The position numbers and the translations under genes are program-made. A stretch of DNA of 33,177 nt from Bacteriovoracaceae bacterium (GTDB taxonomy: Bacteria; Bdellovibrionota; Bacteriovoracia; Bacteriovoracales; Bacteriovoracaceae), in the NCBI GenBank assembly GCA_041586955.1, contig JBFGZE010000026.1:1-33177 (forward strand), in the 5' to 3' direction. Every line of letters begins with the position of its first letter. Positions within the stretch are counted from its first letter, which is position 1. Under the pieces are notes generated by a model, which made no database searches, was not told the DNA's origin, and worked only from the letters and a program-made list of their open reading frames with translations. This document shows, in pieces, positions 1 to 33,177 of the stretch.

Positions 1-30
1 AGCTAAAATAATTGATAGGAACAGGTTGGA

Positions 31-459
31 ATGATGAAGAATATCTCCAAAGTGCATAACCCATTAGAACAAAGACCTTATCGCTTTAAGAATCCGTCAA
101 TGGAGTTTTATTGCCCTCTTTGTCGCACTGAACGCGCTTTTGCTGGGAAACCTGGGTTATCCAAAAATAATGTATTGCAAATTGCGATGCTCACTTTGGT
201 AACAACTCTTTGTGCCTATCCTTGGGCCGATTGGCGCGGGATTTTTTCAATCTTTTTCTATTGGGCGTGTTTTGAAATTAGCGTGCGGGCGTTGTTTCGT
301 AAGGAGATTCCTTGTCCCCATTGTGGCTTTGATGCCTCTTGGTATAAGCGCGATGTTAAAGTGGCCCGTCGGCTTGTGATGGAATTTTGGGAAAATAAAA
401 ATCCTACAATTAAGGAAGAAGTTGTCATTGATGACGAGATGCAGAAAGAAAATAATTAA
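31..459 (+). CDS. Hypothetical membrane protein with two CxxC motifs flanking a two-helix hydrophobic hairpin
   Basis: ORF with CPLC, then two hydrophobic segments (VLQIAMLTLVTTLCAY; GIFSIFFYWACFEISV), then CPHC and an acidic tail. Confidence 0.75.
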   Translation: MMKNISKVHNPLEQRPYRFKNPSMEFYCPLCRTERAFAGKPGLSKNNVLQIAMLTLVTTLCAYPWADWRGIFSIFFYWACFEISVRALFRKEIPCPHCGFDASWYKRDVKVARRLVMEFWENKNPTIKEEVVIDDEMQKENN

Positions 460-689
460 CACCCTTCTTATAAATTAATTTTCGTATCCTTATACTCACT
501 ATATATTATCAAGAATTTAACTTTTTAGTACTCGATCATTTTTAGCAATGATGGAAAAAGCAAGAAAGTTTAGCTTCTAAAAAAAGGATGAATTCGTTAT
601 GTTCTCAGACATTAAATTTTGGAATAAGTTTTAATCAGTGCTTCAAGGCTATTATCAATAAGGTTCCTTGGAGTAAGACGGAGGTATGA

Positions 690-1160
690 ATGAGTATTAA
701 TAAAGTAATTTTAATTGGTCGTTTAGGACAAGATCCTGAGCTTAAGTACACACCTTCCGGTGCAGCAGTTTGTAATTTTTCGTTGGCAACTAGTGAGTCT
801 TGGAATGATAAAGCTGGCCAAAAGCAGGAAAGAACAGAATGGCATCGTGTTGTCGTTTGGGGAAAGCTGGCCGAATTATGTAATCAATATTTGGCAAAAG
901 GGCGTCAATGCTTCGTTGAAGGTAGTTTGCAGACTCGTTCTTGGGATGGCCAAGATGGTCAAAAGCGCTACACAACAGAAATTAACGCTCGCAATATTCA
1001 GTTTTTAGGTGGCCAGGCTCAGGCTGGTGGACCGCGTCAGGCGCAGAATGCTAATTCATATCAGCAAGGCCCAGCACCAGCTGGTGGCGATAATATGATG
1101 GATCAGAACTATGATGTCTCGACAGACTCTAATTTTACAGCTGATGACATCCCATTTTAG
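690..1160 (+). CDS. ssb: Single-stranded DNA-binding protein
   Basis: [21 protein letters not shown] and [12 protein letters not shown]-fold motifs, a Gly/Gln linker and a DDIPF acidic tip. SD GGAGGT at 680-685. Confidence 0.98.
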
Positions 1161-1234
1161 AAAAATAAGTTTTATTGGGCAAAAAAGATAAGACAAAAAC
1201 AGATTTTTCCTTTATAGCTAAATAGAATTTATTT

Positions 1235-1261
1235 CCCCCTCTCCTCATGAGGGGGCTTTTT
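1235..1261 (+). terminator. Intrinsic terminator after ssb
   Basis: Stem CCCCCTC/GAGGGGG with a 7-nt loop, followed by CTTTTT. Confidence 0.8.
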
Positions 1262-1316
1262 AGTTACAATTCCTCTTGACCTTACGGATGATATTAAGAG
1301 CTTTCGGGGAAAAATT

Positions 1317-2897
1317 ATGGAAAAAGTTCTTTTAATAGATGCTGACTCAAAAGAGGCCAAAATATTTCTTGGGGCCACTGTTAAGCACTACAAGACCTAT
1401 CATGCGAAGCGTTTACGAGACGCGATCAATATCTTAGAATCTGAAAAAATTGATATTATTTTTCTCGATTTATTTCTTGAGGGCGTAAGCTCTGTAGAGT
1501 TATTAGAATACTTTCGCCAAAATTTTGAATATGTGCCGATAATAATCCTTTCAAGCTTTGCTGACGAAACTCTCTTTAGACAAGTGAGTTCGGAAAATAT
1601 TTTATCCTATATCGTGAAAGGTGACCTGAACTATAAATCACTTCATCGCATTATTCGCTATAATTTACAAAAATGGGCGTTTATGTGTGAACGCAAGTCT
1701 AAGCTCAAGCAAACACTAGAGGCAGAGCAAAGAAAAATTTTAGGAAACCTCGTTCTCGGACTTTCTCGCCGCCAGGGAGATCGCCATGGCGCTATACGAT
1801 CGGCGATACGTAAGGTTAAAGGACTGACAGATGATAAGATGGTCAATAATTACATGGACCAGGTGATGGATGATCTATCTAAGTCTGACTCTGATATGGA
1901 TCATCTTCTGTCTTATGCCCAAACGAAAAAGATGGAAATGGAAAATATATCACTTTGCCAATTGGTCAAAGATGTTTTTGGCAAGCTCGATAATCTCACC
2001 CATCAGGACGTCGAGGTTAATTGTCATTTTGAAAATGTTGATGATGTTTTGGTTCATGGGAATGGCCAATTTTTACGTCATATCTTTATGAATCTAATAC
2101 TTAAAATTTTGGAGAAAAAAAAGAGTAGTTTTTTGATTAAAGTTAATATTCAAAAGGCCCTCGATAATGAAATTCTTGCGATGGGGAAAGGTGCGCCATT
2201 GATGGGAGAAATTCCTGATTATGCTAAAATACAATTACAATTTCATTATGAAGATGAGCTCGGAAAGTTATTTAGAAAATACGAAAAAGAAAAAACCTGT
2301 GATGAAGAGCTTTTTCTTGATGAAGAAGGACTGGAGATTTTAGAGACTTTTGGTCTTCTAAGACAAATGGATAGTGACTTTAAAATAGAAAATAAAGAAG
2401 AAGAGGATCATATCCTGCTCAATATTTTTTTATTAATTAAAGAATTCGGCCAAGATGTTGAAAAGGAAAAATTAAGAATTGAAGATTTAAAACTGGTGGA
2501 AGAACCCGCTGGAGAAAAGAAAGTGAAAAGAATATTAGTCGCAGAAGATGACCCCATCTTAAGAGAGATTCTTTGCACAACATTTGAAGAATTTGGTTTT
2601 AGAACTTTTGAGGCGTCAAATGGGCGAAAGGCCTACGATATTTATTTGCAAAACCCTTCTGCGATTGACTTGGCCGTGATCGATGGAGTGATGCCTGAAA
2701 TGGATGGAATTGAATTAACAAAAAAGATTTTTAAAATTAATCCACAACAATTCATTATTTTTAATACTGGTTATAGCGATTATGAGTCACTCAATGTTTA
2801 TCGTGGTTTGCCAAACTTTATTTTTCTTAAGAAACCTTATTCAATTAAAGAGCTCTTAGCTAAAATCCAAGACTACCGCATAGAAAACGAAGCTTAA
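1317..2897 (+). CDS. Hybrid signalling protein: receiver - degenerate histidine-kinase-like core - receiver
   Basis: N-terminal REC (VLLID, IIFLDLFL, IVKG) and C-terminal REC (VAEDD, VIDGVMPEMDG, NTGYS, LKKP). The middle resembles HisKA/HATPase but lacks canonical motifs. Confidence 0.8.
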   Translation: MEKVLLIDADSKEAKIFLGATVKHYKTYHAKRLRDAINILESEKIDIIFLDLFLEGVSSVELLEYFRQNFEYVPIIILSSFADETLFRQVSSENILSYIVKGDLNYKSLHRIIRYNLQKWAFMCERKSKLKQTLEAEQRKILGNLVLGLSRRQGDRHGAIRSAIRKVKGLTDDKMVNNYMDQVMDDLSKSDSDMDHLLSYAQTKKMEMENISLCQLVKDVFGKLDNLTHQDVEVNCHFENVDDVLVHGNGQFLRHIFMNLILKILEKKKSSFLIKVNIQKALDNEILAMGKGAPLMGEIPDYAKIQLQFHYEDELGKLFRKYEKEKTCDEELFLDEEGLEILETFGLLRQMDSDFKIENKEEEDHILLNIFLLIKEFGQDVEKEKLRIEDLKLVEEPAGEKKVKRILVAEDDPILREILCTTFEEFGFRTFEASNGRKAYDIYLQNPSAIDLAVIDGVMPEMDGIELTKKIFKINPQQFIIFNTGYSDYESLNVYRGLPNFIFLKKPYSIKELLAKIQDYRIENEA

Positions 2898-3042
2898 TCG
2901 AATGGTTCATTGTTTACTTCATACTTGGGCCTGTGTTAAGCCGTTTCTTTACAGTGGTGTACATTGGTAGGTCATACTCATTTTATTGCCTCTCCAGAAT
3001 CTTTGGCAAAGAATGAACCGTTACCTTGAAACTGTTGTGGTG

Positions 3043-3816
3043 TTATTCATTAGTGATGTGGCCATAGTTGAGTAGGCCAACGAAAACAACGCCACCGATC
3101 AGGTTTCCGATAATACAGACGAAGAGGATTAAGAGCTGTAGAGGGATGTTGACAACTCCTTGGGATAATAAGTAAGTGAAAATTTCAGCGCTATACATAA
3201 TGCTATGATGGAGGCCACCGACGCCAATAAGAAAAGTCGTGAGGTAGATAATAATAATTTTAAAAACGCTTGAATCGTGAGTGCTACAAACCCATCCTCC
3301 ATGCGCCATTAGCCAGCCTGCGAGAATAGAACTGAGAAAAGATTTTTTGAGATAGGGCCATTCTGCAGGACTTATAATTTGGGCATACCCTGGGACCGCT
3401 TGGATGACATCATTGGCACTAATGATCATGAGGGAACTTAAATAAGTTCCCAAAAGGTTTCCTAGTAAAATAAGGGTCCAAATTCGTACCAATTGAGTGA
3501 AAGTAATTTTTTTATCAATATAAGGAAAAAACGCCATGGCGGTCATTTCTGTGTAAAGGTGTGAATTGCTTAATAAGCACAGAATGAATCCAATTGGATA
3601 AATAATAGAAAGATATAGTCTCCTTTCAAGGGGAGAGGGGACATCAGAATAGATAATGGCAAATAAGGCAATGGCCATACTGGCGACGCCAATAATAAGA
3701 CCAGAATTTAGAGAGGATAAGAATATCGGGTAAGCACCTTTTTTTGAAAGAAGTTTACCTTTTTTAATCACATCACTTAATGTCTTAAATAATCGGGGTG
3801 AGTGGTGTCCATCCAT
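3043..3816 (-). CDS. Formate/nitrite transporter (FNT) family channel, YfdC-like
   Basis: About six hydrophobic segments, YPIGF, HLYTEMT (LFT-E/G-N motif), LLGNLLG, LAGWLMA, GLHHSI, GNLIGG. Start reset to ATG 3816 behind SD GAGGAG at 3823-3828; the longer ORF call overlaps the LysR gene. Confidence 0.88.
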   Translation of the reverse strand: MDGHHSPRLFKTLSDVIKKGKLLSKKGAYPIFLSSLNSGLIIGVASMAIALFAIIYSDVPSPLERRLYLSIIYPIGFILCLLSNSHLYTEMTAMAFFPYIDKKITFTQLVRIWTLILLGNLLGTYLSSLMIISANDVIQAVPGYAQIISPAEWPYLKKSFLSSILAGWLMAHGGWVCSTHDSSVFKIIIIYLTTFLIGVGGLHHSIMYSAEIFTYLLSQGVVNIPLQLLILFVCIIGNLIGGVVFVGLLNYGHITNE

Positions 3817-3829
3817 TAAGGGCTCCTCA

Positions 3830-4696
3830 TTAACTTTTAAATTTATAAGATTCAAGTGGGATAAATTTGGCCTTATCTGGGGTGATCGTGCAATAGACTT
3901 CAAATTGTCCTGCATTGTCTTTGCTAATAGGAGTTAGATAGCCCGCTTCAATATCTTTTTCGATAAAGGCGAGTGGTAGAAAACCAATCCCTTGATTTTT
4001 TTCAACTAATAACTTTGCCATATCAACATCATTAACTTCTAAAGAATGTTCTAACTTAATGAGTTTGTTGCCGATAACGTTATTAAGTGCCTTGGATATG
4101 GCATTTTCATAGTTGAATTGGATAACAGGGGCCTTCTCAAGAGAAAAAGGATAGTTTTCGTCGAGGTGATTATAAAGAATCCCTGCAACTGGAACGATTG
4201 GAGTGCTAAGAATTACTTTTTGAGAGACGTTTCTCTCCGTTTTAAAGGCATAGTCGGTTAAAGCAAGGTCAATCTCACCATGCTTAAATTTTTCTTTGAT
4301 TTCATTATAAGAAAGCCTCTCAATACTGATCGTAAACTGCTTTGAGAGCTTCAGGTTTTTCACAAAGTCTGTCGCCATATCAGTAGAGATCATTGGGGTG
4401 ATGCCAATTTTCAAGAGACGGGTTGTAGGGTGATGACCTTGGTTAAGAAATCTTAACATCTCTTCAGAGATACGAAAAATACGATTAGCATACTCAAGAA
4501 TAATTTTACCATTATCATTGATGAAGAGCCTTTTTCCTTTGCGATCAAAAAGTTTGAGGCCCAAAGTGTCCTCTAGCACCTTTAATTGGGAGCTTAAGGT
4601 TGGTTGAGTAATATGTAATTTTTCTGCGGCCTTCTTTATACTGCCTTCTTTTGCAATAGCGTAGAAGTGAAATAATTGGTTATAGTTAATATTCAT
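3830..4696 (-). CDS. LysR-family transcriptional regulator, NhaR-like
   Basis: NYNQLFHFYAIAKEGSIKKAAEKLHITQPTLSSQLKVLE winged-HTH, LFDRKG, and a C-terminal effector domain. Confidence 0.93.
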   Translation of the reverse strand: MNINYNQLFHFYAIAKEGSIKKAAEKLHITQPTLSSQLKVLEDTLGLKLFDRKGKRLFINDNGKIILEYANRIFRISEEMLRFLNQGHHPTTRLLKIGITPMISTDMATDFVKNLKLSKQFTISIERLSYNEIKEKFKHGEIDLALTDYAFKTERNVSQKVILSTPIVPVAGILYNHLDENYPFSLEKAPVIQFNYENAISKALNNVIGNKLIKLEHSLEVNDVDMAKLLVEKNQGIGFLPLAFIEKDIEAGYLTPISKDNAGQFEVYCTITPDKAKFIPLESYKFKS

Positions 4697-4712
4697 TTTC
4701 GTCCCGCGCTTA

Positions 4713-4725
4713 TAGAAAAGACCTA
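4713..4725. promoter_or_regulatory. Candidate LysR recognition site (T-N11-A)
   Basis: TAG-N7-CTA dyad in the 110-bp divergent intergenic region, close to the LysR start codon. Confidence 0.5.
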
Positions 4726-4806
4726 AGTTGCATATAAGTAAATTAATAATTCAATAGTTGTCAATAACTCATAATACTCTTTTCAGTAAAACAACAAGGA
4801 GTAGAA

Positions 4807-5226
4807 ATGGGCTTAACAAACACTAATTCGATTTTTGGCATCAATCAAAATCTTAGGACCGAAAGTGACTTTTGGATTGATTTGTATAATGGCACAAATG
4901 TAAAAACAAATACATTAAAAAAAATGGTTAACTATATGGTTAACGATAAGTTAGGGAAACATCTTGGGCGAGATGTCAGCCGAATCGAAGTGTGGTTTGC
5001 TGAAGAGGACAAAAATTTTAAGGAACAATTTATTTGCCGTTTTTCAATTTTAAGAAAAAGAGGAGCCGATCTCTTTGTTCACAAAAGAGGGAAAGACGTC
5101 CATCAGGCAATCTCGAAAACAACCAAGGCGATCCAAAATATTTTGAGTAAGGAAAGGGATCAAGCATTTCATGTAAGACAGGCACCAATTACAACTAATG
5201 CACCAATAGATGCAGCAACACTTTAA
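4807..5226 (+). CDS. HPF/RaiA (ribosome-associated, S30AE-fold) family-like protein
   Basis: Pattern fits beta-alpha-beta-beta-beta-alpha: FWIDLY / LKKMVNYMVNDKLGKHL / VSRIEVWF / FICRFSI / DLFVHKRG / DVHQAISKTTKAIQNIL. SD AAGGAG. Confidence 0.65.
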   Translation: MGLTNTNSIFGINQNLRTESDFWIDLYNGTNVKTNTLKKMVNYMVNDKLGKHLGRDVSRIEVWFAEEDKNFKEQFICRFSILRKRGADLFVHKRGKDVHQAISKTTKAIQNILSKERDQAFHVRQAPITTNAPIDAATL

Positions 5227-5261
5227 GAGCGACAATTCTTAATTCAAGGAGGGATTAAACC

Positions 5262-5783
5262 ATGAGTATGTTAAATATTGTTTCTTGCGATATGTTTAAA
5301 TATCAGCAGAAATCAGGTTACCTACAAGGGTTTATCTACGGAAAAAATGTGTATTCTTCACCAGTTAAAATTAATAAGGATGATTTAAGGGAAATCCTTT
5401 CAAACGGAAAGAGAGTGTTTCAAGCAAAGCTTAATAAAATGAGAACGATTATGGTAAGTATTGAAAATATTTATTTTAACCCACAAAATGAGAAGCCTGA
5501 ATATATTCTGCTTCATCAATTTGATGAAGGCGATGAAACAATTATCTCAGTGCCGGTCATCATTCAAGAGAATGGTCTTAAGGACGATAGATGGTTTTTC
5601 AAGCAATTTGTTAATGAGGTTTACTTGAGAACAAACTCCTCCTCTGTTCCTCGTAACTTGTATTATGATATTTCTCACTTTCACCCTGGAGAGGCCTTAT
5701 TTGTGAAGGACCTTAAAATACCAGAGAATTGCAAACCCATTCAAAGCGGTGATGTCGAGATTGGTGTTTGTAAGATGTATTAA
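5262..5783 (+). CDS. Divergent ribosomal protein bL25/CTC (TL5-like) paralog
   Basis: GFIYG, IYFNP, ISVPV, VPRNLYYDISHFHPGEALFVKDLKIPE match the two-domain CTC pattern (PAVIYG, QRHP, VPV, IPEFIEVDVS..GD.IHV.DL.LP). SD AAGGAGG. Confidence 0.78.
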   Translation: MSMLNIVSCDMFKYQQKSGYLQGFIYGKNVYSSPVKINKDDLREILSNGKRVFQAKLNKMRTIMVSIENIYFNPQNEKPEYILLHQFDEGDETIISVPVIIQENGLKDDRWFFKQFVNEVYLRTNSSSVPRNLYYDISHFHPGEALFVKDLKIPENCKPIQSGDVEIGVCKMY

Positions 5784-5817
5784 AGAAGTCATTAATAAAA
5801 CTTTTGAGGAGTGAAGT

Positions 5818-6576
5818 ATGAAAAATTCCATTACACGATTACCCTTCGAGTTATTGGTAATTATCTTTGTCGTTCTATTAATGAAAATGAGTTATGGAGC
5901 GACATTACATGATGATGGTTTTTCTATTGATAGAGTTTTTATTTCTGATGGATTTAGTACAGAAGATAAAGTTGAAGTCGTTGTGAAAGGGTATTTCGTG
6001 AACCATTGTTACAATGGTTTGGAAACGCAATTTAACTTTGATGATGAGATTATTAATATAAAGATGAAGGCCTTGGAGAGTCAAAAAATGGCCGAAGTGC
6101 AGAATTGTGCTGAAGCTATTTCCCCCTTTGTTGAAACGATTAATTTAGGCCAATTAGATCCTGGAAATTATGCGGTCCAAATTAATGGTAAAGATATTGA
6201 ACAAGGGATCCAGGTAATAGAGCTTCCTGAAAGGAGTTCCTCAGTGAAAGATCTTGCCGCAACAGTGCAATTGATGTCATTGGGGGATGTTAAGTGGATG
6301 GAGGGTCTAGGTGTTGGCATTGAGGTTTTAGGTTATAAGGTGGCCGAGTGTTATCGCATAGATGACTCGTTATTTTATAATGGACTTGATGCTATCACGA
6401 TTAATATGAAAATCGTTGGACAAAACGATTTTTGCCCGAGAAAGATGACGCCATTTAAAAAGGTGGTTCATTTTAACCCTCTCCTTCCTTTACTAGGAGA
6501 GGTTCTTATTACTCTGCGGCTAGATGGGCATATAATAGATAATTATATAGTCAACCTTTCTAGTCTGGAGTTATGA
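5818..6576 (+). CDS. Secreted hypothetical protein with two internally similar Cys-pair domains
   Basis: Signal peptide, then repeated V.V.GY...CY ... C.....PF motifs (VVVKGYFVNHCY..CAEAISPF; IEVLGYKVAECY..CPRKMTPF). SD GAGGAG. Confidence 0.75.
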   Translation: MKNSITRLPFELLVIIFVVLLMKMSYGATLHDDGFSIDRVFISDGFSTEDKVEVVVKGYFVNHCYNGLETQFNFDDEIINIKMKALESQKMAEVQNCAEAISPFVETINLGQLDPGNYAVQINGKDIEQGIQVIELPERSSSVKDLAATVQLMSLGDVKWMEGLGVGIEVLGYKVAECYRIDDSLFYNGLDAITINMKIVGQNDFCPRKMTPFKKVVHFNPLLPLLGEVLITLRLDGHIIDNYIVNLSSLEL

Positions 6577-6665
6577 GGTTGAGATTTATCAATGAAGTCG
6601 CAAGATACTGAAATTTATACACCTTGAACTTGAGGTACACTTGAGAGTAAATTTAAAAGGAAGAC

Positions 6666-6693
6666 TCAAATTTATCTTTTGAAATGCCGAAAA
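6666..6693 (+). promoter_or_regulatory. Sigma28 (FliA)-type promoter candidate for the HD-GYP gene
   Basis: TCAAA-N15-GCCGAAAA versus consensus TAAA-N15-GCCGATAA; 8 nt upstream of ATG 6702. Confidence 0.55.
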
Positions 6694-6701
6694 GGATAGG
6701 G

Positions 6702-7892
6702 ATGAAAAAGATAAGTCAGAGTTGTTATTTTTCCGTATCGAGCGACCTAGTTGTATTAAATGAGGCGCTTCCTTATGACCTTTACATTAATAGTTCCGGT
6801 AATTCTAAGAGGGAACGATTTGTTAAGGTTTTTCCAAGTGGTGATATTCTTGAACTAGAGGATGTTGCGACATTTAAAAAAAAATACCATCAATTATATA
6901 TCGCGGAGGCCCAGCGGTCGGCCTATTTAAAATCTCTCGTTAAAAATGAAAAAGCAGATCCTGTTGAAAAAACTCAGGTGATTAAAGATTCTGCAATTCA
7001 CTATCTCAATAAAGTTTTTGATAAAGATAAGGAGTTCACAACTGAAGTTTTAGGTGAGGCCATTGCGGGTTGCCATGACTCAGTGGAATGTATGCTCGAT
7101 GTGATCAATGATTATAACGTTGATGAAGTTCAAAACCTCATTGCCAGTTTAAGTTTTCATGATTTTTATACATTTGATCATTCGATTAATGTTTCCATGT
7201 ATAGTATGTCCATTTTTAAAGAAGTGAGCCCGAATGCTGATCGTAATGAAATAATTATGGCAGGATTAGGAGGACTACTCCATGACCTTGGAAAAATTAA
7301 AATTCCCACTCATATTATTAATAACTCCGGAAAATTATCAGATGAAGAATTTGGTGTTATTAAAAAGCACCCCGGGTTTGGCGGTGAATTATTAGATATG
7401 AATAAAATGGTTTTTGATGGTGTTAACTTTGCGACAGTAAGACGTGTGATTATGGAACACCATGAAAACTTCAATGGAACGGGCTATCCAAAAGGTCTTC
7501 AGGGTGAAGAGATTCATATTTTTGCCCGTGTGACAGCGATCGCGGACTTTTTTGATGCCATTACCACTAAAAGATCTTACCATGAGGCCCTTTCAATGGA
7601 AGACTCTATTGCTGTTATGGAAAAAACAGTAGGGAAGAAAATTGATCCTGAGATTTTTACCATCTTTAAAGATAATGTGGCACAAATTGCGGCCAAGAAA
7701 ATTAATAAAATGTTGCCGGAAGACTTTGACCCATGTCAGCCTCACGATAAATTACCCTTTAAACCAATCCCTATCAATTTTGATAAAAAAGATTCAGATA
7801 ATAAGCTGGCCGCTGGTGACAAAGAGAAGGAAGACTTTGGTAAGGTCAAGTCAGATGGCATTTTCGGTGATAATAAAAAAGAAGCGTCCTAA
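6702..7892 (+). CDS. HD-GYP domain cyclic-dinucleotide phosphodiesterase
   Basis: YTFDHS, LLHDLGK, KKHP, HHENFNGTGYP, AIADFFDAIT, KRSY. Start placed at the second Met; the ORF track starts at 6684. Confidence 0.92.
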   Translation: MKKISQSCYFSVSSDLVVLNEALPYDLYINSSGNSKRERFVKVFPSGDILELEDVATFKKKYHQLYIAEAQRSAYLKSLVKNEKADPVEKTQVIKDSAIHYLNKVFDKDKEFTTEVLGEAIAGCHDSVECMLDVINDYNVDEVQNLIASLSFHDFYTFDHSINVSMYSMSIFKEVSPNADRNEIIMAGLGGLLHDLGKIKIPTHIINNSGKLSDEEFGVIKKHPGFGGELLDMNKMVFDGVNFATVRRVIMEHHENFNGTGYPKGLQGEEIHIFARVTAIADFFDAITTKRSYHEALSMEDSIAVMEKTVGKKIDPEIFTIFKDNVAQIAAKKINKMLPEDFDPCQPHDKLPFKPIPINFDKKDSDNKLAAGDKEKEDFGKVKSDGIFGDNKKEAS

Positions 7893-9034
7893 ATATCCAA
7901 GGCCCGAATTAGGGTTTCGACTTGTTCCTTTGTATTAAAGATATGAAAAGAAAGGCGAATATTTCCCTGGCGGACAGATACGTCGACATTACAATGTTTG
8001 AGTTCTGTTTCTAGTTTTAGAGGGTCAATATTTTTGGCCGATAAGCATAAGATATTTCCCATATATTCTTTTGGGGTAATGAGGTTGTATTTTGATTGAG
8101 GATAATTTTCTAAGAAAAAGTCGCGTATGTCTTGGTTATGCTTTTTAATTTCATATAGGCCGACTTTTTTAAGAAAATCAAGGCCTGCTTCAACACAAGA
8201 GAGGGTGAGTAAGTTAGGCGTCTGTCCACGATCATATTTACGCGCGCCAGGAAGTGTTTCAGTAGTGTAATTTAAAAGGTTATAAACAACTTTTGAATTG
8301 GGACTGGCAATCCAATTGCCCGTTTTCCGCGCAATCAACTTTTGTGCCTTATCTGAAAAGTATCCAAAGGCATGGCCATAAGCACCTAGCATCCATTTAT
8401 AGGAAGAGATCGCGAGCACATCGACGTATTCTAGTTCCTCTGCTGTGATGGGTAAGCCGCCCAGCGCCTGAGTGCCATCAACCACAAAAAGAATATTCCG
8501 GGACCTAAGGTATTTTCCAATGGAGAGGATATCAACTTTTTTTCCTGTATCAAAGGTGACCCATGAGACATTGAACACCTTGGTACTGGCAGGGAGTACC
8601 TTTTCTAACCAGTCAACAGTAGGGATGATTTCATCTCCCAGGTCTAATAAATTGAAATCAAAAGGAGAGTATTCTGATGCCACCATCCAAGGAATAACAT
8701 TAGAGGGGTAGTCCCCATTGACCGCACATACAATATCACCCTCTTTAAAATCAAAACCATTGGCCACAATACTGACGAGGTCACTAGTTGAAGTCGAGTG
8801 AGTAATATTATCTTCGGAGCAACCAATTAATTTGGCCATTAGGCGGCGGGAACGTTCTGGGACCCCTGTCCAGGTATTATAATTATAAAATGAGGGGTCT
8901 AGCTCCTTTTGAGCGGCACGGAATATTTTTTTCTTTGCAGAGTAAGGACTTGGTCCAAAATAGGCGGTATTAAAGAAAATAGAATCGAGATGTTGATATT
9001 CTTTATTGATATACTCACGAATTTCGGAATTCAT
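7889..9034 (-). CDS. Aminotransferase class V PLP-dependent enzyme
   Basis: FNTAYFGP, YPSN, VVDGTQ, SSYKW (PLP Lys) and IRLSFHIFN. No obvious C-terminal persulfide-Cys motif, so not called a cysteine desulfurase. Confidence 0.9.
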   Translation of the reverse strand: MNSEIREYINKEYQHLDSIFFNTAYFGPSPYSAKKKIFRAAQKELDPSFYNYNTWTGVPERSRRLMAKLIGCSEDNITHSTSTSDLVSIVANGFDFKEGDIVCAVNGDYPSNVIPWMVASEYSPFDFNLLDLGDEIIPTVDWLEKVLPASTKVFNVSWVTFDTGKKVDILSIGKYLRSRNILFVVDGTQALGGLPITAEELEYVDVLAISSYKWMLGAYGHAFGYFSDKAQKLIARKTGNWIASPNSKVVYNLLNYTTETLPGARKYDRGQTPNLLTLSCVEAGLDFLKKVGLYEIKKHNQDIRDFFLENYPQSKYNLITPKEYMGNILCLSAKNIDPLKLETELKHCNVDVSVRQGNIRLSFHIFNTKEQVETLIRALDI

Positions 9035-9091
9035 CAGGGCCTTCTTGGTGATGATAAGAATGGTTTAAAGAAAATTAGGGTAGATATATAA

Positions 9092-9115
9092 GCGATTCAC
9101 CTAAAAGTGAACCGC
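9092..9115 (-). terminator. Hairpin after secG
   Basis: Minus strand GCGGTTCAC-6 nt-GTGAATCGC (one G-U pair), followed by an AT-rich tail. Confidence 0.6.
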
Positions 9116-9133
9116 CATGTATCAAAAGATAAA

Positions 9134-9604
9134 TTATTGAGCAGGTGCCGCCTTGGGGGCTTCTTTTTTGGCCGCGGGGGCAGCTTCGCTCTTTGGAGTC
9201 TCTGCTTTGGTGGCCGGAGTTACTGGGGTGTTTTCTTTCCCTTCAGCTTTGGCCGGAGTGGTGGCCTTTGTCTTGTCTGCTTCTTCTGCTGCCTTCTTCT
9301 CCGCTGCCTCTGTGGCGGCATCCATGTTTAACGGACGAGAAATAGGTGCTTCTGTATCAAGAAGAGAGGTACCTGTTTTGCTACTTTGTAGTTTTGCTAA
9401 AAGAATTGAGTTTCCCATAAAGATAATGGAGAGGATGATTGTCATCTTACTAAGGATATTTCCCTGTTGGGCACCAGTAAAAACTGAATCAGCACCACCA
9501 CTGGACATGAGCCCTGCTTCGGCCCCTTTCCCAAATTGTAAAAGAACAACAATAATTAAAAGTATAGAAACAACGGCCTGTAAAACCATGAGTGTGTTAA
9601 TCAT
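9134..9604 (-). CDS. secG: Preprotein translocase subunit SecG with a long low-complexity tail
   Basis: VVLLQFGKGA, two TM segments, LSKMT; position directly after tpiA. Confidence 0.93.
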   Translation of the reverse strand: MINTLMVLQAVVSILLIIVVLLQFGKGAEAGLMSSGGADSVFTGAQQGNILSKMTIILSIIFMGNSILLAKLQSSKTGTSLLDTEAPISRPLNMDAATEAAEKKAAEEADKTKATTPAKAEGKENTPVTPATKAETPKSEAAPAAKKEAPKAAPAQ

Positions 9605-9639
9605 TTGTGGTTAATCCTTGTTTAATAAACATCTAACTT

Positions 9640-9668
9640 AACCTATAAAAATCGGTAAGTTTTGGCAA
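9640..9668 (-). promoter_or_regulatory. Sigma70-type promoter candidate for secG
   Basis: TTGCCA-N17-TAGGTT on the minus strand. Confidence 0.5.
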
Positions 9669-9703
9669 ATAATGCCATGCAGGGCACATTTGCACAAGCT
9701 TTT

Positions 9704-10474
9704 TTAATAAAACTTTTGAGCACTTAGACACAGTTTGGCAAAGCTGTCGCCTTTTAAACTGGCCCCCCCAACTAAAGCGCCATCAATTTCAGGGCAACTT
9801 AATAATTCTTCGCAGTTTTCAGGTTTAACTGAACCGCCGTAAAGAATAATAGTCTTTTTTCCCTGCCAGCCTAAGTCTTCTGTTAAAATTTCTCGGATAT
9901 CGGCGTGCGCCTGATTGGCCTCGCTTGGAGTCGCTGTTTTTCCAGTACCTATTGCCCAGACTGGCTCGTAGGCAATAATAATTTGATCTTGTAATTGCGG
10001 GGCAACCTTTTGGAGTTCTGCGGTGATTTGCTCTTTTAAAATATCTCGGGTTTTTCCTGATTCCCGTTCCTCTAAAGTTTCACCCACGCAATAAATGACT
10101 GGAAGATTATGATCTAGGGCCAATTGAACTTTACGGGCGATGAGATCATGACCTTCGTTAAAAATAGCGCGTCTTTCAGAATGGGCGATGAGAGTGAAGT
10201 CGGCGTTAAAGTCTTTTAGGGATTGAGGTGATATTTCACCGGTAAAAGCACCTTTGTCTTGATCGTGACAATTTTGACCACCGATAATAAAGGAGAGTCC
10301 TTTGGACTTATTTTGCTCTTGTAGAGTTCCTAGGTGCAGGGCCTGTGGCGCGATACCATAAACGCATTGAAGTTTTGTATGGGAGGTGGCCTTTTTAAAC
10401 TCCGTAAAGAATAGCTCAATATCTTTAAGAGTTTGATTCATTTTCCAATTGCCAATAATGTGAATATTTCTCAC
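9704..10474 (-). CDS. tpiA: Triosephosphate isomerase
   Basis: GNWKMN, GAFTGEIS, HSERR, AYEPVWAIGTG, YGGSV, LVGGAS. Start reset to GTG 10474 behind AAGGA, just after the pgk stop. Confidence 0.97.
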   Translation of the reverse strand: MRNIHIIGNWKMNQTLKDIELFFTEFKKATSHTKLQCVYGIAPQALHLGTLQEQNKSKGLSFIIGGQNCHDQDKGAFTGEISPQSLKDFNADFTLIAHSERRAIFNEGHDLIARKVQLALDHNLPVIYCVGETLEERESGKTRDILKEQITAELQKVAPQLQDQIIIAYEPVWAIGTGKTATPSEANQAHADIREILTEDLGWQGKKTIILYGGSVKPENCEELLSCPEIDGALVGGASLKGDSFAKLCLSAQKFY

Positions 10475-10484
10475 CACTAAGTCC

Positions 10485-11681
10485 TTAGTTAATACCAAAT
10501 TTGAGGGCCTGGATACCGGGTAAGGTACCTTGTTCAATATATTCCAATGAAGCACCACCACCAGTAGAAACATGACTCATGGCCTGGGCCTTACCTGATT
10601 GATTGACAGCATTTACTGAATCGCCGCCACCAACAAGGGTAAAGCAATCTTTCAATTCTGCTAATAGGTGAGCGATGGCAAAAGTTCCCTTGGAAAAATC
10701 TTCTTTTTCAAAAAATCCCATCGGTCCATTCCATAAAACAGTTTTGGCATCCTTGAGGATATAAGCAAACTCACTAATTGTTTGTGGCCCAATATCAAGG
10801 GCCATCATGCCATCATCAATATGGGCATCTTTGGTTGTCATTATATTGGGGTTATTGGGATCCATCGCGCAGAGATGATCAATAGGAAGAATGATTTTTT
10901 TTGAGGTTCTTTGCTTGAGAATGCTACGGGCCAAGGCGACATCTTCATCGCGGCAAAGAGAAGCACCGACGTTGATCCCTTTGGCCTTAAGAAATGGGTA
11001 GGCCATGGCCCCGCCAATAATGAGGTGGTTCACTTGTGGTAATAAACGCTCGATTATTTTTATTTTATCGGAAACCTTAGCGCCACCTACGATGGCGACA
11101 AAAGGTGTTTTGGGATTATTAACAACTTGATCAAGGGCATTCATTTCCTTTTTAAGAAGAAATCCTGCACAAGCATTTTTCTTAAAGAAGGAATTGATTT
11201 CATAAGTTGAGGCATGTTTGCGATGGGCCGTACCAAAAGCGTCATTCACATAAATATCACCATACTGGCTTAGGGTTTTAGCGAACTCATGATCGTTGGC
11301 CGTTTCCTCTTTATGAAAGCGAAGGTTTTGCAATAAAATGACTCGAGGGTTGGGGAGGTTGAGAAGGGTTTTAATTCCATGATCGGTACATGATTCTGTC
11401 AAAAGAACTTCTGTTTTGAGTTTCTCTGCCAGATAAGAAGCAATAGGTTCTAAGCTATATTCTTCTTTGAACTGTCCTTGTGGTCGACCTAAATGGGACA
11501 TCAAAACTAATTTTTTTGCCCCCTGGTCAAGAATATATTGGATGGTCTCCAGGGCAAGATCTATTCTGGTGGTATCTATAATTTCATAGGGACTAGTTTT
11601 AGTGAGTGGGACATTAAAGTCAAAACGAGCGATGACGTTTTTTCCGTCTAACTCTACTTCATTCACATATTGAATGGCCAT
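10485..11681 (-). CDS. pgk: Phosphoglycerate kinase
   Basis: RFDFNVP, SHLGRP, NDAFGTAHR, GGAKVSDK, WNGPMG, GGGDS, STGGGA. Confidence 0.99.
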   Translation of the reverse strand: MAIQYVNEVELDGKNVIARFDFNVPLTKTSPYEIIDTTRIDLALETIQYILDQGAKKLVLMSHLGRPQGQFKEEYSLEPIASYLAEKLKTEVLLTESCTDHGIKTLLNLPNPRVILLQNLRFHKEETANDHEFAKTLSQYGDIYVNDAFGTAHRKHASTYEINSFFKKNACAGFLLKKEMNALDQVVNNPKTPFVAIVGGAKVSDKIKIIERLLPQVNHLIIGGAMAYPFLKAKGINVGASLCRDEDVALARSILKQRTSKKIILPIDHLCAMDPNNPNIMTTKDAHIDDGMMALDIGPQTISEFAYILKDAKTVLWNGPMGFFEKEDFSKGTFAIAHLLAELKDCFTLVGGGDSVNAVNQSGKAQAMSHVSTGGGASLEYIEQGTLPGIQALKFGIN

Positions 11682-11734
11682 TGGGGGAACTCCTTTATTA
11701 TGTCCTCAGATGGTATTTAAAAACGAATTGAGCT

Positions 11735-11763
11735 AAAAAGAGGCCTCCATAAATATGAAGGCC
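11735..11763 (-). terminator. Terminator-like hairpin between gap and pgk
   Basis: Minus strand GGCCTTCAT-4 nt-ATGGAGGCC followed by TCTTTTT. Confidence 0.65.
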
Positions 11764-11771
11764 ATTAGCTC

Positions 11772-12788
11772 TTATAATTTATTACCGATTAATTGTGCCA
11801 GGTCGATGACACGATTTGAGAAACCAGCTTCATTGTCATACCAAGTCACAACTTTGATCATATTATCGATTTTATTGGTGAGGGCCAAATCGACGCAAGA
11901 GGATTCTCGCATTCCCATGAAGTCCTGGCTGACGAGAGGAGTTGCTTCACAGGCCAAAATGCCTTTGAGAGAACCGTTGGCAGCTTCGATCAGGGCCTGG
12001 TTCACTTCTTCAATAGAGACATTATTTTTTAAGGTGACGTTTAAATCAACTAATGAAACATTGGGAGTGGGAACGCGTATCGCGAATCCATCTAATTTTC
12101 CTTTTAATTCTGGGATGACAAGACCAACAGCTTTCGCTGCACCAGTCGTGGTGGGGATCATACTGACAGCGGCGGCGCGCGCTCTTCTTAGGTCACGATG
12201 GGAGCCGTCGAGCAAATGCTGGTCAGAAGTATAGGAATGAATCGTTGTCATAAAACCTTTTTCAATGCCAAATTTATCATTCAAAACTTTGGCCACAGGA
12301 GCTAAGCAATTGGTGGTACAGCTAGCGTTTGAAACGATATGTTGTTCATCACTATTATAAGTATGATCGTTAATACCCACGACAAATGTTCCGTCTAGGT
12401 CTTTGCCCGGAGCGCACATAATGACTTTCTTAACACTGCCTCTTTTATGCTTGCTAAGAGATGGGCCATCTTTAAAAATGCCGGTGGCATCAATGACGAT
12501 CTCCGCCTGTTGGTCACTCCAAGGAATGTCAGAAGGGTCTTTTACATTATGAAATTGTATTTTCTGACCATTAATAATGAGTTGATTTGTTTCTTTATTG
12601 TATTCGACTTCTTGGTCAAAGCGTCCATGGACAGAATCATACTTAAGAAGGTGAATGTATTGGTTGGGATCGCCAGGATTATTAACTGCGACAACTTCTA
12701 AATTGATATTTTGACGATTAAAAATTTCGCGAAGAACAGTTCGGCCGATGCGGCCCATTCCATTGATAGCAACCTTGACTTTGGACAT
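11772..12788 (-). CDS. gap: Type I glyceraldehyde-3-phosphate dehydrogenase
   Basis: INGMGRIGR, YDSVHG, NASCTTNCLAP, RVPTPNVS, WYDNE. Start reset to ATG 12788 behind SD GGAG. Confidence 0.99.
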   Translation of the reverse strand: MSKVKVAINGMGRIGRTVLREIFNRQNINLEVVAVNNPGDPNQYIHLLKYDSVHGRFDQEVEYNKETNQLIINGQKIQFHNVKDPSDIPWSDQQAEIVIDATGIFKDGPSLSKHKRGSVKKVIMCAPGKDLDGTFVVGINDHTYNSDEQHIVSNASCTTNCLAPVAKVLNDKFGIEKGFMTTIHSYTSDQHLLDGSHRDLRRARAAAVSMIPTTTGAAKAVGLVIPELKGKLDGFAIRVPTPNVSLVDLNVTLKNNVSIEEVNQALIEAANGSLKGILACEATPLVSQDFMGMRESSCVDLALTNKIDNMIKVVTWYDNEAGFSNRVIDLAQLIGNKL

Positions 12789-13020
12789 TAATAAACTCCG
12801 GTAATTGGTGGTTATGATAATAAGGGGTTTATGCCATATATACCATGACTTGGGTAGTCCCTGGGCCTTTAATACCCGCTGAAAAAAGAGTGTTTTAGTC
12901 AGTAGAGGGTTTTTTGCCTTGTGTAACAAATAAAGGCTTTTTGTTACCCTGAAGAAGATGACAAAAAATAGAATATGGCACTATCCGTCTAAACAACAAT
13001 ACCTGACTAAGAAAGGGTCT

Positions 13021-13977
13021 ATGATTGATAAGATCCCCACTCCTGGTGATAAGTCCCCGGACCTTAATTTGCCCAAAAAGCCTCTAAGTATTGAAGATAA
13101 GGTTGATTTATCCTCTAAAAGTAAGGTGATTCAGGAAGATTTAAAAGAAGTGCCGCAAAAGGTCGTCGGTAAAGTGAAAGAGGGGATTAGTGCCACAGCA
13201 AAATTGGCATCCGAGGCGAAGTCTGTTTTGGGACAGGCCGCTCGCAGCTTTATTCCTGATCTGCTGTCGGGCCCAGTCGATATTTTAAAATCCCTAGGGG
13301 AAGTCTCAAAGGTCACCGAGTTTGCACCGGTGGCAAAAAGCAATAAAGAATACGCTCTTATTTTTATGCGTGGTTTTGATTGGAACCCCTTTTCAGACCC
13401 GGAAGAGGGTTTAGGGCTATTGGCCAGTCAATTCCCTGGCAGTAAAGTTTATGGCTGGAATGATGAAGATCAGGTTATTAAGGCCATCTCAGAATTACCA
13501 AAAGATAGACCTTTGATGCTCATTGGTCACGGGATGGGCTCTGATGCGGCAGTCAATATTGTGAATACATTAAATCAAGCTCCTCATGGCTTTCGTCAAG
13601 TTGACCTTCTGGTGACTTTGGATTCAATTGGTTTTGAAAACGATATTATTCCTGGCAATGTTCAGGAGAACCTCAATATTATTAGTGACCAGGATTATTT
13701 TTTAAACGATGGCCCTAATATTGCGCGTGATAATGAAAGGACCACTATTCAAAATATTTTGCGTGAGGAAACGCACGCTCAATTAGAGAGCTCACCTGAT
13801 ATACAGCATCTGCTTTTCGATAAAATAAACGGAATTGTTTCAGATTCTATGGATACTCTTGATAGTGAGAAAATAGCAAACACTAAGGCGAGCAAGTCTC
13901 AGAATAGGAAACAGGCCTTAGTGAATAAGTATGTCCAATCAAATCCAAAGATAGACAAAGAAAAGAGCCCGCTTTAA
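13021..13977 (+). CDS. Alpha/beta-hydrolase-fold protein with a non-canonical nucleophile elbow (GHGMG)
   Basis: IFMRG, LMLIGHGMG, VDLLVTLDS and a late His (ETHA). Start at 13021 behind GAAAGG; the ORF is open from 12958. Confidence 0.72.
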   Translation: MIDKIPTPGDKSPDLNLPKKPLSIEDKVDLSSKSKVIQEDLKEVPQKVVGKVKEGISATAKLASEAKSVLGQAARSFIPDLLSGPVDILKSLGEVSKVTEFAPVAKSNKEYALIFMRGFDWNPFSDPEEGLGLLASQFPGSKVYGWNDEDQVIKAISELPKDRPLMLIGHGMGSDAAVNIVNTLNQAPHGFRQVDLLVTLDSIGFENDIIPGNVQENLNIISDQDYFLNDGPNIARDNERTTIQNILREETHAQLESSPDIQHLLFDKINGIVSDSMDTLDSEKIANTKASKSQNRKQALVNKYVQSNPKIDKEKSPL

Positions 13978-14227
13978 GAACCTCAAAAGTTTTTTCATAA
14001 ATATCTAGGCATTCATATTCATATAAATAAAAAAAATCATCTTCTAAATACAAACCGTGCATAAAGCTTGAGCAATCTAGTCTCAAATGGCCTTTATCAA
14101 AATGGTGGAGAGTGATATTCCCCTCTCTTTCGTTGAGAGTGACCCCTTTAACTTTAAAATGACTATCATTGGCGTAAATCGTTAAAGATAAGAGAGCTAG
14201 TAAAATGAATTTCAGAATAGTTTTCAT
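13883..14227 (-). CDS. Small secreted hypothetical protein with four Cys
   Basis: Classic signal peptide MKTILKFILLALLSLTIYA, with a sigma28-like promoter directly upstream. Confidence 0.75.
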   Translation of the reverse strand: MKTILKFILLALLSLTIYANDSHFKVKGVTLNEREGNITLHHFDKGHLRLDCSSFMHGLYLEDDFFYLYEYECLDIYEKTFEVLKAGSFLCLSLDLIGHTYSLRPVSYSETCSP

Positions 14228-14233
14228 ATTGCT

Positions 14234-14260
14234 TTATCGGCAATATTTTCCACTAGCTTA
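14234..14260 (-). promoter_or_regulatory. Sigma28 (FliA)-type promoter
   Basis: TAAG-N15-GCCGATAA on the minus strand, 6 nt before ATG 14227. Confidence 0.72.
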
Positions 14261-15062
14261 AGTTAAAGAGCCTTTGAGCATTGGCGCTGGTGATATTGAT
14301 AACTTCCTCCACATCTATGCCTTTAATCTCTGCAATTTTTTGGGCGACTAGGGGGATATAAAAAGGGGCATTTTCGCGGCCGCGAAAGGGGGTAGGAGTG
14401 AGAAAGGGAGCATCGGTCTCTAAAAGAATCTGCTCAATAGGGGTTATTTTGGCCACTTCTCGAACATTTTCCGCCGAGTTGAAAGTAATGATGCCATTAA
14501 AACCAAGGTACATACCGGCATCGATTGCAAATTGTGCGAGTTCTAGGCCGGAGGTAAAGCTATGAATGACACCACCTCGCTTGGTTTCTTTAAGAAAGGG
14601 GGTTAATAGCTCTTGAGTGTCTTGGTCCGCTTCTCTAGAGTGGACGATAATAGGTTGATTTAGTTCCAGGGCAATATTGAGTTGCCTGGTGAAAACGGTT
14701 TTTTGAATATCTTTTGGCGAATGATGGTAATGGTAATCAAGGCCAATTTCGCCAATCGCCACACATTTATTATGGACTGCATTTTGGCGGATAAGAGCTT
14801 CAGTTTGCTCTTCAAATAGACGCGCATCATGGGGGTGAATGCCCTGGGAGCAGTAGATCTGTTGATAGTCATTGGCCAGTTTAAAAGCTATTTGTAAGTT
14901 CTCGGGACTAACGGCAATGGTGATAATTTTATCAATATTTTGATCTTTCGACTTATTTAAAATTTCATCGAGCTCCATTGTCTTTAAATAATCTAAATGA
15001 CAATGAGTCTCGATGATTGAATTTTTAAAAAGGGGAATCTCTTTTTTTTTATTTTTGGCCAT
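14253..15062 (-). CDS. tatD: TatD family metal-dependent DNase
   Basis: THCHL, GIHPH, GEIGLDY, HSRE, HSF, ETDAP, RGREN. Confidence 0.95.
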   Translation of the reverse strand: MAKNKKKEIPLFKNSIIETHCHLDYLKTMELDEILNKSKDQNIDKIITIAVSPENLQIAFKLANDYQQIYCSQGIHPHDARLFEEQTEALIRQNAVHNKCVAIGEIGLDYHYHHSPKDIQKTVFTRQLNIALELNQPIIVHSREADQDTQELLTPFLKETKRGGVIHSFTSGLELAQFAIDAGMYLGFNGIITFNSAENVREVAKITPIEQILLETDAPFLTPTPFRGRENAPFYIPLVAQKIAEIKGIDVEEVINITSANAQRLFNLS

Positions 15063-16200
15063 TATTGTATTTTTCTAGAATATGATCCAAGAGAATAGTC
15101 AATTGGTTGAAGGGCAGTCCTCCTTCAATTTTAACACCGTTAAGGAGGAAAGTTGGAGTGGAGCGCACGTTAAATGGCGCCGCCGCTGTGAGCATTTTTT
15201 TCACCTTTTCCTTCGTTTCTGGTGCGTTATAGCAAGCTTCGACGCCCTCTTTTTTGGCATAATTATCGAGCCATTTCTTGTTTATTTTATTTTGATTTTC
15301 AAAAAAGGTATGTTCGAGCTCGGTAAATTTTTGGGGCAAGCAGGTGGCCAAATAGGCCGCTTGGCAGGCAAACTCATGCATTGGTCTTTTCATTTCAGGA
15401 TTGCAGTTCATATCTAATGGGTAGAAAAAGTATTGAATATTAATTTTTCCTTTATAGGCCCTTTTCACTTTAGTTAATGTTTCTGAAAGGTGTTTACAGG
15501 CAGGGCATTGAAAATCAGAAAACTTGGTAATTTGAATAGGGGCCTGGGCAAACTCTTCAGTGGCAGAAGCAGTTCTAAATTCTGACGAAAAGGAGGGGAG
15601 ACCGAGGTTGGGAAGTTCATCATATTGTTTAATGAGATCTTTTTTAAGACTTAAAATTCTCTTTTCTTTTCCCTGCACGTTGTTAAGAACTAATCCACCA
15701 ATTAACGCCAAAGTGAGAAGTTGGAGCGATCCCCATTTTGGAGAAAAGCCGATAGGTGTTTTATATTTAAAGAGAATCCCCGAGGCAATAAAAGCACAAA
15801 CATAATAGAGAGAGCAAAAGGGACAGAGTCCGCCGAGAAAGAAAAGAGAATACCCAAAAAGGACCAGGCAACCAATAGCGTTAAGAGTAAAAAGTAGGTT
15901 GAGGTTCTTAGCATATTCTTCAGTTTTAACCATATAAAAACCAAGGCCAAAAACTCCCATAATAGCGCCAAATATTGAAATAGGAATGCCTTTGATATTG
16001 GAGAGAGGGCTTAAGGTGGTGATGTCGCAATTGAAAAAGGCACCCATATCGCAAAGAGCGTTACTCGTTAAATTGTCAGGAAAATAAATATTAAAATAAT
16101 GTTGAGTTAAATAGAGGGAAAAGCCGATCATCCCGATGCAGGCCAAAACAAAAAAGGTATGGATACTAAGGGATGCTCTTTCGTGAAATGATTGATTCAT
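15049..16200 (-). CDS. VKOR-DsbA/thioredoxin fusion (disulfide bond formation)
   Basis: Membrane domain with a loop Cys pair (LCD..FNCD), GIP and CPFC, followed by FSDFQCPAC and cis-Pro motif STPTF. Confidence 0.92.
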   Translation of the reverse strand: MNQSFHERASLSIHTFFVLACIGMIGFSLYLTQHYFNIYFPDNLTSNALCDMGAFFNCDITTLSPLSNIKGIPISIFGAIMGVFGLGFYMVKTEEYAKNLNLLFTLNAIGCLVLFGYSLFFLGGLCPFCSLYYVCAFIASGILFKYKTPIGFSPKWGSLQLLTLALIGGLVLNNVQGKEKRILSLKKDLIKQYDELPNLGLPSFSSEFRTASATEEFAQAPIQITKFSDFQCPACKHLSETLTKVKRAYKGKINIQYFFYPLDMNCNPEMKRPMHEFACQAAYLATCLPQKFTELEHTFFENQNKINKKWLDNYAKKEGVEACYNAPETKEKVKKMLTAAAPFNVRSTPTFLLNGVKIEGGLPFNQLTILLDHILEKYNNGQK

Positions 16201-16230
16201 ATAATTCTCCTAAATATGAGAAAAATTATA

Positions 16231-16827
16231 TCAGGGGAGTACCCCCTCTAACAATAGATTCCAATTGCGTTTTTTGGTTTTATTTCTTCTATGGCTATGG
16301 AATTGTATTTGGCAATGGGTGCAATGATGCTGCTCGTGAAAAACGGCTTGAGGATAATATTTTTTGGCCTGATCCCTGACTTCCTCTTGAAGATCAAAAT
16401 AGTGAAGGCCATTTCTTAAAGTGAAGTGAGCAGATGTTGGAAAGTTTTGTTTAAAATCTTGCTGTATTTCAAAGCAACAGACCTTGATATGTGGACCGAT
16501 GATAATTTGAGTGGGTTCTATGTTTTGAACTTCTTTTCCTAAAATAATTTTTTGGTGAATACCACGCCAGCCGGCGTGCAAAAGAGCGCCACCTTTTTGA
16601 CCTAATACCCAAATGGGTAAACAATCGGCAGTCCGAATGGCCAAGGGCAAAGAGGGGACGGGGCCTTGATAGAAAAGGCCGTCTCCATCTTTCTCAGGAG
16701 AGGCATCTTGCACGGAAATAATATTATTCCCATGAACCTGGTGTAATTGCGCGACGGAAAAGGATGGTTTGGCATCAACGGTGACCAGAGTGATTTGTCC
16801 AATAGTTTTTTGCCATAGAGTCTTCAA
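16231..16827 (-). CDS. pgeF: YfiH/PgeF (laccase-domain / purine nucleoside phosphorylase) family protein
   Basis: QVHG, DGL, TADCLP, HAGWRG, IGPHI, FHSHRR. TTG start overlaps the rluD stop, the conserved rluD-pgeF pairing. Confidence 0.9.
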   Translation of the reverse strand: MKTLWQKTIGQITLVTVDAKPSFSVAQLHQVHGNNIISVQDASPEKDGDGLFYQGPVPSLPLAIRTADCLPIWVLGQKGGALLHAGWRGIHQKIILGKEVQNIEPTQIIIGPHIKVCCFEIQQDFKQNFPTSAHFTLRNGLHYFDLQEEVRDQAKKYYPQAVFHEQHHCTHCQIQFHSHRRNKTKKRNWNLLLEGVLP

Positions 16828-17837
16828 GAGGTAAGCTCATCTCGTTGCCGGCGGGCAATTTTGAGATATTCTCTAAAAAGAGGAGGTGGTTCACTAGTAA
16901 AATGCATATCTTCCCCCGTTATAGGGTGAATAAACCCCAATTCTTTGGCATGTAAAAATGGATAAGGGTACTCATAAATCAGAGAGCTTAACTCGGGAGT
17001 TAAACGAGTCAGCTGTTGTTTAGGATTGCCATAAGTTGTGTCACCTAGAATGGGGAGGTTTAATATTTGCGAACAATGAACTCTAATTTGATGAGTACGG
17101 CCAGTTTCTAATTTTAATTCCAAATGAGTTGAGTTTTGAAATTTATCGAGAACCTTATAGTGAGTGATGGCATTTTTACCACCCTTCACATTAATGGCCA
17201 TCTTGAGGCGGTTTTGAGGGTGACGGCCAATTTTAGATTCACATTTCCCAGCGATCGCCATTTTTTTGCCACCTATAATAAGGGCTTCATAGCGTCTGGT
17301 GATATCGTGGGTTGAAAATAACTCAACTAGGCCTTGATGACATTTTTGATTTTTCGCAATGACCATCACGCCACTTGTGCCTTTATCAAGGCGATGAACG
17401 ATGCCGGGCCTTTTTTGATCACCGACCCCTTGAAGGTCTTGGCAGTGATGGAGAATGGCATTGACCAAAGTACCTTCCCAATTTCCAGGAGCGGGATGGG
17501 TCACCATACCAGCTTCTTTATTCACGATAATTAAATGCTCATCTTCAAAAAGAATTTCGAGAGGGATATTCTGAGCTATCGCCTCGGCCGCCTGAGGAGG
17601 AGGGGTTTTAATTTGGATGATCGTTCCTGCGGGAGGCATTTTTTTTAGTTCGAGATTCGCCTGGTCGCTGGTGATTTTACCGCTTTTAAAAAGGGATTGA
17701 ATGGTACTGCGACTTTTATCGGTGAGAGAATGAACCAGAAATTGGTCTAGCCGTTTAAATTGGGCCTTGTCAAGATCACAGACAGTCAGTTGGATACATT
17801 CATCCGAGCTGGTTAAAGCGGAATCTTCGTTTGTCAT
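16824..17837 (-). CDS. rluD: RluA-family pseudouridine synthase, RluD-type
   Basis: S4-like RLDQFL, VNKEAGMVTHPAPG, GIVHRLDKGTSG, TGRTHQIRVH, LHA. Confidence 0.93.
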   Translation of the reverse strand: MTNEDSALTSSDECIQLTVCDLDKAQFKRLDQFLVHSLTDKSRSTIQSLFKSGKITSDQANLELKKMPPAGTIIQIKTPPPQAAEAIAQNIPLEILFEDEHLIIVNKEAGMVTHPAPGNWEGTLVNAILHHCQDLQGVGDQKRPGIVHRLDKGTSGVMVIAKNQKCHQGLVELFSTHDITRRYEALIIGGKKMAIAGKCESKIGRHPQNRLKMAINVKGGKNAITHYKVLDKFQNSTHLELKLETGRTHQIRVHCSQILNLPILGDTTYGNPKQQLTRLTPELSSLIYEYPYPFLHAKELGFIHPITGEDMHFTSEPPPLFREYLKIARRQRDELTS

Positions 17838-17842
17838 AATTT

Positions 17843-18496
17843 TTAAATTTCGCCCTTTAAAGTCTTAAGGCGGCGTAAGTAGGAGGTTGCGACAACCTCA
17901 GGATTTAATTTTAAACACTTTGCATATTGATATACAAAGCCTCTTACATAGACCAAAGCGGGCAGTTTATCAAATTCTTCTGTTTCAATATTTTTGAGAT
18001 AGGTTTTTGAGACTTTGGTCATATCGGACATACGCTTGATATCAACTTGCTTATATTCGCGTATTTCCTGAAGAAAAAGCCCTGTGAATTCTTCGGCATT
18101 TTCGATTTTTTGTTCCATCTCTTGGTCTTGCGTATAGTCTAGGGAGAAGCGTTTTTTTGCGACAATTTGTGACATTGACTCACGGTTGGGCGCTGGCGTC
18201 GCTTCCTGCTTTTGTTGAACATTTTCAAGTTTTCTTTTGAGTGGAAAGTTGTCGTGTGTCTTAAATCCGCGCGCCTCATCGTATTCTCTGCGTTTGCTGG
18301 GATCGGATAAAATAGAATAAGCTTCTTCAATGGTATTCATGATGCTTTCACATTCATCTTTAGACATTAAGGAATAGAGCGCCAATGAATCTTGACCGTA
18401 GGCATTTTTGGCCCTTAGATATCCGCGCTGAACTTCGTCAAAACTAGCGTTAGTGGGAATTTCAAGAATATCATAATAATTTTTTTGGTCGGTCAT
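17843..18496 (-). CDS. J-domain-like (no HPD) plus RodZ-type HTH protein
   Basis: NYYDILEI..EEAYSILSDPSKRREYD J-domain signature with YGQD at the HPD position; C-terminal LKNIE..LPALVYVRGFV..YAKCL HTH. Start reset to 18496. Confidence 0.85.
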   Translation of the reverse strand: MTDQKNYYDILEIPTNASFDEVQRGYLRAKNAYGQDSLALYSLMSKDECESIMNTIEEAYSILSDPSKRREYDEARGFKTHDNFPLKRKLENVQQKQEATPAPNRESMSQIVAKKRFSLDYTQDQEMEQKIENAEEFTGLFLQEIREYKQVDIKRMSDMTKVSKTYLKNIETEEFDKLPALVYVRGFVYQYAKCLKLNPEVVATSYLRRLKTLKGEI

Positions 18497-18506
18497 AAAT
18501 TTTCCC

Positions 18507-19451
18507 TTAATTAAAGTTAAGCAAGCGATTAACGATGCGATCGAAATTTCCGACAAGGTTTGAATTGGGGAATTCTAAAAGAAGAGGACGTCTTCTCTTT
18601 ACACTTTGCCAAACCGTTGCGTCGTACTCCAGGTATCCTGTGAAATCGACTTCTAGTCCAAAATATTTGCGACTGATAATTTTCATGGAAAACCCAATAT
18701 CAATATCGGCCTGAGTGCGCACCTGATTAATAATTAAGCGCGGGTGCAATTGATTAATTTCCCTTTTTAGTTTTTCTCCTAAAACTGGGTTGGCCTCAAC
18801 CACACGCTTGATTAATTCCGAGGGGGTATTATTCCCGCCCATTTTGGCATTCATCGCCTGGTCAATAATGGGTCCAATATCTAGTAATTCTTCCGCTAAT
18901 TTTAATTTGCGGTGAAAAATAGAGCGGATAAAACGGTAAGTATTTTCGATAGAAGTCGGTTCGGGGAGCGCTGTCAAAATACCTTGGTCTGCTGAAATAA
19001 AGAAGTCCAAGGTGTTAAGAGTTGTTCCCGCCCCTAAGTCTAGAATGACGTAATCAGTGTCTAATTCTCCTAATTTGGAGAGGATTTTCGTTTTATGCAT
19101 TTGCTTGAGATTGGCAATGCCAATATCATCATGCGCACCCGAGATGACTCGTAAATTTTCAATGGGTGATTGAGTTGCCAACTCCTCAAGACTTCGTACT
19201 TTCTTAGAAAGATAATCCGATAAGGTCTTATCAGGAATGGGAACACCTAGGCAGGTGTGAAGGTTGGCCCCTCCAAGGTCTAAATCGATCGCAACAACAC
19301 GGTAGCCCATGAGTGCTAAACAGATTGAGAGATTGGCCGTCACTAAGCTTTTGCCAACTCCACCTTTTCCACCGCCAACGGCCCAAATCTTTACCTGGGA
19401 CCTCGGCTTTAAACTCGTTTCAAAATCTTGCAAATCGTGGGCCTTTAACAT
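18507..19451 (-). CDS. MinD/FlhG(FleN)-like P-loop ATPase
   Basis: Deviant Walker A GKGGVGKS, DLDLGGAN, DLGAG, PEPTS, IINQ, and an amphipathic C-terminus FDRIVNRLL. Confidence 0.9.
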   Translation of the reverse strand: MLKAHDLQDFETSLKPRSQVKIWAVGGGKGGVGKSLVTANLSICLALMGYRVVAIDLDLGGANLHTCLGVPIPDKTLSDYLSKKVRSLEELATQSPIENLRVISGAHDDIGIANLKQMHKTKILSKLGELDTDYVILDLGAGTTLNTLDFFISADQGILTALPEPTSIENTYRFIRSIFHRKLKLAEELLDIGPIIDQAMNAKMGGNNTPSELIKRVVEANPVLGEKLKREINQLHPRLIINQVRTQADIDIGFSMKIISRKYFGLEVDFTGYLEYDATVWQSVKRRRPLLLEFPNSNLVGNFDRIVNRLLNFN

Positions 19452-19579
19452 CCTATGTCGTCTCCCTATTCAATGGGCATCCTTGACCTCTCATTATTAT
19501 AGGCATCTTTTATGAAATTGTAAGTCCCCAAATCCAAAAGACTTTTATAGTCGGGAAACGTTGCAGCATTTCTCGTTTT

Positions 19580-20260
19580 TTAATGAGGAAGTTTATAGGT
19601 TTTTTCAATGGTCTCAAAAACTTTTATGGCGTTAGCGGTGTAAAAGTCTTCAGTGGTAGGCTCGTCACTAGGAAGAAGGGTATGGAGAATTTGAATACGA
19701 TCGGCCAAAGAGCGGTTCTCCAAAATCATCTGCTTCATTTCTTGGTCCTGAATAATAAAGGCCGATATATAATCCAAAACATGGTGAATTGATTTTATCT
19801 CGCGCATGAGCGCCTCTCGCTCTCGACTATCCTTAACCGAATGATTCATCCACCAATTGAGAATTTCCCCTAATCTTTCTATTTTATTTTCGCAGGGAAA
19901 ATCTTCCGAATGAAGATCGGGCAAGGCCTCAACTTCGTAAACGAGGTGAGGAATATTTTGAATGACATTTTTAAGGAGGACTCGTTTTGTCCCTCGGATT
20001 AGAATTTTGATACTCCCATCAGGGTATTCATCAATAATTTCGGGAATGCCCGAGGTGCCGATCATCTTGGGGATATATTGAACATGCTGACTAAAGCTAC
20101 CTCGTGTCGGAGTGGCCTGAACAAGAGTAATAGGCCCTTGGTTGGCAATTGATTGGCGGATCATATTGATATAGGATTTTTCCACGATATACAGTGGAAT
20201 GATGGTATTGGGAAAAAACACCAAGTTGGGAATGGGTAAAATCGGTGTCGTAAAATTCAT
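19580..20260 (-). CDS. Stand-alone Lon N-terminal (substrate-binding) domain protein
   Basis: LPI..VFFP...PLYIVE..Y..M, PDG, KQMILE..DR. No AAA+ or protease domain. Start reset to ATG 20260. Confidence 0.85.
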   Translation of the reverse strand: MNFTTPILPIPNLVFFPNTIIPLYIVEKSYINMIRQSIANQGPITLVQATPTRGSFSQHVQYIPKMIGTSGIPEIIDEYPDGSIKILIRGTKRVLLKNVIQNIPHLVYEVEALPDLHSEDFPCENKIERLGEILNWWMNHSVKDSREREALMREIKSIHHVLDYISAFIIQDQEMKQMILENRSLADRIQILHTLLPSDEPTTEDFYTANAIKVFETIEKTYKLPH

Positions 20261-20405
20261 AAACTTATTATAACCTTGAGGTCCCCTAATTTCGGGCAAT
20301 AGGTTATTCATTTTCTAAAATATCAAGCAGTTGGCCTTAATTACTTGAATAGTAAAAAACTTATTGAGAGACTTAAAGTGGCACAGAAAATTGGAGATCA
20401 ATAAA

Positions 20406-21350
20406 ATGGCATCAGAACCTGAAATACAACCCCTTGAACCATTCGTCGTCCAGAAAATTTGGGGTGGCGAACGCTTGGCCCACATTAAAGACCTTGAAGG
20501 TCTGGACCATACTCTTGGGGGAGTCGGTGAAACCTGGGAAGTGTCTGCGCTTAAGCAAGGGCCCAGTCGTCTTGATGGCCACGCTCTTTGTGACTTACAA
20601 GATTTGGCGCATATCCCTTATCTCGCGAAATTGATTGATACCAATGATAATTTATCAGTGCAGGTTCACCCTGGTGATGATTATGCCGCTCAATATGAAA
20701 ATTCAAAAGGCAAGACCGAGTGTTGGCTCATTCTAGAGGCGGGGCCTAATGAGGGAATTTATTTGGGGCTTAAAGACGGGGTGTCCAAAGAGCAATTACA
20801 AAAGGCCATTAAAAGTAGTGAGAATGTGAATGACCTTTTGGTTTTTTATCCCGTTAAAAAAGGAGACTTTTTCTTTGTTCCTGCTGGTGCCATTCATGCC
20901 ATTGGTACAGGGGTCTTTCTTGCAGAGATCCAGCAAAGCTCTGGGGTTACCTACCGCGTGTGGGATTGGAATCGAGTTGATAGCAACGGGCAATCTCGAG
21001 AGCTTCATATCGATAAAGCGATGGATGTTATTAATTTTGATCCTCAGTTTAATTCACCAGAAAATTTTAAATTTAGCAAAGGACTTTTTAAGAAAATGGG
21101 CAAGTCCACTATCATAAATCATGAAGATTTTAATGTTGAATTAATCAATTTAAAGGCGGGTGAGGAATTTCATTTATCCATTAATTCGAAAGATAGACCT
21201 GGAAGTCTATTAGTATTAGAGGGAGAGGGGAAGATTTATGGACAAGAGAATATTAACCTTCAATCTTATCGCTCTTACCTCATTAATAAAAATGTCAAGG
21301 AATTGAATTGTGTTGCAGAAAGGCCTCTTTCTTTGCTCTATATTTTTTAA
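20406..21350 (+). CDS. manA: Mannose-6-phosphate isomerase, class I
   Basis: KIWGG, GETWE, LSVQVHP, KTECW, PAGAIHA, EIQQSS.VTYR. Start at ATG 20406 behind GGAG. Confidence 0.93.
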   Translation: MASEPEIQPLEPFVVQKIWGGERLAHIKDLEGLDHTLGGVGETWEVSALKQGPSRLDGHALCDLQDLAHIPYLAKLIDTNDNLSVQVHPGDDYAAQYENSKGKTECWLILEAGPNEGIYLGLKDGVSKEQLQKAIKSSENVNDLLVFYPVKKGDFFFVPAGAIHAIGTGVFLAEIQQSSGVTYRVWDWNRVDSNGQSRELHIDKAMDVINFDPQFNSPENFKFSKGLFKKMGKSTIINHEDFNVELINLKAGEEFHLSINSKDRPGSLLVLEGEGKIYGQENINLQSYRSYLINKNVKELNCVAERPLSLLYIF

Positions 21351-22113
21351 TATCTTCGCTCTTAGTTGCACGAAAGAGTCGCAGTTAATTTCTTCGGCAG
21401 AAGGTTGGCGTATTAGGCCCCTCGGCCAAGGAATTGTTGAATTGAAGGATGAGCCTTGGCGTGTTGGGATTAAAGAGAAAAAGGTCATCTCAAAAGGCCT
21501 TAAGATGGGCCTTCGTTTTCCTCATTTGAGCTTGGATGATGTCAAGTTTTTGTATAAAGAAATAGGCCTTGATTCTTGGCTCGTCAAAGTATCTCAATTG
21601 AATGCTAATGGAGAAAAAATTCTTGCTTATTATTCTATCCCCGTTATTTTTGAAACATCTTTAAAGAAAGGCGGGCTTAGCGTACGGGAAAAACAAACAT
21701 CATTTTTTAATATTTATTACGCGGCCGCTTCGATTTCAAACCGCGCTCGTCAATCGCCATGCCCAGTCATGAATCATAATTTGAAAATCGACTCAATCGA
21801 TCTTAAAAGTCATATTACCTATGGAAAAGACTTTACTGTCTTTAAAGATGGGGGCACTCCAATCCCTGATAAAGTTGAAATATTTTCTTACGGACTTATT
21901 GTGATTAACGGAGGAAAGCAGTTACAGGGTGAGTATAAAATTGAAGTGGCGCTTTATAATTCGAAAATTAAAAAGGCACTGAGTAATTTCGTGAGCTTTG
22001 ATAAGAAAGTTATCGTTAAAGAATCCCCCGTGCAATTATTAGAATGTCAAAATTTTCGTCTAAAAGATGACAATAGCAAGAAAGGTTTTGAGTTCTTTAA
22101 ATTTGGTCGTTAA
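21310..22113 (+). CDS. Hypothetical lipoprotein
   Basis: Hydrophobic leader ending in lipobox-like ALSC. The start overlaps the manA 3' end and its exact position is uncertain. Confidence 0.7.
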   Translation: MLQKGLFLCSIFFNIFALSCTKESQLISSAEGWRIRPLGQGIVELKDEPWRVGIKEKKVISKGLKMGLRFPHLSLDDVKFLYKEIGLDSWLVKVSQLNANGEKILAYYSIPVIFETSLKKGGLSVREKQTSFFNIYYAAASISNRARQSPCPVMNHNLKIDSIDLKSHITYGKDFTVFKDGGTPIPDKVEIFSYGLIVINGGKQLQGEYKIEVALYNSKIKKALSNFVSFDKKVIVKESPVQLLECQNFRLKDDNSKKGFEFFKFGR

Positions 22114-22137
22114 ACCGAGAAGAAAAACTTCTCGGTT
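22113..22137. terminator. Bidirectional terminator hairpin between convergent genes
   Basis: Perfect 10-bp stem AACCGAGAAG/CTTCTCGGTT with a 5-nt loop. Confidence 0.8.
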
Positions 22138-22144
22138 GACTCTT

Positions 22145-22516
22145 TTAAATCATTTGGCAATTGATGGGGTAAGTCACTTCGTGCCCCTTTTTACCCCTCA
22201 TAATAAGATAATCATCCAATTCGTTGGGGGCATTAACATTATTAATATGAATCGTATGCTTGGTACCACTAATAAAGAGGATTTTTGTAAACCCTTTTTT
22301 GGCATACCGAGTGCGTACTGGAATCGCTGAGGCAATGCCCCGTGATTTTATTTGAGAATAGGGATCAAAAAAAGCAATGGTATTTTTTTTAACGACAAAG
22401 GCCCGAGAGTAGCGAGGGGTAAAGCAAGTATATTCCTTATTTTTACTGGCGTATGTATTGCTCACTCCCAGGAAGGTCATGAGGATAAATAAAATATTGC
22501 TTAAATTCTTTTTCAT
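22145..22516 (-). CDS. Small basic secreted hypothetical protein
   Basis: Signal peptide MKKNLSNILFILMTFLGVSNTYA, two Cys near the termini, SD GGAGAG. Start at the second Met. Confidence 0.75.
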   Translation of the reverse strand: MKKNLSNILFILMTFLGVSNTYASKNKEYTCFTPRYSRAFVVKKNTIAFFDPYSQIKSRGIASAIPVRTRYAKKGFTKILFISGTKHTIHINNVNAPNELDDYLIMRGKKGHEVTYPINCQMI

Positions 22517-22554
22517 CTGTCTCTCCATATTAGAATGCTGACACTTATATATAG

Positions 22555-22570
22555 AGCAAGACTTATGCCA
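22555..22570 (-). promoter_or_regulatory. Sigma54 (-24/-12) promoter
   Basis: TGGCATAAGTCTTGCT (GG-N10-GC), about 40 nt upstream of the start at 22516. Confidence 0.72.
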
Positions 22571-22830
22571 TCTTTTTCATGCATTTATAGGGCCTTAGTA
22601 AAAGGCCTTCGTGATAGTTTTTTTATGGCCGTCCAAAACTTTAACAATAAAACACAATTCGGGAACTTAGCGCCGCAATGCCCATTTTGTAGGTCACAAA
22701 GCTTAAAATATTGATGGGGAGCGAATTATTGATAAGGAAGCAGCTCATTTAAAAACACTATGATTTCAATTATATAAAAAGGTGTTGAATTCTTCTTATT
22801 TAAAACGATGCTTTCTCTTACAATGAAATT

Positions 22831-24051
22831 ATGGGGAAATTAATGAAGCTATATTTATGGACACTTCTCTTGCTCGCTATTTCTTGTGGGAGTAAGAAAA
22901 CCGGAACATCGAACGTCGCCTTAAAGCTGGGATTTAGCTTGTCGCAGGCCCAGATGGGTCGCCTTATGGTTCATGGTGTTTCTCTTGAAAATGGCGTTAA
23001 GTTTGGCAAGCTGGTAACCAGTTCTTCTATGTCTCTTGAGCTTCCAAACGGCAATTGGAAATTAATGGCGACTTATTGGGATGGGGCAGAGGTATTCTCC
23101 GGTAATGTGAAATGTGATCTCCAGCAAATGAATCTATTAGGCGGGGATGTGGACGTTAATCTAAATTTGACTTCATCAAAATGCCAGGAATTTGATTTTT
23201 CACCAGGGTCCGACACTTTTTATAATAACGTTGGGGGCTTTGTTCCTATCAATATGGTCAATTGCGAATCAATGCCAGGTACTACTGGGGTTGGCGGAGA
23301 GTGCGATTCCCAGATAGGAGCCGCCAAATCATATTCAATTCACCTTGTTGATTACGATATGACTGATTATTTAAGCGAAGGGAGTATGGTGAGTTCCGGT
23401 GTTGAAATGTGCTTTAATATGGCCTTGTCGGGTGGGAAAACTTATGTGAATAATTCTGGCATAGCATTGCCAAGGATTCCTGTTATTAATCATGACTTCT
23501 CTCCCTTCGCTGTTGAAATTGTTGCTTATGATTATTCTGATTGTCAGGGATCAGAAAAGAGTTTTAAATTTCCAAGTGGACTTTTACGTAATGAATTGCA
23601 TAATTCAAGTGATTATTACTTTAGGATTAGTGATGATGCCAGTTATTCCCTCTTTTATCACCAGCATCCATTTAAAGAGTTTAGCAGCTTAACTCCTCAA
23701 GATATAATTTCCATGGATAGTGATATAACTGATACATTTCTTAGTTTAGAAAGCTCAGGTACCATGGGAGATTTAGAGGCCGGCTCTATTGTTTTTATGA
23801 AGTCGGGAAGTGGTCACTATTCACTCATTAAAATTGATTCTTTTGACTTGATTTCTCATCAATTAAGCATTGAGTACAAAAATATAGACCTGCAAGGGAA
23901 TTTTGAAACGGCGGTTAATGCTACTATTAATGGTACATATACTTTCGATCTAAACGGAGATGGGAATGACGATATTTGGAACCACGCCTTAGATGCATTT
24001 AATGTCAAATTTGAGGCAAAAAATGGCGCTTCATTTTATCTTTATCATTAA
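22831..24051 (+). CDS. Hypothetical Cys-containing lipoprotein
   Basis: Lipobox-like AISC, several Cys, and C-terminal DLNGDGNDD (possible Ca-binding loop). Start may be 22843. Confidence 0.78.
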   Translation: MGKLMKLYLWTLLLLAISCGSKKTGTSNVALKLGFSLSQAQMGRLMVHGVSLENGVKFGKLVTSSSMSLELPNGNWKLMATYWDGAEVFSGNVKCDLQQMNLLGGDVDVNLNLTSSKCQEFDFSPGSDTFYNNVGGFVPINMVNCESMPGTTGVGGECDSQIGAAKSYSIHLVDYDMTDYLSEGSMVSSGVEMCFNMALSGGKTYVNNSGIALPRIPVINHDFSPFAVEIVAYDYSDCQGSEKSFKFPSGLLRNELHNSSDYYFRISDDASYSLFYHQHPFKEFSSLTPQDIISMDSDITDTFLSLESSGTMGDLEAGSIVFMKSGSGHYSLIKIDSFDLISHQLSIEYKNIDLQGNFETAVNATINGTYTFDLNGDGNDDIWNHALDAFNVKFEAKNGASFYLYH

Positions 24052-24073
24052 TGCCGAGAAGCCTTTTTTGACT

Positions 24074-24886
24074 TTAGCTCCGCTTTGAACTTGAACATTG
24101 TTCTTTTTCTTGATGCTTAAAGTAACCTTGATACTCACCCTTAAATTTCATGGCGCTAATTATTTGATTAATTTTCGGAATGAGCGACTTGGCGGGGGAT
24201 TTTTTAGAAAAGGCAAGGTAGAAGACTTCATGATCGAGGACTTTTTCCATTGAGACTAATTGGTTTGTTAATTTAAATTTTTCAATCAGGCATTGTGCGA
24301 CATTTTCATTGAGAGGAATAATATCGATTCGTCGTTTTTGTAGCATACGAATCAATTGATCCTCATGCGCGACCTGAAGGTCATTTTTAAGAGTTCTATT
24401 GCCAAATGCCTCTATCATCGTTTTTCCCAAATAATGGTCACGAACTCGTCCAATTTTGTAAATTCTTAAGTCCTTTACGTTTTTCCACCTAAGGGGGGTG
24501 GGGAAGTGATCCTTTAGATACCATAATTTTGTTTCGCCGGTAAAAATAGGGAGTGTATAGTCCAAGTATTTTTCTCCTCCAGCAGTTTTTAAAATGGCCA
24601 TCATTCCGTCCATTTTCCCCGTTTTGACATTCTCGATCGCGCGGCTCCAAGGTAAAATTTGATACTCGATATGCACATCATTAAATTGTTGAAAAATTTG
24701 CTTATATAAATGAGGAAGAATTCCCCCTGAGGCCAGTTCTCCTGGTCGCCCTTCAATATAGGGAGGGGATGGATCGGCAACTAAAACAATTGTTTGGCGG
24801 GTTAATAAGGACCACGAAAAAATGAGGAGGATCAATAAGACAATGAACTTAATTAACAAATGAGAATTTCGTCTTTGAGTACTCAT
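24074..24886 (-). CDS. Orphan family-3-like periplasmic substrate-binding protein
   Basis: PPY, LPWSRA...VKTGKMDG, ML.KRRID, YLAFSK. SD AGGAGG. Confidence 0.85.
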   Translation of the reverse strand: MSTQRRNSHLLIKFIVLLILLIFSWSLLTRQTIVLVADPSPPYIEGRPGELASGGILPHLYKQIFQQFNDVHIEYQILPWSRAIENVKTGKMDGMMAILKTAGGEKYLDYTLPIFTGETKLWYLKDHFPTPLRWKNVKDLRIYKIGRVRDHYLGKTMIEAFGNRTLKNDLQVAHEDQLIRMLQKRRIDIIPLNENVAQCLIEKFKLTNQLVSMEKVLDHEVFYLAFSKKSPAKSLIPKINQIISAMKFKGEYQGYFKHQEKEQCSSSKRS

Positions 24887-24991
24887 TCAGTCCTCCTGAG
24901 TAATCCTCCTACTTATTTAAATGGGAGTAAATAGAGTGAAATCTAATTAGTGTTAGGTTAATTCTATTAACTTGAAGAGAGGAAAAAGGTC

Positions 24992-26353
24992 TTAATAGGT
25001 AAATTCTTGAATAAGGTCAAAAAGAGGAGTTGGTTGCCCTAGTCCATAGGTTTGGTTTTTAATACTAATACGATTTGGAGTGGTATCGGTTTCAAAGTAC
25101 ATAAAGTTTTGAACCCCATCTTCTGCCTTGCCCTTTACTTGGTTAGGGTTGGGGTATTTTTTAAAGGTACCTTTAAAAACAATAGAGTGAATACCAGAAG
25201 TGGTAAATTCGAAGCTCTTTTTGGTGTATATATTTTGTGGGGTTTGGATGATTTCTGCTAGATGACGGTCGCCGCTGATAAAAAATACTTGCTTTTTCGT
25301 ATGTCTTAAATTGTCTAATAAAAAGTGAAGGCCTTCAGGATTTTGGCGCTCAAAACTTTCAAAAGGGTGGTAACCGCCAAAGAATTGATCGCCCTTAATG
25401 AGCCATAATGGACCTTTGTCACCAGAAATATTTTTCATCAACCAAAAAAATTGCTCTTTCCCTAAGTGAGAGAACTTTCCATTTTGTTCGTTATCACGAA
25501 AATAGCGGGCATCTAAAAAGGCAAAGGTTTGCCCTGATTTTTTCCATATAAAGGATACGCCAGGGCCTGAGGTAAATGAATTGATTCTGGCGTGAGGATT
25601 AAAGGCAGAAAATATGTCCAAGGATTGTTTCTTGTATTGGAAAAATCGATCACCATTATCAACGCCGTAATCATGATCGTCCCAGATTGAGAAATTAGGA
25701 ATAAGGTGCACCATTTTGAAGAGGTCAACTCGTTGTCGACTTTCGAAATATCGTTGGAGGATACGTGAAGGCCTGGATTCTCCACCTATATATTGGCCAT
25801 TCACAATGTCAGTATAAACATTATCTCCGATGGTGAAAATTGCGTCAGGCCTTAGTGATTGGACTTTAGACCACATTTGTCGCTGCTCTTTTTGATAATT
25901 ATCGGACAGGCACGAGGCGACAACGAAGGACAAGGACTTTTTATCAGGACTGAACCCTTGGAAGGTGCGGTAGTCAATTAGGTTGCCATCTTTATGGTGA
26001 ACGAAAAATTCATAAACGTCACCGGGGATAAGGTTTTTAATATGGAGATGATCAAGACGCCCGGGGTGGTCTTTCCAATGTTTATTTTTGAGGAGGATCG
26101 ATTCCCTTTGATGGAGGCGAAGAGATTTTTTATGGCGAATGGTGTATTGAATAGGTTCATCTTTTGTATGAACGATGGTTAATATTGTTTCATTGTTGCT
26201 GGTCCAAGTTTGGTTAATCGGAATTCTTTTATCGAGAGGAACTTCTTTTATTTCTTTTTTCGGCCAACCAATAGCAGAGTTGATCAAAGATTTAGTGGTT
26301 GCGCAATTACTTAACGCGAGAATCATGAATACAAGAGAAATAAATTTAATCAC
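24992..26353 (-). CDS. phoD: PhoD-family alkaline phosphatase/phosphodiesterase, lipoprotein
   Basis: ASC, GDNVYTD, WDDHD, LDARYFR, SGDRH and lipobox-like LSNC. GTG start overlaps the gloA stop (GTGA). Confidence 0.88.
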
Positions 26354-26769
26354 CAATCCCCCTGATTAGGCATTGAGTGCCAGGGTTCACAGGGCGTTAG
26401 CGCCTTTCCTTTCTGTAATAATTCGATGGAAATATTGTCGGGAGACTTGATAAAGGCCATATGCCCATCCCGTGGAGGTCTCAGAATTTGAATTCCCTTT
26501 TTTTGCAGGGATTCGCAGTAATCATAAATATTATCTACTTCAAAAGCGAGGTGACCAAAATTACGGCCGAAAGTATACTCTTTTTCTTGATCCCAATTAT
26601 AAGTTAATTCAATTTCGGGTGCGCCGGGTTCGGTGGCCAAAAAGATTAAAGAAAAACGTCCCTTTTCACTCTCTTTGCGCCTGACCTCAATGAGGCCCAA
26701 TTGGTCGATAAAAAAGCGAAGGGCCCGTTCCAAGTTCAAAACTCGAATCATGGTATGGAGGTAGCGCAT
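26350..26769 (-). CDS. gloA: Lactoylglutathione lyase / VOC family protein
   Basis: [35 protein letters not shown]. Confidence 0.88.
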
Positions 26770-26982
26770 TAATATTCCTTTGTGAATATCCTAGGGATAA
26801 AAGTTTACTCTGGAAACTAAAAAAGGTTGTTTTTAATAAGTGTCTTTTGACTCAGGTCGCCGTTTCGGACCATTTGACCTATCAATACGATTTATTGCAA
26901 GTTAAGATTTCTTATCTCCCAGATTGACCTATTTAAACAACTTTTCTTTGACAATTATTTTATGCCAGGCAATATTCTTAAT

Positions 26983-27741
26983 ATGAAAAAGGTGATTTTT
27001 TATATCATTCTAACTCTGGTGGGACAGCTTAGCTTCGCTCAAGATTTGGTTCTCAATACATATCGAATTCCAGGGTATGTTGAAAGTGAAGATGAGGGCC
27101 ATTTTATTGTTTTGGCGAGGACCATTGCTGAAAACCTGGGCATTCAATTGAAAATTAATATCCTACCAGCTAAACGGGCCATTCAGTATTTTAACGAGGG
27201 GCATGTTGATGGGATTTTTCCCTTCCTGACAATTTATAATATGGAGAATAAAACCCTAAGCAGGGCCTATTATATTTCTAATACTATGCTTTTTTATAGC
27301 ATTGATAACCCTGTTCCCAATATTGAGCAAGATACTATCTGTCTTATTAGTGGTTATGTTTACGAGCAATTAATGATTGCTCAAATTAAGCACAGAGTTT
27401 ATGCGGAAACTGACCAGTCCTGCTTTAAGATGTTAAAGCAAGGGCGGGTGAAAGGTGTTATCGCTGAAAAAATCAGCGGCCAATTATCTCTTGATTATTT
27501 AAATTATCGCGAAATTATGCATTCAGAAAATCCCTTAATTTCTTTCCCTGTTTTCTTTGCCTTTAAAAAAACGCCAGAAGGTAAAAAAATTGCTAAAGAA
27601 TTTAGTGCAGAAATATTTAAGTTAATTAAGAGTGGGGAATATAATAAAATTTTTCCCTTTAAGAGCAAAGGTTTTATTCCCGATATCAACTCTGCAAAAT
27701 GTAGCTACTCATATTTTGCCCCATATTTAGGTTTGGATTGA
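26983..27741 (+). CDS. Orphan family-3-like periplasmic substrate-binding protein
   Basis: Signal peptide MKKVIFYIILTLVGQLSFA, LPAKRA..F..G.VDG, ML.QGRV, FFAF. Start at the second Met. Confidence 0.82.
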   Translation: MKKVIFYIILTLVGQLSFAQDLVLNTYRIPGYVESEDEGHFIVLARTIAENLGIQLKINILPAKRAIQYFNEGHVDGIFPFLTIYNMENKTLSRAYYISNTMLFYSIDNPVPNIEQDTICLISGYVYEQLMIAQIKHRVYAETDQSCFKMLKQGRVKGVIAEKISGQLSLDYLNYREIMHSENPLISFPVFFAFKKTPEGKKIAKEFSAEIFKLIKSGEYNKIFPFKSKGFIPDINSAKCSYSYFAPYLGLD

Positions 27742-27826
27742 GGCGTGGCCTTACTTCGGCATACATCGTGCGCGTCATTTGGATTAATTAAAATAATATT
27801 CTGAAAGGAATTAGGGAAGTTTAAAA

Positions 27827-27903
<77 letters not shown>

Positions 27904-27914
27904 ATCGAAAGAAT

Positions 27915-27943
27915 GTTATAAATGAAATGATAAGTTTTGGCAA
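27915..27943 (-). promoter_or_regulatory. Sigma70 promoter of tRNA-Pro
   Basis: TTGCCA-N17-TATAAC ending 11 nt before the mature 5' end. Confidence 0.72.
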
Positions 27944-28001
27944 TCAGATTTAAGTTGCTGATTTTAAAAGGGAAAAAAGGTGATTAAGGCCTTGATTTTC
28001 T

Positions 28002-28028
28002 TTAAGCAGGGGGCCCAATAGCCGATAA
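28002..28028 (+). promoter_or_regulatory. Sigma28 (FliA)-type promoter
   Basis: TTAAG-N14-GCCGATAA, 6 nt before ATG 28035. Confidence 0.72.
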
Positions 28029-28034
28029 GAAGTT

Positions 28035-29540
28035 ATGATAAATCAAAAATGGTTCCTACTACTTAGCTTATTCTTTTTTCTGTCTTGTTCCATGGCACCG
28101 GTAAAGCGGGAAATTGCGACTGACGATGAGATCCCTTGTTTTGAATTATTGGCCGAAATCATGGTCAAAAAAATGCCGACAGAGATGACTTTAGAGGCGA
28201 AAACTATCTTCTATGAAGTGGGTCGCTCTTATTGGCGACAATCCCAACGCAAGTCCTTCTGGCGCCTCTGGGAATGGGGAGATGACTTCAAGGCCTTTTT
28301 AGTTCGGAATTATAAACGCTTTAATGCCAATAAAGTGCCGGTTTATTATATTGATGATGAGGGAGAAACATTTTTAAAGATCAGCAAGGTCGTCGATTAT
28401 TTTAAGAGGAGCGTTAATGACTCTAAGCCGGATGATAAACTTGAGGCAGATGCCATATTAGGAGTTAAAAATTGGATATCAAAGAGTAGTCAATATCCAC
28501 AGGATATGTCTTTTCTCTTACAAGAGTTTCATTCAATTGATATGGCAATTGATCAATTACAGGGCAGTGTGAGAAAGAGAATTTCACAATACCCTCATAT
28601 CGAAGAGATCATCATCATTAAGGACGGAAAAAAGGTTGTCGAGATTAAAGAATTTTTTAATCGTGAGTCCTTATTACAATATAAAGATGAATTACGTGTC
28701 GCTAAGAAATCTCTTATGGGCCGAGGTCTATTCATCAATGGAAAAATTGACAAGCGAGAAATGCTTCAGGCCAAAAACTTTAGACGCTTGATTTTTCTTT
28801 TGGACAAATTGCGTGATATCCAATTGACCAATGACAAAAATGGTCGAAATAATAGCGAAGAGCTTTTGTCCATCGTGGAATCAATTCAGAGTGTTCTTTT
28901 AGATAAAACGTTAGCACCATCTAAGCGTTATCGCTCTCTTCTTGTGAATGCTGAATTAAGCAGTGAGTTTAAGGATCTTTTTAGAACGATTGAAGATCAG
29001 AAAGTGATTCGAGAGGGGAAGAAATTTTACCAATCAATGACACCGGAGCAATTAAAGTTATTGGGAATTAAAGATATGCACGGGCGATCTGGGGAATTGG
29101 TAAAATTATTTAAAAAGAATAAATGGACTGCTTTAGTTTTGGGGGTCTCCTCAGCAGGAGGGGTGACAGGGGTCACTATTTCCATTAAAGACTTCTTGAT
29201 GTCCGACGCTCAAAGACGATTGCAATGTGTCGAGAAGCCGGATGATAAGGCCTTTATGGCCTGCTTTAAAGATTATTTACGTAATAAATACAAAGTTAAA
29301 AATCCATTTTATTATACTTTTTATGGGAATAGCGGCCTGCTTGAGGCCCTTAAAGGTGATGAGAGGATGGCCAATGAATTTAAAGAAGAGTATCGCATCG
29401 TTATCGAAATGAGGGCGCATTTTAAAAAGATTGAGGTCGACTCGATCCGTTTTGAACAAGAGTTATTACAAAAGATCGAAGATTTGGTGAAAGAAGATAT
29501 TAAAAAAGAAGATATTCGCAATAAAAAATTTGAAAATTAA
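28035..29540 (+). CDS. Hypothetical helical lipoprotein with an internal Gly-rich hydrophobic segment
   Basis: Lipobox-like FLSC, a highly charged body, and WTALVLGVSSAGGVTGVTISI near residue 365. Confidence 0.78.
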   Translation: MINQKWFLLLSLFFFLSCSMAPVKREIATDDEIPCFELLAEIMVKKMPTEMTLEAKTIFYEVGRSYWRQSQRKSFWRLWEWGDDFKAFLVRNYKRFNANKVPVYYIDDEGETFLKISKVVDYFKRSVNDSKPDDKLEADAILGVKNWISKSSQYPQDMSFLLQEFHSIDMAIDQLQGSVRKRISQYPHIEEIIIIKDGKKVVEIKEFFNRESLLQYKDELRVAKKSLMGRGLFINGKIDKREMLQAKNFRRLIFLLDKLRDIQLTNDKNGRNNSEELLSIVESIQSVLLDKTLAPSKRYRSLLVNAELSSEFKDLFRTIEDQKVIREGKKFYQSMTPEQLKLLGIKDMHGRSGELVKLFKKNKWTALVLGVSSAGGVTGVTISIKDFLMSDAQRRLQCVEKPDDKAFMACFKDYLRNKYKVKNPFYYTFYGNSGLLEALKGDERMANEFKEEYRIVIEMRAHFKKIEVDSIRFEQELLQKIEDLVKEDIKKEDIRNKKFEN

Positions 29541-29552
29541 TAGAGGATTGGC

Positions 29553-29828
29553 ATGAAAAGCAATTCTTGGTGGGTTTATATAATCGAATGCCAATCGGGA
29601 AAGCTTTATACTGGGATATCGACAGATCCTGAACGGCGCTTTTTAGAGCATCGGGATGACCCCAAAAAAGGCGCTAAGTTTTTTCGTGGGGATAAACCTT
29701 CAAAAATTATTTTTCGGAATGAATGTGAAAATAGGGCCGAGGCATCAAAAAAAGAATATCGCATTAAGTCCTTGACCTTAAAAAAGAAAAAAGAATTAAT
29801 CGCTGGCGATCTTTCACTCTTGATTTAA
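29553..29828 (+). CDS. Small GIY-YIG nuclease (UPF0213/YhbQ-like)
   Basis: WVYII..LYTGI..PERR..EH..KGAKF..A.KKE..IK. SD GAGGA. Confidence 0.92.
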   Translation: MKSNSWWVYIIECQSGKLYTGISTDPERRFLEHRDDPKKGAKFFRGDKPSKIIFRNECENRAEASKKEYRIKSLTLKKKKELIAGDLSLLI

Positions 29829-30043
29829 TCGATCTCCCCATCATAAATTTCAACTTCCTCTTCTTCATTCCAAGGGTTTTGTAATTCAATAGGAACATCG
29901 GGGTTGGCCTTAAAATGATAGGGACAATGCCGGCATCCACTTTGGCAGCAGCGACCTCGGCGTTTGAGAAAATCCTCAGTGTGAACGATATTATTGTCAT
30001 CATTGAAGTAAAAATCGATGCCTTCTTTGAGCTTCTCTGTCAT
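29825..30043 (-). CDS. Small Cys-rich protein, DUF5522-like
   Basis: EGIDFY..IVHTE.FL..RG.CC..GCRHCPY. Confidence 0.8.
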   Translation of the reverse strand: MTEKLKEGIDFYFNDDNNIVHTEDFLKRRGRCCQSGCRHCPYHFKANPDVPIELQNPWNEEEEVEIYDGEID

Positions 30044-30229
30044 AGGTCAGGTTTTCCATGTAGTGGATAAATCCACTTTGATATTCGTTTAATGTAAGAG
30101 ATTATCCTTAATTATCATAAAGCTTTAAGATCTGCTAATGATGCGGCGCTCGTTCGAGCTTTGACTTGTTTAGGGTGTCGTAGTCGACTATTATTTAAGG
30201 AGTTAATTTTTATAAAAAAGGAATAATTT

Positions 30230-31906
30230 ATGGGCCATATATGGTTGAAAAGCTACGACCAGGGAGTTCCTCCCGAGATCGATCATACTCAATACAACTC
30301 GCTAATGCATGTGCTCGAGGAGTCCTTTGAAAAATTTGCTTCCAAAGATTCTTTCTATTGCATGGGTAAATCAATTACTTATAGAGAATTAGATATTCTT
30401 TCAAAAAAGTTTGCCAGCTTTTTGCAAAATGACTTGGGATTAAATAAGGGAGCAAGAGTTGCTCTGATGATGCCCAACATTCTCCAATATCCCATTGCCC
30501 TTTTTGGTATTCTACGCGCGGGAATGGTGGCGGTTAATGTGAACCCGCTCTATACCGCTAGGGAGCTTGAGCATCAATTGAATGATTCAGGTGCTGAGAC
30601 GATTATTATTTTTGAAAATTCGGCCGCGGTCCTAGAAGAGATCGTTGCGAATACGCCAGTAAAAAATATTCTGACAACTCAAATTGGAGACTTTTTAAGT
30701 TTTCCTAAATCTCTTCTTGTCAATTTTGTTATTAAGAATGTGAAGAAGATGGTACCTGCTTGGAGTATTCCCAATACTCGTTCTTTTAAGAAAGTTCTTT
30801 TTGATGCGGACGAGGCGAATTATAAACGCCCTGAAATTAATTTAGAGGATACCGCTTTTCTCCAATACACTGGTGGTACAACAGGTGTTTCTAAAGGGGC
30901 GGAACTGACTCATGGGAATATTGTCGCCAATATTTGCCAAGCGAAAGCGTGGATTAGCAATTATATCACCGAGGGGAAGGAGATTGTCATCACCCCATTG
31001 CCTCTCTATCATATCTTTTCTTTGACCGCGAATTGCTTTATTTTTTCAACCGTCGGTGCTCGCAATATTCTGATTACCAACCCTCGCGATATTCCTGGTT
31101 TTGTTAAAGAATTGAAGAAATGGAAATTTACGGCCTTGACAGGTGTGAATACCTTATTTAATGGCCTTCTCAATAATCCCGATTTTAAAGATTGTGATTT
31201 CTCGGGGTTGAATCTCACTCTTGGTGGCGGTATGGCGGTTCAGCGCTCTGTCGCTGAAAAATGGAAAGAAGTAACAGGAAAACCTTTAATTGAAGCCTAT
31301 GGCCTGACTGAGACGTCACCTGCTGCTTGTATTAATCCCCTTAACCTTAAAAATTACAATGGCAAGATTGGCCTGCCGTTATCTTCGACTATCGTTGAGA
31401 TTCAAGATGATGATGGCAAGGTGCTCAAGCAAGGCGAAAGAGGTGAAATCTGTATTAAAGGGCCGCAAGTTATGCGCGGCTATTGGAACCGCCCCGAAGA
31501 AACGGCCAAGGTTATTAACGCTGATGGCTTCTTAAAAACTGGTGATATCGGATTTATGGATGAAGAGGGCTATTTTCAAATTGTCGACCGTAAAAAAGAT
31601 ATGATACTTGTTTCTGGCTTTAACGTCTTTCCAAATGAAGTGGAAGAAGTCATTTGCAATCATCCAAAAGTATTTGAAGCGGCGGTAATCGGCATTCCCG
31701 ATGATAAATCAGGAGAGGCGGTCAAAGCTTTTATCGTGAAAAAAGATAAGAGTTTGAGTGTTGAAGAATTGAGGTCCTTCTGTAAAGAAAGCTTAACTGG
31801 TTATAAAGTTCCCCATCATTATGAATTTAGAAATGATCTTCCCAAGTCTAATGTGGGAAAGATTTTACGAAAAGATCTTCGGAATGAAGAAGTGAGTAAG
31901 GCGTAA
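30230..31906 (+). CDS. fadD: Long-chain fatty acid-CoA ligase
   Basis: QYTGGTTGVSKG, YGLTETSP, GPQVMRGYW, TGDIG, VDRKKDMILVSGFNVFP, GKILR. Confidence 0.95.
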   Translation: MGHIWLKSYDQGVPPEIDHTQYNSLMHVLEESFEKFASKDSFYCMGKSITYRELDILSKKFASFLQNDLGLNKGARVALMMPNILQYPIALFGILRAGMVAVNVNPLYTARELEHQLNDSGAETIIIFENSAAVLEEIVANTPVKNILTTQIGDFLSFPKSLLVNFVIKNVKKMVPAWSIPNTRSFKKVLFDADEANYKRPEINLEDTAFLQYTGGTTGVSKGAELTHGNIVANICQAKAWISNYITEGKEIVITPLPLYHIFSLTANCFIFSTVGARNILITNPRDIPGFVKELKKWKFTALTGVNTLFNGLLNNPDFKDCDFSGLNLTLGGGMAVQRSVAEKWKEVTGKPLIEAYGLTETSPAACINPLNLKNYNGKIGLPLSSTIVEIQDDDGKVLKQGERGEICIKGPQVMRGYWNRPEETAKVINADGFLKTGDIGFMDEEGYFQIVDRKKDMILVSGFNVFPNEVEEVICNHPKVFEAAVIGIPDDKSGEAVKAFIVKKDKSLSVEELRSFCKESLTGYKVPHHYEFRNDLPKSNVGKILRKDLRNEEVSKA

Positions 31907-31913
31907 TTAATTT

Positions 31914-31932
31914 GCCCCTCTTTTAGAGGGGC
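31914..31932. terminator. Terminator hairpin after fadD
   Basis: GCCCCTCT-TTT-AGAGGGGC with AT-rich flanks, between convergent genes. Confidence 0.75.
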
Positions 31933-32026
31933 TTAAAATTTAGCTTGATGATAGTCAGAAGTTTTGATCAGATATTTTTTATGACAAACCTTTTAGCCTC
32001 TCGGTGGTCGAGTAGTGAAGATTGTT

Positions 32027-32644
32027 CTATTCGTTGAAAGCTTCGTGGAGCTTTTTTCCTAAGAGCTTTCCCAATTGATTTGTTGGAAATGATTCAAATA
32101 TTCTTTTATTCCTTTCGGGGGTTATGATCTCTCCCAGCTCAAAAACTTCTCTAGTCTCTAAGTCAACGGCATATAGAATGCTGGAATCTATAGCGCTCCA
32201 GGATAAATTTAGTTCACGATACCCAGGATTCCAATAGTCCACAACTAGGATATAGCTTTTATTTCCTTCTAATAATTCTTTAAAAATATCAGCAGAGTCT
32301 TGTAAATAGAATTCAATGTATGAGCTATAGCTATTGGCCAATTTTATTGCTTCATTTAACGCTTTATTAGAAGACTCTGAAAAACCTGCTGTTTGATCAA
32401 TTGTTCTCAAGTCAATTGTTCTCGGATTAGAGCTTAAATGGTTTACCTTGTATACAATTTCGGCATTTTTTTGGATCTCCTCTAAGTTTTTTACTATGTA
32501 ATCTTTAAAACTTTGCTTCTCTCCAGTTGTCTTATCGTACTCAGGGTAAAATGAAGAAATATAGAAATAATGGTCAGCAGACTTTGATGCAGCAAAAGAT
32601 GACATACTCATCAAAAGGGTTAGCCCAATTAATATTTTTTTCAC
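32027..32644 (-). CDS. Secreted hypothetical protein
   Basis: GTG start behind AAGGAG; signal peptide MKKILIGLTLLMSMSSFA. Confidence 0.8.
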   Translation of the reverse strand: MKKILIGLTLLMSMSSFAASKSADHYFYISSFYPEYDKTTGEKQSFKDYIVKNLEEIQKNAEIVYKVNHLSSNPRTIDLRTIDQTAGFSESSNKALNEAIKLANSYSSYIEFYLQDSADIFKELLEGNKSYILVVDYWNPGYRELNLSWSAIDSSILYAVDLETREVFELGEIITPERNKRIFESFPTNQLGKLLGKKLHEAFNE

Positions 32645-32955
32645 TCTAAACTCCTTGATACTTTTCTAACGATTATAGGTGAAATTTGAATTTTTCATTA
32701 GGTCAGTTGAAGTCCTTACTCGCTAAATATTAAAGCGTCGAAAAACTATACACATTTTTTGAAAGAGAATCGGCCTGTCACCATAATAGCTAAATAAAGC
32801 GGTTTGAAAGGTGTTTTTGGGAGTGGAAAGAGCAAAAAACTTGGCCCTCTGGTTATGCTATAACAATTATTCATATGCCTGCCTAAAAATTTGACAGTTC
32901 ATCAATAGAAGGAACTTTTAGCGACTAATAATTAGCAGCTTAGCGAATTTTTAAT

Positions 32956-32971
32956 TGGCCTTTTCTTTGCA
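32956..32971 (+). promoter_or_regulatory. Sigma54 (-24/-12) promoter candidate
   Basis: TGGCCTTTTCTTTGCA (GG-N10-GC), 29 nt upstream of ATG 33001. Confidence 0.6.
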
Positions 32972-33000
32972 GTTTTAATGCCTATAGAAGAGGTATTAAA

Positions 33001-33177
33001 ATGATCAAATTGATGAAAACGATTTTTATTTGGGTTTTGAGCATGCAATTGGGACTTTCCCAAATTATGGCGTCTTATCCCGATACAGATCGAGAGCGTA
33101 TCGGCCCGCATGTGATTCAAAAGGAGCTAGAGGATCACGGTGCCTGGATTAAGGGGAGTGAGTCCAATCCTTGTCTC
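33001..33177 (+). CDS. 5' part of a secreted protein running off the window (absent from the ORF track)
   Basis: SD GAGGT at 32990-32994. Frame MIKLMKTIFIWVLSMQLGLSQIMASYPDTD... is open to the window end and looks like a signal peptide. Confidence 0.7.
   Translation, partial: MIKLMKTIFIWVLSMQLGLSQIMASYPDTDRERIGPHVIQKELEDHGAWIKGSESNPCL

Follow-up and report, generated by a model that had tools for sequence, protein, structure and literature searches.

Organization of the five-gene locus

The window, i.e., the whole stretch of DNA that was analysed (33,177 nt, contig JBFGZE010000026.1 of a Bacteriovoracaceae bacterium, GCA_041586955.1), carries a five-gene cluster at 3043..6576, hereafter the window copy. 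The ORF coordinates bore out the positions of the five genes proposed in an earlier, sequence-only reading, as well as the 110-bp gap between the divergent LysR and HPF-like genes. The features are as follows:

3043..3816 from the likelier start (ORF 3043-3915), minus strand: FNT-family anion channel (PF01226), 257 aa from ATG 3816
3830..4696, minus strand: NhaR-like LysR-type regulator (HTH_1 and LysR_substrate)
4697..4806, no strand: divergent intergenic region of 110 bp, putative control region
4807..5226, plus strand: short, single-domain protein with a predicted HPF/RaiA fold, from a divergent and basic S30AE subfamily ("type 1")
5262..5783, plus strand: two-domain bL25/Ctc homologue, highly diverged, without the near-invariant Arg, Arg and His
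5818..6576, plus strand: exported YB1M_beta-family protein (PF27154) with two beta-sandwich domains in tandem

The HPF-like, L25-like, and secreted-protein genes are preceded by AAGGAG, AAGGAGG, and GAGGAG, respectively, the strong Shine–Dalgarno sequences previously pointed out, and the 35 and 34 nt that separate these genes are compatible with a single transcript. The real start of the FNT gene is probably ATG 3816, situated 6 nt downstream of a GAGGAG; with this start, and counting from the LysR stop, the spacing of 13 nt between the two minus-strand genes also stands. Compared to shuffled sequence, no excess of promoter-like or terminator-like signals was found. Regarding the control region, the TAG-N7-CTA dyad noted earlier is present (4712-4724), inside a candidate inverted repeat CTTATA-N18-TATAAG at 4709-4738 with 6 bp per arm; the dyad itself is trivial because its arms measure just 3 bp. 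A putative operator box (approximately ACATATA-N3-TTA-N2-TATAYATAA) upstream of lysR was conserved in all 12 aligned orthologous intergenic regions and had no match in the window when up to three mismatches were allowed.

Family assignment of the encoded proteins

The HPF-like protein (139 aa) scored 21.8 bits (E 3.2e-4) against PF02482 (Ribosomal_S30AE), below the gathering cut-off of 23.7. Its AF2 model (pLDDT 86) consists of one folded domain in beta-alpha-beta-beta-beta-alpha order with a low-confidence tail beyond residue 125. In a Foldseek search of the PDB, ranks 1-34 were all ribosome-bound chains of HPF, RaiA, YfiA, PSRP1, or RafH or solved HPF/YfiA homologues, with probability 1.00 and target-normalised TM scores of 0.36-0.85, bearing in mind that the alignment given to AF2 took in PF02482-matching members, and these may bias the model in favour of that fold. 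When PDB sequences were searched with the subfamily profile (hmmsearch), hibernation factors made up 13 of the 16 matches listed, headed by RaiA, PSRP1, and HPF chains (E 1.8e-4 to 2.6e-3), while aligning the same profile with the canonical HPF encoded in this genome (hhalign) gave a probability of only 4%. PF02482 matched 17 of the 47 subfamily members at E <=0.01, the other 30 showing no match at that threshold, and none of four type-1 relatives matched at E 1e-3. Conservation in the window protein, 8 of 14 conserved columns, falls inside the family range, and its pI of 9.7 accords with that of the type-1 members (9.4-10 in 6/6). Judging by length and AF2 model, it lacks the C-terminal dimerisation domain of the long, 100S-forming HPF. 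The earlier fold call was thus right, despite the sub-cut-off Pfam score: the protein is confidently predicted to adopt the HPF/RaiA fold within a divergent S30AE subfamily mostly missed by Pfam, and the product of the window copy looks functional. Like HPF and RaiA (YfiA, pY), it is basic and consists of one domain, about 100 residues long, with the same modelled fold (rmsd of about 2-3 Å to solved ribosome-bound chains). Unlike them, the subfamily bears its own signature (W..EVWL, C-G, R-P) and its gene invariably accompanies a Ctc gene and a LysR gene rather than rpoN.

The L25-like protein reached 31.1 bits with TL5_C (PF14693; cut-off 27) and 20.9 bits with L25p (PF01386), just under 23.6. 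Additionally, 14 NCBIfam Ctc models spanning residues 9-167 matched it, and its score against the TIGR00731 equivalog was 47.6 bits, below the cut-off of 73.1. The architecture of L25p N-domain plus TL5_C, the same as in Ctc/TL5 of Bacillus subtilis and Thermus thermophilus, is present, so the CTC/bL25 assignment was correct. Nevertheless, the protein is highly diverged. It was one of only three among the 52 family matches listed that failed the TIGR00731 cut-off (46.8 bits in a six-frame search). Compared to 33 relatives, an Arg present in 32 is replaced by C9, an Arg present in all by Q16, and a His present in all by Y81; Q22 stands where 32-33 carry Pro, and RW takes the place of GG. Only 12 of 27 conserved columns are kept (at least 20/31 in every other family member), and the amino-acid composition departs from the rest of the family. 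At 173 aa the protein has no acidic tail, the others measuring about 200-230 aa. Its terminal branch is 3.4-4.2 changes per site long, where the median is 0.84-0.96. In the L25 tree, 15 L25s defined by genomic context grouped together as a single clade (SH-aLRT 89), with the window protein placed on the same side of the branch as these (support 86). Arg, Arg, and His, all near-invariant in the N-domain, are residues that contact 5S rRNA in TL5/L25, and their loss makes canonical 5S rRNA binding doubtful; judged from these substitutions, the window protein has probably lost it. A further difference from Ctc/TL5 is its position in a genome with a normal bL25. The search for canonical copies elsewhere, proposed earlier, was carried out and located both: rplY at C16:26418-27059 (115 bits), on an ordinary branch of 0.59-0.77, and hpf at C25:26531-26905 (63.7 bits), downstream of rpoN. 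The cluster joins a hitherto unrecognised relative of the ribosome-hibernation factors and a spare, badly eroded L25 copy beside one regulator.

The regulator contains both LysR-type domains (HTH_1, 65.8 bits; LysR_substrate, 52.1 bits). Its best NCBIfam model was NhaR (NF008284), with 96.6 bits, so the NhaR-like label is appropriate, though this lies under the equivalog cut-off of 219; a typical orthologue from relatives scored 140.6 bits with NhaR against 93 for the next family, still below 219. NhaR is the Na+-responsive LysR activator of Escherichia coli, which the window LysR resembles in its divergent arrangement and from which it differs in its target genes. It is 31% identical to its orthologues, which share 47-54% among themselves. 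With a local orthologue HMM it scored 397 bits against 193 for the next LysR of the genome, which marks it as the only predicted orthologue of the module regulator there.

The channel assignment also held: the FNT protein matched PF01226 with 122.6 bits (cut-off 34.6), and its nearest solved chain was 3tds ("formate/nitrite transporter"; E 1.5e-12), presumably the Clostridioides difficile hydrosulfide channel HSC, with the central pore His and Thr aligned. It fell far below the cut-offs of the NCBIfam FocA and NirC equivalogs. Its identity to 11 FNTs of relatives was 37-46%, and it scored 123 bits where its own subfamily scored 145-174. By sequence it is placed in a distinct subfamily of about 300 aa found in the stress clusters of the family; the N-terminal extension that sets this subfamily apart from FocA and NirC is truncated in the window copy, and the motif PVIIKR..RHPDD common to the N-termini of its relatives is missing.

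The fifth product was described earlier as a secreted two-repeat protein, which its model supports: an N-terminal hydrophobic helix (residues 10-23) precedes two beta-sandwich domains, and the two halves align with each other (E 1e-4). It carries a precomputed PF27154.1 (YB1M_beta) label, and the nearest Atlas clusters are 96-100% PF27154. YB1M_beta genes also adjoin S30AE-like genes at two more loci, one in the same genome (C42) and one in a relative (G023:C110). None of the HPF-like, L25-like, and secreted proteins had close homologues among 5.8 billion proteins.

A LysR-linked module in related genomes

When compared to other genomes, type-1 HPF-like genes were found in 6 of 61 genomes in one survey and 7 of 401 in another, a union of eight genomes, all of them within Bacteriovoracaceae; none occurred in 300 genomes of other families of the phylum. 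In all eight, an L25/Ctc gene in the same orientation followed within 1.2 kb, and a divergent LysR orthologue was present at each of the seven loci having upstream DNA. Defining the module as an orthologous LysR gene divergent from a type-1 HPF-like gene that has an L25/Ctc gene after it in the same orientation, we found it in the window copy and in the same order in seven other genomes. Of the 13 LysR-orthologue loci with upstream DNA, ten carried L25, five HPF-like, six Dps, and five BON genes; an FNT gene was adjacent in two and 5 kb away in one more. Six more distant LysR loci carried none of these five. From this conserved order we predict a family module in which an NhaR-like LysR is divergent from an operon drawn from (HPF-like)-(Dps)-Ctc-(FNT)-(BON). 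The module Ctc of relatives retains all conserved residues. A full-text literature search outside the subscription journals turned up no description of such a module.

The sequence-only reading expected its cluster to recur. The core, LysR divergent from HPF-like and Ctc, often with FNT, does recur across genera of the family, while the exact five-gene set was found only here. The window copy differs from the module in having its FNT gene behind LysR and the YB1M_beta gene appended, and in lacking the Dps and BON genes; no BON domain was found anywhere in its genome, which is 88% complete. The secreted protein, formerly counted as part of the system, is not in the conserved module of relatives and is a lineage-specific addition. 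The uniqueness of the five-gene set, like the lack of promoter or terminator excess, would suit five unrelated neighbours without common regulation or function. Such a chance assembly is contradicted by the conserved synteny, the LysR/HPF-like/L25 order being kept in seven other genomes, by the recurrence of FNT in LysR-linked clusters, and by gene gaps that fit a single transcript, and we consider it extremely improbable.

Since the operons of relatives add Dps, BON and, at one locus that also holds a second Dps, CsbD, the module seems to be a stress operon of general scope, not one devoted solely to ribosomes. The general stress regulon governed by sigma-B in Bacillus subtilis includes ctc, hpf/yvyD, dps, and csbD, and the same protein families appear to be deployed together under stress in the module. 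In contrast to that regulon, the module genes are physically clustered, the regulator is of the LysR type and not a sigma factor, and BON and FNT are added. Ctc itself is described as stress-induced in B. subtilis in the introduction of PMC4408793, a behaviour that the placement of the relatives' Ctc in a stress operon echoes. Related predatory bacteria keep the pairing of HPF-like and L25 proteins, probably as a stress operon.

In five genomes (G002, G016, G022, G023, G082), two of which show the divergent LysR, no bL25 homologue was found other than a member of the stress-context clade, and this fits a ribosomal role for the module Ctc. No bL25 was found in 20 of the 61 genomes. Within a single bacterial family, bL25 thus seems dispensable and subject to variable regulation, a point relevant to the long-standing question of bL25/Ctc function.

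Proposed function and state of the window copy

Our preferred explanation, that the locus is a rearranged, fast-evolving copy of the family stress module, has a probability of roughly 0.55 when identity and mechanism are taken together. Its two components differ in strength. That this locus represents the conserved LysR-linked module in diverged form is put forward with considerable confidence; a ribosome-directed mechanism of the module is tentative, falling slightly short of even odds. Under such a mechanism, LysR would switch the operon on upon a salt, osmotic, or starvation-type signal, the basic HPF-like protein would sit in the decoding region of the 30S subunit in the manner of HPF and RaiA, and Ctc would behave as in Bacillus subtilis, joining 5S rRNA as a ribosomal protein under certain conditions, with Dps, BON, and FNT possibly protecting DNA, the envelope, and the balance of anions or pH. 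Counting against this explanation are the PF02482 scores below cut-off or absent, the low hhalign probability, the eroded L25-like protein on its long branch, the operator not found in the window, the missing Dps and BON genes, and one Dps-L25 pair (L053) that had no LysR nearby and fell outside the module clade in the L25 tree. The earlier idea of an accessory ribosome module is partly supported: its folds and families, the canonical copies elsewhere in the genome, and the core linkage stand. Support does not extend to its five-gene form, given the non-recurring set, the secreted protein outside the module, the lost Arg/Arg/His of the L25-like protein, and the presence of Dps, BON and, at one locus, CsbD in the operons of relatives; the remodelling of both ribosomal subunits that it proposed would be a possible function.

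The state of the window copy could also be explained by decay, with a module in the course of being lost, its L25-like product at least being non-functional, selection having been relaxed because the genome holds a second, normal bL25 and a normal hpf. The LysR and FNT proteins are the most diverged of their orthologue sets, the L25-like protein sits on a long branch and has lost near-invariant residues, the operator was not found, and Dps and BON are gone; moreover, the acceleration is local to the cluster, the branch of the other bL25 being ordinary. However, all five ORFs are intact, the four effector genes have strong, correctly spaced Shine–Dalgarno sequences, the HPF-like protein has a confident model and conservation within the family range, and the L25-like protein still matches both Ctc domains. 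We regard decay as an unlikely account of the locus.

Somewhat less likely again is a repurposing of the two folds, the HPF-like and L25-like proteins having given up ribosomes for a different RNA or protein partner, perhaps one another, and serving a new LysR-controlled function tied to FNT or the secreted protein. The L25-like protein has lost near-invariant residues while keeping its two-domain signature and has an amino-acid make-up unlike that of its family; the type-1 HPF-like gene never occurs without a Ctc gene (8/8), and S30AE-like genes lie beside YB1M_beta genes at C42 and G023:C110. No positive sign of an alternative target emerged, however, and the intact Ctc of relatives, as the sole bL25 homologue found in five genomes, speaks against it.

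Returning to the stress-module explanation, its parts can be joined into a more ambitious proposal, which we consider doubtful. In it, bL25 of this predatory family would be conditional and regulator-controlled instead of constitutive. Ctc and a dedicated, hitherto unrecognised HPF subfamily would jointly make up a two-subunit system of ribosome protection, which an NhaR-like salt/osmotic sensor would turn on and which would be co-expressed with Dps and BON. The partner Ctc of the window copy, given a second bL25 lineage, would have been freed from 5S rRNA binding and be evolving freely.

The predicted new, sequence-divergent HPF/RaiA-fold subfamily, mostly missed by present family models, now has a conserved genomic partner (Ctc/bL25) and regulator (NhaR-like LysR), which raises the question of whether a 50S protein and a 30S silencing factor could be deployed as one stress unit. 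Likewise, the tie of the FNT subfamily to stress clusters suggests that it may help to keep anions or pH in balance in dormant cells.

Gene content and local signals

The cluster comprises two minus-strand and three plus-strand genes on either side of a 110-bp gap (4697-4806), and the ORF list placed each of the five genes where the sequence-only reading had drawn it.

Features of the cluster, with coordinates, strand, and basis of identification
3043-3915, minus strand: FNT channel, long ORF overlapping the end of lysR (ORF list; PF01226, 122.6 bits)
3830-4696, minus strand: LysR regulator (HTH_1 and LysR_substrate; best NCBIfam model NhaR, 96.6 bits against a cut-off of 219)
4807-5226, plus strand: HPF-like protein, 139 aa (Ribosomal_S30AE, PF02482, 21.8 bits, slightly below the cut-off of 23.7)
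5262-5783, plus strand: L25-like protein, 173 aa, matching both Ctc domains (TL5_C 31.1 bits, over the cut-off; L25p 20.9 bits, slightly under it; TIGR00731 47.6 bits against a cut-off of 73.1)
5818-6576, plus strand: secreted protein, 252 aa (ORF list; precomputed label PF27154)

Within the FNT frame, an internal ATG at 3816 is situated 13 nt past the lysR stop and has GAGGAG 6 nt upstream; the channel is therefore probably 257 aa long, and with this start the 13-nt LysR-FNT gap described earlier is right. The sites AAGGAG, AAGGAGG, and GAGGAG lie ahead of the HPF-like, L25-like, and secreted protein genes, respectively, which are separated by gaps of 35 nt and 34 nt. The TAG-N7-CTA dyad noted in the divergent gap is present but has three bases per arm; positions 4709-4738, which enclose it, form an inverted repeat with 6-bp arms (CTTATA-N18-TATAAG). 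Scans of positions 2800-8000 returned 13 promoter candidates versus 17.2 in shuffled sequences and 3 terminator candidates versus 3.4, with no excess of either and no terminator past the secreted protein gene.

The gene at 1317-2897 (+), immediately before the cluster and convergent with FNT, encodes a protein of 526 aa in which two stretches are receiver domains (Response_reg, 102.5 bits). On the other side, a gene encoding an HD_5/HD protein (HD-GYP-like, 402 aa) at 6684-7892 (+) begins 107 nt past the secreted protein gene with no terminator-like site between, and the two may be co-transcribed. Both neighbors were considered as parts of the system and dropped, since neither recurs at orthologous loci. 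By eye, the flanks at 690-1160 and 9134-12929 encode an SSB-like protein, followed by SecG, TpiA, Pgk, and Gap homologues; because they look housekeeping, the region is suggested to belong to the core chromosome and not to a mobile element.

The HPF-like protein and other ribosomal copies in the genome

A word-indexed search of 5.8 billion proteins for close homologues of the HPF-like, L25-like, and secreted proteins returned each query alone. For the HPF-like protein, HMMER with a four-sequence profile against 1.84 billion representatives retrieved 119 proteins at E ≤1e-3, including 16 at ≤1e-10, mostly of 95-150 aa. Pfam at E 1e-3 gave nothing for four close relatives of the window protein, and 17 of the 47 subfamily members aligned in A3 matched PF02482 at E ≤0.01. 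When the A3 profile was compared to PDB sequences, RaiA, PSRP1, and HPF chains led the matches (E 1.8e-4 to 2.6e-3). The AF2 model built on A3 (pLDDT 86) showed a beta-alpha-beta-beta-beta-alpha order, and in the Foldseek search of the PDB ranks 1-34 were ribosome-bound hibernation factors or solved HPF/YfiA homologues, with a probability of 1.00 and an rmsd mostly of 2-3 Å. Counting against this reading, A3, which guided the model, includes some recognizable S30AE members, and when A3 was compared by hhalign with the canonical HPF of this genome, the probability was 4%. We regard an HPF/RaiA-type fold as established at the level of the predicted structure, and the family is taken as a divergent S30AE subfamily. 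Additionally, the pI was 9.4-10 in all six tested members of type 1, the HPF-like subfamily of the window.

Canonical copies of hpf and rplY were both found elsewhere in the genome, the former on contig C25 (26531-26905) directly 3' of rpoN and the latter on contig C16 (26418-27059, 115 bits). More S30AE-like genes were located on contigs C42 and C27. Those on C27 (27747-28602) form a tandem pair of small basic genes, the one of 104 aa reaching 60 bits with the HPF-like profile and 25.6 bits with PF02482, and the upstream one of 144 aa being S30AE-like by eye; with this pair added to the other copies, the genome bears at least four or five HPF-fold genes. The absence of a prs-rplY-pth context had been read as a sign of an accessory bL25. 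This argument carries no weight here, since among 62 flanking genes at 31 of the family's L25 loci none bears a Pfam label of a Prs or Pth family.

A conserved LysR-operon module in the family

In loci fetched for other reasons, a local A3 HMM identified type-1 genes directly upstream of L25/Ctc genes. Type-1 genes scoring >100 bits were present in 6 of 61 family genomes and, at E ≤1e-12, in 7 of 401 phylum genomes, all seven of them in the family to which the window belongs (6 of 100 family genomes plus the window's genome, versus 0 of 300 from other families). In all eight carriers united from these surveys (G000, G016, G023, G031, G072, G082, G185, and G391), an L25/Ctc gene of the same orientation lies no more than 1.2 kb downstream, in some cases beyond an intervening Dps or pentapeptide-repeat gene. 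A divergent LysR gene was found at all seven type-1 loci having upstream DNA, G016 being outside this count because its contig begins 114 nt before the HPF-like gene. The LysR, HPF-like, L25 order thus recurs in the family, and chance adjacency of the cluster genes is excluded, since the synteny is conserved. All counts refer to one genome per species and include MAGs of varying completeness.

A scan with the LysR alignment, again at one genome per species, retained 80 loci, of which the best 20 (L087-L106) were annotated with local HMMs, the labels being checked by Pfam; the remaining 60, mostly from Pseudoalteromonas and Methylophilaceae, had ≤33% identity and were left out. The module LysR proteins are clear orthologues, with 47-54% identity among themselves and 31% to that of the window, and a typical member reaches 140.6 bits with NhaR versus 93 with the next family. 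Among the 13 orthologous loci with upstream DNA, L25 was found at 10, HPF-like genes at 5, Dps at 6, and BON at 5, with FNT adjacent in 2 and 5 kb away in 1 more; none of these five occurred at six more distant LysR loci. Some loci occur in both the genome and LysR surveys, so their counts are not additive. The gene orders seen were HPF-like-Dps-Ctc-BON, HPF-like-Ctc-BON, Dps-Ctc, Ctc-BON, Ctc-FNT, and Dps-FNT-BON, and in one relative another Dps and CsbD were encoded 4 kb downstream. The divergent LysR-operon architecture is conserved together with a shared putative operator, a sequence box that precedes lysR in all 12 orthologous loci aligned in A6.

The records of these LysR loci name Bacteriovoracaceae, Bacteriovorax, Halobacteriovoraceae, and Bacteriovoracia or Oligoflexia MAGs. 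For locus L099, which has the full module (LysR divergent from HPF-like-Ctc-BON), the record title gives a Flavobacteriaceae MAG, yet the genes of the locus share 58% identity with those of the predatory-bacterium family, and the contig may be mis-binned. In three relatives (L078:6930-7373, L077:333-851, and L079:1495-1941), a conserved protein of about 147 aa follows FNT, with 71-82% identity among the three and no Pfam match. The L078 cluster runs on to an SPFH gene and an HPF-like gene of a second type, and the LysR gene divergent from its FNT gene belongs to another lineage.

The 15 L25/Ctc proteins from module-type contexts formed one clade (SH-aLRT 89) in a tree of 43. Thirteen of these showed the LysR link, except that G016 among them showed the HPF-like link only, and the other two were linked to Hsp20 or FNT only. 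The other 27, including the C16 copy, lay on the opposite side of the branch, and the window protein, a possible member of the module clade, fell on the module's side with a support of 86. A Dps-L25 pair without LysR (L053) was placed outside the module clade. TIGR00731 gave no bL25 match in 20 of the 61 family genomes searched, including eight that are 99-100% complete; other family genomes had 2-4 bL25/Ctc copies, and among the genomes searched the module-clade gene was the sole match in G002, G016, G022, G023, and G082.

Mechanistically, a signal of the salt, osmotic, or starvation type would lead the NhaR-like LysR to activate the operon. The basic HPF-like protein could then silence and protect 30S/70S particles in the manner of HPF and RaiA, while Ctc might join the 50S subunit as a stress-time ribosomal protein, the role given for it in B. 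subtilis in the introduction of PMC4408793. Dps, BON, and FNT would cover DNA, envelope, and anion balance, respectively. The sigma-B general stress genes of Bacillus include ctc, hpf, dps, and csbD, a set mirrored by the family module, where it is gathered into one operon. A full-text literature search covering journals outside subscription found no published description of such a module; new here are the HPF subfamily and the operon arrangement for Ctc, both of kinds already known.

The diverged copy in the window

The window LysR is the genome's only orthologue (397 bits versus 193 for the next, by a local HMM whose training set included the window sequence), so the cluster is the genome's copy of the module and not an extra one. 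Its organization differs from that of the relatives: FNT is behind lysR and not within the operon, Dps and BON are missing from the locus, and a search of the whole genome (88% complete) detected no BON domain. The conserved box had no match in the window at ≤3 mismatches. The LysR, FNT, and L25-like proteins are each the most diverged of their own set, and FNT lacks an N-terminal motif common to its 10 full-length relatives.

The L25-like protein is an outlier, scoring 24 bits against PDB bL25 chains, versus 85 for the genome's other bL25. When aligned to 33 of the family's L25/Ctc proteins, it retains 12 of 27 columns conserved at ≥75%, while each other member retains at least 20 of 31. C9 replaces an Arg of 32/33 members, Q16 an Arg of 33/33, Q22 a Pro of 32/33, Y81 a His of 33/33, and RW a GG of 30-31/33. 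The altered Arg and His positions are among the conserved 5S rRNA contacts of TL5 and L25, and from its residues the protein probably lacks ordinary 5S rRNA binding. Its end branch measures 3.4-4.2 changes per site, where the median is 0.84-0.96, and the protein also deviates in amino-acid composition; the branch of the genome's other bL25 is ordinary, so the acceleration is confined to the cluster.

Relaxed selection with decay of the whole window copy would be compatible with this local acceleration and the unmatched box; the HPF-like protein, for its part, retains 8 of 14 conserved columns, within the range of the other 23 members (lowest 8/18), and we consider such decay unlikely. Repurposing of the HPF-like and L25-like folds, to which the altered L25 residues could also be referred, appears quite improbable. 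Complex prediction for the two proteins scored 0.01 against a mark of 0.32. We retain the reading of the cluster as the genome's own copy of the stress module.

The window locus also differs in its appended secreted YB1M_beta protein, not found at other module loci. In this protein, a hydrophobic helix at the N terminus is followed by two beta-sandwich domains; four Cys are invariant, and the similarity between the two halves is detectable. It had no match in local Pfam and NCBIfam libraries (the Pfam copy being without PF27154), and Foldseek gave nothing among solved structures at E ≤1e-3. In the wide VIA search, the best Z was 7.1, and the listed matches were beta-sandwich domains of unrelated proteins, from which no specific function was readable. 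The closest Atlas clusters were 'YB1M beta-sandwich' proteins of Bdellovibrionota, and 37 of 61 relatives carry homologues, frequently in multiple copies. On contig C42 (11034-12777), a YB1M_beta paralogue is divergent from a 92-aa S30AE-like gene followed by a CBS-domain gene, and in a relative (L080:5932-8350; G023:C110) a homologue is divergent from a 291-aa gene, an 87-aa S30AE-like gene, and a DksA-like gene, bringing the adjacencies of S30AE-like and YB1M_beta genes to three, including the window.
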